From Nakamurella sp. (GTDB taxonomy: Bacteria; Actinomycetota; Actinomycetes; Mycobacteriales; Nakamurellaceae), in assembly GCF_044224575.1 (NCBI RefSeq), contig NZ_JBGAKE010000009.1, forward strand, positions 32,162 to 96,161: a stretch of DNA of 64,000 bases, given 5' to 3'. The position numbers were made by a program, and so were the translations under genes. The notes under the pieces were generated by a model. The model was not told where the DNA came from and made no database searches. It saw only the letters and a program-made list of their open reading frames with translations. The first letter of the stretch is position 1, and each line of letters opens with the position of its first letter. This document shows, piece by piece, positions 1-64,000 of the stretch.

Positions 1-2
1 GC

Positions 3-251
3 GACGTCGAAGTGACTCGCTTCGGCCGGCGATTCCGGATGCACGCGAAACTCGATGAGGATCCGGATCCGGTGGCCGACATCGTCGCCGAGATCCTGGC
101 GCGGTTCGGTGTCGCCGGGGTGAAGCGACGCCTCGGTCTCGAGATCCAGCCCGGCGCGCAGCCGACCCACGAGGACCTGTCCGAGGCCGCCCGCGAGTTC
201 GATATCGCGATGATCACGCTCACTTCGCTCCCGGAGCCGGCCGCGCCCTGA
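3..251 (+). CDS. 3' part of a protein running in from the left edge; resembles the C-terminus of deazaflavin-dependent nitroreductase-like actinobacterial proteins
   Basis: Frame open from base 3 (DVEVTRFGRRFRMHAKLDEDPDPVAD...KRRLGL...PTHEDL) to TGA at 249-251; family resemblance only. Confidence 0.4.
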   Translation, partial: DVEVTRFGRRFRMHAKLDEDPDPVADIVAEILARFGVAGVKRRLGLEIQPGAQPTHEDLSEAAREFDIAMITLTSLPEPAAP

Positions 252-930
252 CCCGACCATCTACGAGGAAGGGCAACAGCAATCCGCTGATCACCCCGAG
301 GGTCGCACCGGCGACCAGGCCGGTCAGCGCTCCGGTGGTGATCACGACCGCCAGTGGCCACTGCGGTCCGGGCAGCGAAGCGCCGACGAAGATGATCGGC
401 ATCGCGACCGCCCAGCCCAGGGCGCTGGCCCCGCTCCATCGCCACGGGTGCGGCACCCGGCCGCGCAGCACGAGCGACTGCCCGGCGCCCAGCACCGCGC
501 CCATCAGCAGGCCCAGCCCGGCCGCCGTGACCGTGAGCAGGAACGGGGTCGGCTCGCCTGCGCCGTCGTCCGGGAGCAGGACCGCCGGGGCCGAGGCCGC
601 GGCCCAGCCGACCCCGGCGAAGATCACGGTCACCATGATCCAGTTGGATCGCCGGCCGGGTAGCCAGGCGGCGAGGCCACTGGCCTGGGCGACGCCCAGC
701 GCGGTGCCCTCGATGAGACCGCCGGTGACGATGATGGCCAGAGCGGCCAGTGCCGCGGGCGCCGTCGTCGGGCCATCGCCGACGGTGGCGCCGGCAAGCC
801 TGGCCGCGGCCGCCGATGCGGCCATGCCCACGGACTCCGCCGTGGCACACAGGGCGGTCCAGCGCAGCACGGCCGGTGGGCCGGGTACCGACGACGAGGA
901 ACTCGCCGGGGAGCGCACGATATCGGCCAT
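220..930 (-). CDS. Hypothetical multi-pass membrane protein (236 aa)
   Basis: Several hydrophobic Gly/Ala-rich helices; GGAGG RBS upstream of the ATG. Confidence 0.7.
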   Translation of the reverse strand: MADIVRSPASSSSSVPGPPAVLRWTALCATAESVGMAASAAAARLAGATVGDGPTTAPAALAALAIIVTGGLIEGTALGVAQASGLAAWLPGRRSNWIMVTVIFAGVGWAAASAPAVLLPDDGAGEPTPFLLTVTAAGLGLLMGAVLGAGQSLVLRGRVPHPWRWSGASALGWAVAMPIIFVGASLPGPQWPLAVVITTGALTGLVAGATLGVISGLLLPFLVDGRVRARPAPGAK

Positions 931-980
931 GTCGGTCGCCTCCTTCCGGCCATGCTTGCAGCGGCGCCGCCGACCCGGTA

Positions 981-994
981 GGGGCCGAGGTCCC
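981..994. promoter_or_regulatory. DosR/DevR-box-like 14-bp imperfect palindrome GGGGCC-GA-GGTCCC
   Basis: Matches the GGGACT-NN-AGTCCC geometry; about 50 bp upstream of the 930 start; similar copies at 1070, 3456, 3545, 5402, 5469, 7450 and 21423. Confidence 0.45.
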
Positions 995-1339
995 GACGGT
1001 TCGATGCCCCGCGTTTGCCGCGCCCTTCCCGCCGGGCGTTGACCGCCTCACCCGCAACGACCGGGTCGCAGGCCCAAAGTCTCTACCGATCAGCATGATT
1101 CAGAAGTGAGGTGGAAGGAGTCGACAGCACCGGGTCGCCCTCGCCCGGGATAGCTCGAGCCGAGCACCTGCCAAGGATCGACGATGACCCGAGAACGCAC
1201 CGCCGCACACGCCATCGGTAGCCGGCTGACCGAGCCTGCCGGCGCGCCAGTGGTCGAGGGCACGCTCGCCGACATCGCCTGGGCCGGTGTGAACCCCGAC
1301 CTGCCGGCGGCGAACGGGCCGATCGGCCGGTGAGCACCC

Positions 1340-1936
1340 GTGGATCCGAGCACGGCGGGCGTGTATCTGATTGCTGCGGCGGGTTTCGGCTGGGGAGCAC
1401 ATCTACTGTCCCGCGCCGCCCGCCAGAGCCGGCTGGCGGTGGTTGCCGGAGCAATCGCGGTGGTCATCGCGAGCGTGCTCGTCGGGCTGCTGAGTGGGCC
1501 GGCCGGCCTGCTCGGGTGGATGACCGTGGTCGTCGGCCTCAGCGAGTGGCGTCGACCCCGGCCGGAGGGTGACGCCGACCGTGACTCGGTCCTGGGACCG
1601 GCCGTCCCCCGCGCCTCCGAGTGCGTACCGGTACCCGCCATCCGGCCGCGGCGCCGCCCGCAGCAGATCGCTCGTCGATCGCCGCCGGCGCCCCCGGCTC
1701 GAGCGCACCGGCCCTCGGTCGGCCGGGATGTGGCGTGGCTCCGGCACCCGCCCGCTTCCGGCGGAACCGATCAGAGGACGTTGCGTACGGTCGGCAGACG
1801 GGTCACCAGGAAGCCGACGACGAAGGCCACCGGCACCCCGATGACGGCGACGAGGAGACCCTTCATCTCCGGGGCCCAGCCGACGGTGCGCAAGACGATG
1901 GACAGAGCGACGAGAACGATCGGATGGAACACGTAG
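1340..1936 (+). CDS. Possible small membrane protein; only the N-terminal ~70 aa look protein-like
   Basis: Two to three hydrophobic segments (GVYLIAAAGFGWGAHLL, LAVVAGAIAVVIASVLVGLL); the tail overlaps the convergent acyltransferase. Confidence 0.3.
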   Translation: MDPSTAGVYLIAAAGFGWGAHLLSRAARQSRLAVVAGAIAVVIASVLVGLLSGPAGLLGWMTVVVGLSEWRRPRPEGDADRDSVLGPAVPRASECVPVPAIRPRRRPQQIARRSPPAPPARAHRPSVGRDVAWLRHPPASGGTDQRTLRTVGRRVTRKPTTKATGTPMTATRRPFISGAQPTVRKTMDRATRTIGWNT

Positions 1937-2883
1937 GCGGCATAGGAGCCACGGGCGGCCCGCATGGCGACGGCCGACGGATGGGCCGACCAGCGGCGCT
2001 GCAGAACGTCGACGAGCCAGATCATCAGCACGACGGCGGTGCCGCCGTCGAGCAGCGCCATGACCACGCCCGGCCACCGACCGTTCGCGAGCGGCCCGGC
2101 CTCGCCGGGGATGCTCGCGGCGGCCAGGACAGCCAGTCCGGCGAACATCAGCAGGGCCAGGTGGCCGCAGGACCGGACCAGCGCCGCGGGCATCCGGTCG
2201 AACCAGCCCCGTTCGCCGGCCAGCACGCCCAGTACGAAGACACCGGCCGCCTGTTGCCAGTGGGGCCATCCGAAGTCGAAGTAGCGGTCGACGGTGCCGG
2301 GCAGCCCAGGCCAGGTCAGCAGGTCGACCACCGCGATCGCCGCCGCGACGAGCAGCAGCGGCCGGACGCCGATCAACTCCGCCCGCATCGGAGGGACCGG
2401 GCGGAGCCATCGCCATCCGGCGTACAGCAGGGAAAACCCCAGCAGGGCAACGACAAACCACAGCGGCCCGAATCCCCGACCGTTGCCCAGATCGGTCAGT
2501 TCGGCCAGCAACGACCGGTCATGACCTTCCGCGCCGGCAGCCATCCAGCGCACCAGTGGGTCGAGGATGAGCACGTACACCACCGCCGGCACCCCGAGCC
2601 GCAGCAAGCGCGTCACCGCATACGCAGCCGGGCCGGTCCGGGCCAGGGAGCCGGCCGCCAAGAACCCCGCCACGAGGAACAGCGGGGACAGCCCGAACGC
2701 GGCCAGCAGTTCGACCGGCCGGCCGAGCAGCGTCGGGGTCACGTCCGAGGTCGTCCGCTCCTCGTAGTACCAGGAGATCGGCACGACGTAGGCGGTGGCG
2801 GCGTGCACGGCGATCACCGCGCCGATCACGGTCACCCGCAACCGGTCGATCCACCACCGTCGCGATGCCTGCGGTGGCGCCAT
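1771..2883 (-). CDS. Acyltransferase family 3 (OpgC/GumG-like) membrane O-acyltransferase
   Basis: RRWWIDRLRV...VIAVHAATAY, FFLVAG-like LFLVAGF, GPLWFVVAL, SYAAYVFH motifs; about 10 TM helices; start taken at ATG 2883. Confidence 0.85.
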   Translation of the reverse strand: MAPPQASRRWWIDRLRVTVIGAVIAVHAATAYVVPISWYYEERTTSDVTPTLLGRPVELLAAFGLSPLFLVAGFLAAGSLARTGPAAYAVTRLLRLGVPAVVYVLILDPLVRWMAAGAEGHDRSLLAELTDLGNGRGFGPLWFVVALLGFSLLYAGWRWLRPVPPMRAELIGVRPLLLVAAAIAVVDLLTWPGLPGTVDRYFDFGWPHWQQAAGVFVLGVLAGERGWFDRMPAALVRSCGHLALLMFAGLAVLAAASIPGEAGPLANGRWPGVVMALLDGGTAVVLMIWLVDVLQRRWSAHPSAVAMRAARGSYAAYVFHPIVLVALSIVLRTVGWAPEMKGLLVAVIGVPVAFVVGFLVTRLPTVRNVL

Positions 2884-2924
2884 CCCGGATCCGTCGCCGT
2901 GTCGGCCGGGTCGGCGGTCGCCGG

Positions 2925-3419
2925 TCAAGGCCCTTTCGGGCGAGCGTGCGGCGCGTCGAGGCGGAACGGCTGCACGATGTCCGTCAATTGAGCCGCCGGA
3001 TCCGGGACGTCGCCGGGTCCCTTGCGGTACACCTCGTACGGACCGCTCGAGGCGATCGCATGGTGGGACATCAGCCATTCCGCCAACCTGCGGTACTCCG
3101 CGACCATCGCCTCGTCACCGCCGCGATGCTGCACCACCGCGACCCGGCCACCCGGGATCCATTCGACAACGATATCGCCGTTCCCGGCGAACCTGTCGTC
3201 CACCGGAAACCCGGCCGTGACATCGAACCGGCCGTCGTCATGCCGGTGGTAGCGGGCGAACGGCGGCCCGGACGGACGGCGCCCGACACTGGCGAGGTGG
3301 TCGGCGATACGGCGATAGGTCAGCCCCAACCACTCCGCAAGCTCGGCGACAGGCAGTGTCGTCGTCCGGGTCGCCGCAAAGGACGCGGCCCGCTGCCGAA
3401 TCAGAACAGTGCTGGACAT
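2925..3419 (-). CDS. GyrI-like small-molecule-binding domain protein
   Basis: GPPFARYH, DVTAGFPV, PGGRVAVVQHRG, GPYEVY motifs of the GyrI/AraC-effector fold. Confidence 0.85.
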   Translation of the reverse strand: MSSTVLIRQRAASFAATRTTTLPVAELAEWLGLTYRRIADHLASVGRRPSGPPFARYHRHDDGRFDVTAGFPVDDRFAGNGDIVVEWIPGGRVAVVQHRGGDEAMVAEYRRLAEWLMSHHAIASSGPYEVYRKGPGDVPDPAAQLTDIVQPFRLDAPHARPKGP

Positions 3420-3455
3420 GACCGAATTGTCCGGCCGGCCGGGTCACCCCGGCCA

Positions 3456-3558
3456 GGGCATTTGGTCCCTGAGGGTGGCTACTCCCCCGGCCGGACAACG
3501 GGAAATCGATCGGTGACGGATCCGACCACTGGTCGGCCCATTCGGGGACCTTCGGCCC
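3456..3558. promoter_or_regulatory. Pair of DosR-box-like palindromes (caGGGCAT-TT-GGTCCCtg at 3456-3469; GGGACC-TT-CGGCCC at 3545-3558) in a divergent promoter
   Basis: Same 6-2-6 geometry as the mycobacterial DosR box; both are intergenic. Confidence 0.5.
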
Positions 3559-3760
3559 GATGCATCGACAGCCGGACCGGCCACGCTGGTTTCAGCCGGC
3601 CGCGGCGCCCGTGGCAACCGCCCGGCCAACGTCCGGTCCGACGAACGATCGAGTACGCAACGGAACTGATCGGACGGCACCGGCCACGACCGGGGGTCGG
3701 ACGGGTGCCCGACTGGGCCGGCCACGGTCCGGGCCGGCCGTTGGTGACGAAGGAGTTCGC

Positions 3761-4207
3761 ATGACAACCACACTCGTGATGGTGGGGTTCGACGAATTGC
3801 CGGACGTGGTCGCCCGGCCGGCGCCGGGGACCGCCTCCCGGTTCCGGTGGCCGGGAGGGTGGTCCCGGCGAGCGGTCCGTCGACGACCGACGAGGTGGCC
3901 GCGGCCGGCCGATCGTACGCACCGGGCCGGACGCGAGGTGCAGGACGGGCCGTCCGATCCGGCCACGGTCAGCGCGGTCGCGCTGGCCGTCGCAGTTCGA
4001 CAACAACTGACCCACCCGGGATCGGTTTCACCGCAACGGCAACTCGAACTCATCCTGGCCGATCGGATGGCTGACGCGGCCCGCCCGTCCGGCACGAGTC
4101 GGGCCGGCCCGGGCTGGACTCCCTTCCTGGTCCGGGTGGATGCCAGCCCGTACCGGCCGCTGGCCGACGGGGCATGGACCTACTCCCCGCCCGTCCGGAG
4201 CCCCTGA
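3761..4207 (+). CDS. Hypothetical protein
   Basis: AAGGAG RBS 5 nt before ATG 3761; no recognisable family. Confidence 0.45.
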   Translation: MTTTLVMVGFDELPDVVARPAPGTASRFRWPGGWSRRAVRRRPTRWPRPADRTHRAGREVQDGPSDPATVSAVALAVAVRQQLTHPGSVSPQRQLELILADRMADAARPSGTSRAGPGWTPFLVRVDASPYRPLADGAWTYSPPVRSP

Positions 4208-4213
4208 TCCGAG

Positions 4214-4962
4214 GTGTTCCGCAGTGCCGTACACAGTGCTAGCGACCGGCTGTCCGCGGCGTACGTCGATTGGGCGTGGTATTCGGGCGGTTGGTCGAAC
4301 GCGAACGGAGATGTCGCCGGTCCGGGCTGGACCAACGGAGATACGCCCGATACCTGCACCGATTCCGCCACCGCCGTGGGCGCCGGCTACCCGAACTGCC
4401 CGGACGCGTTGTTCCAGTACCACCATCAGCCGTTCAACTACTACGCCAACTATGCACCGGGCACCGCAGCGCGCACACTGCACCTGCGCGACGAGGTCGA
4501 GTTCATCGGCGCGGCCAAGGCGGGCACATTGCGGCCGGTCAGTTTCGTCAAACCGATCGGCGCCGAGAACGAGCATCCCGGTTGCGCCAGCGAGCACCAG
4601 GGCAGCGACCATCTCGTCGACCTGTTGTCGGCGATCGAGCACGGCCCCCAGGCAGCCTCGACCCTGGTGATCGTCACCTACGACGAGTTCGGCGGGCAGT
4701 TTGACCACATCGCCCCGCCGGCCGGCCGCCGCGGCATCTCCGACCGGTGGGGTCCGGGCACCCGGTTCCCGGCCCTCGTGGTCTCGCCATTGCTCACCCG
4801 CGACTTCGCCGTGGACGCACGTCGCACGACACCACCTCCGTACTGGCGACCGTCGAGACGGTCTTCGACGTCCCACCGCTCGCCTCACGGGATGCCTCTG
4901 TCGCGAACCTGCTCGTGCCAGGGCTCTTCTCGGCGAGGTTGTGTGGACGGCCGCGAGGTTGA
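4214..4962 (+). pseudogene. Truncated, frameshifted acid phosphatase AcpA / phosphoesterase-family gene
   Basis: WAWYSGGW, FQYHHQPFNYYANYAPG, VSFVKPIGAENEHPG, IVTYDEFGGQFDH, WGPGTRFP; N-terminal half missing; 1-nt loss near 4817 moves HDTTSVLATVE into another frame. Confidence 0.8.
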
Positions 4963-4972
4963 CCGGCGCCGG

Positions 4973-5275
4973 TCAGCCGGTGGCGTTCATCGCGCGCAAT
5001 CGGGCGATCTCGCGTTGCAGCTCGGACTCCGTCGGCTCGCGACGCAGGAATGCATCCCACGCATTGGCCGCGACTCCGATGCCCCAGCCGAAGATCGGGA
5101 AAATGGGCCAGAAGAATGGCATTCCCGCCATCGCCCAGATGATGATCAGGAATCCGTTCACCATCAGGTAAATCATCAGGTGCAACCAGAAGTCCGATTG
5201 TTTCTTGAGGCGGCCCAGCGCGACCTGGCGCAGGGCGGTGTCTTCCGAACGGATCTGGTTGATTGCGTCAGTCAT
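4973..5275 (-). CDS. 2TM domain-containing protein
   Basis: ALGRLKKQSDFWLHLMIYLMVNGFLIIIWAM...FFWPIFPIFGWGIGV is the typical 2TM-domain pattern. Confidence 0.85.
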   Translation of the reverse strand: MTDAINQIRSEDTALRQVALGRLKKQSDFWLHLMIYLMVNGFLIIIWAMAGMPFFWPIFPIFGWGIGVAANAWDAFLRREPTESELQREIARLRAMNATG

Positions 5276-5401
5276 GTCGACCGTCCCTTCCACCGGCCCA
5301 GCGCGGACGCCTCCCCGCGGTGCCCCGCGCTGGGGCACGACAACCCGGCCCCGGCGGCCGGGCCTGCCCTCATCGTCGCTCTCCGGTGCTGCGCACCGAC
5401 A

Positions 5402-5482
5402 GGGCCGTCGGTCCCGATCTGTCTCCCGAGCCGGTCCCGCACGGTGGTGGCCCGCGGTCGGATCCACCAGGACCTTCGGCCC
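5402..5482. promoter_or_regulatory. Two DosR-box-like palindromes (GGGCCG-TC-GGTCCC at 5402-5415; AGGACC-TT-CGGCCC at 5469-5482) upstream of the phosphate transporter
   Basis: Intergenic, same geometry as the other copies. Confidence 0.45.
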
Positions 5483-5547
5483 TGGATGCGGACAATTCGC
5501 GGTCCCTACTGTCGGTGGCAACCCCGAAAGGCGGTGCTGCCCGGGCT

Positions 5548-6711
5548 ATGACAACAACGATGGTGCTGGTTGCGCTGGTCGTCATCACGGCGCTGTTCTT
5601 CGATTTCACCAATGGATTCCACGACAGCGCCAATGCGATGGCCACCTCGGTGGCGACCGGAGCGCTCCGGCCACGAGTGGCGGTGCTGATCGCCGCGGTA
5701 CTGAACGTCGCCGGGGCCTTCCTGTCCACCGCGGTCGCCAAGACCATTTCCGGCGGCATCGTCGACGACGCCCTGGTGACGCCTACGATGGTCTTCGCCG
5801 GCCTGGCGGCGGCCATCCTGTGGAACCTGGTGACCTGGCTGTTCGGGCTGCCCTCGAGCTCCTCGCATGCCTTGTTCGGCGGGCTGATCGGCGCCGTGCT
5901 GGTCGGTGCCGGAATCTCCGGGGTGAACTTTCCGGTGGTGGTCTCCAAGATCCTGCTGCCGGCGCTTGCCGCGCCGGTTATTGCCGGCGTCGCCGCCGGA
6001 TTAGCGACCGCACTCGTCTATCGCCTCGTTCGACCCGACAATTTCGGGCCGGCGACGAACTGGTTCAGACGGGCGCAGACCGTCTCGGCGTCCCTGGTGG
6101 CGCTGTCGCACGGCACCAGCGACGGACAAAAGACCATGGGCGTGATCACCCTCGTGCTGATCACCGCCGGTTATCAGGAGTCGGGGTCCGCGCCGCAGTT
6201 ATGGGTGATCGCCAGCGCCGGCCTGGCGATCGGCCTGGGCACCTATTCCGGCGGCTGGCGGATCATGCGGACAATGGGCCGGGGAATCGTCGACATCCGG
6301 GCACCGCAGGGCTTCGCGTCGGAAACAGCCTCGGCCGCCGCCATTCTGGCTTCCTCTCATCTCGGATTCGGGCTGTCCACCACCCAGGTCTGCTCGGGTT
6401 CGATCCTGGGTGCAGGCATCGGTCACCGGCTGGCCCCGGTGCGCTGGTCGACTGCCCGTCGGATCGTCTACGGCTGGCTGCTCACGCTGCCCGCGGCGGC
6501 GGTCATGGGTGCGCTGGCCGCCGCGGTGGCGCTGTCCGGCGCGCTCGGTGTCTTCATCGTGCTGACCGCGTTGATCGTCGGCGGGCTTGGGATCTACGCG
6601 GTCTCCCGGCGGGCGCCGGTGTCCAGCAGCACGGTCAACGACTCCGCCGACGTCCGGCTGTCGCCGATTCCGGCGCGATCCACTGAACCCGTGGATTCGA
6701 CGAGCACCTGA
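5548..6711 (+). CDS. Inorganic phosphate transporter, PiT family
   Basis: FDFTNGFHDSANAMATSV and SHGTSDGQKTMG PiT signature repeats. Confidence 0.95.
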   Translation: MTTTMVLVALVVITALFFDFTNGFHDSANAMATSVATGALRPRVAVLIAAVLNVAGAFLSTAVAKTISGGIVDDALVTPTMVFAGLAAAILWNLVTWLFGLPSSSSHALFGGLIGAVLVGAGISGVNFPVVVSKILLPALAAPVIAGVAAGLATALVYRLVRPDNFGPATNWFRRAQTVSASLVALSHGTSDGQKTMGVITLVLITAGYQESGSAPQLWVIASAGLAIGLGTYSGGWRIMRTMGRGIVDIRAPQGFASETASAAAILASSHLGFGLSTTQVCSGSILGAGIGHRLAPVRWSTARRIVYGWLLTLPAAAVMGALAAAVALSGALGVFIVLTALIVGGLGIYAVSRRAPVSSSTVNDSADVRLSPIPARSTEPVDSTST

Positions 6712-6724
6712 CGGGTGGTTGACC

Positions 6725-6955
6725 GTGAAGATCGACTGGGAGTCGCTGGCCCTGGTCGCCGTGACCACCGTGGCGGTGACCCTGGTCGTGGTCGGCGTCG
6801 TGACGGCCGGAGTCGTCGCCCTGACGGTGGCAGCCCGAGGACCGGCCACACCGGCCCGGGTGTGGTGGGCGAGCATCGCCGGCTGGGCGTGCCTGGCAGC
6901 GGCCGGCGCGGTGGTCCTGTTCGGGCTGTACCTGATCATTCCGGTCTGGCACTGA
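6725..6955 (+). CDS. Small two-TM membrane protein following PiT
   Basis: GTG start, VKIDWESLALVAV..., GLYLII at the C-terminus; arrangement I recognise downstream of actinobacterial pit genes. Confidence 0.7.
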   Translation: MKIDWESLALVAVTTVAVTLVVVGVVTAGVVALTVAARGPATPARVWWASIAGWACLAAAGAVVLFGLYLIIPVWH

Positions 6956-6981
6956 TCGAGCGCCGCCCCGCCGACCCGACT

Positions 6982-7423
6982 GCCGACCTCATCGAGGCCC
7001 TGGTCGAGTGCGGTGCCGGCGATCTGGTGGTGGTCAGCAACAACGCGGGCAACGGCGACCGGGGCCTGGCCGCGCTGATCCGCGAACGGCGGGTACGCAA
7101 GTTCTCTGCTCGTTCCCGCGCCAAGTGCCCAACTACCTGCCGGCCGGCTCGGGGTCGTCCTGCACACCGAGAACGGCATGCTCAACATGGGTCCCGAGGC
7201 GCAATGAGGTCGAGATCGGCCCGGATCTGATCAACGCCGGCACGGTCCCGGTCATCACCGACCCACTCACCGGACTGGGTTGCGTGACGCGGGTCTACAC
7301 CGACCACGGTGTCTTCCTCATCCGGCCCGAGGGTGTCGGGTCCGGGAGTTGTTCGGCATCGACTTCACCGAACTCGGCCGACGGCTCGACCTTCCGGTTC
7401 GCCGCGCCCGCCTCGATGGATGA
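6982..7423 (+). pseudogene. Collapsed remnant of 3-oxoadipate/3-oxoacid CoA-transferase A and B subunits (pcaI/pcaJ-like)
   Basis: LIEALVE.GAGDLVVVSNNAGNGD.GLAAL..CSFPRQ (subunit A), NYLP..LHTENGMLNMGP..PDLINAG and PLTGLGCVTRVYTD..VRELFGI (subunit B), in shifting frames within 440 bp. Confidence 0.8.
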
Positions 7424-7545
7424 GTCCCTGCGTGACCGCCCGGCCCGCCAGGACCTTCTCCCCTTCCGTTGCCGGCTGCGGCCCGACGAGAGTTGGCTCC
7501 AGCGGGGCCGATCCGCGTGCTGGCCCCCGGAGGCAAGGAGCAGCC

Positions 7546-7890
7546 ATGAAACTCGACGAGCTGGTCAACTCAACTCGGGAAGCGCTGACGGTCAAGAGGG
7601 TCTACGCCGAACCGTTCGAAAAGGATGGCCTCGCAGTCATTCCGGCCGCCTCGGTCAGGGGTGGTGCGGGCGGCGGCTCCGGTCACGACGAGAAGGGCCA
7701 GGAGGGTGAGGGCGGCGGCTTCGGGATGACCGGCAGCCCGGCCGGGGCGTACGTCGTCCAGGGCGGCAAGGTCAAGTGGCTCCCCGCGGTGGACCCCAAC
7801 CGCCTGTTCGTCATGGTCGGCTTGGCGGTGATCGCGTACCTGCTCATGCGACCGCGGATGGCTCGCGCCCGTGGCCCGGCCAGTTCCTGA
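7546..7890 (+). CDS. YtfJ/GerW-like protein
   Basis: TVKRVYAEP.EKDG.AVIPAA.V.GG.GGG.G...GGGFG...P.GAYV; AAGGAG RBS. Confidence 0.85.
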   Translation: MKLDELVNSTREALTVKRVYAEPFEKDGLAVIPAASVRGGAGGGSGHDEKGQEGEGGGFGMTGSPAGAYVVQGGKVKWLPAVDPNRLFVMVGLAVIAYLLMRPRMARARGPASS

Positions 7891-8055
7891 ATTCCTCTCG
7901 GAAGGATTGTTTGCGGGCCGGCCGCGGCCGTCGATCCTTCCTGGCCGTCGCGGTCACCTCACCGATGAGCGGCACAGCGGCGCCGGCACCCACCCTGGCG
8001 ACGGGGCACTCCCGGCGTCGCTGCCCGTCGGAACCGAACCGAAGGAGCAACTGCC

Positions 8056-8712
8056 ATGACCGCGCCAACCAAGCCGTACGCTGCCCGGCTCGAGATCGAC
8101 TACCCCGAGCACCTGGACCGGATCACCACGGCATTCCGGTTCATCTGGATCATCCCGATCGCCATCGTGCTGGGAGCGCTGTCCGCCGCCGCCACGTCCA
8201 GTGTCACCGTCATCACCGACACCGGTCAGGTCGTGACCCAGGTCAGCCGGACCGGCGGCGGCATCGCCGGCGGGTTGTTCGCGGCAACGCTGCTGATGGT
8301 CGTGTTCCGTCGTCGTTACCCGCGCTGGTGGTTCGACTTCGCCTTGCAGTTCAACCGGTTCGGCGCCCGGGTCGCCGCGTACGGGGCGCTGCTCACCGAC
8401 CGGTACCCGTCGACCGTCGAGGAGCAGTCCGTCCACCTGGACCTCGACTACCCCGACGCGGAAAAGGATCTGAACCGCTGGTTACCGCTGGTCAAGTGGC
8501 TGCTGGTGATCCCGCACATCATCGTGCTCGCGTTCCTGTTCCTGGGCGCCTTCTTCGCGGTCATCATCGCCTGGTTCGCCATCCTGTTCACCGGGCGATA
8601 CCCGCGCGGCCTGTTCGACTACGTCGTGGGCGTCACCCGGTGGGCGCTGCGGGTCAGCGCCTACGCAACCCTACTGCTGACCGACCGCTACCCGCCCTTC
8701 CGCCTCGGCTAG
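8056..8712 (+). CDS. DUF4389 domain membrane protein (two repeats)
   Basis: Repeated R.....FR.I..IP / FTGRYPRGLFDY..G..RW..RV.AY..LLTDRYPPF; AAGGAG RBS. Confidence 0.9.
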   Translation: MTAPTKPYAARLEIDYPEHLDRITTAFRFIWIIPIAIVLGALSAAATSSVTVITDTGQVVTQVSRTGGGIAGGLFAATLLMVVFRRRYPRWWFDFALQFNRFGARVAAYGALLTDRYPSTVEEQSVHLDLDYPDAEKDLNRWLPLVKWLLVIPHIIVLAFLFLGAFFAVIIAWFAILFTGRYPRGLFDYVVGVTRWALRVSAYATLLLTDRYPPFRLG

Positions 8713-8957
8713 TCCTGCAGTCGGAGATCGTGATCTTGGGCGTGTTGGCGCTGGTCAAGGTGGCCACCGGGCGATCGCAAACGTACTGGTACCTCCGGTC
8801 GGCCGGTGCCGGTCCGCACGGACGCGGCTGGCCCCTGCCCCGCTCGGTCCGGCTCCGGCAGCTGGTTCGCCGCCCGGTTCATCTGCGGAACTACGTTCGA
8901 TGAACATGAACTGAGAAGGTATTACGGCGTTGCCAGCGGTCGTGATTGTTGGCACCA

Positions 8958-8973
8958 TCGAACACATGTCGAG
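8958..8973. promoter_or_regulatory. Degenerate LexA (SOS)-box-like site overlapping the DUF222 start codon
   Basis: TCGAAC-ACAT-GTCGAG versus the actinobacterial consensus TCGAAC-N4-GTTCGA; the right half is imperfect. Confidence 0.3.
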
Positions 8974-10110
8974 TACCGAACAGGCCGTCGCGATGGTCGC
9001 GATGCTGGCCGCGCTCGACACCACCTGCACCGACCCCGAGCGGATCGACGAGATCACCGCCCTGGAACGACTCAAGACCGCGATCACCGCCCGGCAGGCC
9101 CGGCTCACCGACGCGTTCGCGGTGTCCCAACGCGCGACGCTGATCAGGGCGGGGTGGAGCGACCAGCACACCGCGCACCAGGCCCGCGGCTGGGCGCACC
9201 GCATCGACCCCGAAGGTGCGGTCGACCGTGCCCGCACAGCGGTCACCGACCGGCGGGTCACCATCCGCCCCGCCCCCGACTGCATGACCTATGTGACCGC
9301 GCTGCTACCGGTCAAGGAGGGCGTCGGCGTCTACGGGGTGCTGCACCGGGCCGCGATGACCGCCCACTGCGACCCTGACGACCACCGCAGCAAGGGCCAG
9401 GTCATGGCCGACACAGTGCCCATGGACGCCCTCGCACGCTCGGGACGATCGGCGTGCGCCGCACCATGACCCCAGGCAACGGCGAGCCCGAACGGCCCGC
9501 CGTCGAGCTGCACCCGGTCATGACCGACCGCACCCTGGCCGACCGGGACGACGAACCCGCCCACCTCATCGGCCACGGACCCGTCCCCGCCGCGATCTCC
9601 CGTGACCTGCTCACCGCGGACGAACGCACCCGGGTGTGGGTGCGGCGGCTGTTCACCGACCCCGGCACCGGGGACCTGCTGGCCGCCGACGCCCGCCGCC
9701 GCGACTTCCCCGACACCGCGCGCCAGTTCCTCGCCGCCCGTGATCAGATCTGCCGCACCCCCTGGTGTGGGGCCCCCATTCGGCACGCCGATCACGCCGT
9801 CGCGGTCAGCCGGGGCGGTCCCACCGACCTGCGCAACGGCAACGGCCGGTGCACCGCGTGCAACCTGGTCAAGGACCTGGACGGTTGGACCACCCACGTC
9901 GACGACACCGGCGTCATCACCACCACCACACCCACCGGACACGCCCACCACAGCCGGCCACTCCGGCCCCCGACATCCCCACCCTGGAAACCGCGGCAGT
10001 CCCCCGGCCCCGGCAGGCCCCCGGCTCGACCCCCACTGCGGATCGAGATCCACTGGCCCGCCGAGAAGTTCAGCCGGCGGGTATCCCGGAGCAGTCCCCT
10101 GGATCCGTGA
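8966..10110 (+). pseudogene. DUF222/HNH endonuclease (13E12-like repeat family), split and internally shortened
   Basis: ITALERLK..ITARQARL, RRVTIRPAPDCMTYVTALLPV, RSKGQVMAD in one frame; RDQICRTPWCGAPIRHADH...GGPT...NG.GRC..CN.VK HNH motif in the next frame; break near 9420-9470. Confidence 0.8.
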
Positions 10111-10302
10111 TCCAGCCCCGCTCACAACCATGCACGACGACCACCTGGCCGGCGTCATCCGTGGTCTGACCCCCCACCGGCTCACCCGATCGACCCGGAC
10201 GTGCAGCGGTCTCAGCGCGAAAAATCGCCGCGGCCGCCTCCAAAGGCGTCGTTCGCGAGGTACCGGAAGCGACAACCCACCGGACGCACCGCCGGAAGTG
10301 AC

Positions 10303-11448
10303 GTGACCCAGCCGATCGAACTGATGCCAACGGAGCCGGCCGCGACGGGCCGGCTTCTTGCCCTGCCCGACCACGGAACACGTGTCCGGGACCACCTCAC
10401 CGCCGTCGACGGCCTCCTGGACCGGACCATGGCCGCGCTGTCCGAGCAGTGGGCCGAACTGGTCGGCGGCCGGCCGGCGGACGTGCTCGGCAGCGCCGAT
10501 CTGCCGCAGCTGCTCACCACGCTGCTGCGCAGCGGCGGCAAGCGGATCCGCCCGACCATGACCTGCTTGGGCTGGGCGGCGGCCGGTGGACCGCACCGCG
10601 CCGGCGATCGCCAGACCATCGTGACCGTGAGTGCCGCGCTCGAACTGCTGCACCTGTTCGCCCTCGTCCATGACGACGTCATGGACGAGTCGGACTCTCG
10701 CCGCGGCGTGCCGACCATCCACCGCCAGGCCGGGCTTCGCCACATCTCGGCGGGCTCCGCCGGCGACTCCCGATTGTTCGGCACCAGCATTGCGATCCTG
10801 GCCGGGGACCTGGCGCTGGCCGAGGCGGAAGGACTGATCGCCGAGACCACGCCCGGTATCCGTCGGCTCTGGCGGCATCTGGTCATCGAACTCGTCGTCG
10901 GCCAACGTGAGGACCTGACCGGCACCGCGGCCCGCCGCCGCGACCTGACCTTCGCCCGCACGGTGGCCATCCTCAAGTCGGGGTGCTACACGGTGCAGCG
11001 TCCGCTCGAGCTGGGCGCGGCCGCGGCGTCCGCGCCGGAGGCGGTTGCGCATCGGCTTCGGCGGTACGGCCAGACCCTCGGTGAGGCGTTCGCCCTGCGC
11101 GACGACATCCTGGGCATCTGGGGCGACCCGGACCGGACCGGCAAGCCGGCGGGCGACGACCTGATCACCGGGAAACCGACGGTGCTCCTGTCCATCGCCC
11201 ACGACCGGACCCGATCGGGCGCCGCCCGGCGGGCGCTGGATCGGGTGGGCACGCCCGCGTTCGACGGGGTGGACCTGGCGCTGCTGCTGGACGAACTGGT
11301 CAGCAACGGAACCCGGTCGGCCGTCGAGCGGATGATCGGGGACGCGGTGGACGCGGCCCTACACGCCCTCGACGACCCGTCGCTCGACCCGGACGCCGCC
11401 GACGAACTCCGGCGTCTCGCGCACACCATCGCCTGGCGCGAGCGATGA
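10303..11448 (+). CDS. crtE: Geranylgeranyl diphosphate synthase (polyprenyl synthetase)
   Basis: GGKRIRP, LVHDDVMDESDSRRGVPT (FARM), FALRDDILG, GKPAGDDL; start uncertain (GTG 10303). Confidence 0.9.
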   Translation: MTQPIELMPTEPAATGRLLALPDHGTRVRDHLTAVDGLLDRTMAALSEQWAELVGGRPADVLGSADLPQLLTTLLRSGGKRIRPTMTCLGWAAAGGPHRAGDRQTIVTVSAALELLHLFALVHDDVMDESDSRRGVPTIHRQAGLRHISAGSAGDSRLFGTSIAILAGDLALAEAEGLIAETTPGIRRLWRHLVIELVVGQREDLTGTAARRRDLTFARTVAILKSGCYTVQRPLELGAAAASAPEAVAHRLRRYGQTLGEAFALRDDILGIWGDPDRTGKPAGDDLITGKPTVLLSIAHDRTRSGAARRALDRVGTPAFDGVDLALLLDELVSNGTRSAVERMIGDAVDAALHALDDPSLDPDAADELRRLAHTIAWRER

Positions 11449-12929
11449 GCCGGATCGTCGTCGTGGGGGCCGGCCTGGCCGGCCTCGCCGCCGGCTGTCA
11501 CCTGGCCGGGCGCGGTCACGACGTGCTGGTCACCGAACGGGAATCCATTCCCGGCGGCCGGTCCGGCCGGCAGGCATCCGCCGGTTTCGTCTTCGACACC
11601 GGCCCATCGGTGCTGACGATGCCGCAACTCATCGCCGACACGCTGGGGGCCGCCGGCGTGCGGATGACCGACGTGCTGACCCTGCGCCGGCTGGACCCGG
11701 CGTACCGGGCCGTGTACGCGGACGGCAGCACCCTGCGCGTGCGCGCCGAGCACGCGGCCATGCGAGCCGAGATCGACGCGGCCAGCGGGCCGGTCGACGC
11801 CGCGGCATACGACCGGTTCACCGGCTGGCTCGCGCAGCTCTACGACGCCGAGTGGTCCCGGTTCATCGATCGCAACTTCGCCACCTCGCTCGACCTGGTG
11901 TCCTCGCCGCGGGCGGCCGCCCGGCTGCTGCGGCTCGGAGCGTTCGGCCGGCTCGGCCCGGCCGTGCGGCGGCGCTTCGCCGACCCGCGACTGCACCGGC
12001 TGTTCAGCTTCCAGGCCCTGTACGCCGGCCTGTCTCCGGACGACGCGCTGGCCCTCTACGCGGTGATCACCTACATGGACACGGTGCAGGGCGTCTGGTA
12101 CCCCGACGGCGGCATGCACGCGATACCAGCCGCGCTGGCCACCGCGTGCGAGAAGGCGGGCGGCCGGATTCTGTACGGAGCGGAGGTCACCGAGATCCTG
12201 CGCCGCGGCGACACCGGGGGCGTGGCAGGAGTGCGGTTCGCGGACGGGGAAATCGAACGCGCGGACGCGGTGGTGCTCACCCCCGACCTGCCGGTGGCCT
12301 ACCGCCGGCTGCTACCGGAACTGCGCCCGCCCGCAGCCGTGCGATCAGGGACCTACTCGCCATCGGCCGTCGTCTGGCACCTGGGCGTGCGCGGCCGCCC
12401 GGATGACGACACCGCCCACCACAACATTCATTTCGGTGACGAGTGGGCGGGCGCGTTCACCGCGCTGCTGCGCGACGGTCGGCTGATGCCCGACCCGTCC
12501 CGGCTGGTGACGGTGCCGAGCCGGACCGACCCCGGAGCCGCGCCCGCCGGTTGCAGCACCCTGTTCGTGCTCGAACCCGTGCCCAACCTGACGGCCGACC
12601 TGGACTGGACCGTGCAGGCCGGTCCCATGCGCGAGCGGCTGCTGGCCTTCCTGGCCGACGCCGGGTACCCGACCGACATCGTCGTCGAGCAGCTCGTCAC
12701 CCCGCTGGACTGGGAGCGGGGCGGAATGCACCTGGGCACGCCCTTCTCGCTGGCGCACACGTTCCGGCAGACCGGCCCCTTCCGGCCGCCGAACATCGAG
12801 AAGCGGGTGCCCGGCGTCTTCTTCGCCGGTTCCGGGACGGTCCCCGGCGTCGGCGTCCCGATGGTGTTGATCTCCGGGAAATTGGCGGCCGACCGGATCG
12901 ACCGTTACGTGGGAGCAGGTGCGCGATGA
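11445..12929 (+). CDS. crtI: Phytoene desaturase
   Basis: VVVGAGLAGL FAD motif, FDTGPSVLTMP, LFSFQALYAGLSP, FAGSGTVPGVGVPMVLISGKLAA; 4-bp overlap with crtE. Confidence 0.95.
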   Translation: MSRIVVVGAGLAGLAAGCHLAGRGHDVLVTERESIPGGRSGRQASAGFVFDTGPSVLTMPQLIADTLGAAGVRMTDVLTLRRLDPAYRAVYADGSTLRVRAEHAAMRAEIDAASGPVDAAAYDRFTGWLAQLYDAEWSRFIDRNFATSLDLVSSPRAAARLLRLGAFGRLGPAVRRRFADPRLHRLFSFQALYAGLSPDDALALYAVITYMDTVQGVWYPDGGMHAIPAALATACEKAGGRILYGAEVTEILRRGDTGGVAGVRFADGEIERADAVVLTPDLPVAYRRLLPELRPPAAVRSGTYSPSAVVWHLGVRGRPDDDTAHHNIHFGDEWAGAFTALLRDGRLMPDPSRLVTVPSRTDPGAAPAGCSTLFVLEPVPNLTADLDWTVQAGPMRERLLAFLADAGYPTDIVVEQLVTPLDWERGGMHLGTPFSLAHTFRQTGPFRPPNIEKRVPGVFFAGSGTVPGVGVPMVLISGKLAADRIDRYVGAGAR

Positions 12930-13807
12930 CGCTGGCGGTCGACGAGCACCTGCTGCAGACCGGGTACCGGCAGTGCGCCGAGATCACCCGGCGACACGGC
13001 ACCACGTACTACTGGGGTACCCAACTGCTGCCGCGGGAACGGCGCCGGCACGTCCACGCGGTCTACGCCCTGTGCCGCCGGGCCGACGACATCGTTGACG
13101 ATCCGGCCGCCACCGCGGGTCGCGATCCGGCCGAGATCCGGGCCGAACTGTTCGGTTTTGCCGATCAGTTCCGCAGCGCGGGGCAGTGCGGCCCGACCGA
13201 TCCGGTCCTGGCCGCGGTCGCGCACACGGTCCGCACCGTCGGCATCCCGCAGGAGTGCTTCGATCGCTTCTTCGGGGCCATGGCCATGGACCTGACCATC
13301 ACGCGGTACGAGACGTGGGAGGACCTGCTCGGCTACATGGAGGGGTCGGCCGCGGTGATCGGCGAGATGATGCTGCCGGTCCTGCAACCGCTGGGCCCTG
13401 AGGCGATCGAGCCCGCGCGGGCCCTAGGCTTCGCCTTCCAGTACACCAACTTCCTGCGCGACGTCGCCGAGGATCTCGACCGCGGGCGCATCTACCTGCC
13501 GCAGGAGGAGTTGCGCCGGTTCGGCGTCCGGCCGGTGGACCTGGGCCGCCGCCGGGTGACCCCCCAGTGGCGTGACTTCATGGCCCACGAAATCGAACGC
13601 GCGCGCGGCCTGTACCGGGTCGCGGACGGCGGCCTGCCCTGGCTCCCGCCGCGTTCGGCCCGCTGCGTGGCCACGGCCCGGGTGCTCTACTCCCGGATCC
13701 TGGACCGGATCGAGGCCGCCGACTACGACGTCTTCCGGGTCCGGGCGCGGGTGCCCACCTGGCGCAAGGCCGGCACCGCAGCCCGGATCCTGGTCACCGG
13801 TCCCTGA
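12926..13807 (+). CDS. crtB: Phytoene synthase
   Basis: AVYALCRRADDIVD, AFQYTNFLRDVAEDLDRGRIYLP; ATGA overlap with crtI. Confidence 0.95.
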   Translation: MTLAVDEHLLQTGYRQCAEITRRHGTTYYWGTQLLPRERRRHVHAVYALCRRADDIVDDPAATAGRDPAEIRAELFGFADQFRSAGQCGPTDPVLAAVAHTVRTVGIPQECFDRFFGAMAMDLTITRYETWEDLLGYMEGSAAVIGEMMLPVLQPLGPEAIEPARALGFAFQYTNFLRDVAEDLDRGRIYLPQEELRRFGVRPVDLGRRRVTPQWRDFMAHEIERARGLYRVADGGLPWLPPRSARCVATARVLYSRILDRIEAADYDVFRVRARVPTWRKAGTAARILVTGP

Positions 13808-13812
13808 TCACC

Positions 13813-13841
13813 CGTCGCTGAGCAGAACTGCCCCAGCGACG
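13813..13841. terminator. Stem-loop between convergent crtB and crtU
   Basis: CGTCGCTG-A-GCAG-AA-CTGC-CC-CAGCGACG inverted repeat. Confidence 0.6.
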
Positions 13842-13846
13842 CCTCG

Positions 13847-15382
13847 TCACACCGCGAGTCGGCGCAACGCGCGGATCGCCGGCACCCGCGACGACAGCGG
13901 GACCGACCACAGGTCGTGCCCACGCAGGCCCCAGCCGGCCAGCAACGCGTTGGCGGCCTGCCAACCGGTGGTGGCCGCCCGTTCCATCAGCGCGACCGGC
14001 AGATCACAGCGCACGCCGTCCCCGGCCAGCACCAGCCGGGCGTCGTCGGTGCGGACACCGGGCCGGTGCCGCCGCTCCCCCGGCCGGAACGACGGGCAGT
14101 CGTCCGAGACGAGCCACTCGTCGGCCAGCACCGCGGCCGAACGACTCTCCGGGTAGACGGCGGCCAGTTCCGCCCGAAGAGCGGACCGCAACGCCGGTTC
14201 GGACCACCGGTCGTCGATCGCATAGGCGTGCACCTCCACAACCGATCCCCCGCGCGTCCCCGCCCAACGACGGGCCCCCGCCTCGTACCGGTCCAGCACC
14301 GACACGTTGTCCAGCAGTTCGAAGCCGCCGGTGCCCAGGAACGCCGGCCGGTCGGCCCGGAGTGGGGTGTCGAGCCACAGCCGCCACACGACGAAGCGGG
14401 GTGCGTTGCCCGTCCTGGTCAGCGACTCCCGCCAGCCCTGTGCGGGCAACCCGGTGGCGTCGGCGACGAGCCGGCGGGTGGTGCGGGGGTCGGCGGCCAG
14501 CACGACGGCATCCACCTCGATATCCCGGGCACCGGCTCGCGCGTGTACCGGGCCGGCCGCGGTGAACCGCAGATCGTCCACCGCGGTCCCGGTCAGGACC
14601 TCGACTCCGGATCGAATCATGTGGTGCTGCAGCGGGTTCCAGAACACCGTTCCGAAGTCGTCGGCCGCGACGTCGAACAGCAATCCCTCGGACGAGCCGA
14701 CGAAGTACAGGTGGAACATCGCCAGCAGCTCCCCGGCGGCGTACTCGGCGGGGTCGGCGAAGAAACTGCGGGTGAAGACCTCGAGCGCCAGGTGGCGGAC
14801 GGCCGGCGGGAAGTTGAGCTCATCCAGGAAAGTGCCGGCGCTGATCGCGTCGAAGTCGTCGAAGGACCGCGGGAAGTCCAGATCGAGCATGCTCGACGAC
14901 GCCGCGATGTCCGCCCGGAAGAGCGCACGCGGCCCGAAATTCGGGCTCCGCAGCGCGTACCAGAACAGATTGGCCGGCGGGGTCCGGGGCACCCGGGCGA
15001 ACGAATCGGCCGCCCCGTCGGCCATGACCACGGGGTAGTCGGGCACCGGCAGCAGGCCGGCCAGGGCCGGGTCGACCCGCCGCAACAGGGCCCGCAGGTT
15101 GTAGTACTGGCGGAAGAACGCGTGGAAGCCGCGGCTCATGGTGACCTGGTCCCCGCCGTGCGACACCGGCCACGACCGGACCCGGCCGCCCAACTGCGGT
15201 TCCCGCTCCGCGAGGACGACCCGGATCCCACGTTCGGCGAGGCCAACGGCCGCCGCGATCCCGGCGATTCCGCCGCCCACCACCAGCACCCGAGGCGCCG
15301 GCGCCGCCGCCCGCAGCGCCCCACCGGCCGCCGGGTGCCGGACCGCCTTGCGGTCCCGTCCCGGCCGCCACTGCGCGCTCAT
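13847..15382 (-). CDS. crtU: Carotenoid ring desaturase/methyl-migrating enzyme (isorenieratene synthase)
   Basis: VLVVGGGIAG, LGGRVRSW, MSRGFHAFFRQYYNLR, MFHLYFVGSSEGLLFDV, LPVALMERAATTG; follows the lycopene cyclases. Confidence 0.9.
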   Translation of the reverse strand: MSAQWRPGRDRKAVRHPAAGGALRAAAPAPRVLVVGGGIAGIAAAVGLAERGIRVVLAEREPQLGGRVRSWPVSHGGDQVTMSRGFHAFFRQYYNLRALLRRVDPALAGLLPVPDYPVVMADGAADSFARVPRTPPANLFWYALRSPNFGPRALFRADIAASSSMLDLDFPRSFDDFDAISAGTFLDELNFPPAVRHLALEVFTRSFFADPAEYAAGELLAMFHLYFVGSSEGLLFDVAADDFGTVFWNPLQHHMIRSGVEVLTGTAVDDLRFTAAGPVHARAGARDIEVDAVVLAADPRTTRRLVADATGLPAQGWRESLTRTGNAPRFVVWRLWLDTPLRADRPAFLGTGGFELLDNVSVLDRYEAGARRWAGTRGGSVVEVHAYAIDDRWSEPALRSALRAELAAVYPESRSAAVLADEWLVSDDCPSFRPGERRHRPGVRTDDARLVLAGDGVRCDLPVALMERAATTGWQAANALLAGWGLRGHDLWSVPLSSRVPAIRALRRLAV

Positions 15383-15714
15383 GATGCCGCCCCTTCCCGA
15401 TCGACCGGCCGCACTGCCGCGCGCCGGCCCAGCCAGGTCCAGGCCACCAGGGTCAGCGTCACCAGGCCGAAACCGAATCCGAGATCCTCGACGGGCGCCC
15501 ACCCGAGCCGGATCCCCAGGATCACCTCGGGGTCGTACTGCACGATCCCCAGCCCGGTCAGGATGCCGTTGACGATCAGCTGGAAGAACACGACGATCGC
15601 ATAGCTCGCCCAGAACAGCCGGGTGCGCAGCAACCGCGTGCGCAGGACCACCAGGTCCAGCAGCACGGCCACCCCGATCGCGACGAGCGCCGCAGCGGTG
15701 TAGGCGCCGATCAT
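15379..15714 (-). CDS. crtYd: Heterodimeric lycopene cyclase subunit
   Basis: FFQLIVNGILTG...IVQYDP...G.RLGWAPVEDLGFGF; c/d label assigned from gene order. Confidence 0.85.
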   Translation of the reverse strand: MIGAYTAAALVAIGVAVLLDLVVLRTRLLRTRLFWASYAIVVFFQLIVNGILTGLGIVQYDPEVILGIRLGWAPVEDLGFGFGLVTLTLVAWTWLGRRAAVRPVDREGAAS

Positions 15715-16058
15715 CGCCGGTCCTCCAGATCGTCCGCGGCGACGCCGGCCCAGCGCGGCTTGAGCCGGCGCACCGCCTCGAACGTCAGGAGGGCACAAAT
15801 CGGAACGACGAGGAAGAACATCAGTTCCTCCCAGGGCAGCGCGCCGACGAACAGGCCTGTCAGGTACTGCTCGTCGAACCACCACCAGCCGGCGTGGGTG
15901 GCCAGATAGTCCCAGAGCACGAACGCGGTGGCGACCGGCAGGATCGCCGCCGCGGCCCGCCGCCACTGCCGGTACACCCGGGCTCCGATGACGAATTCGA
16001 GTGGGGCCGTCAGGACCAGGCAGGCCAGCAACACCGCCAGGTACGTCAGGTGCTGCAC
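15711..16058 (-). CDS. crtYc: Heterodimeric lycopene cyclase subunit
   Basis: FVLWDYLA...GWWWFD...G...LPWEE.MFF.VVP.C; GGAGG RBS; c/d label assigned from gene order. Confidence 0.85.
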   Translation of the reverse strand: MQHLTYLAVLLACLVLTAPLEFVIGARVYRQWRRAAAAILPVATAFVLWDYLATHAGWWWFDEQYLTGLFVGALPWEELMFFLVVPICALLTFEAVRRLKPRWAGVAADDLEDRR

Positions 16059-16077
16059 CGGGACACCTCCGAATCGG

Positions 16078-17280
16078 TCACGAGCGGGGCCGGTGTTCCA
16101 GTATCAGCGGCCCCCGGGGGGTCAGCGTCAGGACGCCGGCCGGCCGCGGGTCACCGGCGACCCGGCGCAGCGTGCCCCGGGCGAAGGCGCGCGTCGCCGC
16201 CTCCACCATCGCGATGGCCAGTGCTGCCCCCAGGCAGCTGCGTTCGCCCGCTCCGAACGGCAGGTACCCCCAGGCCGGCAGCGGCTGGTCGAAGCGTTCG
16301 GGACGAAACTCGTTGGGCTGCAACCACATCTGTGGGTCACGGTGGGTCAGGTACGGGCTGTACAGGACCAGCTGCCCGGCTCGGATAAACCGGCTGTCGA
16401 TCTCGACGGGCCGGGTCGCGACGCGACTGCCGATCCATCCGGCCGGATACAGCCGCAGCGCCTCCCGCACGGCGACCTCGGTGCGATCCACGTCGTTCAG
16501 GTCGGACCGTCCAGCCACCTCCCACAACGTGAAGGCCAGCGTGTGTGCGGTCGTGTCGTAACCCGCGGCCAGCGCGACCCGGGCCTCCTCGGCCGCAACC
16601 GGCCCGGGCAGGCCGGCGAACGCCTCGATCAGCGTCGCCGGGGGTGGATCGGCCATCGCGTCCTTCAGGACGGCGGTCATCCGCCCGATCCGGACCGGAC
16701 GAGGGAGCAGCGGCGCGGGCAGCGCCCGGTCCAGTGGGGCCAGAAACCGGCCCAGGTCGACCGGTGGGTCGCCGGGACCGAAGAAGGCGTCGGCCAGCAT
16801 CCGGCGGACGATCGCCGCGGCCCAGGAGACCGCGTCGAAGACGCCGGTGGGCAGCCATCGATCTACGACGCCGTCGAACCGGCCGGAGAACAACGGGGTG
16901 ACGGCACGGCGGTGGAACGCCGGGTTGAGCCGGCTTCGCCGGCGGCGGTGCCCGGGGGCCTCGAGCGCGATGACGCCGCCGCGCAGGAACGGCGACAGCT
17001 GGCTCATGCTGCCCCGGCTGCGGAACGTCTCCAGGTCGCTCAGGATCATCCGGTTCCACTCGGGCCGGTAGCCGACGAGCGCGCTGCGCCAGAGCCGCAC
17101 CCGGAACACCGGTCCCAGCCGGGCGCCCTCCTCCAGCAGGGCGATCGCGTCGCGCCCCCATCGGGGCAGGTGACCGCTGAGCCGGGCGCCGGCCGGGCTC
17201 GGCACGGTCGACCCCGGAGCGGGGTCGAACTGCTCGGCGGACTGCGGTGGGACGCCCGGGTACAGGTGCGGGCGGCTCAC
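16078..17280 (-). CDS. Cytochrome P450, probable carotenoid hydroxylase
   Basis: AAGYDTTA (I helix), EALRLYP (ExxR), PERF, PFGAGERSCLG heme signature; GTGA overlap with the upstream glycosyltransferase. Confidence 0.9.
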   Translation of the reverse strand: MSRPHLYPGVPPQSAEQFDPAPGSTVPSPAGARLSGHLPRWGRDAIALLEEGARLGPVFRVRLWRSALVGYRPEWNRMILSDLETFRSRGSMSQLSPFLRGGVIALEAPGHRRRRSRLNPAFHRRAVTPLFSGRFDGVVDRWLPTGVFDAVSWAAAIVRRMLADAFFGPGDPPVDLGRFLAPLDRALPAPLLPRPVRIGRMTAVLKDAMADPPPATLIEAFAGLPGPVAAEEARVALAAGYDTTAHTLAFTLWEVAGRSDLNDVDRTEVAVREALRLYPAGWIGSRVATRPVEIDSRFIRAGQLVLYSPYLTHRDPQMWLQPNEFRPERFDQPLPAWGYLPFGAGERSCLGAALAIAMVEAATRAFARGTLRRVAGDPRPAGVLTLTPRGPLILEHRPRS

Positions 17281-18413
17281 GTGGCGTAACTTCGGCCCCG
17301 CCAGACCTGCCGCCGGCGCAGGCCCTGCCCGATGACGGGAATCGCGGCGATCGGCGAGGCGGCGACCGCCAGCACGGCCACCCAGTCGCGGCCACCGGTC
17401 TTGAGCTCCAGCAGGGCGCGCTCGGCCAGGCCGAGGGCGGGGGCCAGCCGCCACCGCGGCCGGCCGATCCCCAGCAACGGCGGCGCGGTGTAGGCCAGCA
17501 CATGCCAGCACCAGGCCGCCAGCACCAGCCAGCGGCGGCCGCCCGCCATGGGCAGCAGGCCGCGACCCAGGCCCGCCACGACCTCTCGCCGGTTCCGGTA
17601 CATCCGCACCTGCGCGGTGGCGCCGCCGAGGGCCAGACCCAGCCGCAGACCGCGCGCCCGGACGGCCCGGGCCAGGGCGACATCCTCCACGACCGCGGCG
17701 CGGACCGCACCGAAACCACCCACCGCTACGTACGCGTCGCGGCGGAACGCGAACAACGCCCCATGGGCGGTGGCGGCGGACCTGACCGGCATCCGCAATA
17801 GGCCGAACGGGAGCCAGCACAGCAGCACGTCGACGATCAGCGGAGCCAGCAGGCGCTCGCTCCAGGTCCCGGTTCGGTGCCGCGGGAACACCGAGAACAC
17901 CCGTGCCTCCTGGCGTTCCATCTCGCCCAGGAACGAGTGGGCCGCGCCGGGCGCCAGCAGCACATCGGCATCGCAGAACACCAGCGTTCCGGCGTCGCTG
18001 GCCTGCGCGAGCTGCGTGCAGGCCCACGTCTTGCCCGCCCAACCCGGCGGTCGCGGACGGCCGGTGATCAGACGGGTGCGGGTGTCCGGTGGCGCGCTCC
18101 GCAGCATCCGCCGAACGACGGCCGCGGTGCCGTCGGTGGACCCGTCGTCGAGCAGCACCACCTCCCCGAATCCGGCCGCCAGCATGCCCGGCAGCGCCAG
18201 CGGGATCCGCTCGGCCTCGTCGCGCAGCGGGACGAGCAGGGCCGCATCCCGGTGGTTCGACCGACTCGCCGGAGGATGCCCGGGCAGGGTGGGGAACCAC
18301 CACAGGTTGGCGACCAGCACGGCCAGCTTGACCGAGAGGAAGGCGAGCACCGGCACCGCGGCACGGTCGATCGCGCCCCCTCCGATCGGCCCCGGCCGTC
18401 GCGGGCTCGTCAC
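17277..18413 (-). CDS. Family 2 glycosyltransferase, CruC-like carotenoid glycosyltransferase
   Basis: LLVPLRDE, LDDGSTDGT, PPGWAGKTWAC.QL, FCDADV; N- and C-terminal TM segments; GTGA-coupled at both ends. Confidence 0.85.
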   Translation of the reverse strand: MTSPRRPGPIGGGAIDRAAVPVLAFLSVKLAVLVANLWWFPTLPGHPPASRSNHRDAALLVPLRDEAERIPLALPGMLAAGFGEVVLLDDGSTDGTAAVVRRMLRSAPPDTRTRLITGRPRPPGWAGKTWACTQLAQASDAGTLVFCDADVLLAPGAAHSFLGEMERQEARVFSVFPRHRTGTWSERLLAPLIVDVLLCWLPFGLLRMPVRSAATAHGALFAFRRDAYVAVGGFGAVRAAVVEDVALARAVRARGLRLGLALGGATAQVRMYRNRREVVAGLGRGLLPMAGGRRWLVLAAWCWHVLAYTAPPLLGIGRPRWRLAPALGLAERALLELKTGGRDWVAVLAVAASPIAAIPVIGQGLRRRQVWRGRSYAT

Positions 18414-19093
18414 CGGGAAATCCGCTCGGACCAACTGCGCACACCTCGTACTACCTGCCGGTACCCCGGCAACGGATGCGCGGGATCCGCCGCCGCCAGG
18501 GCGTCGTCGAGAACCGCGAGCCGATCCGCCAGGATTCTCGGCAGTCCGGCCACGGCGGGCACCGGGACGACGTCGAGGTAGGCCTCCGGGGCCTGATGTC
18601 CGCGGAGCACGATCCGCGTTGCGACCGCCAGCGGCGTCGCGCCCGCGCGCCGGGCGAGCCAGGCCGCGCCTGGTCGCACCGGGCCCAGCGGGCCGGGCGC
18701 ACGCAGCTCACCCTCCGGGAAGATGACGAGCACCCCGCCCGACACCGCCAGCTCGGCGGCCGCGCGCAACCGGTCCGAGCCCACCGCGCCGGCCCAGCCG
18801 AACACCGTCCGGGACGCGATGTTGGCCGGATCCATCAGGACGCCGACATCGCTCCGACCGGCCGCCCGCAGGGCCGAGAGGGCGACGAAGTAGTCCCACC
18901 AGCTGTGATGATTGGCCGCCCAGATCGCTGACCCGGTCGGTAGTTCGCCACGAACCCAGACCCCCCGCAGGTTCCGGCGGACCAGCCGGTCCAGGCAGAA
19001 GCTCGCCGCGGCAGCGGGTTTGCTCGCCATCGGCGCCGGACCTGCGCCGATCTTTCGCCGTCGCGGCGACCCGGGCGGGCGTGCTCCGCCCAT
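18410..19093 (-). CDS. PlsC-family (lysophospholipid-type) acyltransferase, CruD-like
   Basis: AANHHSWWD (NHxxxxD), LVIFPEG; start uncertain (19093 or 19030). Confidence 0.85.
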   Translation of the reverse strand: MGGARPPGSPRRRKIGAGPAPMASKPAAAASFCLDRLVRRNLRGVWVRGELPTGSAIWAANHHSWWDYFVALSALRAAGRSDVGVLMDPANIASRTVFGWAGAVGSDRLRAAAELAVSGGVLVIFPEGELRAPGPLGPVRPGAAWLARRAGATPLAVATRIVLRGHQAPEAYLDVVPVPAVAGLPRILADRLAVLDDALAAADPAHPLPGYRQVVRGVRSWSERISR

Positions 19094-19172
19094 TGTCTGT
19101 CGCACGGAACCACCGTAGGCCGGACCTTCCCGCCCTGGTTGATCTTCCTGGGCTCGGTCGAGAGAGATCTCG

Positions 19173-19676
19173 TCAGTCAGGCAGTTCGATCACGATGCCG
19201 GTGCCCGACCGGGTCGGGGTTGCCCCGAAGGCCCGGAACAGGGTCATCACCGCGTCGTTCTCGACGGCCACCGATGTCACGATCCGCTTGGCCGGGCGGG
19301 GCCGGTTGGCGGCCAGCAGATGTCCAAGGACGTGGCCCAGGCCGGCGCCCTGGTAGTCGTCGGCAATCGCCATCCCGACGTCCAGCAGGTCCGGGTCGTC
19401 CGGATAGCGCAGGATCCGGGCGACCCCGACGAGCCGATCGGAATCATCGAAGGCGGCGAAGGCCACGTGGTCGACCCCGTCGACCGAGTCGACCAGATGC
19501 CGGAGCGCGGCGGCGCCGAGGTTCCGCGGTGCCGAGCCGAACCGGAGCCGCTTCGAGTTTGCCGAAAGCTGCTGAAACGCGTCCGCGAGCGCGGCCCCGT
19601 CACCGGCGTGGAGCGGACGGATCAGCACCTGCCGGCCGTCGCGCAACGTCACCCACGCCGGGTCCTGATCGCTCAT
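19173..19676 (-). CDS. GNAT family N-acetyltransferase
   Basis: TLRDGRQVLIRPL...D, LS.NS.RLRF, DGVDHVA, IADDYQGAGLG acetyl-CoA motif. Confidence 0.85.
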   Translation of the reverse strand: MSDQDPAWVTLRDGRQVLIRPLHAGDGAALADAFQQLSANSKRLRFGSAPRNLGAAALRHLVDSVDGVDHVAFAAFDDSDRLVGVARILRYPDDPDLLDVGMAIADDYQGAGLGHVLGHLLAANRPRPAKRIVTSVAVENDAVMTLFRAFGATPTRSGTGIVIELPD

Positions 19677-19717
19677 CCCGTCCCAGGGTACGGTCCTACG
19701 CCGGCCCGCCGCTCGTC

Positions 19718-21286
19718 CTAGATCGCGACGATCAGCTGCACCAGGATCACTTTGGCGATCATGCCGACGGCGAACAGGGCAGTGAATCCGGCGCCCAGAC
19801 GTTCGTCGTCGACCTTGGAGTTGCCGTAGGCCAGGATGGCCGGCTGGCTGATCAGCCCGGCGAGGAGGCCGGCGGCACGTACCGGGCTGGTGCCGAACAT
19901 CCTGGCGACCACACCGAGGATGACGTCGGTGATCACGACCACGACGATGCCGGTGAGCACGATCCGCAGTCCCGCGCCGGTGAATGCCTGGGACGCGAAC
20001 GCCTGCCCGGAAGCCAGTCCGGTGGCGGCCAGGAACAGCAGAAGTCCCAGTTGGCGGATCGTCAGGTTGGCCGAGTTCGGCAGGCCCCAGACGATCCGCC
20101 CGGTCCGCTCCTGCCGGCCCAGGATCATGCCGACGACCAGCGGCCCGGCCGAAGCGCCCAGACTGAGGCTGATACCGCCGGGGATGGGCACCTTGACCAG
20201 ACCGACCAGCAGGCCCGCGGCCAGTCCGATGCTCAGGCTCAGCGCGTCGACCTCGCTGATCTTGCGCTCGGAATCGCCGAGGTAGTGGCCGACGTCGCTC
20301 ATCCACCGGCGCGGTACGACCACGCGGAGCCGGTCGCCCAGTTCGACGACCAGGTCCTCGCGGGCAAGCAGTTCGGTGTCACCGCGGCGGACCCGGGTGA
20401 TGATCCCGTCGAACCGGCGGGGGATGTCCAGGCTGCCGACCGTCCGCCCGGCAATCATCGGGCTCGAGATCAGGATCCGCCGGTAGTCGACCTCGGAGCG
20501 GTCATGGGCCAGGTGGCGCTTCGCCCGGCGGCCCAGGAAGTCGCAGGCAGCGGCCGCCGGTCCGGCGGGGCCGATGATGACCACCCGATCCCCCGGGGCC
20601 AGCTGCTCGTCGTCCCGGACCACCCGGGTGACCTCGTCGCGACGCAGGTAGGAGAAGCGGATGAGGTGTTCGGCGAATCCGGGCACGTCCGACAGGCGGG
20701 CCGGTCGCTGCACTTCGATGGTGAAGTCGACCAGCGCCTGCGCGGCCACGGGCGGTTGATCCTTCGGGCACGCCCAGGTCCGGTTCAGGATGACGGACAT
20801 GGCCACGATGGTCAGCACCACCCCGAAGGGATAGGTCAGCGCGTATCCCACCGCCGGTTCGTTGCTGGCCGCCCGCGCGGTCGCCGAAGCCAGGGCCGGG
20901 GTGCTGGTCAACGCGCCGGCGAACGCGCCGCCCCGGACCGCCGAGTCCAGCCCCAGCGCACCCCCGACTCCGATGACCAGGACGGTGGAGATCGCCAGCA
21001 CGCCGAGCGCGCTGAGCATGATGGGAAGTTGGCTCCGGACCGAGTGGAAGAAGGCCGCTCCGGAGGCCAGGCCGACCGTGTACACGAACAGGGCCAGGCC
21101 CAGCGTGCGGACCAGGTCCAGGCCCTCACCCAGCCGCGGGTCGATCGCTCCGAAGGCCAGGCCGACGAACAGGGCGCCCGCCGGTCCGAGCTTGACCGCA
21201 CCGAACGGCACGATCCCGAGCAGGGTGCCCAGGGCCACCACCAGCATGACCGTCAGCAGGGGGCTGGCCGCGAGAAGGTCGGTCAT
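19718..21286 (-). CDS. AspT/YidE/YbjL family (aspartate:alanine exchanger-type) transporter with TrkA-C domains
   Basis: LGPAGALFVGL, GLALFVYTVGLASG, GALTSTPAL, YALTYPFG, RVRRGD, GPLVVGMILG, RQLGLLLFLA. Confidence 0.9.
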   Translation of the reverse strand: MTDLLAASPLLTVMLVVALGTLLGIVPFGAVKLGPAGALFVGLAFGAIDPRLGEGLDLVRTLGLALFVYTVGLASGAAFFHSVRSQLPIMLSALGVLAISTVLVIGVGGALGLDSAVRGGAFAGALTSTPALASATARAASNEPAVGYALTYPFGVVLTIVAMSVILNRTWACPKDQPPVAAQALVDFTIEVQRPARLSDVPGFAEHLIRFSYLRRDEVTRVVRDDEQLAPGDRVVIIGPAGPAAAACDFLGRRAKRHLAHDRSEVDYRRILISSPMIAGRTVGSLDIPRRFDGIITRVRRGDTELLAREDLVVELGDRLRVVVPRRWMSDVGHYLGDSERKISEVDALSLSIGLAAGLLVGLVKVPIPGGISLSLGASAGPLVVGMILGRQERTGRIVWGLPNSANLTIRQLGLLLFLAATGLASGQAFASQAFTGAGLRIVLTGIVVVVITDVILGVVARMFGTSPVRAAGLLAGLISQPAILAYGNSKVDDERLGAGFTALFAVGMIAKVILVQLIVAI

Positions 21287-21422
21287 CGTGCGCCGGGCTC
21301 AAGTCGGCCGCGGACGGGCTCCGGGCATCCACACCGGGGTCGTTCGGCTGCCGGCATGGCTGCCCACCTCCTCGGGGACGGCGATGAGCACCACTGTCCC
21401 GCGCGACCGGTCGTCCGGGGCA

Positions 21423-21436
21423 GGGCAGGAAGTCCC
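21423..21436. promoter_or_regulatory. DosR-box-like palindrome caGGGCAG-GA-AGTCCCtg upstream of the transporter
   Basis: Same 6-2-6 geometry with complementary CA/TG flanks; about 140 bp upstream of the 21286 start. Confidence 0.4.
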
Positions 21437-21453
21437 TGATCAGGGCGATGCCG

Positions 21454-22578
21454 TCAGGCCGTCCGGACCTTGTCGCGGAGCCAGGCGAGGTACGTCTCGG
21501 CCACGTCCCCCGTCGTCGGGCCGACCCGCAGACGGTCCGGCAGCCAGGTGAGCACCGGATCGGCCAGCGCGAGTTCCACCTCGGCGCGCAGCCGTCCGGG
21601 CCGGTAGAGCCGCACCGCTCCGGGCAGCCTGTCCCCCAGCTCCTGCGCGTAGCGGCCGGCCCGCACCAGCGGCCGCCGTCCCGCGCCGATCCACGAGTTG
21701 ATCGAGGCGGACGCCGAGATCCGGGTCTGCGGGGCGACCGGCACGACCGGCGCCCGAAGCTGTTCCACCAGTTGGTGATCCGGGACGTATCCGGTGGTCC
21801 GGAACAGGATCCCGTTCCGCTCGGCCACCGACGACAGTTCGGCCGGCAGGTCGCCGTGACGGGCCGACGGTCGCCCGATCGCCAGCACGGTGACCATGGG
21901 GCGGATACCGGCCAGCTCGTCCAGCAGCTCGCGGTGCCCCTTGCCCGGGTACAGGAACCCGAGGACGGCCACGATCGGCGGACCGGCCGGCAGGGCCGGA
22001 CGCGGCGGCGGGCCTCCGGCCGGGTCGATGGGCAGTGGAACGACCGTGACGCCCTCCTCCGGAACCCCGACCACCTCGCGCAGGAGCGAACGTTCGTGGC
22101 CGCTGGACACCGCCACACCGGCCGACGCGGCCACGAGCGCGCCATAGGTGTGGGCCCGGCGACGGACCAGGGCCGGCCCGTCCGACACCTGCGGAACGTC
22201 GTGCAGCGTGAGGGCCAGGCGCACACCGCGACCCGCCAGCGCGTGCACCAGCGCGGGCAGGACCACATCGGGATCGGCCGCCGCATCCGCGATCAGCCAG
22301 TCGCTGACGTGCAGGTGCAGCAACCGAACCGTCGATGGCAGCCGGTGCGCCAGGTCGGCCAGCCGGGCCGGGTCCGGTTCGTCGAGCACCGCACCGGTGA
22401 AGCCGAGATCACGGCCGGTTGTTGCGATGCATCGCGCCAACCGCGACACGCCGTGACCCTCCGGTCCGCACGTGCCCAAGGCGATGCGGTTGTCGAGGGG
22501 ATGTCGGTTGCCGGCCACCACTGCCCTGTTCCCCGTCGCTGATCCCACGAACAGCCGCCGTGCGCCGGGTGTGGGCAC
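21454..22578 (-). CDS. GT-B (family 4-like) glycosyltransferase
   Basis: LHLHV, LTLHDVP, VAVLGFLYPGKGH, TGYVPD; start uncertain. Confidence 0.7.
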   Translation of the reverse strand: MPTPGARRLFVGSATGNRAVVAGNRHPLDNRIALGTCGPEGHGVSRLARCIATTGRDLGFTGAVLDEPDPARLADLAHRLPSTVRLLHLHVSDWLIADAAADPDVVLPALVHALAGRGVRLALTLHDVPQVSDGPALVRRRAHTYGALVAASAGVAVSSGHERSLLREVVGVPEEGVTVVPLPIDPAGGPPPRPALPAGPPIVAVLGFLYPGKGHRELLDELAGIRPMVTVLAIGRPSARHGDLPAELSSVAERNGILFRTTGYVPDHQLVEQLRAPVVPVAPQTRISASASINSWIGAGRRPLVRAGRYAQELGDRLPGAVRLYRPGRLRAEVELALADPVLTWLPDRLRVGPTTGDVAETYLAWLRDKVRTA

Positions 22579-22695
22579 CGCCGGGCGGGGTACCTCGCGG
22601 TGGGACAGGTGCGGCTCGTCCGCGACGCCGGCGACGCGGCCGCGGCCCCCGGGGTGGAGCAGGCGTGACGAACCATGACGATGAGGGAGGCGCTG

Positions 22696-23796
22696 ATGGC
22701 CGCGGGCGCCACCCTGCGCGTCGCGTCGATCCCGGCCGGCCATCCCTATGTCCGGCACCTCGCCGCCGTCGACGGACCCGACCGGGTGGTCCGGCTGCCC
22801 GACCCGGTCCCGGCGGTGGCCGACCCGGTCCCCGGTCAATGGTGGCCGCCGGTGATGTTGGACCGTGCGTGGATCGAGCAGCATCGCCACGAGTTCGATC
22901 TGATGCACCTGCATTTCGGCTTCGAGTCGGCCGACCCGATTACCCTGGCCGGCTGGTGCGCCGACCTGGCCGGCGCCGGAAAGCCGTTGGTCGTCACCGT
23001 GCACGACCTGGCCAACCCCCATTTCGTCGACCAGCGCCGCCATGTCGCGCTGCTGGACGTCCTGATCCCGCGCGCGGACGGGCTGATCACCCTGACCGCC
23101 GGTGCCGCGGCCACCATCCGGCAACGGTGGGGTCGCCGGGCCACCGTGATCCCGCATCCGCACATCGTCGCGCTCGATTGGACCGCCCCGAGCCCGCCGC
23201 CTCGGCCGAACGATGACTTCGTCGTGGGCCTGAGCGTCAAGGACCTACGGGCCAACGTCGACCCGCTGCCCGTGCTGGCCGCGCTGGCGAAGGCGCTGCC
23301 CGAGTCGCCCGGGACCACCGTCCTGGTCGACCTGCACCCGGAACTGCTGACCCGCGACGACCCCAGCGCCGCGGCCCTGCGCGCCTTCCTCGACGGCCGG
23401 AAGGCCGCCGACGGCTGGTCGGTGTGGCCCCACCCGCGACTCACCGATGCGCAACTGTGGACCCATCTGCACTCGCTGGACCTGTCGGTGCTGCCCTACG
23501 CGTTCGGCACCCACTCGGGCTGGCTCGAGGCCTGCGTCGATGTCGGAACTGCCGTCCTGGTACCGGACATCGGCCACTACGCCGAGCAACACGGGCATCC
23601 CACCTTCCCCCGCGCGGCCGACGGCGCCGTCGACCCCGCCGGGTTCGCCGCGGTGTTGCGCCGGATCCGGCGCGACCCGGCGCTGGCCACACCACCCAAG
23701 CCGGACCGCCGCGCCCAGCGGCGCCACATCGCCGACGCCCACGTGCGGATCTACCGAAGCGCAGTGGCGACCGCCGGGGTGAGATCGCTTCCGTGA
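22696..23796 (+). CDS. GT-B (family 4-like) glycosyltransferase
   Basis: VASIPAGHPYVRHL, GQWWPPVML, DLMHLHFGF, LVVTVHDL.NPH, VLPYAFGTHSGWLEAC.D.G; GGAGG RBS. Confidence 0.75.
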   Translation: MAAGATLRVASIPAGHPYVRHLAAVDGPDRVVRLPDPVPAVADPVPGQWWPPVMLDRAWIEQHRHEFDLMHLHFGFESADPITLAGWCADLAGAGKPLVVTVHDLANPHFVDQRRHVALLDVLIPRADGLITLTAGAAATIRQRWGRRATVIPHPHIVALDWTAPSPPPRPNDDFVVGLSVKDLRANVDPLPVLAALAKALPESPGTTVLVDLHPELLTRDDPSAAALRAFLDGRKAADGWSVWPHPRLTDAQLWTHLHSLDLSVLPYAFGTHSGWLEACVDVGTAVLVPDIGHYAEQHGHPTFPRAADGAVDPAGFAAVLRRIRRDPALATPPKPDRRAQRRHIADAHVRIYRSAVATAGVRSLP

Positions 23797-23917
23797 CGGC
23801 CCGTCACCCGGTGCGCACGGTTGGCGCGCACGCGGTCCGGGTACCTCGTTGGACGGCAGCAGCATCGACCACCGGCCGTGGGTGAGGCGCTCGCTCCGAG
23901 CAGAAGGAGGTGCATTG

Positions 23918-25078
23918 TTGGTATCCGAAACGACCCGTCGCGGCGGAGCGCCGGCGACCAGCTTCAAAGTCCTGATCGTCGCGTCGCTGCGGTACCCGAT
24001 CGGTCAGCCCTTCGCCGGTGGGCTCGAGGCGCATACCTGGTCGCTGGCCTGCGGGCTGCGCGCCCGGGGTCACTCGGTCCTCGTCGCCGGCGCCGCCGGG
24101 AGCGATACCGGCGTCGTCGACTACGAATTCGGTGAGCTTCCGGTCATCGGCCGCGCGGAGCGGCCCGACATCACCGAACATCCCCTGGTCAGCCGGGCCG
24201 AGCGGGCGGCCTACGCCGGACTGACGGACCAGCTCCGCGACGGCCTGCTCGGATCGTTCGATGTCATCCACAACAACGCGCTGCATCCCGTTCCGGTCGA
24301 ACGGGCGAGCACCCTGCCCAGCCCCATGGTCACCACCCTGCACACACCGCGGTTGCCCTGGGCAGGCCGGCTGCTCGGCAGTCCCGCCCGGGCGACCGTC
24401 ACCCGGGCGCCCGGGCGCGATCCGAGTTTCGTCGCGGTCAGCCGGGCCACTGCCGCCCTGTGGCGTCCGCTGATCAACCCGAGGGTCGTGCGCAACGGCG
24501 TCGACACCACCGTCTGGCGAGCCGGCTCCGGCGGCCCGGGGGCCGTCTGGTCCGGACGCATCGTTCCGGAGAAGGCCCCGCACCTGGCCATCGACCTGGC
24601 GCGGGCGGCCGGGATCGAGCTGACCATCGCCGGGCCGGTCATCGACGAGGACTATTTCGCCGGGGCCATCACGCCCCGTCTGGGACCGCGCGTGCGCTAC
24701 GCCGGGCATCTGGCCCAGGCCGACCTTGCGGACCTGGTCGGGAGCAGCGCAGTCGCGCTGGTCACCCCGGTTTGGAACGAGCCGTTCGGGCTGGTCGCCG
24801 CGGAGGCGCTGGCCTGCGGCACGCCGGTGGTGGCATTCGCTCGCGGAGGTCTGCCGGAGATCGTCGATCCCGCGGTCGGCCGGCTGATCCCACCGGTTTC
24901 CGGGCCGGAGTGGCGGCGGGACCGCCTGACGGCCGCGGTCCGGGCGGTCACGGCGGCGACCGCGTTGGACCGGCGGGCCGTCCGGCGTCGCGCGGTCGCC
25001 CGACTGGGCCGGGTGGCGATGATCCGCGGGTACGAGGGTGTCTACGCAGATCTGACGCGGCAATGGAACGCGGCATGA
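23918..25078 (+). CDS. Family 4 glycosyltransferase
   Basis: PFAGGLEAHTW, VTTLHTP, VVRNGVD, WSGRIVPEKAPH, WNEPFGLVAAEALACGTPV; AAGGAGG RBS, TTG start. Confidence 0.9.
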   Translation: MVSETTRRGGAPATSFKVLIVASLRYPIGQPFAGGLEAHTWSLACGLRARGHSVLVAGAAGSDTGVVDYEFGELPVIGRAERPDITEHPLVSRAERAAYAGLTDQLRDGLLGSFDVIHNNALHPVPVERASTLPSPMVTTLHTPRLPWAGRLLGSPARATVTRAPGRDPSFVAVSRATAALWRPLINPRVVRNGVDTTVWRAGSGGPGAVWSGRIVPEKAPHLAIDLARAAGIELTIAGPVIDEDYFAGAITPRLGPRVRYAGHLAQADLADLVGSSAVALVTPVWNEPFGLVAAEALACGTPVVAFARGGLPEIVDPAVGRLIPPVSGPEWRRDRLTAAVRAVTAATALDRRAVRRRAVARLGRVAMIRGYEGVYADLTRQWNAA

Positions 25079-25127
25079 GCCGCCCGGCCAGAGCGATCGG
25101 TGACCGCCGGACCCCCGGTGCGCACCG

Positions 25128-26138
25128 TTGATCGGCTACTACGTCCACCACCATGGACTGGGGCATCTGCAGCGAGCCCGCTCGATCCTGACGCACCTGG
25201 ACGGCTCGGCGACCCTGCTCAGTTCGCTGCCCACTCCCGACGCCGACCTGTCCTGGGTGCAGCTGCCCCTGGACAACCTGTCCCGCCCGGTGGACCACAC
25301 CGCGCACGGCACCCTGCACTGGGTGCCGCGGCATGATCGAGGCCTGCGGCGCCGCATGGCGATGCTCGCCGACTGGATCGACGCCGCTGATCCGGACCTG
25401 ATGGTGGTCGACGTCTCCGTCGAGGTCGCCGTCATGTGCCGGTTGATGGGCGTGCCCACGGTGGTGACGGCGATGCCTGGAGACCGATCGGATCGGGCCC
25501 ACCGGTCCGCCTACGATTCCGCCCACGCGATTCTCGCTCCTTGGGCGGCCGAGTTCAGCGCCGGCCAGTGGTCCGACCGCTGGCCCGCCAAGACCTTTCA
25601 TGCCGGCGCCATCTCCCGGTTCGCCGGCCGCCGGCCCGCCGCCGCGGGCGGCCACGGCGGGCCCCTTCGCGTGCTGGTGTTGTGGGGCCAGGGTGGGAAC
25701 GATCAACCCGGTGGCTTTTTCGACGCCGCGGTGCGCGCGACACCGCATTGCCGGTGGCGGCAGGCCGGAGTCGGCCCCGACGCGGGCCGTTCGATCTGGG
25801 ACCTGCTGTGCTGGTCGGACGTCGTCGTCACCCACGGTGGCCAGAACGCGGTCGCCGAGGTGGCCGCCGCCCGGCGGCCGGCCGTCGTCATCGCCCAGCA
25901 GCGCCCGCACGGCGAGCAGGCGGCCACGGTCGCGACCCTCACCCGGTCCGGTCTGGCGGTCGGCCTGGACGCGTTCCCCGATGCAACTCGCTGGCCCGAC
26001 CTGCTCGCCCGGGCGGTCGCGCTCGGCGGTGACCGGTGGACCCGATGGGCGCCTCCGGACGCCGCCCGCCGGGCCGCGGAGTTTCTCCGGGCCACCGCCG
26101 ACGAGGTCCGGCACTGCGTCGTCGAGCCGACCGCATGA
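25128..26138 (+). CDS. GT-B glycosyltransferase (family 28 C-terminal-like)
   Basis: IGYYVHHHGLGHLQRA, VVDVSVEV, DVVVTHGGQNAVAEVAA, QRPHGEQ. Confidence 0.8.
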   Translation: MIGYYVHHHGLGHLQRARSILTHLDGSATLLSSLPTPDADLSWVQLPLDNLSRPVDHTAHGTLHWVPRHDRGLRRRMAMLADWIDAADPDLMVVDVSVEVAVMCRLMGVPTVVTAMPGDRSDRAHRSAYDSAHAILAPWAAEFSAGQWSDRWPAKTFHAGAISRFAGRRPAAAGGHGGPLRVLVLWGQGGNDQPGGFFDAAVRATPHCRWRQAGVGPDAGRSIWDLLCWSDVVVTHGGQNAVAEVAAARRPAVVIAQQRPHGEQAATVATLTRSGLAVGLDAFPDATRWPDLLARAVALGGDRWTRWAPPDAARRAAEFLRATADEVRHCVVEPTA

Positions 26139-27007
26139 CGACCGCGGTCGTCACCATCGTCCGTGGCCGGCACGAGCATCTGCACGCGCAGCAGCGCGGG
26201 CTGCGCCTGGGCCACCGCCGCCCCGACCTGTATGTCGTGGTCGGCATGGGCGATCCGGACGCCACCGCCGCGACCCGCACGGGACCGCTGGCCGGATCCG
26301 GCTGCACCCTGCTGCTGCGTGACATCCCCGGCGACGGAGCACTTCCGCTGGCCGCCGCGCGCAATGCCGGCGCCGCGGCCGCGCTGGCCGCCGGGGCCGA
26401 CATCCTGGTCTTCCTGGACGTGGACTGCGTGCCGGGCCTATCGCTCGTGCAGACCTACACCACCGCCGTCCTGAACGAGGCCCGGCCGGCCCTGCACTGC
26501 GGGGTGGTGCAGTACCTGGCGGAAGGGATCGACGCGGCCCGCATCGATCCCGGCGCCCTGCACGGGCGGCCGCACCCCGCCCGCCCACGACCGGACCGGG
26601 GACGATCGATCCCGTCGGCGGACTGGCAGCTGTTCTGGTCGCTGTCGTTTGCGGTCTCGGCCCACACCTGGCGGCGGCTCGGCGGGTTCTGCGAGGAGTA
26701 CCGCGGCTACGGCGGCGAGGACACCGATCTGGGCTACCACGCGTTCCGGCTCGGCATCGACCTGCGGTGGTGGGGTGACGCCGACGCGTTCCACCAGTAC
26801 CACGACTCGCCCTCGCCGCCGACACCACATCTGGTCGACATCGTCCGCAACGCAACGATCTTCCACCGGCGCTGGAGATTCTGGCCCATGCAGGGATGGC
26901 TGACGGCCTTCGCCGACCTGGGCCTGGCCCGGTACGACCCGGACCGCGACGCCTGGACCGTGGTCGACGCCGCGGCGGCGGATGAAGCGTCGACGGCCGC
27001 ACCGTGA
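26135..27007 (+). CDS. Family 2 / galactosyltransferase-C-like glycosyltransferase
   Basis: LPLAAARN.GA, FLDVDC.P, FWSLSFA, GFCEEYRGYGGEDTD; ATGA overlap. Confidence 0.85.
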   Translation: MTTAVVTIVRGRHEHLHAQQRGLRLGHRRPDLYVVVGMGDPDATAATRTGPLAGSGCTLLLRDIPGDGALPLAAARNAGAAAALAAGADILVFLDVDCVPGLSLVQTYTTAVLNEARPALHCGVVQYLAEGIDAARIDPGALHGRPHPARPRPDRGRSIPSADWQLFWSLSFAVSAHTWRRLGGFCEEYRGYGGEDTDLGYHAFRLGIDLRWWGDADAFHQYHDSPSPPTPHLVDIVRNATIFHRRWRFWPMQGWLTAFADLGLARYDPDRDAWTVVDAAAADEASTAAP

Positions 27008-28305
27008 CCTCGGTCGAGGTCTCCGTCATCGTGCCGTACTACGACGACCAGACCCGGTTGACCCTGCTCCTCGCGGCGCTCGCCCAGCAGCGGGGTGGGG
27101 TGCGGTTCGAGGTGGTGATCGCCGACGACGGATCGCCGATCCCGCCGACGATCCCGGATGACCTTAGTTTCGCCTGCCGCGTCGTGCGGCAACCGAACGC
27201 CGGCTTCCGCGCGGCGGCCGCGCGGAACCTCGGCGTGACCCGGGCGCGAGCCGATCTGTTGCTCTTCCTGGACGGCGACACCCTGCCCACCGCCGGGTAC
27301 CTGCGGTCGATGGTGGACCGGCTCCGGACGATCGACGACGGGCACGGCAGCCTGGTCGTCGGTCGCCGGCGACACGCGGATCTCCGATCGATCGAACCGG
27401 CGCAGGTGCTGCGCTTCCTGCGGCAGGACCCGGCGACCGCCTTCCCGGCCGGGCCGGCCGGGCTGCGAATCCTGGACGATCCCGCGTGGCTGCACCGCGG
27501 GTACGCGCGCACCGACCACCTCGCTTCGGCCGGGGAGGAGGACTTCCGGCTGGTGATCTCCGCGGTCCTGGGCCTGGACCGCCGGCTCTGGCAGGCCACC
27601 GGCGGGTTCGACGGCAGCTTCGTCGGGTACGGCGGCGAGGACTGGGATCTCGGCTGGCGATCGTGGCTCGCCGGCGCCCGAATGGCCCACGAACCACGCG
27701 CCGTCGCCTGGCACGACGGGCCCGATGCGGCCGGCCGGGGCACCGACCCCACGGTCAAGAACGCCGAAAGCCTGCGGCTGGCCAGGACCGTGCCATTGCC
27801 GTCGGTGCGCGGACCCGGGCTCGTGCTGGACCAGCCGGACATCGTGGTGCGGTACGCCGGCCCCACGACGGGAACCTCGGCGGACGCGGCCGTGGTCGCC
27901 TGCGTGACCGGCCTGCTGGCCGATGTCGATGCCGCCGTGTGGTTCCCGCGGTGTGCCGACCTCGGGTCGGCCGGCGGTGCCGACCGATCATCGGGTTCCG
28001 CGTTGCCGCCGTTGCTGACCGGTGACCCCCGGGTGCACGCCGGCGACGTGCCGACCGAGATCGCTCGACGGGCCCGCCATCTGGTGACCGTGCACCGGCC
28101 GCTGCAGCTGGCCGCCCCGCTCGACCGGTGCTGCGCCGCCGGTGAATGGGAGCGGGCGGGTTGGCTGCAGATCCGGCGGACCCGGGCGCTGAACCGCAAC
28201 GAACCTGCGCCGGCCGGGATCCCGGCCGATCCCGGCTGGTCGGCGCCGCCGATCCGACCCATCCCGGACGACGTGTCGCTGGAGCGGTGGTGGGCGGGAT
28301 GGTGA
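27004..28305 (+). CDS. Family 2 glycosyltransferase
   Basis: VSVIVPYY, VIADDGS, GFRAAAARNLG, FLDGDTLP, GGFDGSFVGYGGEDWD; GTGA overlap. Confidence 0.9.
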   Translation: MTSVEVSVIVPYYDDQTRLTLLLAALAQQRGGVRFEVVIADDGSPIPPTIPDDLSFACRVVRQPNAGFRAAAARNLGVTRARADLLLFLDGDTLPTAGYLRSMVDRLRTIDDGHGSLVVGRRRHADLRSIEPAQVLRFLRQDPATAFPAGPAGLRILDDPAWLHRGYARTDHLASAGEEDFRLVISAVLGLDRRLWQATGGFDGSFVGYGGEDWDLGWRSWLAGARMAHEPRAVAWHDGPDAAGRGTDPTVKNAESLRLARTVPLPSVRGPGLVLDQPDIVVRYAGPTTGTSADAAVVACVTGLLADVDAAVWFPRCADLGSAGGADRSSGSALPPLLTGDPRVHAGDVPTEIARRARHLVTVHRPLQLAAPLDRCCAAGEWERAGWLQIRRTRALNRNEPAPAGIPADPGWSAPPIRPIPDDVSLERWWAGW

Positions 28306-28327
28306 GCGGCCCGGATCCTCGCGTCTG

Positions 28328-29290
28328 TCAGCCGGGCAGCCGGCCGCCGGCCAACCTTCGGTACCGGTCCTGCGCCGCCCGGTCCAGCACGCCCCGGCCG
28401 ATCAACGCCAGCAGGCACCGCAACGCCAGTCCGAAGCTGCCGTAGGCCACGTCCGCGATCAGTGCGAGCCGGCCGAGTTGGGCGTCGGTGTACTCGTCCA
28501 GGCGGACCGGGTCGCGCACGTACAGCAGGTCGGCCTCGACGAGCTGGCGGGCGGACCGCTCCAGCGGGTCGGCCCAGACCACCGGAGCGATCGGCCAGGT
28601 CCGCGTCGTCACGAATTGATGCGGCACGAAGCCCTGGCCGCGCAGTTCCAGGTCGACATCGGCGAACGTGGGTTGGTCGTGGTACAGCCGGTGGAACCCG
28701 ACCTCGGTCTGCACGGCTACGGCCCCTTCGAGCCGGGCCCGGCCGGCGGTCAGCACCGGCAGTTCGCCGCCCTGGATATCGATCTTGAGGAAGTCGATGT
28801 CGGCGATCTCGGCGATGTCGTCCAGCCGGTGGGTCTGCACCGGCTCCCGGCCGGTCACCCGGGCCAGCTGCGGAAAGTCGATCAGCAGGTCCAGCTGGGC
28901 GGCATCCGGCTCCAGCAGGCTGGCGAAGCCCGAGGTGGCGCACAGGTGCAGGGTGTGCCGGCCGCCGTCGCCGACCGCGTAGGGCAGGTATCGCTCGTCC
29001 GGTCCGGCCCGGCCCAGCAGGTCGGCCAGCGCCGGCGCCTGCGGCTCGAAACCGGTGACCCGGCAACATCCGGCGTCCAGCAGCGGGCGGTACGGCGGAT
29101 CGCCGTCGATCGGGTTGGCGCCGATGTCGACGACCTCGACCGGCGACCGGCCGGGCCGATCACCGGCCAGCGCCGGCGCCAGCAGATCGCGCACCTGGCG
29201 GACGATCTCCGGGTCCGGGAGCACGCCGACCGGATCGGGTCGGCGGACCGAACGGTCGAGATCGCCCGTCACCGGCGGCGCAGTCCTCAC
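28328..29290 (-). CDS. FkbM family methyltransferase
   Basis: VVDIGANP, GFEPQ, HRLDD, DFLKIDIQGGEL.VL, QTEVGF..LY..QPTF.DVD. Confidence 0.9.
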   Translation of the reverse strand: MRTAPPVTGDLDRSVRRPDPVGVLPDPEIVRQVRDLLAPALAGDRPGRSPVEVVDIGANPIDGDPPYRPLLDAGCCRVTGFEPQAPALADLLGRAGPDERYLPYAVGDGGRHTLHLCATSGFASLLEPDAAQLDLLIDFPQLARVTGREPVQTHRLDDIAEIADIDFLKIDIQGGELPVLTAGRARLEGAVAVQTEVGFHRLYHDQPTFADVDLELRGQGFVPHQFVTTRTWPIAPVVWADPLERSARQLVEADLLYVRDPVRLDEYTDAQLGRLALIADVAYGSFGLALRCLLALIGRGVLDRAAQDRYRRLAGGRLPG

Positions 29291-29388
29291 CTCGTGGCGG
29301 TACCCCGGCGACGCCGGAATCAACCGGGGTCGGTGACACCGCGCGGTGGCCGCCGCGGGCCGGAGTAGCGCGGCGGCCGATGGCCCGA

Positions 29389-29958
29389 TCAAGCGGCGCG
29401 GCGTAGCCGGCTCTCGGTGGCGCGGCGCAGGGCCGCGAGATCGACGTCGAAATGCGCGAGCGCCGCGCGCATCTCCCGGTCGTCGGAGCGGAGCACGCCG
29501 AGCAGGACCGACTCGGCGCCGATCGAATCCTGGCCGAGACGAATGGTTTCCCGCAGCGACAGCTCGATCGACTTCTTGGCGCCCTCGGTGAACGGCACGT
29601 GCCGGCCGTCCGCTCGGCGATGCCGGCGCAACGGCCACCGGCGACCGGCCGGTGGGTCCTCGTCCAACGCACCCGGGCCGAAGGTCGATTCCACCGTCGT
29701 CCGGATCGCGCCCAGATCGATGCCCAGCGCGGACAGGGCCGATGCGTCCAGGCCGCCCCGATGGTGCTCGGCCACCCACTGCAGCAACGGCGCTGGTTCG
29801 AGGTGCCGCTCGGCCAGCAGGTCCGCGGTGGAGCGATCGGGATCGGACAGCCCGATCAACAGGTGAATGGCTCGGATCTTCCGGTCGTTGGTGCTTCGCG
29901 CGGCCTCCTGGGCCGCCACCACGACCGCGCGGGCGTCCCGGCTGAATCGCTCGAACAT
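29389..29958 (-). CDS. Clp protease N-terminal (Clp_N) domain-only protein
   Basis: MFERFSRDARAVVVAAQEAAR, HVPFTEGAKKSIELSLRE, IGAESVLLGVL; no ATPase domain. Confidence 0.9.
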   Translation of the reverse strand: MFERFSRDARAVVVAAQEAARSTNDRKIRAIHLLIGLSDPDRSTADLLAERHLEPAPLLQWVAEHHRGGLDASALSALGIDLGAIRTTVESTFGPGALDEDPPAGRRWPLRRHRRADGRHVPFTEGAKKSIELSLRETIRLGQDSIGAESVLLGVLRSDDREMRAALAHFDVDLAALRRATESRLRRAA

Positions 29959-29960
29959 GG

Positions 29961-30182
29961 TCAGATCCTCCGATGGTGCTTGCGGTGAACGGTCTGTTTG
30001 GTGACCCCGAGCCGGTCGGCGATCTCCTGCCAGGACCAGCCGCGAGCGCGGGCGCCGGCCACGTGCAGGGCTTCCAACCGTTCCAGTAGAACGCGCAGCG
30101 AGGCAACCGCCCGCAGGCCGACCGCCGGATCCGTGCTGTCGAGTGCGCCGGCCAGCTCGGCGGCGGTGGGGGTCTCGGTCAT
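29961..30182 (-). CDS. Small helix-turn-helix protein
   Basis: GLRAVASLR.LLERLE...V..AR..GWSWQEIA..LGVTKQTVHRKH. Confidence 0.9.
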   Translation of the reverse strand: MTETPTAAELAGALDSTDPAVGLRAVASLRVLLERLEALHVAGARARGWSWQEIADRLGVTKQTVHRKHHRRI

Positions 30183-30278
30183 GTTGTCAGCATAAGCTGA
30201 CGTCGAGCAATCGTCAACACATGCTGACGTCCCCCGGACCGGTCCCGGTCGCCGGTGATCGCTCGCTACCGCCGGGGC

Positions 30279-30977
30279 TCACCGCAACACAGTCGTGCCG
30301 GCCACCGGGGGAAGGTCCGCGGCCGTGTCGACCGCGGCGATCCAGGCGATCAACAGGGCAGTCAGAACGCCCCGGGCGCCGTCCGGATCGGCGCCGCCAC
30401 CGCAGAGCCGGCGGCCCATGGTCCGCGGCCGGCCGTCGAGCAGATCGGCGTGCCCGAGCCCGTCGACCACCACGTGCCGGGCGGCCCGGTTGGCCCGCGC
30501 GAACTGCCGGTGGTTGACCGGACCGGGCGCGCATCGACCCTCGACACCCGCGCCGACGACCAGAGTGGGTGCCGGCCAGGTCACCGGAGCCGCCGTGCTC
30601 GTCGGTCTGCTCGGCGCCCGCCCCGCGCCGTCGACGGGGTCGATCACCATCAGCGAGGCCGGCAGATCACCGGCGGGCAGCATCGTCACCGCCCGCCAGG
30701 CGGCCTGCCCGCCGCGGGAGTGGCCGGCGAGGTGAACCCGCGATCCGGGGTGTCGAGCCGCCGTCACCCGCACGAGATCCGCCGCCCGGCCGGCCTCATC
30801 GGCGATGTCGACCCGGCCGGCGAGCACGCCGAGACCGCGGCGGTACAACTGGGGCACCAGCACCGTGGGCCCGGCGCGAGCCAGCGTCCGGGCGACCGTC
30901 GAGTACGCCGGCGGCGCGATCATGAAGCCGGGCAGCAGGACGACCAGGTCGGGTCCCGCTCCCTCGACGGTCAGCAC
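30279..30977 (-). CDS. Alpha/beta hydrolase (chlorophyllase-like)
   Basis: VVLLPGF, LAGHSRGG nucleophile elbow, IDPVDG, GHADLLD; start uncertain. Confidence 0.8.
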   Translation of the reverse strand: MLTVEGAGPDLVVLLPGFMIAPPAYSTVARTLARAGPTVLVPQLYRRGLGVLAGRVDIADEAGRAADLVRVTAARHPGSRVHLAGHSRGGQAAWRAVTMLPAGDLPASLMVIDPVDGAGRAPSRPTSTAAPVTWPAPTLVVGAGVEGRCAPGPVNHRQFARANRAARHVVVDGLGHADLLDGRPRTMGRRLCGGGADPDGARGVLTALLIAWIAAVDTAADLPPVAGTTVLR

Positions 30978-30981
30978 CGGG

Positions 30982-31662
30982 TCAGGCTGCCGTCGCGCAG
31001 CCCATGCACACCCATTTCGCCCCGGCCTTACCGATCCGATCCCCCACGGCAATCCGGCCGGCGCACTGCGGGCAGGTTCCGGGGAACCGGGCCGCCAGCC
31101 CACCGGAGCCCGCGTTGCCCGACGTGCCCGACGTGCCCGACGTGCCCGACGTGCCCGACGTGCTCGGGGAACGAGCCGGCCGGCGCCGGCCCGGACGCCC
31201 GTCGCCGGCCGGACCCTCGCCCATGCCGCCGGGCACCCCTGCGTTGGCCAGCGCGTCCGCCCGTTCGTTCCCGGGGTCGCCCGCATGCCCCTTCACCCAC
31301 TGCCACTCGACCGTGTGCCGGTTCGCCTGCTCGTCCAGTTGCTGCCACAGGTCGACGTTCTTGACGGGCTGCTTGCTGCCGGTCAACCAACCGTTGCGAC
31401 GCCACCCGAGCAGCCACTTGGTGATGCCGTTGAGCACGTAGGTGGAGTCGGCGTGCACGGTGACCACGGTGCCATCGGGCAGGCTGCGCAGCGCCTCCAC
31501 GACTGCACGCAACTCCATCCGGTTGTTGGTGGTGGCCGCCTCGCCGCCGGACAGTTCGACGTCCGGTCGTCCGTCCGCGCGGATCAGCGCACCCCAACCA
31601 CCCGGGCCGGGATTACCCCGGCAGGCTCCGTCCGACCACACCCGGATCCGCTGCTCGTCCAC
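30982..31662 (-). CDS. rnhA: Ribonuclease HI with a C-terminal linker and CxxC...CxxC finger
   Basis: [50 protein letters not shown]; tail [10 protein letters not shown]...WVCMGC. Confidence 0.95.
31117..31161. repeat. 9-bp tandem repeat (GCCCGACGT)x5 encoding (TSG)5 in rnhA
   Basis: Five exact copies read directly. Confidence 0.95.
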
Positions 31663-31739
31663 GACGACGATCCTGCCTGACGAACCCGGGTCGACGGGCA
31701 CCGGCGCGGACAGGGCGTGTCGGCCCCGCGAGGGAACGG

Positions 31740-32117
31740 TCACCCGCGGGTGGCGGCCGGCCGCGCGGCCGCCGGGTCGATGCGGAGGATCTTGACCAGG
31801 GGCCGGCCATTGGCCAGTTCGTCGACCAGCTTGTCCAGGTAGCGGATCCGCCGCATCAAGGGATCCTCGACGTCCTGGACCCGCACGCCGCAGACGGAGC
31901 CGGTGATCAGGGCAGCGTGCGGATTGGGCCGAGCGGCGGCAAAGAACTCCTCGAAGGTGCTCTCCTGGTCGAGGTGGCGGCCGAGTTCGGCCTCGTCGAA
32001 TCCGGTGAGCCAGCCGATGACCTCGTCGAGCTCGTCCTTGGTGCGGCCCTTGCGTTCCACCTTCGTCAGGTACAGCGGATAAACCGACGCGACGCTCGTG
32101 GTGAATATCCGGTGCAC
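31740..32117 (-). CDS. DUF2200 domain protein
   Basis: [55 protein letters not shown]. Confidence 0.9.
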
Positions 32118-32205
32118 CCCCGCACGATACGGGGCCCTGGTGCTCGATCGGCCGGTCGACCATCCGGCCACCGGCGCGAACTGACCGGTGGAACGGCCGG
32201 CACCG

Positions 32206-32916
32206 TCAGGAAGCCGCCTTGCGCAGTTCGTCGAGGTAGGCGTAGGCCGTCACCTTGGAGATGCCCAGGCGACGGGAGACGAGCTCGACCGACCGGCGAA
32301 TCTCGAACGCACCCTGCTGGTCGAGGGTGGCGAGGACGTCCATCCGGTCGGCCCGGTCCATCATCGAGACCGGCTTGCCGACCGCGTCGACCGCCGACTC
32401 GAACAGTGCGTCGAAGACGGTCGCGATGTCCGGGGCGTGCGTCTCCTTGGCCCGGGTGTCCGCACCCGTTGCGGGCAGCAGCGAACCGATCAGCGCCTGA
32501 ACGTGCTGCAGCGGGGTGATGTCGACGTTGACGCAGAGCGCGCCGATGATGTGGCCGGCCGCGTTGCGGTAGTAGACCGACGAACAGTGCAGCTGCCGGC
32601 CGTCCTCGGTCTGGCCGCGATAGCCGAAGGCGTTGTGCTCGGCCGCTTCGTCCCGCAGGACCTGCAGGCCGAGGTTCGTCGACGGCCCGCCGACGGATCG
32701 GCCGGTCACCTGGGGGTTTTCGATGGCCCGGATCGTGTGGCGCAGATCGACGTGCCGGCTGGACAGGTCATGCAGGACGACCTCGCAATGCGGCCCCACG
32801 GCCGTGGCGATGGCCCGCATCACCGGGGCCAGCAGCGCCTGGAGTTCCTCGATGGTCTCCACCGTGCCCGGGTCGACGGCGTCACCGCCCGTCGCGCGCG
32901 CACTCTGACTCGCCAT
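32206..32916 (-). CDS. YheO-like PAS + HTH transcriptional regulator
   Basis: VGPHCEVVLHDL, IEN..VTGR.VGGP.TNLG, L..SS, GALCVNVD, LDQQGAF..R.SV..V...LG.SK.T.Y.YL. Confidence 0.9.
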   Translation of the reverse strand: MASQSARATGGDAVDPGTVETIEELQALLAPVMRAIATAVGPHCEVVLHDLSSRHVDLRHTIRAIENPQVTGRSVGGPSTNLGLQVLRDEAAEHNAFGYRGQTEDGRQLHCSSVYYRNAAGHIIGALCVNVDITPLQHVQALIGSLLPATGADTRAKETHAPDIATVFDALFESAVDAVGKPVSMMDRADRMDVLATLDQQGAFEIRRSVELVSRRLGISKVTAYAYLDELRKAAS

Positions 32917-32957
32917 CCTTGTCTCCTCCCGGGCCGGTCCCTCCGGCTAGCTTAACA

Positions 32958-32986
32958 ATCTGTATTGGGTATGGACAGATAGTCCA
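32958..32986. promoter_or_regulatory. Overlapping inverted repeats in the AT-rich divergent promoter (ATCTGT-N11-ACAGAT; TGGAC-N5-GTCCA)
   Basis: Read directly; the operator role is inferred. Confidence 0.3.
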
Positions 32987-33119
32987 AGGTGCCTTACTCT
33001 TTGTTCAGCGGTAGACGGTCTGTTCGGATGGTCGGAGGTTGACGGCCCGGAACCCCGTCCCGGTCCAGCCCCGTGACCCGGCGGAGCGCTGCCCCCTTCG
33101 AGAAGATTGGTGCGATCAG

Positions 33120-33497
33120 ATGCCCAAGGTTTGCCTTTCCAGTGAGCTGTCCTCGCCGCCCGGCGGCCCCTACTCGCAGATCGTGATCCATGACGGCCTG
33201 GTCTACCTGGCAGGCTCCACCCCGCACACCCCTGGTTCCGGAGAACTGGTGGACGGCGGCTTCGACAAGCAGGCGCGGCGCGCGTTCGACAACCTGCAGG
33301 CCCTGGCGGCGGCCGCCGGCACCGACCTGTCGAACGCGTTGAAGGTCACCGTGTACCTGCGGGACTGGGCCAACTTCCCGGCGATGAACGAACTGTTCGG
33401 CCAGTACATGGGGGCGCAGCCGCCGGTGCGCACCACCATCCCGGTCGACCTGCCCGGATTCGAGATCGAGATCGACGCAATCGTCGCCGCCGCCTGA
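33120..33497 (+). CDS. RidA family reactive-intermediate/imine deaminase
   Basis: GPYSQ, VYLAGS, LKVTVYL.D...F..MNE.F, PPVRTT, IEIDAI. Confidence 0.9.
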   Translation: MPKVCLSSELSSPPGGPYSQIVIHDGLVYLAGSTPHTPGSGELVDGGFDKQARRAFDNLQALAAAAGTDLSNALKVTVYLRDWANFPAMNELFGQYMGAQPPVRTTIPVDLPGFEIEIDAIVAAA

Positions 33498-33549
33498 CGC
33501 GGCCTCCCGTCCCGCCGCACCCCCCGATCCGACCCAGAGGAGCCACCCG

Positions 33550-34863
33550 ATGCCCGCCCCCCGTCCGGTCCACCAGGACCTGGTGATCGGCCCCCAGCAC
33601 AAGTCGATCCCGGCCGCCCTCTGGGGCAGCCCGGTCTCGCGGGCGGTGGCCGGATCGCCACGACTGGCCGACTTCGCCACCCCCCTGCTGACGATCGACC
33701 GTCGAGTGCTGGACGCGAACCTGGCCGTCATGCAGCGCTGGACCGCCGCCCGGGTCCTGGATCTCGCGCCGCACGGCAAGACCACGATGGCGCCCGCCCT
33801 CTGGTCCCGGCTGTTCGACCACGGTGCCACGGCACTGACCCTGGCCACGCCCTGGCAGGTCCAGGTCGCCCGCTCGTTCGGGGTCGAGAAGATCATGCTG
33901 GCCAACACTCTCGTCTCCCCCGGCGGCATCGGGTGGATCTCGACGGAACTCGACGCCCACCCGTCGTTCGAGTTCTCCAGCTGGGTCGACAGCCGCGACG
34001 CGGTGCGCATCCTGCGGGCGGCGCTGGCCGCCCGCGGCGCCGTCCGACCGCTCGACGTCATCGTCGAACTCGGCGGCCCGGGCGGCCGCACAGGCGCCCG
34101 CAGCACGGACGAGGCTCTGGCCATCGCCCGCGACGTGGCCGCGGCTCCCGAGCTACGCCTGGGCGGGGCCGGGGGTTACGAGGGGGCACTGGCCCACGAC
34201 CGGTCCGCTGCCGGACTGGCCGCGGTGCGCGGCTACCTGCGGTCACTGGCCGAGCTCCACGGCCGGCTGGCCGCGGACCGGCTCTACGACACCGACCGGG
34301 CCGTCGTCACCGCGGGGGGTAGCGCGTACTTCGACCTGGTGGCCGACGAACTCGGCGGCCTGGTCGACCTCGACGGCGCCCGCGGCATACCGACGCGGGT
34401 GGTGCTGCGGTCCGGCGCCTATCCCATCCACGACGACGGCTTCTACCGGTCGATCTCACCGCTGGACGGGGCCGCCCGCGGCGAACCGGACCACCTGGCA
34501 TCGGCCATGCACGCCTGGGTCACCATCGTCTCGACGCCCGAACCGGGCCTCGCGCTGTTCGACGCCGGCAAGCGCGACCTGCCGTTCGACGAGGGCCTGC
34601 CCACGGCCCAGGCGATCCGCGGACGGTCCGACGAGCAGAGCGCGCGGGTGCTCGCCGACGCCCGAGTCACGGCCCTCAACGACCAGCACGGCTTCCTGCG
34701 CTTCCCCGCGGAGGTCGCCGACGAGCTCGTCGTCGGCACCGTCCTGCGGCTGGGGCTGTCCCACCCCTGCACGGCCTTCGACAAGTGGCGGCTGATCCCG
34801 CTCGTCGACGACCACACCAGCTCAGATCCGACCGTGGTCGACCTGATCCCCACCTACTTCTGA
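33550..34863 (+). CDS. Fold-type III PLP enzyme, DSD1/D-serine deaminase/D-threonine aldolase family
   Basis: TPLLTID, LAPHGKTTMAP (PLP lysine), GRTG.R, GYEG, TAGGSAYFD, LRSGAY..HD, DAGKRD, NDQHG, LSHPCTAFDKW. Confidence 0.9.
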   Translation: MPAPRPVHQDLVIGPQHKSIPAALWGSPVSRAVAGSPRLADFATPLLTIDRRVLDANLAVMQRWTAARVLDLAPHGKTTMAPALWSRLFDHGATALTLATPWQVQVARSFGVEKIMLANTLVSPGGIGWISTELDAHPSFEFSSWVDSRDAVRILRAALAARGAVRPLDVIVELGGPGGRTGARSTDEALAIARDVAAAPELRLGGAGGYEGALAHDRSAAGLAAVRGYLRSLAELHGRLAADRLYDTDRAVVTAGGSAYFDLVADELGGLVDLDGARGIPTRVVLRSGAYPIHDDGFYRSISPLDGAARGEPDHLASAMHAWVTIVSTPEPGLALFDAGKRDLPFDEGLPTAQAIRGRSDEQSARVLADARVTALNDQHGFLRFPAEVADELVVGTVLRLGLSHPCTAFDKWRLIPLVDDHTSSDPTVVDLIPTYF

Positions 34864-34907
34864 CCCGCCTGCTTCTGATCCACGTATCCCGGAACCCGAA
34901 GGACATC

Positions 34908-36542
34908 ATGACCACCCCAACCCGCCCGGCCGATGTCGTCCTGGTCGGTGGCACCGTCGTCGACGGCACCGGCGAGCCGCGCTACCGCGCCGACATCGCG
35001 ATCAGTGGCCCCACCATCATCCGGATCGGTGACTGCGCCGACCTGGTCACCGATACCGCGACGACGCGCGTCGTCGACGCCGCCGGCCTGGTCATCGCGC
35101 CAGGCTTCATCGACATGCACGCCCATTCCGACCTGCAGATCCTGCTCAACCCGGACCACGTCGCCAAGATCAGCCAAGGGGTCACCACCGAGGTACTCGG
35201 CCAGGACGGACTGTCCTACGCCCCGGTCGACGACGCCGTGCTGGCCCAGGTGCGCCGGCAGATCGCCGGATGGAACGGCAACCCTGCGGATTTTGACTTC
35301 TCCTGGCGCACCGTGGCGCAGTTTCTGGACCGGCTGGACCAGGGCATCGCCACCAATGCCGCCTATCTGGTGCCACAGGGCACCCTCCGGCTGCTGGTCG
35401 TCGGCCCGGACGACCGGCCGGCCACGGCCGACGAGATCGCCCGCATGCAGGACGTTCTCGCCGAGAGCCTGCAGGCGGGTGCGGTCGGCCTGTCCAGCGG
35501 GCTCACCTACACCCCGGGCATGTACGCCGATACCGGTGAGCTGGCCGCACTCTGCGAGGTGGTCGCCGCGCACGGCGGCTACTACTGCCCGCACACCCGG
35601 TCCTACGGCGCCGGCGCCCTGGCCGCCTACACCGAGATGCTGGACCTCGCCCGGTCGACCGGTTGCCCGGTGCACCTGACCCACGCCACCATGAACTTCG
35701 CCGAGAACGCCGGCCGGGCCGGCGAGTTCCTGGCCCTGGTCGACGCCGCCCTCGCCGACGGGTGCGACATCAGCCTGGACACCTACCCCTACCTGCCGGG
35801 CTGCACCACCCTGTCCGCGCTACTGCCCAGCTGGGCCGCCGCCGGCGGGCCCGACGCGCTGCTGGCCCGACTGGCGGACCCGCAGGCCCGGGAACGGATC
35901 CGGGTCGACGTCGAGCAAACCGGTTCCGACGGCTGCCACGGCGTCGTCGTGGAGTGGGACACGATCCAGATCAGCGGGGTCGGGAACGCCGACCTGGCCG
36001 GTCTCGTCGGATCCACCGTCGCCGAGATCGCCGCCCGGGAAGGGCGTTCCGGCACCGACGTGTTCTTCGATCTGCTCCGCCGCGACGAACTCGCCACCAC
36101 GATCCTGCAACACGTCGGCCACGAGGACAACGTCCGGGCGATCATGCAGCATCGCACCCACATGGGCGGCAGCGACGGCATTCTCGTCGGTGACCGGCCA
36201 CATCCCCGGGCCTGGGGCACCTTCCCGCGCTACCTTGCGCACTACAGCCGGGAACTCGGCCTGCTCGGCCTGGAGGAGTGCGTCGCCCACCTCACCGGAC
36301 GGGCCGCCGACCGGCTGCGGCTGGCCGATCGCGGGTTCGTCCGCGAGGGCTACGCCGCCGACCTGGTGGTGTTCGATCCCGTCACCGTCGCCGACACGGC
36401 GACCTTCGCCGATCCCCGGCAACCCGCCACCGGGATTCCGTTCGTCCTGGTCAACGGCGTCCTCGCCGTCGACCGCAACCGCCCGACCGGGCACCGCGCC
36501 GGACATGCGCTGCGGCGCGGGGACGACCGCGCGGTCCGTTGA
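34908..36542 (+). CDS. N-acyl-D-amino-acid deacylase (D-aminoacylase)
   Basis: APGFIDMHAHSD, QGVTTEVLGQDG, GLSSGLTY.PG, SDG, HPRAWGTFPRYL, ADLVVFDP. Confidence 0.92.
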   Translation: MTTPTRPADVVLVGGTVVDGTGEPRYRADIAISGPTIIRIGDCADLVTDTATTRVVDAAGLVIAPGFIDMHAHSDLQILLNPDHVAKISQGVTTEVLGQDGLSYAPVDDAVLAQVRRQIAGWNGNPADFDFSWRTVAQFLDRLDQGIATNAAYLVPQGTLRLLVVGPDDRPATADEIARMQDVLAESLQAGAVGLSSGLTYTPGMYADTGELAALCEVVAAHGGYYCPHTRSYGAGALAAYTEMLDLARSTGCPVHLTHATMNFAENAGRAGEFLALVDAALADGCDISLDTYPYLPGCTTLSALLPSWAAAGGPDALLARLADPQARERIRVDVEQTGSDGCHGVVVEWDTIQISGVGNADLAGLVGSTVAEIAAREGRSGTDVFFDLLRRDELATTILQHVGHEDNVRAIMQHRTHMGGSDGILVGDRPHPRAWGTFPRYLAHYSRELGLLGLEECVAHLTGRAADRLRLADRGFVREGYAADLVVFDPVTVADTATFADPRQPATGIPFVLVNGVLAVDRNRPTGHRAGHALRRGDDRAVR

Positions 36543-36597
36543 CCCGTCGCTGCCCACCCGGTCACCCCACCCTCCCACTCATCCGATTGGACCGACA

Positions 36598-38112
36598 ATG
36601 ACCGTCGTCTCCTGGTTTCAGGACACCACCGGGGGCCTGCTGACCCTCTGCGCCATCGCCGTGGCCGTCCTGCTGTTCCTGATCATCAAAGTCAAACTCG
36701 AACCGTTCATCGCGCTCGTCCTGGTCGGGTTGGGCCTGGGCCTGGCCGCCGGCCTGTCCGTCACCGAGCTCGTCGGTACAGCCCTCAAATCTGGAGACTC
36801 CCTGCTCGAGACCGGCTTCGGCGGGATCCTCGGGCACATCGCAGTGATCATCGGACTGGGCACCGTGCTCGGCGCGATCCTGGAGCGGTCCGGGGGCGCC
36901 GACACGCTGACCAACGTGCTGATGCGGCTGTTCGGTGAGAAGCGGGCCCCGATCGCCATGGGGCTGCTCGGCCTGATCGTCGGCATCCCGGTCTTCTTCG
37001 ACATCGGCATCTTCGTGCTGGCACCGCTGGTGTACGTCACCGCGCTGCGGGGCCGCCGGTCGCTGGTCCTCTACGCGCTGCCGATGCTGGCCGGCCTGTC
37101 GATGACCCACGCGTTCCTGCCGCCGCATCCCGGTCCCGTCGCGCTGGCCGGCCTGCTCGGCGTCGATCTCGGCTACCTGATCATGATGGGCCTGGTCTGC
37201 GGCCTGCCCGGGTTCGTCGCCGCGGGTCTGGTCTGGGGCACCTGGATCGGCAAGCGGGTCATGGTCGAGGTCCCCGCCGATTTCATCGTCGGCGAGATGG
37301 AGCACGGGCTGGCCGACAAGACCCCGGGAGAGTCCGGGGCGGCCGGCGGATCCGGCTCGGGCACGGTGCCCGGCAGCGGCGGCGGTGGCGGTGGTGTGGC
37401 CCGGACGGCGGTCGAGTCGAAGGTCGAGCTCGGCGTCGATGGACCGAAGATGCCGCTGGTGGCGTTCGTCATCGCGACCCCGCTGGTGCTGATCCTGGGC
37501 GCGACGTTCGGCACCATGCTGTTGCCGGCGGAGAGCGGCCTGCTGCCCTGGCTGACCTTCTTCGGCAATCCCGCGGTCGCCCTGCTGATCGCCGTGCTGC
37601 TGTCGTTCTACTTCCTCGGCGTGCGGCGCGGCATGTCGGTGGCGTCGCTGGGCAAGCTGACCGGCGAGTCGCTGCGACCGATCGGCATGATCCTGCTCGT
37701 CGTCGGGGCCGGCGCCTTCTTCGGCAAGGTGATCTCCGCGACCGGCATCGGTGCCGCCCTGGCCGAAACCCTCTCGGCCTGGGGCCTGCCGGTGATCGTG
37801 CTCGCCTACGTGCTCAGCTGCGGCCTCCGGATCGCCCAGGGCTCGGCCACCGTGGCCATCGTGACCACCGGCGGCATCGTCGGACCGCTGGTCGCCACCG
37901 CCGGCTACTCGCAGATCCAGCTCGCCCTGATCGCGATGGCCATCGCCGCCGGCTCGATCATCTGCAGCCACGTGAACGACGGTGGGTTCTGGATCATCGC
38001 CAAGTACTTCAACATGACGGTGAAGCAGACCCTGCAGACCTGGACCGTGCTGGAGACGGTGCTCTCGGTCGTCAGCTTCGCGGTCGCCGGCACCCTATTC
38101 GCGGTGATCTGA
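36598..38112 (+). CDS. GntP family (gluconate:H+ symporter-like) permease
   Basis: KVKLEPFIAL, GLGTVLGAILERSGGA, PVFFDIG, THAFLPPHPGP, LRIAQGSATVA, SHVNDGGFW..KYF. Confidence 0.92.
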   Translation: MTVVSWFQDTTGGLLTLCAIAVAVLLFLIIKVKLEPFIALVLVGLGLGLAAGLSVTELVGTALKSGDSLLETGFGGILGHIAVIIGLGTVLGAILERSGGADTLTNVLMRLFGEKRAPIAMGLLGLIVGIPVFFDIGIFVLAPLVYVTALRGRRSLVLYALPMLAGLSMTHAFLPPHPGPVALAGLLGVDLGYLIMMGLVCGLPGFVAAGLVWGTWIGKRVMVEVPADFIVGEMEHGLADKTPGESGAAGGSGSGTVPGSGGGGGGVARTAVESKVELGVDGPKMPLVAFVIATPLVLILGATFGTMLLPAESGLLPWLTFFGNPAVALLIAVLLSFYFLGVRRGMSVASLGKLTGESLRPIGMILLVVGAGAFFGKVISATGIGAALAETLSAWGLPVIVLAYVLSCGLRIAQGSATVAIVTTGGIVGPLVATAGYSQIQLALIAMAIAAGSIICSHVNDGGFWIIAKYFNMTVKQTLQTWTVLETVLSVVSFAVAGTLFAVI

Positions 38113-38168
38113 CCCACCGCTCGGCCCTTCCCTGACCGACCTCCCCACACCTACCGAGGACACCTGAA

Positions 38169-38816
38169 ATGCCCACCCGTCTGGACCTTCCACCCGCCGT
38201 GCGCGAGTCCGGTGTCGTCGCGGTGCTCCGCGCCACGGACGCCGACCGGTACGCGCCCGTCGTCGACGTTCTTGCCGAGAACGGCGTGCACGCCATCGAA
38301 CTGACCATGAGCACGCCCGGCACCCTCGATGCCGTCGCCGCTCTCCGCGGCCGGATCGCCGGCAGCGGAGCCGCCCTCGGCGTCGGGACCGTCACGGACC
38401 CCGAAACAGCTGGGAAGGTAATCGATCTCGGCGCCGAGTTCATCGTCACGCCGACCATGTCCCCCGAGGTCGTCCGGATCGCCGTCGACGCCGGCATTCC
38501 GGTCTACCCGGGGGCGCTGACCCCCACCGAGGTGCTCGCCGGGTGGCAGGCCGGCGCCACGGCCGTGAAGCTGTTCCCGGCGTCCACCGTCGGCCCGTCC
38601 TACCTGGGTCACCTGCACGGGCCGTTCCCCCAGATCCCGCTGCTGCCCTCCGGCGGCTTCGGTCTTCCCGAGATCGGGAAATGGATCGGCGCCGGAGCGG
38701 TCGCCGTCAGCATGGGATCGTCGCTGATCGGCGACGCCCTGCGCGGTGGCAGCCTGGCCGACCTGGCCCGGCGCTGCCGGGACGCCGTCGATGCGGTCCG
38801 TCGGGCGCGGTCATGA
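38169..38816 (+). CDS. eda: KDPG/KHG aldolase
   Basis: VVAVLR, IELTM.TP, GVGTV, FIVTP, PGALTPTE, VKLFPA, PSGG. Confidence 0.88.
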   Translation: MPTRLDLPPAVRESGVVAVLRATDADRYAPVVDVLAENGVHAIELTMSTPGTLDAVAALRGRIAGSGAALGVGTVTDPETAGKVIDLGAEFIVTPTMSPEVVRIAVDAGIPVYPGALTPTEVLAGWQAGATAVKLFPASTVGPSYLGHLHGPFPQIPLLPSGGFGLPEIGKWIGAGAVAVSMGSSLIGDALRGGSLADLARRCRDAVDAVRRARS

Positions 38817-39766
38817 GCAGCGCTGCGGCCACCGGAGGCGTCCTGACCATCGGCGAGAGCCTCGGCCTGGTCGTCACCGACGGGCCCCTGCACGAGCACC
38901 GGACCCGCGTCGGGTTCGGCGGGGCCGAATCCAACGTGGCCATTGCGTTGCGCCGGCTGGGCGTGCCCGTGACCTGGGTGAGCCGGCTGGGTGAGGATCC
39001 GTTCGGCGACCTCATCGAGCGGGAGCTGCGCGCCGAGGGCGTCACCGTCCGGGTCACCCGCAGCGACACCGACCCCACCGGGCTGATGGTCAAGCAGCGG
39101 CGGCCACTGGGACGCAGCCGGGTCCGGTACTACCGCTCGACCAGCGCGGCCACCCGGCTGACCGGTGCCGACGTCACCCGGGAGCAACTCGAGGAGGCCG
39201 CCGTGGTGCACCTCACCGGGATCACCGCGGCGATCTCGACGAGCGCCCGCGAGGCCGTCCTGGACGTCGCCCGCCGCGCGCGCGAGGCCGGCACCCGGGT
39301 GTCCTTCGACCTGAACCACCGGTCCACACTGTGGGACCGGGCGCAGGCCGCCGCGACCTTCCGGCAGATCCTGCCGCTTACCGACGTCGTCTTCGCCGGC
39401 GACGACGAGGCCCGCATCCTGTTCCCCGAGATCCACGATCCGGCCGAACTTGCCGCCGCCCTCGCCGGACTCGGCCCGACCGAGGCGGTCATCAAGCTCG
39501 GCGAGCACGGCGCCCTGGCCCGCACGGCCGACACCGTGCACCGCCAGTCCGCCATGCCCATCGAGCCGGTCGACACGGTCGGCGCCGGCGACGGCTTCGT
39601 TGCCGGCTATCTCAGCGAGATCCTCGCCGGCGCCCCGGTGCCGGCCCGTCTGCGCACCGGCACCCAGGTCGGCGCCTACGCCTGCCTCGGGCCCGGCGAC
39701 TGGGAATCCATGCCCACCCGGGCGGACCTGCAGGTCGATCCCGCCGCGGACGCGGTCGACCGATAG
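38813..39766 (+). CDS. kdgK: PfkB-family sugar kinase, 2-keto-3-deoxygluconate kinase-like
   Basis: GGAESNVAIAL.RLG, VHLTGIT, SFDLNHR..LW, VDTVGAGDGF; ATGA overlap with eda. Confidence 0.8.
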   Translation: MSSAAATGGVLTIGESLGLVVTDGPLHEHRTRVGFGGAESNVAIALRRLGVPVTWVSRLGEDPFGDLIERELRAEGVTVRVTRSDTDPTGLMVKQRRPLGRSRVRYYRSTSAATRLTGADVTREQLEEAAVVHLTGITAAISTSAREAVLDVARRAREAGTRVSFDLNHRSTLWDRAQAAATFRQILPLTDVVFAGDDEARILFPEIHDPAELAAALAGLGPTEAVIKLGEHGALARTADTVHRQSAMPIEPVDTVGAGDGFVAGYLSEILAGAPVPARLRTGTQVGAYACLGPGDWESMPTRADLQVDPAADAVDR

Positions 39767-40097
39767 CTCGCCGGGTCGGGTCGCCCCCGGGTCGCTGTCG
39801 AGCCGTCGCTCGCCGGCCGGCTACGTAGGTCTTCGGGTCAAAGATACGTACTCGTCCTGATCCGGGTGAGGGCCGACGCTGACAGGATCAATCGCAGCTC
39901 CAGTGCAACGGATCCGGTAGCGGGCACGCCGCCCGACGATCGGTCGCTACGCACGGTCCCGTGTCGGACGCAAGGCCTCCGCCCGACAGCGGCGCCGGAT
40001 CCGGTGCGCGCCGTTCGGCGGTGCCCAGCAGCGTCGAACGGGGTCCTGCCCGCTGCCTGCCCCGATCAGGCACCATCACCACGAGGAGCACTCCGTC

Positions 40098-40691
40098 ATG
40101 CCTTCGTCTCTCGGCCCGGTGCCCGTGCGCGACCTGTCCGACCTGATGGTCGACGTGCTGGACGGTCACCGTGCAGCGTGGGCCGAACTGATCACCCGGT
40201 TCGACCCGTTGATCACCTCGATCCTGCGCCGATATCGCCTCTCCCCCAGTGACCTCCAGGACGTTCGTCAGGACGTCTGGGCCTGTGTGATCGCGCATGT
40301 CCGGGACGTCCGGGAACCCCGTGCGTTTCCCGGCTGGATCGCGGCCGTCTCCCGTCACGAGGCGGCCCGGTGGTGCACCTCCGCCCGTCGACGGGGTGAA
40401 TCGATGGACTCGCTGCAGATCGGCGAGATCGTCGGCGACGGCGGCCGCCATGTTCCGCCGGTGGACGACAACCTGGTCCGGGCCGAGGTCCGCCGATCGG
40501 TGCGGACCGGTCTACGTGAGCTCCGATCGGACGACCGCAGGCTCATGCTGATGCTGTTCGGGGACGACGAGCTCTCGTACCGCGACATCAGCCGAACGCT
40601 GGGCATCCCGCCGGGCCGGATCGGCCCGACGCGAGCCCGGTGCCTGGAGAAGCTGCGGCGCACCCGGGCGGTGGCCGACCTGGCCGCCTAA
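40098..40691 (+). CDS. ECF-type RNA polymerase sigma-70 factor
   Basis: AW.ELI.RF, DVRQDVW, FPGWI, SYRDISRTLGIPPGRIGPTRARCLEKLR; no adjacent anti-sigma gene. Confidence 0.88.
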   Translation: MPSSLGPVPVRDLSDLMVDVLDGHRAAWAELITRFDPLITSILRRYRLSPSDLQDVRQDVWACVIAHVRDVREPRAFPGWIAAVSRHEAARWCTSARRRGESMDSLQIGEIVGDGGRHVPPVDDNLVRAEVRRSVRTGLRELRSDDRRLMLMLFGDDELSYRDISRTLGIPPGRIGPTRARCLEKLRRTRAVADLAA

Positions 40692-40730
40692 CGAACGGTG
40701 GTCGCCGGCGTCCGCGGCGAGATCGGCTGG

Positions 40731-41558
40731 TCAGTCCTCGGTGCCCCAGAAGCCGGACGATCGTGATCCGAGGACGTAGTTGCCCAGCCAGTTGTCGAAG
40801 AGCCGGAACATCGTACTGATGAGGGACTCCGTGGAGCCGTCCAACGACACGAGTTGGTCCGCGTAGAGGTCCGGGTCGTCCCGCACCGGCCACAGCGACT
40901 CGGCCCGTTCCCACGCCCACTGACGCGCAACGGTCACGGTCTCCGCCTGCGCGAGATCATCCCAGTTCCAGGTGACCTTGTCGAAGAGACCGGCAAGCAG
41001 ATTGCCCTCCAGCATCCCTCGACGCAACTGGGGAATCTCCTGTGCGAAGATCTCGTTGAGGACCTTGTAATCGGCGATCTGTTCGGGTGTCGCCGCGACC
41101 ACCGACCCCTGGATGTCTTTGAACGCCCGGACCAGTGCCGCGCCGAGGTCGAACCGGATGTGTGCGGTCACGCCGGCGATCGCCCCGAGGATGGGGGCCA
41201 TGTCGTCGTCGTTCCATTTGTTGAACAGCGCCGACCAGCACCTGGGTGCCCAGGTGGAGCGATCGCTCCAATCCTGGAGAGCGCGGAAATACCGCTCGGC
41301 GAAGCGCAGATCGAGGGCAATCATGAAATCGGGATCCTGAAACCCATTGACCGCCAGCCGTGCTTCAACCTCCTGCGTGATGGTGGTGTACAGCCCGTTG
41401 AACGATGCGACCGGGTTATTCGGTCGGCCACCGAACTGCTCCATCACCGCCTGCAGGTCGGTCAGCCGTCCAACGACGCCCTTGACCTCGGTCGGTGCGG
41501 GGGCCTGGAAGACCGACTTGATGTCGTCCCGATGGTCGTCCGTCAGCGTGCTGCTCAT
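40731..41558 (-). CDS. DUF5995-like protein of unknown function
   Basis: VASFNGLY..IT, F.DPDF...LD.RFA.RY, W..LF, AGVTAHI.FDL, DY..LN.IF. Confidence 0.75.
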   Translation of the reverse strand: MSSTLTDDHRDDIKSVFQAPAPTEVKGVVGRLTDLQAVMEQFGGRPNNPVASFNGLYTTITQEVEARLAVNGFQDPDFMIALDLRFAERYFRALQDWSDRSTWAPRCWSALFNKWNDDDMAPILGAIAGVTAHIRFDLGAALVRAFKDIQGSVVAATPEQIADYKVLNEIFAQEIPQLRRGMLEGNLLAGLFDKVTWNWDDLAQAETVTVARQWAWERAESLWPVRDDPDLYADQLVSLDGSTESLISTMFRLFDNWLGNYVLGSRSSGFWGTED

Positions 41559-44455
41559 GGCGTTCCCTCCCTGGTGGCGACCTGCGGTGTCGTCGGTGCC
41601 CGCAGGAAGATGGTGGCGGCCTCGAGCCTCGACCGGGCGCCGAGCTTGGCCAGGATGTGCGAGACGTGGACGCCGACCGTGCGCTGGCTGATGAACAGGA
41701 TCTGACCGATCTCGCGATCGGTGCGACCACCCGCCACCTCGGACAGCACGTCGATCTCCCGCGGGGTCAACCTGCTCAGGGCCGGACTGACCGGGTGGCG
41801 CGTCGGGCGCGGATTCCCGTCGTCCTCGATGTCGGCCACCACGATCCCTGCCCGGCTGGCGAGGGCTTCGATCTCCAACCGGAGCGGGACGGCATTGAGC
41901 CGCAGCGCGTCGGTGCGGGCGCGGGTCAGCAGCTCCCGGGCTTCGCGGCCCCGGGATCGGCCTTCCAGCAGCGCCCGGGCGCGGTGATACCGGGCGTAGG
42001 TACTCGGATAGGGGTGCGAACGGTCCGCCCAGTGATCGGCGGCGCGACCCCAACCGGCCGGATCGGAGCGGCCGTCGATGCGGGTCCGCTCGGCCGCGCA
42101 GAGCAGCACGTAACCCTCGACGACGTCGCGCACCCATGACGACGGCGTGCCGCTCCGCTCCACCCGCCTCGCCGTGGCGTCAAGCCGGTCGAGCATGTCG
42201 GAATCCGACCCCTCACCGGCCGCAACCGACTCTGCCTCAACCCGAAAGCCGTGCCAGACAAGCGGAGCCAGGTGCGAGGCGTCTTCGAATCCACCGTCGA
42301 TCGCGGTGAGCCCGTGACGCACCGCCGCTCGGGCCCGGACCAGGTTCCGGCGCCAGATCGCCAGCCCGGAGCGGAGAGTCGACACCTGAATCGTCTGTTT
42401 GCTGCTCGCGCCGTCGGCCAACAGTGTTTCGATCGACCGCAGGTCGCTCTCCGCGGATTCAAGATCGCCGAAGCCCAGCGCCAGCCGTACCCGGGCCAGC
42501 AGGGCATCGACCGCGACCACGCCGGTCGGATCCGTGCGGATCGCCTTCGATGTCCACTCGGCCGATTCGGCCCATTGTCCGAGGCGGAAGAGACCGGTGG
42601 CGGCCGCCGAGTAGAGCAGGGCGGCCGACGTGCGCCCACCGCCGGCCTGCTCCGCCCGGGCCGCGCCCAGCAGTGCGATGCGCACCCCCTCGTTGAGATC
42701 GTCGGGCGGACCGGCCAGCAGCTGTTCGGTCAGGTTCAGGTAGGCGGTCCCGATCAGGTCCACGCGGTCGGTCCGTTCGGCTGCCGCGATCGCCGCGCGC
42801 AGCTCGACCTCACCGGCCTCCCGGTTGCCGAGAAACGTCCGGCTCAACCCGAGCGCCGAACGTGCGATCACCTCGATCTCGGTCGATTCCGTCCGCGGAC
42901 CGCCGATGACCAGGGCGAGCTCGGCCGAGTTGGTGGCGTCGGAGTACTTGCCCAGCCGGACCAGTAGTTCGGCCGTCCGTGCCGCGATCGCCGCCCGGTC
43001 GGGGTCGGCGGCTCCCGTCCCGTCCGCATAGTGCCGGCACAGCCGTTCGGCGTCGGCCAACCGGCCGGCCGCGGTCAGGCAGGTGATCCGCATGAGGTCT
43101 CGCGACGGCGACGGTGGTTGGCCGGCCACGGATTCGATGCGGTCGAGGAGCGCCAGCGCCGCGTGGTAGTCGCCGGCGAGCTGCGCCGCTCCGGCGGCTC
43201 GGCGCAACAGGTTCGGCTCCGATGCCCGCATCGGCAGCGACGTCGCGATGTCGATCGCCACCCGCCAGTGTTGCCAGGCATCGCCGTAGGCGTGCTGCCG
43301 GAGTGCCCCTTCGGCCGCCCTGACCAGCGTGGGCAGGGCACGTTCGGCCTGCCCGGCGAGCAACCAGTGGTGCGCCAGGTTGGCACTGTAGGTCGCGTCA
43401 TCCCCGCCGAACAGTTCGAGTCCCTCGGCAAATCGACGGTGCAGCAACCGCCGCTCGGCCGGCAGCAGATCGGATTCCACCACCTCTTTGAGCATCTGGT
43501 GGCGGATGGTCAGGCCCGGCCCGCGCGGGGTGATCAGGCGGGCGTCCAGAGCGGCCCGGACCGCCTCGGCCAGGGCCTGGTCGGGCTGGTCGGTGACGTG
43601 CCGCAGGAGATCGTCGGAGACCGGGCCCACCCCGATGCAGATCGTCCGGACGACGGCGCGGACGGCCGGCCCCAGGTCGTCGAGTTGGCCAAGCGTCATC
43701 GAACGCAGCGTTTCCGGCGTCGCCGAGGTGGTCGGTCCGGTTCGAACGATCTCCTCGATGATCAATGGGTTACCCGCGCTTCGCTCCCAGATCACCTCGG
43801 CCACCGACTCGGGCAGCGCCTGCCGCGTCATCGCTGCGGCAAGTTCGAGGGCGTCGTCATGAGCGAGTGGACCGACGTCCAGCATCCTGATCGATCGCAA
43901 CCGCCGGAGCCGGACCAGCAGGCGCCGCATCTGCGGCACGGTGCCCAGATGATCGGCGCCGACGGCGGCGAGGAAGAACAGGTTCGCCCGGGACTGATCG
44001 GCCAGGACCGTCAGGACAAGACGTTTCGTATTCTCGTCGACCCATTGCAGGTCGTCGAGAATGAGGACGACAGCTCGATCGTGGGCCAGGCGCACCAGTT
44101 CCCGGTGCAGATGCTGCATCACCGGCCCCGGCGCCGGTTCGCCCGGGGGATCCAGGATTCGCCCGAGAGTGGCCGCGCTCGCCGCGTCCCGCGTCGACAA
44201 GTCCTGTACCGCGGTGTGAATCGGATAGAATGGCCAGGTCTCACCGACATCGACGCAGGCCCCGCCCAGGACGATCGCCCCGCGTTCGGCAGCCTGGGCG
44301 GCTACCGCGGACAACAGACTCGACTTACCGACCCCGGCGTCACCGGTCAGCACGACGCCGCGGGGGCCGGGGCGATGGTCGGTCAACGCGGCCGTGATCA
44401 GGGCGAGCTCCTTGGCCCGGCCCAGCAGAATCGGCGTGTCAACCTTCCCCACCAC
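41555..44455 (-). CDS. Large ATP-binding LuxR-family regulator (AAA_16 ATPase + TPR-like region + LuxR HTH)
   Basis: LLGRAKEL, LTGDAGVGKS, LILDDLQWVD, GNPLIIEE, C-terminal LTPREIDVL..VA.G.TDREI...LFISQRTVGVHVSHILAKLG; start uncertain. Confidence 0.92.
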   Translation of the reverse strand: MVGKVDTPILLGRAKELALITAALTDHRPGPRGVVLTGDAGVGKSSLLSAVAAQAAERGAIVLGGACVDVGETWPFYPIHTAVQDLSTRDAASAATLGRILDPPGEPAPGPVMQHLHRELVRLAHDRAVVLILDDLQWVDENTKRLVLTVLADQSRANLFFLAAVGADHLGTVPQMRRLLVRLRRLRSIRMLDVGPLAHDDALELAAAMTRQALPESVAEVIWERSAGNPLIIEEIVRTGPTTSATPETLRSMTLGQLDDLGPAVRAVVRTICIGVGPVSDDLLRHVTDQPDQALAEAVRAALDARLITPRGPGLTIRHQMLKEVVESDLLPAERRLLHRRFAEGLELFGGDDATYSANLAHHWLLAGQAERALPTLVRAAEGALRQHAYGDAWQHWRVAIDIATSLPMRASEPNLLRRAAGAAQLAGDYHAALALLDRIESVAGQPPSPSRDLMRITCLTAAGRLADAERLCRHYADGTGAADPDRAAIAARTAELLVRLGKYSDATNSAELALVIGGPRTESTEIEVIARSALGLSRTFLGNREAGEVELRAAIAAAERTDRVDLIGTAYLNLTEQLLAGPPDDLNEGVRIALLGAARAEQAGGGRTSAALLYSAAATGLFRLGQWAESAEWTSKAIRTDPTGVVAVDALLARVRLALGFGDLESAESDLRSIETLLADGASSKQTIQVSTLRSGLAIWRRNLVRARAAVRHGLTAIDGGFEDASHLAPLVWHGFRVEAESVAAGEGSDSDMLDRLDATARRVERSGTPSSWVRDVVEGYVLLCAAERTRIDGRSDPAGWGRAADHWADRSHPYPSTYARYHRARALLEGRSRGREARELLTRARTDALRLNAVPLRLEIEALASRAGIVVADIEDDGNPRPTRHPVSPALSRLTPREIDVLSEVAGGRTDREIGQILFISQRTVGVHVSHILAKLGARSRLEAATIFLRAPTTPQVATREGTP

Positions 44456-44837
44456 GGGATTTGACGATACGCGGAATGATGCGACTTGCGGCTTGTGGGT
44501 CCGATTGGTGAATTGCCCGGTCGTGCCACCGTACGCTTCGTTCGGCGAAGCAATTGTCGATGGACTCAATTCTTCGGACGATGGAAGGTCCGGGCGACGC
44601 CGAGAGCAGGCCGGGTGACGGATCGGGTGTGGGACCGTCGCTGCGCCGGCTGCACGGCATGCCGGCCCAGCGGGATTGGCCGCGGGCGGCGGTGCTGCGG
44701 CGGTTCTTCGGCTCCCGGGCCGGAGGCAAGGAGCGCCATGCCGCCCTGCTGGTCCAAGCGGTCCACCCGGACCGCGTTCCCGCCCCACTGGTGGCGGTGC
44801 TCGGTCAGGTCTGACCGGCCGGGCAGAATCACCGGGC

Positions 44838-45140
44838 ATGGACGCGGACGACGACACCCGGCTGCTGTGCTGTCTGCTGTGGGCGCATCCGGGAGAGGCC
44901 GCCGCACTCGGCCGGTACGAGGACCGGGTCCTGGCGATCCTGGCCGACCACGGCGGCCGCGTGCGGCAGCGAGCGGTCGGATCGGGCGACGACGGTCATC
45001 CGAACGAGGTTCAGCTCATCGAATTCGCCACCGGACGCGGGCTCGAGAGTTTCTTACGCGACCCGCGTCGGGCGGCCCTGGCCCGGGAACGGGACCGGAC
45101 GGTCGCCCGCACGGAACTCTTCCCGGTCACCCCGCGATGA
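44838..45140 (+). CDS. Small hypothetical protein (DUF1330-like alpha/beta barrel)
   Basis: YEDRVLAIL..HGG.V..R, EVQLIEF, F..DPRR.AL. Confidence 0.65.
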   Translation: MDADDDTRLLCCLLWAHPGEAAALGRYEDRVLAILADHGGRVRQRAVGSGDDGHPNEVQLIEFATGRGLESFLRDPRRAALARERDRTVARTELFPVTPR

Positions 45141-47055
45141 TCGGGCCCGCGGCGGCGGCCCCGGCCGCGTCATCGACGGCGTCGGTGGCCGCGCCGACCT
45201 GCACGAGCACGGCACCCAGCGCGACCTTCGTCCCGACGGCGGCAGTCAGACCACCAACGGTGCCGGCGAACGGCGCCTTGAGGGCGAGCTCCATCTTCAT
45301 GGCCTCCAGCACGAGCATCACCTGGCCGGCGTCGACGTGGTCGCCGTTCACCACGCGGACATCGATGACGGTGCCCGGCATCGGCGCGGTCACCACCCCG
45401 TCCCCGGCCGCCGCCACCTGGTCGCCGAAGATGTCGGGTCGGGCGAAGACGAACCGCTGCCCCTGGTAGGCCAGCTCAGTCCGGTGGGCCCGCACGTCGA
45501 CGATCCCGGACCGGGCGGTACCGTCGACCTCGAGGGTGAGAACAGCGTCCTCGAAGAGGATCTCGCGAACCGCGTAGTCGTCGACCCGTCCACCGGCCCG
45601 GTCGACGATCACCGTCCGGTCGAGCTCGACGACGGTCGGGGCCGGGTCCGCGCCGGACCGCCAGCCGTCGGCCCGGAACGGACCCCGGTCCGCGTCGGCG
45701 GCGAGCGCCGCGTTGGCCCAGCCGGCGATGACCCTGGGCACGTCGACACCCGGCTCCTCAAGGGCATTCCGATCCAGCCAGGCGGTGTCGATCAGTGCGT
45801 CGCGGAATTCGGCACTGGCGACCAGCGCCCGGAGAAAGCCGGTGTTGGTGGTCAGGCCGAGAATGGCGGTGTCGTCGAGGGCGTCCAGCAGGCTCCGGCG
45901 AGCCGCCTCCCGGTCGGCCCCGTGCGCGATGATCTTGCCCAGCATGGGGTCGAAGGAGGTGCTGACGACCTGTCCCGGGTCCAATGCCTGATCGACCCGG
46001 ACGCCGGCCGGCCAGCGGACGATCGAGGCCACCCCGGCCTGGGGGAGGAACCCGTGGAAAGAATCCTCGGCGTAGACGCGCGCTTCGATGGCGTGACCGG
46101 TCGCGGTCACGTCGGACTGGGCGATCGGAAGCGGCTCACCGGCCGCAATCCGCAGCTGCAACTCGACCAGATCCAGCCCGGTGATCGCCTCGGTGACCGG
46201 ATGCTCGACCTGCAGCCGGGTGTTCATCTCCAGGAAGTAGGCGTGACCGGTGTCGTCGTCCACCAGGAACTCCACGGTGCCGGCGTTCCGGTAGCCGACG
46301 TGCTTGGCCAGCGCGACCGCACTGGACGTGACCAGCTCGCGGGTCTCCGGGCTGATCGTCGGGGCCGGGGCCTCCTCGATGACCTTCTGATGACGGCGCT
46401 GGCTGGAGCAGTCCCGCTCGTGCAGGTGCACGACGCCGCCGTGTGCGTCGGCCATGATCTGCACCTCGATGTGCCGGCCGTGTTCCACGTACCGTTCGAC
46501 CAGCATGGTGTCGTCGCCGAAGGCGGACAGCGCCTCGCGGCGGGCGGCGGCCATCGCCTCGTCGTACTCCTGCGCTGCCCGCACGATGCGCATGCCCTTG
46601 CCGCCACCACCGGCGGCGGCCTTCACCAGCACGGGGTAACCGGCGTCCTCACCTCGCGGCACGACCGGAATACCGGCCGCGACGGCGATCTCGCGGGCCG
46701 CGTCCTTGCGGCCCATCGCGTCCATCACCGCGGCCGGGGGTCCGACCAGCACGATTCCGGCCTCCTGCACGGCGCGGGCAAAGGGCGCGCGTTCGGATAG
46801 AAAGCCGTAGCCCGGGTGAATCGCGTCGGCGCCGGCGGCCCCGGCGGCGGTGACGACGGCGTCGATGTCCAGGTAGCTGGGCACCGCGATGGCCCGGTCG
46901 GCGGCGCGGACGTGCGGGGCGGTCCGGTCGGCCTCGGTGAAGATCGCGACCGTCCGGATGCCCATCCGGCGGGCGGTTCGCAGGACCCGCAGTGCGATCT
47001 CGCCGCGGTTCGCGACCAGCAGGGTGCGCAGGGGTGGGTTCGACAACTCGCTCAC
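45127..47055 (-). CDS. Biotin carboxylase + biotin carboxyl carrier (acyl-CoA carboxylase alpha, methylcrotonyl-CoA carboxylase-like)
   Basis: [51 protein letters not shown] biotin site. Confidence 0.95.
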
Positions 47056-48587
47056 ATCCGGAAGACGCCGTAGGAGGGCGCAGGGGTCGGGGCGTTGGCC
47101 GCCACCACCAAGCCCATGCCCAGCACGCGGCGGGTGTCGGCCGGATCGATGATGCCGTCGTCCCAGAGTCGCGCGGTCGAGTAGTACGGCGAACCCTGCG
47201 CCTCGTACTGGGCGCGGATCGGCGTCTTGAAGGCTTCCTCCTCCGCCGGGCCGTCGAAGCCGCGCACGGTGGCCAGCACCGAGGCGGCCTGCTCGCCGCC
47301 CATCACCGAGATCCGGGCGTTGGGCCACATCCACAGGAACCGGGGGTCATAGGCGCGGCCGCACATACCGTAGTTGCCGGCGCCGAACGATCCGCCGATC
47401 ACCACGGTGAATTTCGGGACCACCGAGCAGGCGACCGCGGTGACCAGCTTGGCGCCGTCCTTGGCGATGCCCCCGTTCTCGTACTTGCGGCCGACCATGA
47501 ACCCGGTGATGTTCTGCAGGAACACCAGCGGGATGCCGCGCTGGTTGCACAGCTCGATGAAATGCGCTCCCTTGAGCGAGGATTCGCTGAACAGGATCCC
47601 GTTGTTGGCGATAATGCCGACCGGGTGCCCCCAGATGTGCGCGAACCCGCACACCAGGGTCTCACCGTAGAGTTTCTTGAACTCGTGCAGCCGGCTGCCG
47701 TCGACGATCCGGCGGATGACGTCGCGGACGTCGTAGGGGGTGCGGGTGTCGGCCGGCACCACGTCGTACAGCGACAAGGGGTCTTCGTGCGGCTCCTCAA
47801 CCGGAACCGTCCGGTACGGGGCGCCGGGTGACCGGCGTTCCAGGGTGCCGACGATGCTGCGGACGATGGCCAGCGCGTGCGCGTCGTCCTGCGCCAGATG
47901 GTCGGCTACCCCGGACGTGCGGGCATGCACGTCGCCACCACCGAGTTCCTCGGCGGTGACCACCTCGCCGGTGGCGGCCTGCACCAGCGGTGGGCCGCCC
48001 AGGAAGATGGTGCCCTGGTTCCGGACAATCACCGTCTCGTCCGACATCGCCGGCATGTAGGCCCCGCCCGCGGTGCAGGACCCCATCACACTCGCGATCT
48101 GCGGGATACCCCGCGCGGACAGATTGGCCTGGTTGAAGAAAATCCGGCCGAAATGCTCCCGGTCCGGGAAGACCTCGTCCTGCATTGGCAGGAACGCACC
48201 GCCCGAGTCGACGAGATAGATGCACGGCAGCTGGTTCTCGGCGGCGACGGCCTGGGCGCGCAGGTGCTTCTTGACCGTGAGGGGGTAATAGGTGCCACCC
48301 TTCACGGTCGCGTCGTTGCCCACCACGACGACCTCACGCCCACTCACCCGGCCGATCCCGGTGACGATCCCGGCGCTCGGCACGGCCCCGCCGTACATGT
48401 CGTACGCCGCCAACGGGCTGAGCTCCAGGAACGGACTGCCGGGGTCGAGCAGCCGATCGACGCGGTCCCGGACCAACAGCTTGCCGCGATCGGTGTGCCG
48501 GCGGCGGGACGCCTCGGTGCCCCCCCGCCGCACGGTGGAGAGCCGGTCACGCAGCTGGTCGACCAGGTCCCGCAGGGAGTCCACCAC
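47052..48587 (-). CDS. Acyl-CoA carboxylase carboxyltransferase subunit (AccD1/methylcrotonyl-CoA carboxylase beta-like)
   Basis: [49 protein letters not shown]. Confidence 0.95.
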
Positions 48588-49778
48588 TCACTCCACCGGC
48601 AGCCCGAGGCCGCGGGCGATCAGCAGCCGCTGGACCTCGGAGGTGCCCTCGCCGATCTCCAGGATCTTCGCGTCGCGGTAGAAGCGGGCCACCGGGTACT
48701 CCTCCATGAATCCGTAACCGCCGAACACCTGGGTGGCGGTCCTGGTCGCGGTGACCGCGGACTCCGAACTGTAGAGCTTGGCCACGGCCGCGGCCCGTTT
48801 GAACTGCGCGGGCGTCGGCGCGCCCGGATGGCCGGCCAGCATGGCGTCCTTCATGGCCGCTGCCCGGTAGGTCAACCCCCGGGCGGCCTGCAGCATCACC
48901 TCGAGGTCGGCGATCTGGAACGCGACACCCTGCTTGCGGCCGATCGGACCGCCCATCGTGTGCCGGTCGCCGGCGTACTGGAGGCACTCGTCGAGGCAGG
49001 CCTGGATGAGCCCGACGGACAGGGCGGCGATGGCCACCCGCCCGTCGTCCAGGGTGTGCAGGAACTGGGCGTAACCACGGCCCCGCTCCCCCAGCAGGTT
49101 CCCGTCGGGAACCCGGCAGTCGATGAACGTCAGCGGGTGGGTGTCGGAGATGTGCCAGCCGAGCTTGTGGTAGGCGGGTTCGACGACGAAGCCCGGTGTG
49201 CCGGCCGGCACGATGATGGTGCTGATCTCCGGCCGGCCGGATTCCAGCACCCCGGTGCGCGCGGTGACCGTCACCAGGCTGGTGATCGACGAGCCCGAGT
49301 TGGTGATGAACTGCTTGGCGCCGTTGACGATCCACTGGCCGTCGACCAGGTCCGCCTTGGTCCGGGTGGCCCCGGCGTCCGAGCCGGCGCCCGGCTCGGT
49401 GAGGCCGAAGCCGGCGAGCGCCCGGCCGGCGACCAGGTCGGGCAGCCACTGTTGCCGCTGCTGCGCCGACCCGTAGGTCAGGATCGGGTTGATGCCCAGT
49501 CCGACCCCGGCCTCCAGGGTGACGCCGATGGACTGGTCGATCCGGCCGAGCTCCTCGATGGCAACGCACAGCGAGGTGAAGTCACCGTCGTCGCCGGCGC
49601 CACCGAATTCTTCGGGCGCGGTCAGGCCGAACAGCCCCATCTGCCCCATCTTCTGCACGACGTCGACCGGGAAATGGTGGTCCCGATCCCACTGGGCGAC
49701 GTGTGGGGCGATCTCCTTCTCGGCGAAATCGCGGACCGCGGCGCGGAACGCCTCGTGCTCTTCCGAGAGCTCGAACAT
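48588..49778 (-). CDS. Acyl-CoA dehydrogenase (isovaleryl-CoA dehydrogenase-like by context)
   Basis: GFGLTEPGAGSDAG, NGAKQFITN, GGYGFMEEYPVARFYRDAKILEIGEGTSEVQR; AAGGAG RBS. Confidence 0.92.
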   Translation of the reverse strand: MFELSEEHEAFRAAVRDFAEKEIAPHVAQWDRDHHFPVDVVQKMGQMGLFGLTAPEEFGGAGDDGDFTSLCVAIEELGRIDQSIGVTLEAGVGLGINPILTYGSAQQRQQWLPDLVAGRALAGFGLTEPGAGSDAGATRTKADLVDGQWIVNGAKQFITNSGSSITSLVTVTARTGVLESGRPEISTIIVPAGTPGFVVEPAYHKLGWHISDTHPLTFIDCRVPDGNLLGERGRGYAQFLHTLDDGRVAIAALSVGLIQACLDECLQYAGDRHTMGGPIGRKQGVAFQIADLEVMLQAARGLTYRAAAMKDAMLAGHPGAPTPAQFKRAAAVAKLYSSESAVTATRTATQVFGGYGFMEEYPVARFYRDAKILEIGEGTSEVQRLLIARGLGLPVE

Positions 49779-49820
49779 GATGCTCCTTGGCTGCTGGGGC
49801 CCGACCCGGGGGCGAGCCGT

Positions 49821-49842
49821 GGGGTTAACACTCATTAACCCC
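49821..49842. promoter_or_regulatory. TetR-type operator GGG-GTTAA-CACTCA-TTAAC-CCC (AccR/BkaR-like)
   Basis: Perfect 8-bp arms with a 6-bp spacer, about 45 bp upstream of the acyl-CoA dehydrogenase; matches the GTTAA-N6-TTAAC site I recall for Streptomyces AccR. Confidence 0.8.
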
Positions 49843-50009
49843 AGGAAACGAGACTAACAGCGACTCACGGCAGCGTCCAGACCGTGTGCGGGTCGGTCTC
49901 GGGTCGCCGAGCGTGGCCCGGAGGTCGCACGCTGGGCCGAAATAGGTCGCTCTGTCCGATTCATTCGGTCACACTGGACCGGCGGAAAGTTGCTCAGGGG
50001 AGGACGGAC

Positions 50010-52298
50010 ATGGAACCGCTTCGGCCGCCAGTGCTCCCGGAGCTGTCGTATCTGGTGCGCCAGCTGCTCGAGCAGGACCCGGATCTGGCTGTCGGGCTGC
50101 GCCGACTCAACCTGGCCGAACCCGACCTCGTGACCCTGGCGATGCCGCACGGCGATCGGATCCTTCGCGGTGCCACACCGGAGATCGATCAACTCGCCAT
50201 CGCCGAGTCCCAGCTTCATGCGGCGGAACGTCAGATGGCCACCGGGGTCCGGCTTCACCTTTCCTCGGGTCGGCCCGTTCGGCTCGCCCTTCTGATCGGC
50301 GGACTCGTCGTTGGTGCGGTCGCGCTCATGGATGCGCTCGGGGTGACGGACGCGCTCGGAGTCGACTTTCCCAACGTGTTGCCAAAGCTCGGAGGCGCCC
50401 TCGTCATGGCGATCATGGGGACGGGTGCCGCTGTGTGGTGGTCGAGGCGCCGCCGAGGGAGTGCTTCGAAGGACCGGTGGCGGGCTGAGATCGACCTGCA
50501 TCGCAACCGCGTGCACACCGCCCGCGCCGCGGTCGTCACCGCGTTGGTTGATCGCGGATTGCGTCCGATCGTTCTTCAGCTCAGGGCGGAACGCGACAAC
50601 CCGGCTTATACGACTCGACTTCAGTATGTCTCGGCTCGGGGTCTGAGTCAGATATTCGACCCCACCCTGCTTGAGGTCGAGACTCCCGCTGTCCGGCGCG
50701 TCCGGGGCTTTCTGGACGGGACTCCCGGTGGCAGCATCGGCCTGGCCGGCCCACGGGGCACCGGGAAGAGCACTCTGCTGGCGTCGTTCGTCGATGGTCG
50801 GAGTCGACGATCGGACAATCGGCGGGCGCGCGCGATTCAGGTGTCGGCGCCGGTCGAATACGACCCTCGGGACTTCATTCTCCACGTGTTTGCCACGCTG
50901 TGCGAGTCGGTGATGGTCCCTCGACCGCCGACGGCTGCGCCGGCTGCGCGGCCTGGTGGTCAGTCGCCTCCATGGAGTGGTTCGGGCCGCAACGGTGGAT
51001 CTGCTCCGGTCGCCGGTGCTCTGGTATGCATTGTCGCGGGTGTCCTGCTGTTGCTCCCGACGTTTGGAATGCCGGACGTGGATTGGCGGAAGTGGGGTGG
51101 ATACGGCCTGCTGGTCGGCGGTGTGCTGCTGGTCGTCCTCCTGGCGGCCGATCGGTGGCTCGCTGCATCGCGTTCGGCTTCGCGGGCGGCGACCGCATCC
51201 CTGGTCCAGCCGCTCGAGGGTGTCGCGCCGGCCACCGCTCTCCTGGCCGCCGAGTACCTGGAGTTGATTCGATACCAGCGGACCTATACCAGCGGCTGGT
51301 CCGGTTCGGCTAAAGCCGGGTTCGCCGCCTTCGAGGTCGGCGCCGGGGTCACCGGTTCGGTTGCCCGTGTGGCCACCGGCTGGAGCCTTCCCGAGATAGT
51401 GTCCTCCTTCAAGGATTTCGTGACCACCTTGGCCGCGACGGAGCCAGTGATCATCGGCGTCGACGAACTCGACAAGATTGCCACGGCGGAACGGGCGCAC
51501 GACTTTCTGAATGACATCAAGTCCCTGTTCGGCGTCGAGCAGTGCTATTTCCTGATTTCGATCTCCGAGGACGCCCTTTCCAGCTTCGAGCGGCGCGGCC
51601 TGCCCCTTCGGGACGCCTTCGACAGCGCGCTGGACGACGTCGTTCCCGTCCGGCCGTTGGACTACCCGACTGCGCGCAAGCTCATCCGACAACGGGTGAT
51701 CGGGCTGTCCAACCCGCACACCGCATTGGTGTACTGCCTCGGCGCGGGTCTGCCGCGCGACATCATCCGGTGGACGCGTGCACTCGTGCAGTCCGGGAAG
51801 GTCGGCGATCGTCTGGAGGCCCTCACTCGCCACCTGGTGGGCGAGGATCTGCAGCGGAAGGTCTTCGCGTCGACGGTCGCGCTGTCCCGACATCCCGCCC
51901 CGGCGGCGGCCGATATGGAATTCGTGGGCGGGCTCGTTCCGGTCGCCGAACCCGCCTGGTTGCTCGACTGCATTTCGAGTCGCCAGATATCCGCCCCCAC
52001 GGTGCGCGACGGCCATGAGCCGGTCATCGATGGCCTGCTGGCCTACTTCTACTTCTGCGCCACCGTCCTGGAGGTCTTCCTCGACGACATCACTGAATCC
52101 GAGTTCGCCGCGTTCACCAGCCCAGATCGTCCATTGGACGGGGTCGAGCAGCTGACGTTCGCCCGTCAATCCTTCAGCAGCGGCCCGGCGGTGGCCGTCG
52201 GCCAGATCACGGCGTTCCGGCGGCGACGCGGGCTGTCCTGTCCGAACCCGGCACCGACCGGGCCGGCCGGGTCTGCCGCCATCGCCGCGGCTGCCTGA
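50010..52298 (+). CDS. Membrane-anchored P-loop NTPase, KAP-family-like
   Basis: Walker A GLAGPRGTGKST, Walker B VIIGVDELDK; TM pair at the N-terminus and a second TM pair inserted between Walker A and B; GGAGG RBS. Confidence 0.8.
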   Translation: MEPLRPPVLPELSYLVRQLLEQDPDLAVGLRRLNLAEPDLVTLAMPHGDRILRGATPEIDQLAIAESQLHAAERQMATGVRLHLSSGRPVRLALLIGGLVVGAVALMDALGVTDALGVDFPNVLPKLGGALVMAIMGTGAAVWWSRRRRGSASKDRWRAEIDLHRNRVHTARAAVVTALVDRGLRPIVLQLRAERDNPAYTTRLQYVSARGLSQIFDPTLLEVETPAVRRVRGFLDGTPGGSIGLAGPRGTGKSTLLASFVDGRSRRSDNRRARAIQVSAPVEYDPRDFILHVFATLCESVMVPRPPTAAPAARPGGQSPPWSGSGRNGGSAPVAGALVCIVAGVLLLLPTFGMPDVDWRKWGGYGLLVGGVLLVVLLAADRWLAASRSASRAATASLVQPLEGVAPATALLAAEYLELIRYQRTYTSGWSGSAKAGFAAFEVGAGVTGSVARVATGWSLPEIVSSFKDFVTTLAATEPVIIGVDELDKIATAERAHDFLNDIKSLFGVEQCYFLISISEDALSSFERRGLPLRDAFDSALDDVVPVRPLDYPTARKLIRQRVIGLSNPHTALVYCLGAGLPRDIIRWTRALVQSGKVGDRLEALTRHLVGEDLQRKVFASTVALSRHPAPAAADMEFVGGLVPVAEPAWLLDCISSRQISAPTVRDGHEPVIDGLLAYFYFCATVLEVFLDDITESEFAAFTSPDRPLDGVEQLTFARQSFSSGPAVAVGQITAFRRRRGLSCPNPAPTGPAGSAAIAAAA

Positions 52299-52315
52299 GG
52301 ACCGGCGTGAGCGGT

Positions 52316-52660
52316 CTACTCCGATCGCACGATGTCGATCGAGATCTCCACCGCGGGCACTGTGCCGCGGTTCTCGAGCCAGTGCAGGGTCCGCCGATCC
52401 TCCGGCCACCCGACCCCGGGACCGTAATCCGTCACCGTCCCGTCGCGATGATCGGTGATCGTGCCCGACAGGACGTAGACGACGCCGGGCCGGTCCCGGT
52501 GGTCGTGAACCGGACCGAAGACTCCGCCGGGTTCGATCGTCACCATGCGCATCCGAAGTTGTCGTCCCGCCATTCCGTCGATCTCGGGTCCGAGGTCAAC
52601 CGTGGCAAGTGGTTGCACGGTCACCCCTTTCGTTTCGCACGCCGCCTGGTCGTCGTTCAT
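52316..52660 (-). CDS. Cupin domain protein
   Basis: TIEPGG...VHDH.DRPG..YVLSG.I, GWPE....HW.EN; AAGGAGG RBS. Confidence 0.85.
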   Translation of the reverse strand: MNDDQAACETKGVTVQPLATVDLGPEIDGMAGRQLRMRMVTIEPGGVFGPVHDHRDRPGVVYVLSGTITDHRDGTVTDYGPGVGWPEDRRTLHWLENRGTVPAVEISIDIVRSE

Positions 52661-52755
52661 CGTGCCCTCCTTGCCGCATTTCCGAGGCCTGGTGCTCACC
52701 GTAGGACTGGGCCCCGCCCGGCGCATCCGTCACGCCCAACGACGCCGGCCGCAGG

Positions 52756-53532
52756 TCACAGCCGCTCGACGGGGGTGGCGACCGGCTGGCCGCCACGGTG
52801 CTTGGGCCGGGACGTGGTCGCTGTCAGCCATGCCGCGGTGGCCGGCACGACGACGGTGGGGAACAGCACGGGCAGGACCAGCAGCTGCACCCAGTCGACG
52901 AAGGTGTTGCCGGTGAACCCGGTCCAGGACCAGGGAACCAGGTATCCGCAGGCGATCAGCAGGCCGAGCATCGCCAGCAGCGCGGCTCCGATGCCGTAGT
53001 GGACCGCGGTGATCGTCCGCTCGGCGCGCAGGAAGCGCACGCTGGTGATCGCGATGGGCAGCAGCAGCAGCGACAACCAGTCCCACAAGGTGTTTCCGGT
53101 GAATCCGGTCCAGTTCAGCGGCGCCGCGTAGCCGATGATCACGAAGGCGACGAAGGCGACGGTCAGTCCCCCCATCAGGATCTTCCGCTCGGCGCGCATC
53201 GCCTGGTGCTGCCGCAACAGCGTCGGCAGGGCCGCGAAGGCGATCGGCACCAGCAGCAGCTGCAGCCAGTGCCACAGGGTGTCCTTCGCGGTGATGCCGG
53301 TCCACGCCCAGCCCTGCGTGTAACCGCCCCACAGGATCACGCCGAACGCGATGAGGACCGCGACGGTCAGCGCGGCGGTCGCCCGACCGGATGGCCGGCC
53401 GACCTGATGGCCGGAACCGGCGGACACCGCTGCCGATGCGGTCGCTCCGGTGCCGGCTGTGGTGTCCACGAATTGGGTGCCCGGGTGAGTCCGGTCGCGG
53501 TCGGCGGTGATGGACGGCAGCGACATGATCAT
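52756..53532 (-). CDS. Membrane protein with three GY...W.WTG.....TLW.W..LL..P repeats
   Basis: Repeats read from the translation; GGAGG RBS. Confidence 0.75.
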   Translation of the reverse strand: MIMSLPSITADRDRTHPGTQFVDTTAGTGATASAAVSAGSGHQVGRPSGRATAALTVAVLIAFGVILWGGYTQGWAWTGITAKDTLWHWLQLLLVPIAFAALPTLLRQHQAMRAERKILMGGLTVAFVAFVIIGYAAPLNWTGFTGNTLWDWLSLLLLPIAITSVRFLRAERTITAVHYGIGAALLAMLGLLIACGYLVPWSWTGFTGNTFVDWVQLLVLPVLFPTVVVPATAAWLTATTSRPKHRGGQPVATPVERL

Positions 53533-53697
53533 CGGTCCTCCGTTCGGTGCCGGCTCGTTCCTGGGCGAGCCGATGACCCCACTGTCGGCCGAATCGGCCG
53601 CGCGCACCGTCGTTCGACCGGCCGATGACGCGGTGGATGCGCCGTCCGCCGATCGGTGGAGGGAGCGGTCATCCCGTGCGGACCGCTCGGTTCGCGG

Positions 53698-54576
53698 CTA
53701 TGCGCCTCGACGGGCCCTCGTGGCCGGACGATCGCCGGCGGGCCGGCCGGCCGGCGGCGCCTTTCGGCGACTGGTGCGCTGACATCGCACGCACCAGAAC
53801 AGGTTCCGTCCGCCGAACTCCTTCATCCGGACCGGAGTGCCGCAGACCAGGCACGGTTGGTCGGCGCGCCGGTAGACGTACACCTCGCCGCCGTGCCGGT
53901 CCACCCGAGGTGCACGGCCCATGGCGACCGGGCCGTGCTCCGGTCGGACCGTATCGATCCGGCCGCGGAGGACCGCGTCGTGCATCAGACCGACCAGGTC
54001 CGTCCAGATCGCATCCCATTCGGCACGGCGCAGGAGTCGACCCGCCATGCCGGGGTCGATGCGCTGCCGGAACAGAACCTCGGCGCGGAAGATGTTGCCC
54101 ACCCCGGCGGCCACCCGCTGATCCATCAACAACAGGCCGATGGGCGTCGCGGACGTGCGGACCCGGGCCCAGCCCGCCTCCGGTTCGGCGTCCTCGCGGA
54201 GCGGATCCGGTCCCAGCCGGTCGGTGATGGCGGCGACCTCGGCCGCGTCGACCAGCTGGCAGGCCTGTGGTCCGCGCAGGTCGGCGCAGTGCCGGTCGTT
54301 CTCCAGGCGCCAACGGATCTGGCCGAGAACCGGTCGTGCGTCGCCGTCGATGAAATTCAGCTTGCCGAGCAGCCCGAGGTGCACGTGCACGCTCCGGTCA
54401 CCGATGCGGACGAACAGGTTCTTGCCGTACGCTTCGGCCGACTCGAACCGATGACCGTCGAGATCGGCGGCCTGGTCGGCGAACCGCCCCTGCGGACTGG
54501 TCGACCGGACCGGGTCACCGGCGAACCGGTCGGTGAGCCCGGCCGCCAGGCGGTGGGTCACGTGACCTTCGGGCAT
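53698..54576 (-). CDS. nei: Fpg/Nei family DNA glycosylase
   Basis: N-terminal MPEG, YGKNL, HLGL.G, LGPDPL, LLMDQR..AGVGNIFRAE.LF, C..CG....R...WC..CQ zinc finger. Confidence 0.92.
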   Translation of the reverse strand: MPEGHVTHRLAAGLTDRFAGDPVRSTSPQGRFADQAADLDGHRFESAEAYGKNLFVRIGDRSVHVHLGLLGKLNFIDGDARPVLGQIRWRLENDRHCADLRGPQACQLVDAAEVAAITDRLGPDPLREDAEPEAGWARVRTSATPIGLLLMDQRVAAGVGNIFRAEVLFRQRIDPGMAGRLLRRAEWDAIWTDLVGLMHDAVLRGRIDTVRPEHGPVAMGRAPRVDRHGGEVYVYRRADQPCLVCGTPVRMKEFGGRNLFWCVRCQRTSRRKAPPAGRPAGDRPATRARRGA

Positions 54577-54667
54577 GCCCGGCAGTCTGCCAGGTGTGTG
54601 ACGTCGATCGACCGCGGCGGCCGCGCACGGTCCGGGCACCTCGGGCCGTCGGCGAGCACGGCGGGCG

Positions 54668-56521
54668 TCAAGCGGCCTGGCGGTCCCACAGCCGGTCGGC
54701 GGCCCGGCACATCCGCTCGAACGCCCCACCGCGAGCCAGCAGCTCCTCCGGCGCACCCTGCTCGATCACCGACCCCCGGTCGAGGACGACGACGTGGTCG
54801 GCCGACATCGCCGCCGGCATCCGGTGGGTGATGAGCAGCACCGCCCGGTTGGTGAACGATCGGCGCACCCGGTCCACCAGGTCGCGCTCGGCCATCGGGT
54901 CCAGCGGGGCGGACGGCTCGTCCAGGATGAGCATCCGGCCGCCGCGGTAGAACGTGCGGGCCAACGCGATCCGTTGCCATTGGCCGCCGGACAGCTCCGC
55001 GCCGCCGTCCTGTTCGCGGCCCAGATCGGTGTTCAGACCCTCCGGGTACCGGCGGAGCAGGTCCTCGCCACCGGCCCGGGCCAACGCGGCGCGGATCCGC
55101 TCGTCATCGCCGGGTCGGTGCACCGCCCCGAACGCCACGTTGTCCCGCAGCGTTTCCTGATAGCGCCCCGCGTCCTGCAGCAGCAGGGCGACGTCCGGCC
55201 GCCACCGGTCGGCGGCGAGTTGCGCCCGGTCGGTCCCGTCCCAGAGCACCCGTCCCGCGGTCGGCGTGAGCAGGCCGCCCAGCACGGCGGCCAGCGTCGA
55301 CTTGCCCGATCCGTTCGCGCCGACGACCGCGATCACCTGACCGGTGCGGATCCGCAGGTCGACGTCGCGCAGCGCCGGCCCGGACGCGCCCGGGTACCAC
55401 AGCGTCACTCCCTGCAACGCGACCTCGAGGGCATGGTGGGCCCCCGTGCCATGGGCCGGCGGGTCGGGACACTCGTCCGTCACGGACGGCACCGCCGCCA
55501 GCACGGCGGCGTGGTCGTCGACGAACTGGGCGGCCTCCTGCACCTGGCGGATCCCGGTGGCGGCGTCCGCCAGCCGGCCACGCAGGGCCGCGCCCACCGC
55601 GCCGGCCGCCACCGCGTCGGAAATCTGCAGGTTTCCGCCGATCAGCAGGACGAGCAGGGCGGCGAAGCCGGCGGCCAGCAGCACGCCGCCGACGGCCCGC
55701 GCGCGCAGCTGGCGCCGAGCCTTGGCCCAGGATGTGGTGGCGACCTCCCGGAATCGCTCCGCGGACAGGGTCCCGTATCGGGTGAGCAGGACCGGGGTGA
55801 GCTCGAGCGCACGGATCTCGGCGGCCCGCTCGCGCCGGGTGAGCAGTCCGGCCAGGTACATTCGCCGGCGTTCCAGCCGGGACAGCCCACGCACGGTCTC
55901 GTAGGTCTGCTCGCCGTCCCGGCGGGCCGCCCACCACAACGGCACCGCCGCCGCGATGGCGACCCCGGCCAGCCACGGCTGCACCGTCAGCACGGCAACG
56001 GTCAGGGCCGCCGCGCCGACCGCACCGGACAGCAGGATCCCCAGGCCGACCGCGAGTTGTGCGGGCCGCACGAGGGACCCGGTCTCGACCCGCTTGAGCC
56101 GGTCCAGCACCTCCGGACGGTCGAAGTCGGCCAGCGGGATCGTGCCGGCGACCCGCAGCACCTCGATGGTGGTCACCGCGGCCAGCCGTTCGCCGAGCAC
56201 GGTGGCCAACGCGGGCTGCGCGGATTGACAGATCGCCCCCGTCGCCAGCGCGGCGATCAGCAGCGTCCCCGGTCCCACCAGGGCACCCGCCGCGGGTGGC
56301 GCCGCCGAACCCGACTCGCCGAGCAGAGCCGCCGTGACGAGCTGCAGGCCCGCGACCGCGCCGACCACCGCCAGCGCCTCGACGACCTGCACCGCGAGGA
56401 CGACCAGGAACAACCTGGGGGCACCCGCCCGGGCGAGCCGGAGCCCGCGCCGGAGCATGTGGAACAGTCCGGCACGTCCGTCACCGGGTCCCGGCTCAGG
56501 CGGGGACGAGGGCGAGTTCAT
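54668..56521 (-). CDS. ABC exporter (fused permease + ATPase) with no N-terminal peptidase domain
   Basis: GANGSGKST, LSGGQWQRIALAR, ILDEPSAPLDP, LITHR; start codon lies inside the 3' end of the ATP-grasp gene. Confidence 0.92.
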   Translation of the reverse strand: MNSPSSPPEPGPGDGRAGLFHMLRRGLRLARAGAPRLFLVVLAVQVVEALAVVGAVAGLQLVTAALLGESGSAAPPAAGALVGPGTLLIAALATGAICQSAQPALATVLGERLAAVTTIEVLRVAGTIPLADFDRPEVLDRLKRVETGSLVRPAQLAVGLGILLSGAVGAAALTVAVLTVQPWLAGVAIAAAVPLWWAARRDGEQTYETVRGLSRLERRRMYLAGLLTRRERAAEIRALELTPVLLTRYGTLSAERFREVATTSWAKARRQLRARAVGGVLLAAGFAALLVLLIGGNLQISDAVAAGAVGAALRGRLADAATGIRQVQEAAQFVDDHAAVLAAVPSVTDECPDPPAHGTGAHHALEVALQGVTLWYPGASGPALRDVDLRIRTGQVIAVVGANGSGKSTLAAVLGGLLTPTAGRVLWDGTDRAQLAADRWRPDVALLLQDAGRYQETLRDNVAFGAVHRPGDDERIRAALARAGGEDLLRRYPEGLNTDLGREQDGGAELSGGQWQRIALARTFYRGGRMLILDEPSAPLDPMAERDLVDRVRRSFTNRAVLLITHRMPAAMSADHVVVLDRGSVIEQGAPEELLARGGAFERMCRAADRLWDRQAA

Positions 56522-57449
56522 TGGCCGCGAACCGCGCAAACGCCGCGGTGAGCGGCATGTCCGACATTCCCTCGACGAACAGGAATTGGCCCTGCGGGTT
56601 GATCTCCAGGAACACCACGGACCCGTCCGGCCGGATCTTCAGGTCGAAGATGCCCATCCGCAGACCGAGCCGGTCCACCACCGCGCGCAGCGCGTCCTGC
56701 AGGGTCTCGCCCAGCGGGACCGGCTCGACCTGCATGTCGCCGGCCAGGCGCCAGTCGAGGGCGGCGCTGCTGATCTTCGCGGCATGCACGTCCGGGCCGA
56801 ACACCTGAACCCTCAGATGGTCGGTGCCGGGGACCTCCTCCTGAAAGATGGTCGGCGCCAGTCGCAACTCGTTCTCGTCGGTCAGCGAATCCGACCGGAC
56901 CCGGCCCGCCTCCAAGCCGGTACCGAGCAGGCCGGTGAGGGTCTTGCCGATGACCCGGCCGCCCAGGGCGCGAGTGAACTCGCGAATCGCGGCCGGGTCG
57001 CTGCTGACCAGGGTGCGCGGCACGGTGAGCCCAACCTCCCGGGCGATGCGCAGCTGCAGCAGCTTGTTCTGCGCGCGTTCGGTGGCATACGGGTCGCTGA
57101 GCCAGGTTCCGCCGAACGCGGCCAGGAACGCACCGCGGGTGGCGGCGCGACTGTCCTTGACGACGAGTTGCCGCATGGCCCGGTCGGTGACGTACTCCGG
57201 CACCTCGGGCCGGCCGTGGCAACGCCGCCACCACACCAGGCGGAGCCGCGAGATGTCGACCGTGCCACCGTCCTCGGTCGGCAGGGTGGTTGCCTCGGGA
57301 TTCTCGTTGTCCCAGGCGACTCCCCCGGCCGCCGGGATCCGGTCCGCGGCCACGATGGCCACGTCGATGCCGTACGTCTGCGACATCGCCTGCCGGACCA
57401 GGTACGCATGGATGTCGCCTTCCAACGTCACGATCGCCATGTCGGCCAT
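56496..57449 (-). CDS. MvdC/MvdD-like ATP-grasp RiPP maturase (graspetide synthetase)
   Basis: VWWRR, NKLLQL..A.EVGL.VP.TLVS.DP, APTIFQE.VPG...LRV.VFG, DWR, LGL.MG.FDL...PDG..VFLEINPQGQFLF.E. Confidence 0.88.
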   Translation of the reverse strand: MADMAIVTLEGDIHAYLVRQAMSQTYGIDVAIVAADRIPAAGGVAWDNENPEATTLPTEDGGTVDISRLRLVWWRRCHGRPEVPEYVTDRAMRQLVVKDSRAATRGAFLAAFGGTWLSDPYATERAQNKLLQLRIAREVGLTVPRTLVSSDPAAIREFTRALGGRVIGKTLTGLLGTGLEAGRVRSDSLTDENELRLAPTIFQEEVPGTDHLRVQVFGPDVHAAKISSAALDWRLAGDMQVEPVPLGETLQDALRAVVDRLGLRMGIFDLKIRPDGSVVFLEINPQGQFLFVEGMSDMPLTAAFARFAANELALVPA

Positions 57450-57500
57450 TTGCGTCGTCCTATCGATATGTCGACCGGTCAGCCCGGGAGAATGTCTGAT

Positions 57501-57531
57501 TTCAGTGATGCTTCAGTGATGCTTCAGGATG
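57501..57531. repeat. 11-bp direct repeat TTCAGTGATGC x2 plus a degenerate third copy
   Basis: Read directly: TTCAGTGATGC TTCAGTGATGC TTCAG-GATG. Confidence 0.85.
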
Positions 57532-57540
57532 GGCGCGCCA

Positions 57541-57574
57541 GACCGGTGGGGACCCCGCGGGTTCCCCACCGGTC
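57541..57574. terminator. Strong stem-loop between the precursor and ATP-grasp genes
   Basis: GACCGGTGGGGA / TCCCCACCGGTC perfect 12-bp stem with an inner CCC/GGG; no clear U-tract. Confidence 0.7.
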
Positions 57575-57626
57575 GGTACTGCTGGTTACTGCGTGTCGTG
57601 CCGGTTCGATCTAGTGGATGAGGTGC

Positions 57627-57815
57627 TCACTCGTCGCAATCGTCCCAGCCGTCGTCGCAGCCGGAGATGGAGCCGCCCGGCCACTTCGGCCGGGCCATCT
57701 GCGGGAGCGAGGCGAAAGCCCTTTTCTCCCAACGGTCGAGTCGCTCCGGGTGCACGTATCCATCGTGAGTCCGGGTGAACCGGCCCGCGACGGGGGCAGT
57801 CGGCATCGCCAACAT
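57627..57815 (-). CDS. Putative graspetide precursor peptide (62 aa; C-terminus PKWPGG-SISGCDDGWDDCDE)
   Basis: AGGAGG RBS 7 nt before the ATG; Ser/Cys/Asp/Glu-rich C-terminus; first gene before the ATP-grasp and ABC genes on the same strand. Confidence 0.85.
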   Translation of the reverse strand: MLAMPTAPVAGRFTRTHDGYVHPERLDRWEKRAFASLPQMARPKWPGGSISGCDDGWDDCDE

Positions 57816-58064
57816 TGCTTAACCTCCTGGATTGAGTTCCGGACCTTGTGTCCGGCAACGCGAATCAGGAGCGGCGACGATCTCCCGCGATACACCGCCG
57901 GCCAGTGAATTCGAGAGTTCCCGCCCTCCTTCACTTTCGCCGCAGCAGGGATCCGGCAGCACCCGTGACGGCTCGAGCGCCGCGGCACCGGCGACGGAGG
58001 AGGGCCGATCGCCGCTGCGGGGCCGGATGTCTCACCACGGGTCCGGTCGATCGCCGGGCGGGTG

Positions 58065-59279
58065 TCAGGACGCGACGATTCCGGCGACCGGGTCGCCGGC
58101 CAGGTAGACCGCGGCCACCGCGCGGACGGCGGCCCCGACGTCGTCGTTCGGGTCGCCGTCGACCAGCACCAGGTCGGCGTCGTGACCGGGGCGGAGCCGT
58201 CCCTTGCGGTCGCCGACACCGCAGATCGTCGCGGCAGTCGAGGTCGCCGCGGTGAGCACCTGCGCGGCGGACAGCCCACCCTCGGCGAACAGGTCGATCG
58301 CCTCCCGGAGGTGACCGTGGGCGAGCCACGGATTCAGTCCGGCGTCGAGCCCGGTCGCCACCGGCACCCCGGCGTCGACCAGCCGGCGGATCATCTGCGC
58401 GCGCCACGCCCGGACGAGTTCGGGCGTCTGCCCGGTGGCCGCTAGATGTTCGCGCACGGCGGGCGGGGCGAGATCCAGATTCGTCGTCGGGGGAATCACC
58501 CCGCTGACCGCCACCTGCCGCTCGGCGAGCGTCGCGAGCAACGACTCCGGCAGCTCGGTTCCGGTGCCCCGAAAGCAGCTGCAGTGCTCGATCCCGTCGA
58601 CGCCGGCCGCGACGGCCTGCTCGATGGCGGTCAGCCAGTGGGCGTGCGCCGTGACCGGCAGGCCGGCGGCGTGGGCCTCCCGCACGATGTGGGCCAGGTC
58701 CCCGTCGGTGAACTGGGTCTGCACCGTTGCGGTGCCGGGCGTCGACATCCCACCGCTGGCCATGACCTTGATCAGATCAGCACCCCGGTCGGCGTGCTCG
58801 CGGATCGCTCGGGTGATGGTCGCAGGTCCGTCGACCGCGCCGCCAAGGAAGTGGCAGTGCCCGGCCGGCACCGTGATCGGCGGACCGGATGCGATCACCG
58901 CCGGTTCCGGAGCGCGTCCCGGGCCGGAGCGAGACCGGTGCCGCAGCACCGCGTAATCGCGATCACCCAGATCGCGGACCGTGGTCACCCCGGCCGCCAG
59001 GTGATGACGCAGCGATTCGCCGATCACCGGTTCCAGGTCGCCGTCACCAGCCGCTCGATCGAGGGCACCCGGCCGGCTGTCACAGACCAGATGGACGTGG
59101 GTGTCGATGAGCCCGGGCAGGGCCGTCAGATCAGTCGCATCCACAATCCGGCAGTCGGATCCGATGTCCGGGTGACCGTCTTCGACGCCGACCACCATGC
59201 CGCCGTCGAGGACGACGGTGGCCGGCCCCGGGGTGAATCCTTGGCCGTCGAACACCCGGGCACATCGGATCGCGCGCAC
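58065..59279 (-). CDS. Metal-dependent amidohydrolase (Xaa-Pro dipeptidase/imidazolonepropionase-like)
   Basis: LPGLIDTHVHL, GVTTVRD.G, IKVMASGG, AHAH, IEHCS, G.L.PG.DADLV. Confidence 0.85.
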   Translation of the reverse strand: MRAIRCARVFDGQGFTPGPATVVLDGGMVVGVEDGHPDIGSDCRIVDATDLTALPGLIDTHVHLVCDSRPGALDRAAGDGDLEPVIGESLRHHLAAGVTTVRDLGDRDYAVLRHRSRSGPGRAPEPAVIASGPPITVPAGHCHFLGGAVDGPATITRAIREHADRGADLIKVMASGGMSTPGTATVQTQFTDGDLAHIVREAHAAGLPVTAHAHWLTAIEQAVAAGVDGIEHCSCFRGTGTELPESLLATLAERQVAVSGVIPPTTNLDLAPPAVREHLAATGQTPELVRAWRAQMIRRLVDAGVPVATGLDAGLNPWLAHGHLREAIDLFAEGGLSAAQVLTAATSTAATICGVGDRKGRLRPGHDADLVLVDGDPNDDVGAAVRAVAAVYLAGDPVAGIVAS

Positions 59280-59427
59280 GGGTCGAGGCTATTCCTTCGG
59301 TTCATCCCACGGCCGGCTCCGACCCGACATTGCGTCGCGATCCCCGGTGGCGCCGGACCGGCGCGGCCGGGCCGCGGTCGACACGGTGGCCCGCCCGGCC
59401 CGACACCGGAGTGGGATCATGATCCGC

Positions 59428-60924
59428 ATGGGTCACCCTGATGCGCAGACCATCGCCTACCCGGCACCCGGGTCGCGGCCGTACCGCCGGGACGCCGAGC
59501 AACTCGCCCCGTTCGTGGTCGTGCTCTTCGGCGCGACCGGGGACCTCGCCCGACGCAAGCTGCTGCCCGGGCTCACCCACCTGTCCCTGTCGGCATTGAC
59601 GCCCGAGATCCAGGTGGTGGCCACATCCCTGGAAGAGATGGACACCGACCAGTTCCGCGAGTTCGCCCGGCAGGCGGTCGCCGAGTTCAGCAGCCGGCCC
59701 ACGGACATCGCGAACTGGGACACCTTCGCCGCGCGGCTCCGGTACGTGCCGCAGAGCGCCGGGCCGGAGGCGCTGGCCGCCGCAGTGGCCGAGGCCGAGG
59801 CCGCGCTCGGCCCGGACGTCTGCCGCCTGCACTACCTGAGCGTGCCGCCCAAGGCGGCGCTGGCCGTGGTCAAGATGCTCGACGAGGCCAAGCTGGTGGA
59901 ACACGCCCGGGTGGTGATGGAGAAGCCCTTCGGCACCGATCTGGAGAGCGCCGTCCGGCTCAACCAGCAGGTGCACGAGGTCTTCGACGAAAGTCAGATC
60001 TTCCGCATCGACCATTTCCTGGGCAAGGAGGCGGCGCAGAACATCCTGGCGTTCCGCTTCGCCAACGGCCTGTTCGAACCGATCTGGAACCGCAACTTCA
60101 TCGACCACATCCAGATCGACGTGCCCGAGACCCTCGGCCTGGACAAGCGGGCCGGGTTCTACGAGTCGACCGGTGCGTTCAAGGACATGGTGGTGACGCA
60201 CCTGTTCCAGGTCATGGCGTTCGTGGCCATCGAGCCGCCGACGGCGCTCGAGCCGCGGGCGATCAGCGAGGAGAAAAACAAGGTCTTCCGGTCGATGCTG
60301 CCCATCGATCCGGCCAATGTGGTCCGCGGCCAGTACAACGGATACCGGCGGGAGGGCGGCGTCTCCCCCGACTCGGAGACCGAGACCTTCATCGCCCTCA
60401 AGTGCGGCATCGACAACTGGCGCTGGGCGGGTGTGCCGTTCTACCTGCGCACCGGGAAGCGACTGGCCGAGGGGCAGCGGATCATCTCGATCGCCTTCCG
60501 GGAGGCGCCCAAGAGCATGTTCCCGCCGGGATCCGGCGTCGGGCTGCAGGGACCGGACCATCTGACGTTCGACCTGGCGGACGAGACCAAGGTGTCATTG
60601 TCGTTCTACGGCAAGCGGCCCGGGCCGGGCATGAAGATGGACAAGCTGAGCATGCAGTTCTCCGCCCACGACACCGACCGGGCCGGCGACGTCTTGGAGG
60701 CCTACGAGCGGTTGATCCTCGATGCGATGCGCAGCGACCACACGCTGTTCACCACCGCCGACGGCATCGAAAGCCTGTGGGAGCGGTCAATTCCGCTGCT
60801 GGACAACCCGCCTCCGGTCAAGCCCTACGCGGCGGGTTCCTGGGGTCCGAACGCGATTCATCAGCTCATTGCCCCGCATGCCTGGCGGCTGCCGTTCGAG
60901 CGCACCTGGCGCGAGGCGCGCTGA
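59428..60924 (+). CDS. zwf: Glucose-6-phosphate 1-dehydrogenase (stand-alone copy)
   Basis: FGATGDLA.RKL, VMEKPFG, RIDHFLGKE, NWRWAGVPFYLRTGKR, AYERLI. Confidence 0.95.
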   Translation: MGHPDAQTIAYPAPGSRPYRRDAEQLAPFVVVLFGATGDLARRKLLPGLTHLSLSALTPEIQVVATSLEEMDTDQFREFARQAVAEFSSRPTDIANWDTFAARLRYVPQSAGPEALAAAVAEAEAALGPDVCRLHYLSVPPKAALAVVKMLDEAKLVEHARVVMEKPFGTDLESAVRLNQQVHEVFDESQIFRIDHFLGKEAAQNILAFRFANGLFEPIWNRNFIDHIQIDVPETLGLDKRAGFYESTGAFKDMVVTHLFQVMAFVAIEPPTALEPRAISEEKNKVFRSMLPIDPANVVRGQYNGYRREGGVSPDSETETFIALKCGIDNWRWAGVPFYLRTGKRLAEGQRIISIAFREAPKSMFPPGSGVGLQGPDHLTFDLADETKVSLSFYGKRPGPGMKMDKLSMQFSAHDTDRAGDVLEAYERLILDAMRSDHTLFTTADGIESLWERSIPLLDNPPPVKPYAAGSWGPNAIHQLIAPHAWRLPFERTWREAR

Positions 60925-60934
60925 TCCGGACGGC

Positions 60935-60969
60935 GCGCGGCCCGGGCCCCGTCGGGACCCGGGCCGCGT
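60935..60969. terminator. Stem-loop between convergent zwf and katG
   Basis: CGCGGCCCGGG...CCCGGGCCGCG 11-bp stem with an inner CCC/GGG. Confidence 0.65.
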
Positions 60970-60981
60970 GCAACGACCGGC

Positions 60982-63643
<2,662 letters not shown>

Positions 63644-63660
63644 GAGGGCATCGTATCCCC

Positions 63661-63681
63661 TGTCTTGAATCAGTCAAGACA
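63661..63681. promoter_or_regulatory. FurA-box-like operator TGTCTTGA-N5-TCAAGACA
   Basis: Perfect 8-bp inverted repeat 18 bp upstream of furA; the minus strand TGTCTTGACTGATTCAAGA closely resembles the mycobacterial furA operator as I recall it. Confidence 0.75.
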
Positions 63682-63727
63682 AGGGATGGTCTCGTGTCGG
63701 TGAACCCGACCCTCCCGGAGGGAGGAA

Positions 63728-64000
63728 TCAGTGCGCGGCCTCGTACGCGGCGACGATCGTCTTGGAGATCCGTCCGCGCTCGGAGACTTCGTAATCGTTC
63801 TCCTTCGCCCATTGGCGGATCGCGTGGGAGTGGTCACTGTCCGCCCGTCCGGTGGGCTCCCCTCGGCGCCTCCGAGCCGGACGACCGCCATCGACCGAGC
63901 GCGCTGCGGCGACAAACTTGGCGAGGACGCTTTCCAGCTCCTCGCGATGGGCGGCATTGAGATCGATCTCGAAAGAAGCATCGCCCAAGCCGAACGCACA
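63728..64000 (-). CDS. lsr2: Lsr2 nucleoid-associated protein (5' end beyond the window)
   Basis: FGL...FEIDL, AIRQWAKEN.YEVS.RGRI. Confidence 0.92.
   Translation of the reverse strand, partial: CAFGLGDASFEIDLNAAHREELESVLAKFVAAARSVDGGRPARRRRGEPTGRADSDHSHAIRQWAKENDYEVSERGRISKTIVAAYEAAH

Follow-up and report, generated by a model that had tools for sequence, protein, structure and literature searches.

In Thermus thermophilus, the thermozeaxanthin pathway (CrtY, CYP175A1, CruC TT_P0062, CruD TT_P0061) leads from a bicyclic carotene through a P450-made ring hydroxyl and a GT2 glycosyltransferase to a PlsC-type ester, without a CruF hydratase. TT_P0057, TT_P0059, TT_P0061, TT_P0062 and TT_P0066 have been assigned as CrtB, CrtZ, CruD, CruC and CrtI, respectively (PMC4021367); the CruC and CruD assignments in Thermus themselves rest on homology. 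In Deinococcus radiodurans, CYP287A1 (DR_2473) is a carotenoid β-ring C-2 hydroxylase (PMC6300522), and the pigment of Meiothermus ruber bears a C-2 keto group (PMC3035268, PMC5884252). Carotenoids with an aromatic end and a sugar end, acylated or not, are exemplified by the OH-chlorobactene glucoside laurate of Chlorobaculum (CruC/CruD) and the sioxanthin of Salinispora. The literature that we found on aryl-carotenoid glycosides concerns hydratase-dependent ones only.

Here we analyse a carotenoid cluster in a 64,000-nucleotide stretch of a Nakamurella sp. genome (GCF_044224575.1, contig NZ_JBGAKE010000009.1, positions 32,162 to 96,161), hereafter the window. Pfam and NCBIfam searches identified all nine genes (Table 1), which form two convergent, translationally coupled operons: crtE-crtI-crtB on the plus strand, and acyltransferase (AT)-GT2-P450-crtYc-crtYd-crtU on the minus strand. 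As read from the sequence, the converging ends of crtB and crtU are 39 nt apart, ATGA overlaps join crtE/crtI, crtI/crtB, crtYc/crtYd and crtYd/crtU, and GTGA overlaps join AT/GT2 and GT2/P450. A 19-nt spacer containing GGAGG lies between P450 and crtYc, and the GTG start of crtYc has a GGAGG 7 nt upstream. The first-pass annotation had described a coupled minus-strand run facing crtE-crtI-crtB; the domain searches and the junctions bear out this order and orientation.

Table 1. Genes of the Nakamurella carotenoid cluster (window coordinates)
Gene	Position	Strand	Product	Domain evidence	Start
crtE	10303..11448	+	polyprenyl (GGPP) synthase	PF00348 E 1e-43	GTG at 10303
crtI	11445..12929	+	phytoene desaturase	TIGR02734 crtI_fam 467 bits vs cut-off 238	
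crtB	12926..13807	+	phytoene synthase	PF00494 E 1e-77	ATG at 12926
crtU	13847..15382	-	predicted carotenoid φ-ring synthase (β-ring desaturase/methyl-shift enzyme)	Amino_oxidase/FAD fold	
crtYd	15379..15714	-	lycopene cyclase subunit	PF18916 + TIGR03462	
crtYc	15711..16058	-	lycopene cyclase subunit	PF18916 + TIGR03462	
P450	16078..17280	-	putative carotenoid ring hydroxylase, CYP287 clade	PF00067	
GT2	17277..18413	-	membrane-anchored GT2 glycosyltransferase, CruC/CruG-like	PF13506 + PF00535	
AT	18410..19105	-	PlsC-type acyltransferase, CruD-like	PF01553	19105, 19093 or 19030

All nine ORFs are intact and keep their catalytic motifs. Relatives of CrtE align from residue 1 when the GTG start is used. 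A longer crtB ORF from 12443 was rejected as an alternative-frame artefact, and two other ORFs, 16078-18444 (788 aa) and 16337-17719 (460 aa), were rejected as high-GC artefacts. A promoter and terminator scan of the cluster gave nothing above chance, the flanks exhibit no conservation among relatives, and no LitR/CarH-type light regulator was found adjoining the cluster.

CrtU exhibits 56-62% identity to proteins named isorenieratene synthase or carotenoid φ-ring synthase by their sources. It is a flavoprotein of the CrtI superfamily with an Amino_oxidase fold and an N-terminal FAD motif (GGGIAG), and its gene is linked to a lycopene β-cyclase; we predict from these features that it is a φ-ring synthase. 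The cyclase is of the heterodimeric CrtYc/CrtYd type: both subunits (115 and 111 aa) carry transmembrane segments and score above the cut-offs of PF18916 and TIGR03462. Their products might be monocyclic.

The P450 retains the I-helix (AGYDTTAH), ExxR (EALRLYP) and PFGAGERSCLG motifs. Phylogenetic analysis places it with D. radiodurans CYP287A1 and the M. ruber P450 in a clade with 100/100 support, and the CYP175A1 clade falls outside, separated by a very long branch. Its identity to CYP287A1 is 41.8% over 380 aa by blastp (45% by HMMER), and 48% to the M. ruber enzyme. P450 nomenclature requires at least 40% identity to the type member, together with monophyly with it; the P450 belongs to CYP287 on both counts, its identity being borderline. 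The Thermus CYP175A1 orthologues are 30-37% identical to the window P450, in alignments that span only part of the length. The parallel with CYP175A1 (PDB 1N97) drawn in the first-pass annotation is therefore not upheld by the phylogeny, and a CYP175A1-type identity was rejected. Across a sample of 401 genomes of the class, CYP287-like P450s occurred in just two families, that of the window and one other. The AlphaFold model (pLDDT 87) matches generic P450 folds in the PDB by Foldseek (CYP184A1, CYP3A4/5; TM about 0.8), with CYP175A1 outside the top 50, which is uninformative on substrate, and a profile search of PDB sequences likewise gave generic matches. By analogy with CYP287A1, we infer that the P450 hydroxylates a carotenoid β ring, with C-2 as the most likely site. 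An identity of 42-48% to its characterised or correlated relatives does not make this regiochemistry secure.

The GT2 has a DAD motif and transmembrane segments at both termini. Against the NCBIfam CruG model it reaches 1e-28, below the cut-off, and it exhibits 39-40% identity to the Thermus GT2 at the CruC position and 45-46% to the Meiothermus GT2. The AT possesses the HX4D (HHSWWD) and FPEGE motifs, with 41-43% identity to the acyltransferase that occupies the CruD position in Thermus and 41-46% across the Thermus and M. ruber pairs. A GT-A-fold, DxD-bearing GT2 thus adjoins a PlsC-type AT inside a carotenoid cluster, as in CruC/CruD-type pairs, and both resemble pairs so assigned in glycoside-ester producers. 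The Thermus loci run crtB..CYP175A1..AT-GT2..crtI, which fits the TT_P0057/59/61/62/66 assignments. Judged by sequence, the AT/GT2 pair is homologous to the thermozeaxanthin enzymes CruD and CruC of Thermus. The GT2 and AT trees are congruent with that of the P450.

The founding CruC/CruD members act on an acceptor hydroxyl supplied by a hydratase. The first-pass annotation had seen no crtC/cruF-type hydratase in the window and proposed a genome-wide search. That search, over the 5.54-Mb genome (95.9% complete), likewise yields no match to CruF (PF04240) or CrtC (PF07143), both of which were matched in control genomes; hydroxylases of the CrtZ/CrtG type (PF04116) are also absent genome-wide. 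With neither a hydratase nor another carotenoid hydroxylase, no source of a carotenoid hydroxyl other than the P450 can be recognised, and only a hydroxyl made by the P450 is a plausible acceptor for the GT2 and the AT. In tblastn searches of the genome, crtI is the sole CrtI-family gene apart from crtU, and no second CrtI-family, CrtU, GT2 or AT paralogue appears. The cluster is the sole carotenoid pathway of this genome.

About 11 Nakamurella species, Jatrophihabitans telluris and a Trueperaceae MAG have the AT-GT2-P450-crtYcYd module with neither crtU nor cruF; in the Nakamurella species, J. telluris and metagenome contigs, AT-GT2-P450-crtYc-crtYd faces crtB-crtI, again without crtU. An inserted crtU follows crtYd in the window, N. 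multipartita, two other genomes (G524 and G554) and two MFD MAGs. Full synteny with the window cluster extends to N. multipartita DSM 44233 and no fewer than three further genomes, and a contig scan with one cluster protein returned two close MAGs only. The AT-GT2-P450-crtYcYd set is a self-standing, ancestral module that works without CrtU in most relatives, and crtU is an add-on within a sub-lineage including the type strain N. multipartita DSM 44233. Since the module mostly works without CrtU, the hydroxyl is more likely placed on a non-aromatised β ring than on an aryl ring. In G554 and N. flavida no acyltransferase adjoins, so acylation is not universal. CruF is present and adjoins the AT in all seven Meiothermus- or Deinococcus-like genomes having an AT-GT2-x-P450 arrangement; it is absent from three Thermus, seven other Nakamurella, the window's genome, an MFD MAG, J. 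telluris and the Trueperaceae MAG. In D. radiodurans R1 the CruF match lies at 92 kb and the P450 at 2.47 Mb. Whether CruF is present or absent correlates cleanly with the acceptor that the GT2/AT pair uses, which gives a simple genomic rule that predicts the position of the sugar.

From family membership, CrtE, CrtB and CrtI would produce lycopene, which CrtYc/CrtYd would cyclise to β rings. The CYP287-type P450 would hydroxylate a β ring, C-2 being the most likely site from the CYP287A1 analogy. This ring hydroxyl would be the acceptor for the membrane-bound CruC-like GT2, and the CruD-like AT would esterify the sugar with a fatty acid, in parallel with the Thermus thermozeaxanthins though with a different P450 family. 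CrtU would aromatise the β rings that carry no hydroxyl; on mechanistic grounds, the methyl shift from C1 to C2 is expected to be blocked where C-2 is already substituted. The signature product would be an asymmetric φ,β-carotenoid with a hydrophobic aryl ring at one end and an O-(acyl-glycosyl) β ring at the other, expected alongside isorenieratene and β,β mono- or di-glycoside esters. The substrate, the regiochemistry, the identity of the sugar and the acyl group and the order of the steps are likewise inferred. This hybrid is the most likely product; the proposal as a whole we consider about as likely as not.

The first-pass annotation had proposed that the P450-made hydroxyl may be glycosylated and acylated. 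This part stands, the P450 being the sole hydroxyl source and the AT and GT2 being CruD and CruC homologues; its placement on the aryl ring is the less likely part. CrtU would then make isorenieratene first, the P450 would hydroxylate the φ ring at C-3 or at the C-2 methyl, and the GT2 and AT would decorate it, so that an aryl-O-glycoside ester is built directly on the CrtU-made ring through a phenolic or benzylic (shifted methyl) hydroxyl. P450-dependent hydroxylation of isorenieratene is documented for Brevibacterium aurantiacum (as cited in PMC12096840). In addition, crtU is translationally coupled into the operon of the P450, the combination of the two is kept in at least four or five species whose P450s are 62-77% identical, and one genome (G536) has GT2-P450 alongside crtYcYd-crtU in a cluster of its own. 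However, P450s of the same clade work in the crtU-free Nakamurella species, J. telluris and the Trueperaceae MAG, and the characterised clade member acts on a β ring (PMC6300522). Nor did we see a substrate-site signature separating the P450s of crtU-containing clusters from those of crtU-free ones, just two conservative alignment columns being different. A glycoside ester on the aryl ring is thus unlikely in our view; if true, it would represent a class of amphipathic aryl carotenoid without described counterpart.

More doubtful is hydroxylation at C-3 of the β ring despite the CYP287 ancestry of the P450, giving zeaxanthin- or cryptoxanthin-type 3-O-glycoside esters, possibly aromatised later to 3-hydroxy-φ rings. 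Thermus offers the only precedent for this AT/GT2 pair acting on a ring hydroxyl, and there it is at C-3 (PMC5884252). CYP175A1 also provides the longest sequence match of the P450 among solved structures (residues 156-398, E 2.6e-16). The low, partial-length identity to the CYP175A1 orthologues and the long branch noted above argue against C-3, and both functional anchors of the P450's own clade indicate C-2 (PMC6300522, PMC3035268). We regard it as slightly less probable still that the tailoring genes lack activity, are silent or have a non-carotenoid lipid as their substrate, the strain making isorenieratene only or nothing visible. The colonies of N. multipartita, which has the same cluster, are white to cream on plates (PMC3035273), and this cluster may therefore be silent, expressed weakly or induced by light. 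Among NCBIfam models, the GT2 scores best against the hopanoid-associated HpnB, though well under the cut-off, and genome mining of Nakamurella labels such clusters plain 'isorenieratene' (PMC9789016). Against inactivity stand the intact ORFs with their catalytic motifs and the AT/GT2/P450 triad itself, coupled translationally to crtYc/crtYd and conserved beside crt genes in three distant lineages. In addition, numerous crt clusters of actinobacteria are induced by light or stay cryptic on plates.

The favoured reading remains the hybrid of one φ ring and one hydroxylated β ring carrying an acylated sugar. Every enzyme family in the cluster is already known; the joining of CrtU to a P450/GT/AT module otherwise known from Deinococcus-Thermus predicts an undescribed aromatic carotenoid bearing a sugar and a fatty acid. 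Our literature search found no report of such a carotenoid, in which an aromatic ring would be paired with a second ring bearing a P450-derived O-glycoside fatty-acid ester at the opposite end, and no Nakamurella pigment chemistry, the only relevant paper being an antiSMASH-based 'isorenieratene' call. The cluster points to a hydratase-independent "P450 + CruC + CruD" module in Actinobacteria whose hydroxylase is CYP287-type, not CYP175-type. Should the hybrid be correct, esters of glycosides O-linked to ring C-2 would represent a new type of carotenoid, and the module behind them is common to Nakamurella/Jatrophihabitans and Deinococcota. The same cluster is present in the culturable, harmless and publicly available type strain N. 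multipartita DSM 44233, which makes the prediction directly testable. Practical interest is modest and concerns pigments that anchor in membranes, antioxidants and how to annotate clusters now labelled 'isorenieratene' by genome mining.

Among known systems, the classical isorenieratene clusters (Streptomyces griseus crtEIBV/crtYTU; Mycobacterium; Nakamurella sp. UYEF19 and PAMC28650) share crtE-crtI-crtB, crtYc-crtYd and crtU with the window, and CrtU is about 60% identical to the 'isorenieratene synthase' of UYEF19, but they lack the P450/GT2/AT module and their product is a plain hydrocarbon. Brevibacterium linens/aurantiacum resembles the window in combining an aryl carotenoid with P450-dependent hydroxylation; the product is reportedly 3,3'-dihydroxyisorenieratene, and we know of no glycosylation or acylation in this pathway. 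The Chlorobaculum and Salinispora compounds match in their two kinds of end and in GT2/PlsC types, but are monocyclic, with the sugar on an acyclic 1'-OH made through CruF or CrtC, which this genome lacks. The M. ruber/Deinococcus sets (CruF, CruD-like AT, CruC-like GT2, CrtD-like, CYP287-type P450) have a P450 in the window's clade (42-50% identity, 100/100) linked to a homologous AT-GT2 pair. Unlike the window, they have CruF beside the AT, the sugar is placed on the acyclic 1'-OH of a monocyclic carotenoid, and C-2 oxygenation by the P450 does not depend on the sugar; the window has neither CruF nor CrtD, possesses CrtU, and its product is expected to be bicyclic. The Thermus pathway follows the same route as that proposed here, with AT and GT2 adjoining in both, whereas it has no CrtU, no aromatic ring and a different gene order. 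Because its P450 belongs to CYP175 and that of the window to the CYP287 clade, the site of the hydroxyl is probably not the same either, C-3 in Thermus versus C-2 here.

Because the G+C content of the window is 72%, many ORFs called mechanically are artefacts; the gene set presented here comes from candidate frames scanned with Pfam and NCBIfam, with junctions read from the sequence. The nine genes bear out the gene set, order and strands described in the first-pass annotation. Six of the seven intra-operon junctions are 4-nt overlaps (ATGA or GTGA), the P450/crtYc junction is a 19-nt spacer with GGAGG, and 39 nt separate the two convergent operons. Motifs are intact in the P450 (AGYDTT, ExxR, PFGAGERSCLG), the acyltransferase (AT; catalytic HX4D and FPEGE) and the glycosyltransferase (GT2; DAD, with transmembrane segments at both termini).

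Genes of the carotenoid cluster in window coordinates, all from Pfam/NCBIfam scans and junction reading
Gene	Position	Strand
crtE	10303-11448	+
crtI	11445-12929	+
crtB	12926-13807	+
PlsC-type acyltransferase (AT)	19105 (or 19093)-18410	-
GT2 glycosyltransferase	18413-17277	-
Cytochrome P450	17280-16078	-
crtYc	16058-15711	-
crtYd	15714-15379	-
crtU	15382-13847	-

A minus-strand ORF of about 167 aa (MSDQDPAWVTLRDGRQVLIRPLHAGDG...; 19173-19676), a GNAT-type acetyltransferase by appearance, sits between an AspT/YidE-type transporter gene (19718-21286) and the carotenoid AT; it is not kept beside the cluster in N. multipartita. A small plus-strand ORF with a glycine-rich middle (7546-7890) was judged YtfJ/GerW-like by eye, and the stretch 7532-7899 around it is conserved in N. 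multipartita (70-84% in tblastx pieces), where it immediately precedes crtE. The approximately 2.4 kb between this ORF and crtE in the window, including a DUF4389 gene (7969-8712), suggests an insertion.

By sequence, CYP175A1 is the longest match to the window P450 among solved structures, but a weak one (E-value = 2.6e-16). Of 121 Deinococcota genomes searched, some 75 with sizes of 3-5 Mb contain a single full-length homologue apiece (42-51% identity), and Thermus-sized genomes only partial-length matches of 30-39% identity. The matches in D. radiodurans R1 fit DR_2473 (P450, at 2.47 Mb) and DR_0091 (CruF, at 92 kb). DR_2473, also named CYP287A1, serves deinoxanthin synthesis as the carotenoid 2-beta-hydroxylase (Zhou et al. 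2015, cited in PMC6300522). With 539 bits against 1WIY and 1N97, both structures of CYP175A1, the Thermus P450s are true CYP175A1 orthologues. The phylogeny against CYP175A1 proposed in the first-pass annotation turned the window enzyme away from that protein: maximum-likelihood trees unite it with CYP287A1 and the Meiothermus ruber enzyme (100/100), and a very long branch splits off the CYP175A1 group. Inside the CYP287A1 clade, the P450s of Nakamurella, Jatrophihabitans and a Trueperaceae MAG form a group of their own (97/96). In a class-wide sample of 401 genomes, this P450 type is confined to two families, one of them the window's own. An AlphaFold model (pLDDT 87) searched with Foldseek added nothing specific.

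The window's genome (5.54 Mb, 43 contigs, estimated 95.9% complete) was searched by family in six frames. The absence of a 1,2-hydratase, noticed earlier for the window, extends to this whole assembly: neither CruF (PF04240) nor CrtC (PF07143) has a match, nor do CrtZ/CrtG/CrtR-type hydroxylases (PF04116), with control genomes positive. In tblastn with the cluster proteins the genome has no second CrtI-family gene, which rules out CrtD and CrtO, and no further copy of CrtU, the cyclase, GT2 or AT. Carotenoid synthesis in this genome therefore rests wholly on the nine-gene cluster, with the P450 as its only recognisable oxygenase. The control genome of Thermus thermophilus was positive for the CrtC family PF07143; its known pigments, thermozeaxanthins, require no 1,2-hydratase.

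Three Thermus genomes have the gene order crtB .. CYP175A1 .. AT-GT2 .. crtI, in agreement with the published thermozeaxanthin assignment (TT_P0057/59/61/62/66 = CrtB/CrtZ/CruD/CruC/CrtI; PMC4021367). Identity of the window AT is 41-43% to the Thermus AT and 39-46% to the Meiothermus type; for GT2 the values are 39-40% and 45-47%. The P450 tree is congruent with the GT2 and AT trees, and the triad therefore travelled as a unit. In the Trueperaceae MAG (JAXHNB010000002.1, 46.5-84.8 kb; loci L005/L006) a crtB-crtY-AT-GT2-P450 block occurs in two copies about 17 kb apart on one contig, both keeping sugar-ABC-transporter neighbours; the repeat reflects either recent tandem duplication or an error in assembly. 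Two Nakamurella loci, L035 (genome G554) and L003 (N. flavida), have GT2-P450 with no adjacent PlsC acyltransferase, and their glycosides may accordingly be non-acylated.

CruF directly adjoins the AT gene in 7/7 Meiothermus-/Deinococcus-like genomes with AT-GT2-x-P450 (M. ruber DSM 1279, G017, C1:364210-364764; equivalents in genomes G121, G056, G064, G084, G066 and G114). Lying directly upstream of AT, it gives cruF-AT-GT2-(CrtI-family gene)-P450 clusters, a layout agreeing with the chemistry published for M. ruber, in which the main pigment is a 1'-glucoside ester bearing a keto group at ring C-2 (PMC3035268, PMC5884252). CruF is absent from the three Thermus genomes, the window's own genome, seven other Nakamurella genomes, one metagenome-assembled relative (MFD MAG), J. 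telluris and the Trueperaceae MAG. In organisms of known chemistry the pattern holds: the sugar is on the acyclic 1'-OH with CruF (M. ruber) and on the P450-made ring hydroxyl without it (Thermus). The window shares the P450 clade of M. ruber but not its CruF, and the lack of CruF with Thermus but not its P450 clade (CYP175A1); it combines a Meiothermus/Deinococcus-type P450 with Thermus-type hydratase-free logic.

The window's GTDB genus, which includes N. multipartita, N. flavida and N. antarctica, was surveyed in 37 genomes: the P450 is present in 16, crtU in nine and both in five. The usual layout is [crtE]-AT-GT2-P450-crtYc-crtYd facing crtB-crtI, in genomes with crtU nowhere; J. telluris has the same layout. 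The window, N. multipartita, another Nakamurella genome (G524) and two MFD MAGs have crtU inserted straight after crtYd and are otherwise fully syntenic; G554 has crtU at this position too, with no AT adjacent. In one genome (G536), GT2-P450 and a classical crtYcYd-crtU cluster occupy separate loci, and four species plus Nakamurella sp. UYEF19 have no cluster other than the classical isorenieratene one. crtU is an add-on to the AT-GT2-P450-crtYc-crtYd architecture. The UYEF19 cluster (locus L032) has a Rieske/DUF5914 gene next to crtB (12891-13916), unlike the window cluster.

We propose that lycopene would be cyclised to beta rings, that the P450 would hydroxylate a beta ring, with C-2 the most likely position, and that GT2 would glycosylate this hydroxyl and AT acylate the sugar, with position, sugar and acyl group alike presumptive. 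CrtU would aromatise rings left unsubstituted; a C-2 substituent should prevent the C1-to-C2 methyl shift. The diagnostic product, to which we give about an even chance, would be a phi,beta-carotenoid whose beta ring bears the acylated sugar, and isorenieratene and beta,beta glycoside esters would be made alongside it. A phenolic or benzylic hydroxyl, placed by the P450 on the aryl ring, is unlikely; P450s of clusters with and without crtU differ at just two conservative alignment columns, and the alignment gives no sign that the enzyme was retuned for an aromatic substrate. Thermus-like chemistry at C-3, given a P450 far from CYP175A1, we regard as quite improbable. There is a slight chance that the cluster is silent or its tailoring genes have a non-carotenoid role; N. 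multipartita forms white-to-cream colonies (PMC3035273), which adds some weight to this reading. The phi,beta glycoside ester is an easily testable prediction, since a type strain, N. multipartita DSM 44233, carries the cluster.

All enzyme families in the cluster are already known, as is the use of P450, CruC and CruD on a ring hydroxyl, from Thermus. New are a CYP287-type P450 in the ring-hydroxyl-supplying role, its occurrence in Actinobacteria and its joining with CrtU. Such clusters in Nakamurella have been labelled "isorenieratene" from antiSMASH output (PMC9789016, the sole Nakamurella paper found). In Microlunatus capsulatus (locus L033), crtU lies beside a CrtD-like desaturase, CruF (PF04240) and a UbiA prenyltransferase, a hydratase-dependent layout unlike that of the window. 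The aryl glycosides in the glycocarotenoid catalogue, OH-chlorobactene glucoside laurate and sioxanthin, are all hydratase-dependent and monocyclic (PMC5884252).

Follow-up and report, generated by a model that had tools for sequence, protein, structure and literature searches.

A putative operon for catabolism of an N-acylated amino-sugar acid in Nakamurella joins an OngC-type PLP enzyme to a Cys-less deacylase of the D-aminoacylase family

Results

Six co-directional genes and a divergent regulator form a conserved cluster

The window, a 64,000-nucleotide stretch of DNA from Nakamurella sp. (NZ_JBGAKE010000009.1:32162-96161), contains genes for a RidA protein, a fold-III PLP enzyme, a D-aminoacylase, a GntP permease, Eda and KdgK in one direction, together with a divergent gene for a YheO-like PAS-HTH regulator. 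This layout, on which the original prediction was built, was confirmed by Pfam and NCBIfam searches, and all seven genes have intact frames and a coding-type GC3 in the window. The features are as follows, with positions counted from the first nucleotide of the window:

32206..32916, minus strand: YheO-like regulator with PAS_6 and HTH_22 domains (Pfam PAS_6, 3.7e-33; HTH_22, 8.8e-19)
32949..33029, no strand: candidate promoter/operator block of about 80 bp (conservation in the window and in genomes G020 and G007)
33117..33497, plus strand: RidA-family enamine/imine deaminase, OngD counterpart (Ribonuc_L-PSP, 1.4e-25)
33550..34863, plus strand: predicted OngC-type fold-III PLP, metal-dependent D-glucosaminate dehydratase/ammonia-lyase (D-ser_dehydrat, 8e-20)
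34908..36542, plus strand: Cys-less D-aminoacylase-family amidohydrolase, predicted N-acyl-D-glucosaminate deacylase (Amidohydro_3, 1.3e-37)
36601..38112, plus strand: GntP-family sugar-acid:H+ symporter, predicted importer (GntP_permease, 1e-120)
38169..38816, plus strand: KDPG aldolase Eda (PF01081, 2.5e-37; TIGR01182)
38813..39766, plus strand: PfkB-family 2-keto-3-deoxygluconate kinase KdgK (PfkB, 2.3e-52)

The six co-directional genes follow one another at distances of 44-58 bp, except that eda and kdgK overlap (ATGA). The neighbouring genes are unrelated to the operon, with GT2, FkbM methyltransferase, RNase H and DUF2200 genes on one side, and genes for a sigma-70 factor and a DUF5995 protein on the other. 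Elsewhere in the host genome we found no close copies of the operon genes, the paralogues of kdgK all being at most about 30% identical.

The same seven-gene order was found again in two or three more genomes of the genus: it is intact in G020, the copy in G015 is truncated within the PLP gene, where the contig ends, and the copy in G007 is frameshifted in the deacylase gene and gntP. The core of the cluster was also found in 50 actinobacterial loci from 14 named genera, among them Nocardia, Kribbella and Salana, a set defined by a deacylase at least 57% identical. Because the order recurs within the genus and the core in these 50 loci, the grouping is not due to chance. The frameshifts in G007, and the fact that only 3 of the 24 other sampled genomes of the genus carry the cluster, could be taken as signs of fortuitous adjacency or of a decaying operon without a coherent pathway. 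We consider this very improbable in view of the seven intact frames of the window, the conservation of gene order across genera and even phyla, and the presence of a deacylase ortholog in 146 of 151 Streptomyces species genomes.

Conserved DNA lies between the regulator gene and ridA

Regulators 86-92% identical to that of the window occupy the same position in G020 and G007, and the Salana multivorans cluster has one of the same YheO type; most other actinobacterial clusters have an IclR regulator instead (42 of the 50 loci). We sought a solved structural relative of the window regulator and found none. In the divergent intergenic region, the window, G020 and G007 agree at most columns of the block 32949..33029, whereas the flanking intergenic DNA is variable. 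The block has a lower GC content. Two short palindromes, GGACAGATAGTCC and AGACGGTCT, lie within it, and an inverted repeat was detected there. A sigma-70 consensus scan found nothing. We regard the block as a candidate promoter/operator region, on which the PAS-HTH protein probably acts upon sensing the substrate or an intermediate.

The PLP enzyme groups with OngC-type deaminases

The ong cluster of Pseudoalteromonas prydzensis ACAM 620 encodes a deacetylase (OngB), a deaminase (OngC), a RidA protein (OngD) and KdgK, and lets the bacterium use the N-acetyl-D-glucosaminate (GlcNAc1A) that arises in LPMO oxidation of chitin (Jiang et al. 2022, PMC9537276). Knock-outs and in vitro assays established that its enzymes convert GlcNAc1A to KDG-6-P (PMC9537276). 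In our tree, the PLP enzyme of the window falls with the proteobacterial OngC-type enzymes, a set recognised by its OngB-signature neighbours and not by comparison with an authentic OngC sequence, in a 50-row clade (support 100, stem 2.21) separate from D-serine dehydratases and D-threonine aldolases. Fifteen of the proteobacterial enzymes in this clade adjoin deacetylases with the signature of PpOngB (12 exact, 3 one position off), and four others adjoin kdgK alone, without a deacylase. Among solved structures, the window enzyme is closest to 3gwq, which bears the name 'D-serine deaminase' (6.7e-56); D-threonine aldolases match at only 1e-20 or weaker. Conservation reaches at least 97% across 84 aligned family members, and extends to 3gwq, for both Lys77 of the PHGK motif, presumably the PLP-binding lysine, and the C-terminal His405-x-Cys407, in which we see the metal motif of the D-ser_dehydrat domain. 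By its phylogenetic placement, the PLP enzyme thus belongs to the clade of OngC, the D-glucosaminate ammonia-lyase clade.

Kinase and aldolase best match gluco-type enzymes, and the transporter gluconate-type models

The best solved relative of KdgK is the KDG kinase of Thermus thermophilus (1v19, 9.2e-55); its best NCBIfam match is the bifunctional KDG/KDGal kinase model, well under the cut-off, and there was no equivalog-level match. Eda passes TIGR01182 'eda' (164.4 bits; cut-off, 156.05), and among solved aldolases the KDPG enzyme 1wa3 matches it better (6e-36) than the KDPGal enzyme 2v81 does (3.7e-25). As judged from these matches, kinase and aldolase resemble most closely the gluco-type (KDG/KDPG) enzymes. 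The transporter scores 367 bits on TIGR00791, above the cut-off, and 216.8 bits on the DsdX model NF007395, whose cut-off is 618, gluconate-type models scoring far higher. GntP genes are present at 27 of the 50 orthologous clusters and at four proteobacterial clusters with OngB-signature deacetylases (L119, L121, L123 and L127). RidA reaches 90.5 bits on TIGR00004, under the cut-off of 106; it aligns full-length with solved RidA/YjgF proteins, and the start of its gene at 33117 is backed by alignment with G020 and G007. The arginine of its P-x-R motif is conserved in the alignment, and we read it as the catalytic arginine.

The deacylase belongs to a Cys-less lineage distinct from OngB

The deacylase is homologous to D-aminoacylases in the beta-domain, the barrel and the insertion domain, its best solved relative being the Alcaligenes enzyme AfDam (1m7j, 3.4e-89; two stretches, residues 5-303 and 366-538), and PpOngB (9kb1) matching at 6.4e-71; PF07969 spans residues 54-519, and the insertion ('lid') domain is about 42 residues longer than in AfDam. 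In OngB, a subtype-V metal site is formed by Cys97, His222 and His252, with the catalytic Asp368 and a His68-x-His70 motif, and the sugar is bound by Glu226, Lys254, Ser290, Ser291 and Ser292, accompanied by the small residues Ala193 and Ala256 (PMC12017989). The window enzyme keeps the HxH motif, both histidines and the aspartate, but Cys97 is replaced by Asp100. Of the sugar-binding residues, Glu226 is replaced by Tyr, Lys254 by Thr, Ser290 by Gly and Ser291 by Cys; Ser292 is Thr, a change that lowers the efficiency of PpOngB about 80-fold, and Ala193, Ala256 and Leu370 are Thr, Asn and Ile, respectively. Tyr194, Tyr285 and Arg379 are retained, and Gln298 has no placeable equivalent in the longer, remodelled loop. 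Altogether, the window enzyme departs from OngB at 8 of 17 active-site positions, among them the Cys metal ligand, here Asp. Its signature is HHDTYHYHTNYGCTDIR, whereas HHCAYHEHKAYSSSDLR is shared by 12 of 15 OngB-type enzymes, and each of the remaining three has one position of the S290-S292 triad changed. The cysteine itself is kept in all 15 proteobacterial deacetylases adjoining OngC-type genes. In the tree, the OngB-signature enzymes group together in one clade among Cys-type enzymes (support 100), and the window enzyme lies in a separate Cys-less clade (98-99). A joint clade of the two was rejected by the AU test (p-AU 0.0007), for a group named only after the tree had been viewed. Residues and phylogeny alike place the deacylase outside the characterised OngB family, in a different lineage of deacetylase, so that its substrate is one that we infer, and the earlier caution about sugar configuration and acyl group was justified.

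These differences, which affect the contacts to the C3 hydroxyl, the C4 hydroxyl and the carboxylate as well as the lid, could indicate that the same chemistry serves another 2-amino-2-deoxy-aldonic acid derivative. Candidates are N-acetyl-D-galactosaminate, a compound with another acyl group and a glucosaminate linked to a peptide; alternatively, free D-glucosaminate could be the main substrate and the deacylase could act on a minor side substrate. The under-threshold match of the kinase to a bifunctional model is compatible with this, and the four proteobacterial loci with PLP enzyme and kdgK suggest that free glucosaminate is a substrate of the pathways in which this enzyme family takes part. 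We nevertheless consider it rather unlikely for the window, since the aldolase is of the KDPG type, the pathway literature cited here describes no abundant natural N-acyl amino-aldonic acid other than GlcNAc1A, and the deacylase adjoins the OngC-type gene in 48 of the 50 loci and is therefore not a dispensable accessory.

Gene neighbourhoods link the Cys-less deacylases to sugar acids

A second alternative is D-amino-acid salvage, in which the deacylase would act on N-acyl-D-amino acids (e.g. N-acetyl-D-serine or -D-threonine, or hydrophobic ones), the PLP enzyme and RidA would convert D-Ser or D-Thr to pyruvate or 2-oxobutyrate, and kdgK, eda and gntP would be separate. Cys-less D-acylases are indeed listed as active on N-acyl-D-amino acids (PMC12149444), OngC deaminates D-serine and D-threonine too, the D-serine transporter DsdX is a GntP-family protein, and the Salana, Microbacterium and Glaciibacter loci hold only RidA, PLP enzyme and deacylase together. 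However, a PfkB KdgK homologue lies within 7 kb in 42 of the 50 loci, across many genera (Eda in 7), kdgK is translationally coupled to eda in the window, and the transporter fits gluconate-type models far better than DsdX. Moreover, the clusters of G037 and Arthrobacter sp. H5 combine PfkB, IclR, Eda and RidA with a deacylase from the Cys-less clade (51-53% identical) and use a homologue of DgaE, the glucosaminate-6-phosphate ammonia-lyase; this non-orthologous displacement independently ties the Cys-less clade, at the level of homology, to glucosaminate. Within the genus, a paralogous pair sits between short-chain dehydrogenases and a lactonase, a context that supports a sugar-acid role because such enzymes make aldonic acids from sugars. 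Neither observation fits a D-Ser/D-Thr pathway, and we regard salvage as improbable.

Discussion

The genes present, their placement in families and clades and their conserved neighbourhoods are observed; from them we infer which substrate is used, in what order the steps run and how the genes are regulated. On this reading, which we hold to be probable, the operon is self-regulated and catabolic, and its substrate is an N-acyl-2-amino-2-deoxy-D-aldonic acid, most likely GlcNAc1A. GntP would import the acid and the Cys-less amidohydrolase would strip its acyl group to give D-glucosaminate. The OngC-type enzyme would then eliminate the C3 hydroxyl, and the resulting enamine/imine, assisted by RidA, would be hydrolysed to 2-keto-3-deoxygluconate (KDG) and ammonia. 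KdgK would phosphorylate KDG to KDPG, which Eda would cleave to pyruvate and glyceraldehyde-3-phosphate. Serial deacylation and PLP-dependent beta-elimination, as put forward in the original prediction, are supported by the OngC-clade placement of the PLP enzyme and by the deacylase clade lying almost always beside the PLP gene and kdgK. The idea is not new, because the ong pathway has already been described in marine Gammaproteobacteria (PMC9537276, PMC12017989): the same route, proposed without citing that work, had been demonstrated for GlcNAc1A in P. prydzensis (PMC9537276). Counting against GlcNAc1A are the active site that differs from OngB, the reported substrates of Cys-less D-acylases and the activity of OngC on D-Ser and D-Thr, as well as the few genomes of the genus with the cluster and the lack of an in-genome source of the acid.

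GlcNAc1A is formed on oxidation of chitin or GlcNAc. The host genome (96% complete) had no match to LPMO_10 (PF03067), GH20 (PF00728) or GH18 (PF00704), and LPMO and GH20 were also absent from G020, G007 and G015. With no source in its own genome, the host would therefore scavenge free acid made by other organisms instead of breaking down chitin on its own. We further propose, with about equal weight for and against, that the Cys-less 'D-aminoacylase' lineage is the natural N-acetyl-D-glucosaminate deacetylase of Actinobacteria, nearly universal in Streptomyces, perhaps including enzymes known only as industrial D-acylases, and recruited to an OngC-type deaminase independently of OngB. If true, the downstream half of oxidative chitin turnover, so far missing for soil actinomycetes, would be filled in, and non-chitinolytic bacteria such as the host could cross-feed on the acid.

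The closest known system is the ong cluster. Like the locus described here, it combines a D-aminoacylase-fold amidohydrolase (for the structure of OngB, see Wang et al. 2025, PMC12017989) with RidA, a KDG kinase of the PfkB family and a fold-III PLP deaminase, the deaminases of both falling in one clade. A GntP-type permease is likewise found in some proteobacterial clusters with OngB-signature enzymes, some ong clusters hold kdgA, and those of Vibrio, Klebsiella and Serratia include an aldolase gene. In contrast to ong, the window has a deacylase from the separate Cys-less clade with its changed signature, a YheO-type regulator in place of the RpiR regulator OngR, and GntP as importer in place of the SSS transporter OngIT. 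It also has neither GH20 OngA nor outer-membrane (TonB-dependent) receptors, and the genome encodes no AA10 LPMO or chitinase. A published survey placed complete ong pathways only in Gammaproteobacteria and one Betaproteobacterium, whereas the present host belongs to the Actinobacteria. The DgaE/PTS route also starts from an amino-aldonic acid and ends in KDPG cleaved by an Eda-type aldolase, and its DgaE homologue is used by the relatives of the cluster in G037 and Arthrobacter sp. H5. The window, however, has neither PTS nor DgaE-type enzyme, and the unphosphorylated acid would be deaminated by the fold-III enzyme after deacylation. Finally, the Cys-less 'cluster B' D-acylases from Streptomyces and Gluconobacter, whose reported substrates are N-acyl-D-amino acids, share the fold and the loss of the Cys ligand with the window enzyme, but were characterised on these substrates for biocatalysis, without genomic context; the review that lists them raises the question of further natural activities in the Cys-less group (PMC12149444). 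Since we found no Cys-less family member other than the cluster enzyme in three complete Streptomyces genomes, these D-acylases may belong to the clade of the window deacylase.

Gene content of the cluster

The window has a G+C content of about 72%, and third-position GC resolved seven genes from 32206 to 39766, one on the minus strand and six on the plus strand. Pfam and NCBIfam assigned them as follows:

32206..32916, minus strand, YheO-like regulator with PAS_6 and HTH_22 domains
33117..33497, plus strand, RidA-family protein
33550..34863, plus strand, fold-III PLP enzyme with a D-ser_dehydrat domain
34908..36542, plus strand, deacylase (Amidohydro_3, D-aminoacylase type)
36601..38112, plus strand, GntP permease
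38169..38816, plus strand, Eda-type aldolase (NCBIfam, above the TIGR01182 cut-off)
38813..39766, plus strand, PfkB kinase

As judged by homology, the names of solved relatives agree with these assignments. The PLP enzyme matched 3gwq, a "D-serine deaminase" (6.7e-56), the deacylase Alcaligenes D-aminoacylase 1m7j (AfDam; 3.4e-89), the kinase Thermus 2-keto-3-deoxygluconate (KDG) kinase 1v19 (9.2e-55), and the aldolase Thermotoga KDPG aldolase 1wa3 (6e-36), with KDPGal aldolase 2v81 matching less well. The originally predicted array of a regulator and ridA, PLP enzyme, deacylase, gntP, eda and kdgK genes is confirmed. Co-directional genes are separated by 44–58 bp, except for an ATGA overlap between eda and kdgK, and the flanking genes are unrelated to the cluster. 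A DUF2200 gene (31740–32171, minus strand) lies between the cluster regulator and an RNase H gene (30982–31680, minus strand), whose product has at its C-terminus a linker of Thr-Ser-Gly repeats and then a zinc-ribbon-like CxxC...CxxC tail.

An OngC-type PLP enzyme

Breakdown of N-acetyl-D-glucosaminate (GlcNAc1A), the terminal aldonic acid of chitin fragments oxidised by LPMOs, was established in Pseudoalteromonas prydzensis through knock-outs and assays (Jiang et al, 2022, PMC9537276). In this ong pathway, the D-aminoacylase-like OngB deacetylates GlcNAc1A, the fold-III PLP deaminase OngC converts the product to KDG, KdgK phosphorylates KDG, and in vivo the route also depends on the RidA protein OngD; some ong clusters also contain an aldolase gene (PMC9537276). 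The route proposed for the window, consisting of import, deacylation, deamination, and processing by KdgK and Eda, matches this scheme, and we favour it, with somewhat better than even confidence, as the likeliest reading of the operon.

To place the PLP enzyme, we searched it against 351 Pseudomonadota genomes and found homologues (32–42% identity) in 26 of them. A D-aminoacylase-family gene adjoins the homologue in 15 of these loci, mostly together with RidA, KdgK, Eda or GntP, and kdgK is the sole such neighbour in four loci. These four (L112, L113, L118 and L120, from Pseudomonadota genomes G265, G373, G379 and G101), which have an OngC-type PLP gene but no deacylase, are probably plain D-glucosaminate utilisation loci. 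The residues defined by the crystal structure of P. prydzensis OngB (PpOngB; PMC12017989), tracked at 17 positions, were present in all 15 neighbouring amidohydrolases: 12 read exactly HHCAYHEHKAYSSSDLR, and the other three differ at one Ser290–Ser292 position. These 15 loci are therefore true ong-type clusters, and the column mapping of the 17 positions is thereby validated. In a maximum-likelihood tree, the proteobacterial and actinobacterial PLP enzymes formed one 50-row clade (support 100, stem length 2.21), separate from other D-ser_dehydrat proteins, and Lys77 and His405-x-Cys407 were kept in at least 97% of 84 aligned family members. By tree placement and alignment, the window enzyme is of the OngC type.

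The deacylase belongs to a different, Cys-less lineage

At the 17 OngB positions, the window deacylase reads HHDTYHYHTNYGCTDIR. The PpOngB metal ligand Cys97 is replaced by Asp, the carboxylate-binding Lys254 by Thr, Glu226, which contacts the C4-OH, by Tyr, and the Ser290–Ser292 triad by Gly-Cys-Thr. In addition, the insertion domain, which closes over the substrate, exceeds its AfDam counterpart by about 42 residues. OngB-signature enzymes formed their own clade among the Cys-type enzymes, and the window enzyme fell into a separate clade lacking the Cys metal ligand; joining the two cost 76 log-likelihood units (p-AU 0.0007, for a group named after the tree had been seen). Residue signature, tree and AU test together reject the window deacylase as an OngB ortholog. 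Cys-less enzymes of this sort have been termed "cluster B" D-acylases, and a 2025 review raised as a question whether they have other natural activities (PMC12149444).

Neighbours of the Cys-less deacylases

Gene context speaks for an amino-sugar acid as the substrate of the Cys-less clade. A scan using one genome per species yielded 80 loci, of which the 50 whose deacylase has at least 57% identity (32 loci from Streptomyces; 14 named genera in all) were used for counting. An OngC-type gene immediately adjoins the deacylase in 48 of the 50, and a KdgK homologue lies within 7 kb in 42. The same loci contain an IclR regulator (42/50), GntP (27/50), RidA (at least 29/50) and Eda (7/50); all these counts are descriptive, since related genomes are not independent. 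Annotated clusters of Nocardia, Kribbella and Salana showed the same gene sets. Two further loci, from genome G037 and Arthrobacter sp. H5, combine PfkB, IclR, Eda and RidA with another deacylase from this clade (51–53% identical), and the deaminase has been replaced by an unrelated enzyme of known glucosaminate substrate, a homologue of the glucosaminate-6-phosphate ammonia-lyase DgaE. Also encoded at the G037 locus (L015:6690–15560; that of Arthrobacter is L078) are an aldo/keto reductase and an ABC binding protein of the sugar type.

A paralogous PLP/deacylase pair occurs in two more Nakamurella-genus genomes, flanked by short-chain dehydrogenases and a lactonase, with a GH2 gene near. This module (L019:4106–13008 in G022 and L020:7960–12666 in G004) comprises an OngC-type PLP gene (52% identical), a short-chain dehydrogenase, a Cys-less deacylase (39% identical) and a 7-bladed lactonase; G022 has, in addition, another dehydrogenase gene and one for a GH2 glycosidase close by. 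Oxidation of a sugar to its aldonic acid requires just such dehydrogenases and a lactonase, and the module looks like one for intracellular oxidation of an N-acetyl-hexosamine to the aldonic acid, followed by deacetylation and deamination. The window operon itself might act on a related but different amino-aldonic acid, which we consider unlikely, though a serious contender; even then, the conserved deacylase/deaminase pair would still signal an undescribed amino-sugar-acid route. Separately, loci from an uncultured Rhodobacteraceae (L069) and Sanguibacter sp. Z1732 (L080) have a Cys-less deacylase (51–54% identical) near a lactonase and an IclR regulator, with a far more distant fold-III PLP enzyme (26–30% identical) outside the OngC clade; this set may be another substrate variant.

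Distribution in Nakamurella and Streptomyces

The closest relatives of the deacylase (89–94% identical) are metagenome-derived, and two matches at 82–89% are named Nakamurella. The identical seven-gene order was found in two or three of 24 other sampled genomes of the genus, and the cluster is therefore an accessory trait within it. G020 has it intact; the G015 contig ends inside the PLP gene, leaving ridA and the regulator out of view; and G007 has frameshifts in the genes for the deacylase and GntP. In the latter, a complete genome with an otherwise syntenic locus (L014:7513–10713), the deacylase frame breaks near residue 190 and contains one in-frame TGA, and the gntP frame breaks near residue 133; the cause is gene decay or else indel errors in the assembly.

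Exactly one deacylase ortholog (58–66% identical) was present in 146 of 151 Streptomyces species genomes. In three complete Streptomyces genomes, the cluster deacylase is the sole Cys-less family member and no OngB-signature protein was found. The Cys-less Streptomyces D-acylases of the literature may thus fall in the clade of the window deacylase. If they do, this would suggest that they were never tried on their natural substrate; equally, their in vitro hydrolysis of N-acyl-D-amino acids would set a precedent for reading the operon as ordinary N-acyl-D-amino-acid salvage, which we nevertheless consider improbable. With regard to a possible orthology of Sco4986, a characterised S. coelicolor enzyme, no PEP-carboxykinase gene adjoined the cluster in one Streptomyces genome, and in the literature searched we found no mention of the neighbouring SCO genes.

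Regulation and the link to chitin

Between the divergent genes lies a block of about 80 bp (32949–33029) with short palindromes, most columns of which are identical across three Nakamurella-type clusters. The YheO-type regulator may use this block as its operator. For the regulator itself, no solved relative and nothing useful in the YheO/DauR literature were found. Scans for sigma-70 promoter and intrinsic-terminator consensus returned no sites, a result that is uninformative for a high-GC actinobacterium. Most actinobacterial clusters have an IclR regulator in place of the YheO type, and the regulator is therefore interchangeable.

The host genome (5.54 Mb, 96% complete) had no match to LPMO_10, GH20 or GH18, and genomes of cluster-carrying relatives had no LPMO or GH20. 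Since, moreover, the operon has no counterpart of the ong hexosaminidase and receptors, the host would take up the free acid, which could be made by other organisms or formed by sugar oxidases. We infer a tie to chitin on ecological grounds only. A scan of 33 Streptomyces/Kitasatospora loci found 13 DasR-box-like sites against about 3 expected, lying within a few kb of the cluster in 9 loci; in three Pfam-checked loci they are upstream of a nearby GH18 chitinase gene rather than at the cluster's own promoters. Given the relatedness of the strains, these sites amount to no more than a weak hint. In the Streptomyces loci L060 (2236–4260), L062 (917–2719) and L040 (550–2361), tandem sites (e.g. 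ATTGGTCTGGACCAGT) precede a CBM4_9-fn3-GH18 chitinase gene 0–4 kb from the cluster, which in L060 directly adjoins gntP.

Comparison with the ong pathway

LPMOs create the aldonic-acid ends on part of the world's chitin, and the fate of this acid is known for Gammaproteobacteria only. A published genome survey limited complete pathways to Gammaproteobacteria and one Betaproteobacterium (PMC9537276). In the literature searched, we found no link between GlcNAc1A catabolism and Streptomyces or other actinobacteria, and nothing on glucosaminate ammonia-lyase or glucosaminate dehydratase. If GlcNAc1A is the substrate, Actinobacteria, including nearly every sampled Streptomyces, would own a version of the pathway that relies on a second deacetylase lineage, recruited independently; what Cys-less D-acylases do physiologically, the question of the 2025 review (PMC12149444), would become directly testable; and organisms that lack chitinolytic enzymes altogether could rank among the consumers of oxidised chitin products. 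As the route was published in 2022, the novelty lies not in the idea but in its actinobacterial form, in which the OngC-type deaminase, RidA, KdgK and Eda recur but the deacetylase is of a different, Cys-less lineage, the importer is a GntP, the regulator is of the YheO type and the host has no chitinolytic enzymes.

Follow-up and report, generated by a model that had tools for sequence, protein, structure and literature searches.

A probable three-gene graspetide operon with a W-D-D precursor core in a Nakamurella-like actinobacterium

Introduction

Does a compact trio of genes in a Nakamurella-like actinobacterium encode the synthesis and export of a graspetide, and, if so, had such a system been described before? 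The trio lies in a 64,000-nucleotide stretch of genomic DNA (the window), where a first-pass annotation had pointed to three co-oriented genes. Re-checking of all coordinates bore this out: a 62-aa precursor, a 317-aa ATP-grasp ligase and an ABC half-transporter are all present in the same orientation on the minus strand. Their best explanation, and in our judgement probably the right one, is a three-gene operon for a graspetide (omega-ester RiPP). Features of that class found here are an MvdC/MvdD-type ATP-grasp ligase and an adjacent, conserved precursor with donor and acceptor residues.

Results

The ATP-grasp ligase and its relatives

The ligase gene (56496–57449, minus strand) encodes exactly the motifs listed previously (NKLLQL, APTIFQE, DWR and FLEINPQGQFLF). 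Among NCBIfam models its product scored best with TIGR04187 (162 bits), followed by MvdC (TIGR04185, 144.8 bits) and MvdD (TIGR04184, 132.7 bits), with E-values of 1.7e-47 to 1.6e-38, all three scores lying below the respective cut-offs of 350, 425 and 475 bits. MdnB was the best sequence match in the PDB (4.8e-36), with MdnC also recovered (4.9e-29). The AF2 model of the protein (pLDDT 91.7) has a fold like that of MdnC, AMdnB, PruB, PsnB and CdnC; all of the top 32 Foldseek matches were graspetide macrocyclases, with a TM score of 0.86 to MdnC. Residues invariant in 36 homologues include K169, Q203, H211, R213 and D232-W233-R234, together with E282, N284 and Q286-G287-Q288. Sequence matches and the structural model make it well supported that the enzyme is a graspetide synthetase, that is, an ATP-grasp macrocyclase, with the MdnB/MdnC/PsnB fold. 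Sequence scores favoured the amide-forming MdnB/MvdC over the ester-forming MdnC/MvdD, an order that the fold search reversed.

Phylogenetically, the window ligase falls inside a clade of 18 members with 100/100 support, nested in a larger clade whose loci mostly carry W-D-D cores. The smaller clade, found in Nakamurella, Intrasporangiaceae and relatives, is new here. For the branch with W-D-D cores as a whole, one-genome-per-species data confirmed 432 ligase relatives in at least four phyla.

The precursor gene

The precursor ORF (57627–57815, minus strand) encodes 62 aa (MLAMPTAPVAGRFTRTHDGYVHPERLDRWEKRAFASLPQMARPKWPGGSISGCDDGWDDCDE). Its AGGAGG ribosome-binding site, also recognised in the first-pass annotation, sits at 57823–57828, 7 nt before the ATG, within an upstream intergenic region (57816–58064, minus strand) presumed to hold the promoter. 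A sigma-70 consensus scan, uninformative for a 71% G+C actinobacterium, found no promoter.

Fifteen homologues of the ORF were present in the protein collection, and a search for conserved precursors beside homologous ligases found one directly upstream of the ligase in 18 of 18 close genomic loci, the core being a variant in one. Codon differences from the related locus L003 were mostly synonymous (21, against 3 non-synonymous), and seven comparisons of the 17 core codons gave 1–7 synonymous and 0–2 non-synonymous differences. Such codon patterns mark the precursor as a genuine gene under purifying selection.

Alignment A1 and hhalign delimit a predicted leader of residues 1–48 (57672–57815, minus strand), with P46-G47-G48 at its end; the leader probably ends at this P-G-G site. 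Conserved leader residues in A1 are P8, R12, F13, R15, Y20, P23, L26, W29 and E30, within the motif P-V-A-G-R-F ... Y-V-H-P-x-R-L-D-x-W-E. The remaining 14 residues, 49–62, form the core (SISGCDDGWDDCDE, read as S-I-S-G-C-D-D-G-W-D-D-C-D-E), which together with the stop codon occupies 57627–57671 on the minus strand and was delimited by invariance in A1 and by codon comparison. Within it, S49, I50, S51, G52, G56, W57, D58, D59 and D61 are invariant in A1. The core is present as a single copy, and no microviridin PFFARFL motif occurs in the precursor sequence, as had been claimed.

The same arrangement extends well beyond the closest relatives. In a wider alignment of 42 W-D-D-type cores, including that of the window, from 40 loci in four phyla (Actinomycetota, Pseudomonadota, Cyanobacteriota and Acidobacteriota), every row has S/T at W-8, S/T at W-6, S/C at W-4 and D-D at W+1/W+2, and 37 rows have D at W+4. 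Position W-4 is Ser in 27 rows and Cys in 15, and W+3 is Cys in 23 and Ser in 19. Across 35 distinct P-G-G-type precursors, positions 53 and 60 are always Cys or Ser, in the pairs S/C (18), C/C (14), S/S (3) and C/S (0), a pattern that is new here. The window core offers four candidate donors (S49, S51, C53 and C60) and at most six acidic residues as acceptors.

A hairpin between precursor and ligase

A G+C-rich hairpin with a stem of about 14 bp was computed between the precursor and ligase genes (57541–57574, minus strand). Its core, GGTGGGGA.C....GGGGTCCCC.CC, is invariant in the window and in loci L001, L002 and L003, in which the flanks diverge and paired changes occur at the base of the stem. 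Family members with precursor–ligase spacers of 40–50 nt lack it. The window hairpin has no U-tract, and a terminator scan, uninformative at 71% G+C, found nothing. We regard the structure as a likely attenuator or partial terminator; as a predicted conserved hairpin after the precursor gene, it is a new feature of the Nakamurella clade.

The ABC exporter and the genomic setting

The ABC half-transporter gene (54668–56521, minus strand) encodes a membrane domain and a nucleotide-binding domain, in 617 aa if translated from the ATG at 56521. Both this start and the alternative TTG at 56539 overlap the 3' end of the ligase gene, by 26 and 44 nt, respectively, in agreement with the overlap noted earlier, while a third candidate, the ATG at 56458, falls beyond the ligase stop. 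Homologous loci keep the ATG that yields 'MNSP...'. The protein matches PF00005 (5.8e-28); its Walker A, LSGGQ and Walker B motifs lie at 401, 510 and 530, respectively, and it has about six hydrophobic segments. It resembles MsbA, HlyB, CydC and NHLM-type exporters over its full length, beginning after their peptidase region (the match to TIGR03796 begins at profile position 220), and, having no N-terminal C39 peptidase domain, is not a PCAT. No C39 peptidase (PF03412) was found elsewhere in the 95.9%-complete genome either, and these searches yielded no candidate leader peptidase; the upstream amidohydrolase (58065–59279) was considered for this role and rejected, as it is missing from L001–L018.

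An exporter gene lies directly downstream in 7 of 19 family loci (the window, L001–L003, L007, L015 and L018). In the window, L002, L003, L007 and L015 its frame overlaps the end of the ligase gene, although flanks differ among the loci. Its position is kept in Nakamurella, Jatrophihabitans and other lineages with different flanking genes. About 29 exporter sequence clusters reach 55% identity or more; below them, identity falls to 35%. Two extra exporter contigs that we inspected both also carry the precursor and ligase, so that, among the cases checked, the subfamily at or above 55% identity occurs only with the graspetide cluster; no ligase adjoins a 35%-identical relative. Judged from these sequences, the exporter is dedicated to the cluster and translationally coupled with it. 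A dedicated, peptidase-less ABC exporter in 7 of 19 family loci is likewise new here. Its absence from the other 12 implies that the family can do without export by this protein.

The cluster is patchy within the genus, with a close homologue in 2 of 36 other species, one of the two broken. An Fpg/Nei gene downstream was rejected as part of the cluster, since its synteny is limited to the closest relative, L001. Neither base composition nor GC3 sets the cluster apart from its flanks, and there is accordingly no compositional signal of an island.

Published families that already cover the precursor

The first-pass annotation had ranked the locus as a candidate new system. This was overstated, because two genome-mining surveys had already recorded the precursor family. 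One of them, Makarova et al. (2022, PMC8939145), listed, without analysis, a precursor 'cluster 5178' of one sequence from Intrasporangiaceae bacterium URHB0013, placed in ATP-grasp 'branch 3' and distantly homologous to cluster 270. The core of the published sequence (MKALSPMSARFTRSHEGYSHPPKLDAWEQTVVGPESARIAWPGGSISGCDDGWDDCDE) is identical to that of the window precursor, and the leader motif is shared; the ligase of its locus, L008, is 69% identical to that of the window and belongs to the same 100/100 clade. Unlike the window, L008 has no ABC exporter, a precursor of 58 rather than 62 aa, and a precursor–ligase spacer of 47 nt without a hairpin. By sequence, the window family is the cluster 5178 family.

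Carter et al. (2026, PMC13097080, Fig. S5) defined a 'graspetide group 28' with a representative from Thermomonospora amylolytica (...HPDETISGSGDGWDDCDYMP), which the window core matches in the form S-I-S-G-[S/C]-x-x-G-W-D-D-[C/S]-D. Cluster 270/group 28 and the window share a core of the type [S/T]-I-S-G-S-x-D-G-W-D-D-C-D, fitting the group 28 consensus T-I-S-G-S-G-D-G-W-D-D-C-D, and a leader ending in L-x-x-W-E. In hhalign, window precursors aligned with the cluster-270/group-28 type over both leader and core (99% probability, E 8.8e-18; the target alignment included the group 28 representative), and the homologous leaders of that type carry P-h-h-x-F ... L-x-x-W-E. The ligases are 40–50% identical and share one larger clade. 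Network scores estimated from bit scores were 60–65 between the window ligase and the cluster-270-type ligases L045, L060 and L062 (two of the three actinobacterial) and 70–79 with other W-D-D-type ligases, the published network threshold being 70 (Carter et al.). The window family differs in having P-G-G directly before the core, a one-residue tail after the last Asp, a shorter leader with R-F-T-R-x-H where cluster 270/group 28 has V-F-x-F-Q-P-T, and a dedicated exporter in part of its loci, whereas group 28 was described as synthetase and precursor only (PMC13097080), a layout that the window, with its coupled exporter, does not share.

Experimental characterisation of structure or function was found for neither group in the searchable literature, and no solved structure, ring topology or activity was found for any member of the W-D-D-core branch. 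Core strings gave nothing relevant in full-text main texts, with matches only in supplementary files, nor did genus names lead to characterised relatives. A check for clustering of the ligase with a characterised group having the same core found no such group.

Comparison with characterised graspetides

Ramesh et al. (2021) reportedly defined graspetide groups 1–24. The precursors were stated to be new by both Makarova (PMC8939145) and Carter (PMC13097080), and it is through these statements that we set the window apart from groups 1–24. The claim of a minimal cluster outside the characterised groups held up, with the microviridin leader and core and a PIMT absent and the ligase below cut-off. 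Like microviridin (MdnA/MdnB/MdnC; group 1), the window has a ligase of the same fold, leader-directed logic and expected side-chain Ser/Thr-to-Asp/Glu esters. Unlike microviridin, it has no PFFARFL leader or TxKYPSD core, has one ligase rather than two and offers neither a GNAT nor a Lys that could form a lactam, and its ligase (145 and 133 bits against 425 and 475) is not an equivalog of MvdC or MvdD. Plesiocin (PsnA/PsnB; group 2) is related through the structural match to PsnB, with 22–25% identity in structural alignments, but its cores are TTxxxxEE repeats using Thr and Glu, whereas the window has a single core with Ser and Asp. By analogy with plesiocin, it is plausible that one ligase alone would make Ser/Thr-to-acid lactones nested around a turn. 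The graspimiditides (fuscimiditide and amycolimiditide; group 13; TIGR04186/04187/04188) are actinobacterial like the window, and their TIGR04187 is the best NCBIfam model for the window ligase, albeit far under its cut-off. Unlike them, the window precursor does not match TIGR04186, and, as had been claimed, the cluster has no PIMT-type methyltransferase; the best TIGR04188 score in the whole genome was 37.9 bits against a cut-off of 380.

Discussion

The most likely product, as predicted from the conserved core, is a peptide with two to three Ser-to-Asp lactone rings. In the pathway that we propose, the strong ribosome-binding site and the conserved hairpin after the precursor gene would keep the precursor in excess over the enzyme. 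The ligase would bind the leader and use ATP to turn the side-chain carboxylates of Asp58 and Asp59, both invariant, and perhaps that of Asp61 into acyl phosphates, which the hydroxyls of the invariant Ser49 and Ser51, and perhaps residue 53, would then attack. Two, possibly three, macrolactone rings (−18 Da each) would form around the G-W turn, and the ABC protein would export the product as a homodimer.

Other cross-links were weighed against this proposal. Omega-amide (isopeptide) bonds of the MdnB/MvdC kind, through Lys44 or the N-terminal amine after leader removal, would suit an enzyme with MdnB as its best PDB sequence match and a higher score for TIGR04185 than for TIGR04184; nonetheless, Lys44 is not conserved (K, R, V, I or S in A1), the core is devoid of Lys, the conserved nucleophiles are Ser/Thr and the best structural match is the ester-forming MdnC, which makes amides highly improbable. 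The exclusive Cys/Ser exchange at positions 53 and 60 raises the further prospect that the ligase forms a natural thioester (thiolactone) from Cys53, Cys60 or both, in place of or beside the Ser lactones, or that a C53–C60 disulfide staples the lactone rings. We know of no natural graspetide thioester. Graspetide synthetases can, however, install non-native thioesters (PMC13097080), and position 53 extends the i, i+2, i+4 spacing of the donors S49 and S51. On the other hand, a merely small polar position would also show Cys–Ser exchange, the codons being one mutation apart, once secreted, a thioester product would be labile, and a disulfide cannot be general, given that 21 of the 35 precursors carry fewer than two Cys at these positions. 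Overall, we consider this chemistry unlikely. Its specific form, with Cys53 as the third donor and the ligase installing a side-chain thioester in the Cys variants, the window included, would follow from Cys53 continuing the S49/S51 series at a position where about half of the relatives have Ser; we regard it as a long shot.

Doubt could also fall on the genes flanking the ligase. The small ORF might be a chance reading frame and the ATP-grasp enzyme might have a non-RiPP substrate; the 62-aa product matched nothing in Pfam or NCBIfam, and its profile found just 12 matches among 1.84 billion protein representatives, a result that we attribute mainly to gene callers rarely calling such small genes. 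Adjacency to the ligase in every close locus, mostly synonymous differences and homology of leader and core to published precursors already contradict this idea, to which we give almost no credence. It is somewhat easier to imagine, though still improbable, that the ABC protein is a self-immunity pump or an unrelated neighbour instead of a peptide exporter, as it has no peptidase domain, is missing from 12 of 19 family loci and has no counterpart in group 28 as described by Carter et al. Against this stand the overlap of its candidate starts with the ligase stop, its constant position in lineages with differing flanks, and the drop in identity from 55% to 35% outside the cluster, with both extra contigs carrying precursor and ligase; moreover, immunity and export are compatible with each other.

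Graspetides supply constrained multicyclic peptides in growing number, and several of these inhibit proteases potently; a lactone-forming operon with its own exporter, as favoured here, would add to them. For activity, the precedent set by microviridins and plesiocin is protease inhibition. The Nakamurella-type cluster offers a compact entry to the W-D-D branch, with one precursor, one ligase, one exporter and no tailoring genes, and its clear P-G-G boundary and 14-residue core mean that it could be expressed as it stands. Leader removal becomes a separate question, as the genome holds no C39 peptidase. A solved structure would show whether the Cys/Ser-alternating positions join the cross-linking, and a natural thioester, if true, would be the first native thioester-cross-linked graspetide. 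The ring topology, if solved here, would serve group 28 and cluster 270 too.

Organisation of the cluster

The cluster consists of three co-oriented minus-strand genes: a 62-aa precursor ORF (57627–57815) with AGGAGG at 57823–57828, 7 nt before its ATG; a gene for a 317-aa ATP-grasp ligase (56496–57449); and an ABC transporter gene ending at 54668. The gene order, ribosome-binding site and ligase motifs quoted in the first-pass annotation were all found as described. By ORF reading, the transporter starts either at TTG 56539, as in the ORF list, or at ATG 56521 ('MNSP...'); the latter is kept across homologous loci and gives a 26-nt overlap with the ligase stop. The flanking genes encode an amidohydrolase (58065–59279) and, on the minus strand, an Fpg/Nei glycosylase, whose listed 352-aa ORF (53698–54756) seems to run into the end of the ABC gene. 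As the glycosylase domain starts only at residue 61 of that ORF, its true start is probably ATG 54576 ('MPEGH...'), which begins 91 nt beyond the ABC stop.

The ligase is a graspetide macrocyclase relative

The best NCBIfam matches to the ligase were three graspetide maturase models (TIGR04187, 162 bits; MvdC, 145; MvdD, 133), all scoring far under cut-off, and the protein therefore lies outside all three named families. Sequence matches in the PDB were MdnB (4.8e-36), MdnC (4.9e-29), AMdnB, PruB, PsnB and CdnC. An AlphaFold model built with 36 homologues as input (mean pLDDT 91.7) returned graspetide macrocyclases as its top 32 Foldseek matches, with RimK and LysX ranking only below them, and aligned to precursor-bound MdnC with a TM score of 0.86. 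Residues invariant in the 36 homologues include K169, Q203, H211, R213, D232-W233-R234, E282, N284 and Q286-G-Q288, which, going by the general features of the ATP-grasp fold, probably form the nucleotide and Mg2+ site.

The same genome carries a second graspetide-type ATP-grasp gene (G000 contig C43:54378–55460; L090:3378–4460, plus strand), which scores 141 bits against TIGR04187, under cut-off, and is 37% identical to the window ligase over residues 117–299. None of its neighbours matched an NCBIfam model at E ≤ 1e-5; a UbiE-like methyltransferase lies ~6 kb away.

The precursor is a conserved gene

The 62-aa ORF had 15 homologues in the protein collection. Invariant positions in their alignment comprise leader residues R12, F13, R15, Y20, P23, L26, W29 and E30, and a core region P46-G-G-S-I-S-G ... 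G-W-D-D-x-D. Scanning one genome per species with the ligase alignment confirmed 432 relatives; in 18 of the retained loci the ligase is 63–93% identical to that of the window, and a precursor lies directly upstream of it in all 18, with a variant core in one (L011). Synonymous codon differences between the window precursor and those of the related loci L001, L002 and L003 outnumber non-synonymous ones (10/1, 16/2 and 21/3, respectively), which shows purifying selection. Homologues, fixed position beside the ligase and codon pattern together mark the ORF as genuine. Over the 17 core codons, seven comparisons gave 1–7 synonymous and 0–2 non-synonymous differences.

In the variant locus, from a Micrococcales MAG (L011:5304–5960), the ligase shares 66% identity with that of the window and the core reads GTISCSSCGCDDCDE, in which the Trp and two Gly are substituted and five Cys are present. 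An Acidimicrobiales MAG (L019:2898–3534) carries two tandem precursor genes upstream of one ligase, with differing cores of the Trp-Asp-Asp (W-D-D) type, ...PGGSVTGCNGGWDDCDD and ...YLTVSASGDCWDDCDYV.

Relation to catalogued families

The three genes form a real and compact cluster for a graspetide, as the first-pass annotation had correctly recognised; its proposal of a candidate new system is not supported, since the precursor family has already been catalogued by genome mining. The sequence MKALSPMSARFTRSHEGYSHPPKLDAWEQTVVGPESARIAWPGGSISGCDDGWDDCDE appears as 'cluster 5178' among 174 final precursor families (Makarova et al. 2022, PMC8939145), and the published locus is L008 of our set, from Intrasporangiaceae bacterium URHB0013. 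The same survey regards this family as distantly homologous to its 'cluster 270', within ATP-grasp 'branch 3'. A further catalogued set, 'graspetide group 28', holds 120 precursors with the representative ...HPDETISGSGDGWDDCDYMP and was described, without characterisation, as synthetase and precursor only (Carter et al. 2026, PMC13097080). We found no paper reporting the chemistry of the window family, or the structure or activity of any member of cluster 5178, cluster 270 or group 28, in a literature coverage that takes in few subscription journals.

We compared the window family profile with a profile of 14 cluster-270/group-28-type precursors, including the group 28 representative. The match had 99% probability (E 8.8e-18) and covered both leader and core; the precursors are thus homologous. 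A metagenomic precursor of 91 aa (P0266) is a hybrid that joins a cluster-270-type leader (PAVFMFQPTHY...ELREWE) to a window-family core (P-G-G-S-I-S-G-S-G-R-G-W-D-D-C-D-E), and links the window family and cluster 270 directly.

In an IQ-TREE phylogeny of 78 ligases, the window falls within a 100/100 clade of 18 (stem 0.42), nested in a larger clade in which most loci have W-D-D cores. Network alignment scores estimated from bit scores were 70–79 between the window ligase and other W-D-D ligases, and 60–65 for L045, L060 and L062, three ligases of the cluster-270 type of which two are actinobacterial. Because these estimates straddle the published threshold for graspetide groups, an alignment score of 70, formal membership of group 28 appears borderline.

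Core pattern and predicted chemistry

We aligned 42 cores, including the window's (residues 49–62), from 40 loci in four phyla, numbering positions from the invariant Trp. S/T is constant at W-8 and W-6, with G at W-5 in 41/42; W-4 is S (27) or C (15); G occupies W-1 in 37/42, followed by W-D-D; W+3 is C (23) or S (19); and D stands at W+4 in 37/42. Given that donor and acceptor positions are constant over these cores, the predicted minimal product would carry two lactones, formed by Ser49 and Ser51 with Asp58 and Asp59, and possibly one more link between residue 53 and Asp61.

In 35 distinct P-G-G-type precursors, residues 53 and 60 are exclusively Cys or Ser, as S/C in 18, C/C in 14, S/S in 3 and C/S in none; a C53–C60 disulfide is therefore feasible only in the 14 C/C precursors. 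The strict Cys/Ser alternation, at a place where position 53 extends the donor spacing, would also accommodate a natural thioester made via Cys at position 53, which we regard as improbable. A lactam in place of an ester draws some encouragement from MdnB and MvdC being marginally better sequence matches to the ligase; it is nonetheless unlikely, because Lys44 is not conserved. The W-D-D cores of L020–L041 (Proteobacteria, Cyanobacteria) have Ser at W+3, a Cys at W-10 and a second Cys near the C-terminus, e.g. HCATISGSDGGWDDSDCW; this pair suggests a disulfide that would bracket the lactone region.

A partial-family exporter and a conserved hairpin

Besides an ABC_tran domain (5.8e-28) in which Walker A, LSGGQ and Walker B can all be recognised, the ABC protein has ~6 hydrophobic segments. 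It resembles MsbA-, HlyB-, CydC- and NHLM-type exporters lengthwise, the match beginning past their peptidase region; a PF00664 search returned nothing, the membrane domain being divergent. No C39 peptidase domain was found in the protein or elsewhere in the 95.9%-complete genome. Relatives at least 55% identical form ~29 sequence clusters, after which identity drops to 35%. Many of the close relatives lie on contigs identical in length to contigs with a ligase or precursor homologue. Both additional contigs examined with close relatives show the window's gene order, from precursor through ligase to ABC gene, and the contig of one 35%-identical relative has no ligase beside the ABC gene. An exporter lies 3' of the ligase in 7 of 19 genome loci (the window, L001–3, L007, L015 and L018); except in the nearest relatives, their flanking genes differ from the window's, and no further neighbour gene is conserved across the family loci. 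Such neighbourhoods point to an exporter without a peptidase domain that is dedicated to the cluster in part of the family.

Between precursor and ligase lies a ~14-bp hairpin (57541–57574), whose core is invariant in four Nakamurella-clade loci while the spacer around it diverges. At the base of its stem, changes come in pairs: L002 has G-C for C-G, and L003 has A-T in place of two pairs. In Lapillicoccus loci another hairpin occupies this location, and family members with 40–50 nt spacers have none. Attenuating hairpins after the precursor gene are a common arrangement in RiPP operons, and we infer by analogy that this one may attenuate read-through into the ligase. Between hairpin and ligase start, the spacer (57495–57527, minus strand) holds three CTGAA repeats (CTGAAGCATCA CTGAAGCATCA CTGAAATCAGACA), conserved in L001 together with the subsequent TCTCCCGGGC; all four Nakamurella-clade loci share one CTGAA without change. 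The stretch is a candidate internal promoter or regulator-binding site.

Distribution and significance

The closest ligases (93% and 89% identity) come from Nakamurella MAGs. Among 36 other species of the genus, only one has an intact close homologue and another a broken copy, and nothing atypical was seen in the base composition of the cluster, which is a patchily distributed accessory trait. In the broken copy (L018:6060–6930, on contig C19 of genome G024), the ligase falls into two reading frames, the exporter frame is cut short, and an intact precursor gene ends in ...CDK. It looks like a decaying copy.

To the catalogued precursor family, the present analysis adds its size and phylogenetic coherence, its homology to group 28 and cluster 270, the peptidase-less exporter in part of the family, the conserved hairpin after the precursor gene and the Cys/Ser pattern of the core. 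The cluster is of moderate interest as an experimentally tractable way into a widespread, uncharacterised graspetide branch.

Follow-up and report, generated by a model that had tools for sequence, protein, structure and literature searches.

A small open reading frame (ORF) on the minus strand of the window (the whole stretch of 64,000 nucleotides of Nakamurella sp. DNA that was analysed) appears to encode the precursor of a graspetide from a chemically uncharacterised family. In the reading that we favour, with moderate confidence, the C-terminal core of this peptide would be closed into three nested rings by the ATP-grasp ligase encoded next to it, with Cys53 as the innermost donor, and the product would be released by an ABC exporter. 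The precursor family is widespread and bioinformatically catalogued, and its core has been listed before (as cluster 5178/270 and as group 28); what is sharpened here is that position 53 is a Ser/Cys-only site, so that the occurrence of a thioester ring in nature becomes a testable idea. The features of the locus are collected in Table 1.

Table 1. Features of the precursor locus, with their positions in the window and the evidence on which they rest.
Feature	Positions	Strand	Basis
Precursor peptide gene, 62 aa plus stop	57627..57815	-	ORF, homologues, ATP-grasp adjacency
Ribosome-binding site AGGAGG	57823..57828	-	7 nt before the precursor ATG, read from the sequence
Putative leader recognition element P23-x-x-L26-x-x-W29-E30	57711..57749	-	conservation, predicted helix 24-35
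Predicted core peptide G47-E62, GGSISGCDDGWDDCDE	57630..57677	-	position statistics, conservation
Cys53 codon TGC	57657..57659	-	Ser-or-Cys-only site across the family
Cys60 codon TGC	57636..57638	-	small-residue site (Cys/Ser/Ala), missing from the shortest cores
GC-rich stem-loop, precursor/ATP-grasp intergenic region	57541..57574	-	fold; terminator- or attenuator-like, no U tract
Graspetide-synthetase-type ATP-grasp ligase, 317 aa	56496..57449	-	NCBIfam and PDB sequence matches
ABC exporter, 623 aa, fused permease-ATPase, no C39	54668..56539	-	Pfam, NHLM_micro_ABC1

Translation of the minus-strand ORF (57815..57627) gives the sequence MLAMPTAPVAGRFTRTHDGYVHPERLDRWEKRAFASLPQMARPKWPGGSISGCDDGWDDCDE. 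Its C-terminus, K44-WPGGSISGCDDGWDDCDE, is encoded by positions 57630-57686 (K44 to E62) and followed by the stop codon at 57627-57629, and the stretch after G47-G48 contains two Ser, two Cys, five Asp and one Glu, with neither Thr nor Lys, i.e. six acidic residues against no basic ones; the translation and a recount confirm what the first-pass annotation had read at this end. The candidate donors in the core are S49, S51 and C53, and the candidate acceptors are D58, D59 and D61. That the ORF is genuine, and no chance frame, is attested by the AGGAGG sequence ahead of it, by close homologues in 15 protein clusters (59-97% identity) and by the adjacent ATP-grasp gene, which starts 177 nt downstream on the same strand.

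When 1.84 billion representatives were searched with a profile, 56 clusters were retrieved at E<=1e-3, and the core motif of the family reads [S/T]-I-S-G-[S/C]-x-x-G-W-D-D-[C/S/A]-D. An alignment-based search for loci recovered only those resembling the window's leader and was replaced by a scan of 185,579 genomes for a degenerate DNA pattern, with codons 53 and 60 left free, which gave 40 matches. In 38 of them an ATP-grasp homologue (37-93% identity) lies immediately downstream, and the other two are unrelated sequences. The members span Actinomycetota, Pseudomonadota, Cyanobacteriota and Acidobacteriota. Synteny was read from called genes and Pfam scans, a greedy longest-ORF approach being unreliable in high-GC DNA; the sole syntenic unit across the relatives is the pair of precursor and ATP-grasp genes, and many relatives are two-gene cassettes. 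Aligned cores have the form [G/E/A]48-[S/T]49-I-S51-G-[S/C]53-x-x-G-W-D58-D59-[C/S/A]60-[D/K/R]61, followed by 0-6 residues. Among 35 diverse members, S51, G52, W57, D58 and D59 never change; of 61 sequences, 60 have S, T or C at position 49 and 52 have D at position 61. The precursor is adjacent to an ATP-grasp enzyme of the graspetide-synthetase clade and has conserved nucleophilic donors and Asp/Glu acceptors in its core, together with a conserved leader recognition motif, so that its assignment to graspetides appears well supported. The earlier proposal of a graspetide-type core beside a graspetide-type ATP-grasp has held up, by homology and by adjacency in all 38 loci; Ser49 and Ser51, which it had named as possible donors, are conserved candidates for this role, and Asp58, Asp59 and Asp61 are conserved candidate acceptors.

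The best PDB sequence match of the ATP-grasp enzyme is MdnB (5ig8, E=4.8e-36), with further matches to MdnC (5ig9), AMdnB (7m4s), 9bou, PsnB (7drm) and CdnC (7mgv). Against the NCBIfam models it scores 162 bits for TIGR04187 (SAV_5884-type maturase, cutoff 350), 145 bits for TIGR04185 (MvdC, cutoff 425) and 133 bits for TIGR04184 (MvdD, cutoff 475). Since it is homologous to MdnB, MdnC, PsnB and CdnC and yet scores below the curated cutoffs, the enzyme is, judged by homology, a graspetide synthetase outside the named NCBIfam subfamilies.

In the leader, P23, L26, W29 and E30 are invariant or nearly so (alignments A1, A2 and A4). AlphaFold2, run with the 35-sequence alignment, predicts a confident helix at residues 24-35, which covers P-x-x-L-x-x-W-E and is the top-scoring part of the model (block pLDDT about 89); the core is disordered in the model, as expected of an unmodified precursor, and the model gives no hairpin register. 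The same leader motif has been noted for precursor cluster 270 (Makarova 2022, PMC8939145). The Gly-Gly pair, previously taken for a leader cleavage motif, is conserved in the close subfamily only and replaced by C-G, D-E, C-A or G-E elsewhere in the family.

The exporter gene overlaps the 3' end of the ATP-grasp gene and is described as translationally coupled to it. Its product has Pfam domains of the ABC_tran type only, and its match to NHLM_micro_ABC1 begins at profile position 220; because it aligns to peptidase-containing exporters only from this position on, it lacks the C39 peptidase domain, just as had been stated earlier. With such an exporter and with Gly-Gly limited to the close subfamily, the locus falls outside the double-glycine/peptidase-ABC class. 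The exporter is found in the Nakamurella clade and in loci L007, L015 and L030 and is absent in other lineages, and it was rejected as a core component because it occurs in some lineages only. The gene that immediately precedes the precursor encodes an amidohydrolase (58065-59279, likewise minus strand), whose product matches NF051886 (Xaa-Pro dipeptidase-like) with 178 bits, below the cutoff; the leader of the precursor ends with W45-P46. The amidohydrolase was considered as the leader protease and rejected, since it is specific to the window among the compared loci, being absent from the closest Nakamurella locus (L001), where a G6PD gene abuts the precursor in its place, and from all other loci.

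The stem-loop in the intergenic region between the precursor and ATP-grasp genes recurs in four Nakamurella-type loci (the window, L001, L002 and L003), where the base of the stem has changed in a compensatory manner (CCGG/CCGG, GCGG/CCGC, AAGG/CCTT), and its support comes from this comparison with relatives. A scan for consensus promoters and terminators made no calls and left the stem-loop uncalled, and the whole intergenic region folds no better than its shuffles (z = -1.2), the local hairpin alone being notable. In RiPP clusters, a common arrangement yields more precursor transcript than enzyme transcript, and the stem-loop is consistent with this pattern. Also in the intergenic region, upstream of the ATP-grasp gene (57498-57529), there are three direct CTGAA repeats with 11-nt spacing, which read CTGAAGCATCA, CTGAAGCATCA and CTGAAATCAGA on the gene strand; both the units and the distance between them are preserved in L001, a related Nakamurella locus, and they may serve as a binding site for a regulator or belong to an internal promoter. 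The same genome carries a second, divergent ATP-grasp locus (L089; G000, contig C43, about 54.8-55.4 kb), with 37% identity over residues 117-299, two adjoining ATP-grasp-like ORFs and, upstream, a small ORF rich in Gly and Pro, which may be another peptide-modifying cluster.

Position 53 of the precursor is Ser in 48 of 61 sequences (about 80%) and Cys in 11, the two 'G' calls being regular-expression misalignments of TISGS cores; it is Ser or Cys and nothing else, next to positions 54 and 55, which vary freely. The codons used at this position are TGC/TGT, AGC/AGT and TCC/TCG, i.e. both Ser codon families are in use, and TGY (Cys) is a one-step bridge between AGY and TCN. Parsimony on the 44-row ATP-grasp tree requires at least six switches between Ser53 and Cys53, most of them in the clade of 22 rows to which the window belongs, in which the core otherwise hardly varies; of two Terrabacter strains, for example, Terrabacter sp. 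2RAF25 carries Cys53 and Terrabacter sp. 28 carries Ser53. A ring-forming nucleophile would be expected to toggle in this way, while the Ser/Cys-only conservation could also reflect a steric or hydrogen-bonding need instead of use as a nucleophile. Position 60 is Cys in 34, Ser in 25 and Ala in 2 of the 61 sequences, and the commonest combination is Ser53 with Cys60. Residues 60 and 61 are dispensable, as two members (P0045 and P0049) stop at D59, and Cys-free cores exist as well (L005, P0011, P0017, P0019, P0024, P0027 and P0041); judged from these alignments, Cys60 is not an obligatory nucleophile.

These patterns bear on several suggestions of the first-pass annotation. It had proposed either a C53-C60 disulfide or Cys-Asp thioester crosslinks, and had named cysteines that are not conserved among homologues as evidence against them, which the homologue alignment provides in part. 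The cysteines are not both conserved and co-varying, as a C53-C60 staple would demand, and the disulfide is not a family feature, given the Ser53 majority, the choice of C, S or A at position 60, the Cys-free cores and the cores ending at D59. The thioester idea survives for Cys53, at its Ser-or-Cys-only site, and is lost for Cys60. K44, suggested as an amide donor, is not conserved in this role because position 44 is K, R, V, I or S, and the idea of metal binding by the leftover carboxylates loses support because D54 and D55 vary. The label 'unusual' that had been attached to the core was overstated, since the family had been catalogued before and most of its members have Cys60.

On the enzyme side, residue 277 (window positions about 56619-56621), which lies shortly before the E-x-N metal site, tracks the state of position 53: it is His in 9 of 11 Cys53-paired enzymes, and 10 of 11 Ser53-paired ones have Glu, Gln or Arg. 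This residue was the one candidate among enzyme columns co-varying with the Ser/Cys53 state, and its association is not significant (three of four independent contrasts, p=0.25); the window's own ATP-grasp has Ser at residue 277 despite its Cys53 precursor. A thioester ring might be tuned by this residue (His vs Glu/Gln), near the Mg site.

According to the mechanism that we propose, the ATP-grasp enzyme would bind the leader through the P-x-x-L-x-x-W-E helix, phosphorylate the side-chain carboxylates of D58, D59 and D61 and couple these to side-chain groups of residues 53, 51 and 49, respectively. This would produce three nested hairpin-type rings, 53-58 innermost, then 51-59 and then 49-61, with G56 at the turn. 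In the Nakamurella-type lineage the innermost donor would be Cys, not the usual Ser, so the corresponding ring, if made, would be a thioester (thiolactone), and the other two would be oxo-esters. Cys60 would be neither ring-forming nor a conserved disulfide partner and would fill a small-residue site. The product would leave via the coupled ABC exporter, and the leader would be cut by a protease encoded outside the cluster, or retained. The pairing 49-61, 51-59 and 53-58 is inferred from conservation and resembles the 'ring within ring' type named in the graspetide literature. S51 and [S/C]53 are the universal candidate donors and D58 and D59 the universal candidate acceptors, with 49/61 as a third pair; P0040 is without both S49 and D61. 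Subfamilies among the Proteobacterial and cyanobacterial members keep 'C47-x-T49...D61-C62' or 'C47-G-T49...D63-C64', in which the outer acidic residue and the flanking Cys shift together by two, and therefore keep the same strand face.

A thioester in the mature product is plausible, though we would hesitate to expect it; such a bond may undergo hydrolysis, exchange with cellular thiols or rearrangement before or after export. Equally tentative is the proposal that the Cys53 members are the first natural graspetides with an enzyme-installed Cys53-Asp58 side-chain thioester. Under the thioester reading, the Cys53 thiolactone would be evolutionarily interchangeable with the Ser53 ester of sister strains. 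The earlier statement that graspetide synthetases form thioesters with engineered Cys variants agrees with the literature, in which such engineered, non-native thioesters are reported (PMC12291112, PMC13097080).

A different account of the core, corresponding to the first option of the first-pass annotation, is that oxo-esters only are formed, from S49/S51 to Asp, and that C53 and C60 oxidise to a lineage-specific disulfide after export. In its favour, the window peptide, which is accompanied by an exporter, has exactly two Cys, seven residues apart, and every Cys53 member of the close subfamily also has Cys60, with L023 (Cys at both positions) being sister to L005 (Ser at both); moreover, the Proteobacterial and cyanobacterial relatives pair a different set of flanking Cys with Sec-like signal peptides, which suggests that disulfide stapling is used somewhere in the family. 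However, Ser53 with Cys60 being the commonest state, Cys60 is usually without a partner, Cys53 changed to Ser at least five times in the close clade with Cys60 retained, and a structural staple leaves the absence of Ala, Gly, Thr and Asn at position 53 unexplained. We therefore regard this account as rather unlikely.

Still less probable, in our opinion, is that both Cys are free thiols or have roles outside the rings (metal, redox, dimerisation or target), position 53 being simply a small polar site. The Cys-free cores, Ala60 in two members and the variable D54 and D55 are in line with it, but strict Ser/Cys at position 53 in about 60 diverse sequences from several phyla points to selection for a hydroxyl or thiol, and the carboxylates left for a metal are not conserved. 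Finally, the small ORF might not be the substrate of the ATP-grasp at all, being spurious or encoding an unrelated small protein, and the peptide indeed has no family model match in Pfam or NCBIfam; against the strong ribosome-binding site, the protein-level conservation over four phyla and the ATP-grasp adjacency in 38 of 38 loci this is extremely improbable, and the adjacency census has effectively refuted it. The nested-ring graspetide with Cys53 as the innermost donor remains the reading that we prefer.

Among the known systems, the closest descriptions come from two catalogues. Carter et al. (2026) defined a new graspetide 'group 28' (n=120), whose representative precursor from Thermomonospora amylolytica ends with ...HPDETISGSGDGWDDCDYMP (PMC13097080, Fig. 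S5), and reported groups 27, 28 and 35 to comprise synthetase and precursor only. The window precursor has in common with group 28 the leader motif P-x-x-L-x-x-W-E and the core motif [S/T]ISGSxxGWDDCD, the precursor logo of the group, which the window family matches, and the two-gene content agrees with the conserved unit found here. In contrast to group 28, the window has a leader of the RFTR...HPxRLDxWE subtype that ends with WPGG, Cys53 and an added ABC exporter, and so goes beyond synthetase and precursor. The synthetases of the group are defined by membership in one cluster of a sequence-similarity network (alignment score 70). The window enzyme may sit outside this cluster because it has about 42% identity (tblastn E about 1e-64), a borderline value, to the enzyme of L050 (Thermomonospora echinospora), whose precursor is near-identical to the group 28 representative.

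Makarova et al. (2022; PMC8939145) assigned precursor clusters 5178 and 270 to 'branch 3' of the ATP-grasp enzymes, with cluster 5178, the orthologue from Intrasporangiaceae bacterium URHB0013 (L008 here), listed as a distant homologue of cluster 270. The core of the cluster 5178 precursor is identical to that of the window, but in that study the sequence is only listed, the Gly-Gly site and the core are called 'unclear', and the cysteines of the subgroup are left unanalysed. The Streptomyces members of cluster 270 combine the P-x-x-L-x-x-W-E leader with very Cys-rich cores, e.g. ...SESCSCGCSDDCCVDCP, and cores in the superfamily therefore contain between zero and six Cys. We found no chemically characterised member of the precursor family in the graspetide literature. 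An assignment of thatisin (group 16) to the same family is not supported, given its Asp14-Pro15 feature and different group number.

Plesiocin (group 2, PsnB) and thuringinin (group 3) resemble the window core in having donors in the N-terminal arm and acidic acceptors in the C-terminal arm of a short hairpin, and PsnB is a detectable homologue of the window ATP-grasp. The proposed inner ring, with four residues from donor to acceptor, resembles the T-x4-E ring of plesiocin. The connectivity of the window core is, however, predicted only, and the donors in plesiocin and thuringinin are Thr and the acceptors mostly Glu, with no Cys and no invariant Gly-Trp turn. Microviridins (MdnA with MdnB/MdnC) provide the closest solved enzyme homologues and share a helical leader recognition motif (predicted in the window) and side-chain ester chemistry (inferred in the window); unlike them, the window has no T-x-K-x-P-S-D core motif, a single ligase and no Lys donor, and its enzyme stays below the MvdC and MvdD model cutoffs. 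For the interchange of Cys and Ser at a ring-forming nucleophile, nature offers a precedent, by analogy only, in the Agr autoinducing peptides, which contain a thiolactone that is replaced by a lactone in the Ser variant of Staphylococcus intermedius (PMC10482373); there, however, it is the C-terminal carboxyl that is used by AgrB, a protease-type cyclase, and the enzymology is unrelated, without homology.

Seven members from Pseudomonadota and Cyanobacteriota (L022, L024, L046, L059, L063, L067 and L083) have precursors that begin with a Sec-signal-like segment, e.g. MKYPAKLLPAVMMSVSALNVMPQAVMA. In the same seven, a Cys pair flanks the core (C47 with C62 or C64), and position 60 is Ser. This arrangement suggests that rings are formed in the cytoplasm, followed by Sec export and disulfide stapling in the periplasm, which, if true, would be an unusual route for a graspetide.

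Graspetide synthetases are under development as tools for peptide cyclisation, and thioester rings have so far been obtained by engineering only. The family described here offers natural, nearly isogenic Ser53/Cys53 pairs, such as Terrabacter sp. 28 vs 2RAF25 and L005 vs L023. If position 53 is no donor, the locus would be one more member of a catalogued group. With its minimal two-gene cassette and these natural pairs, co-expression could reveal naturally thioester-linked graspetides, and the precursor family could yield the first ring topology for a widespread group that spans four phyla.
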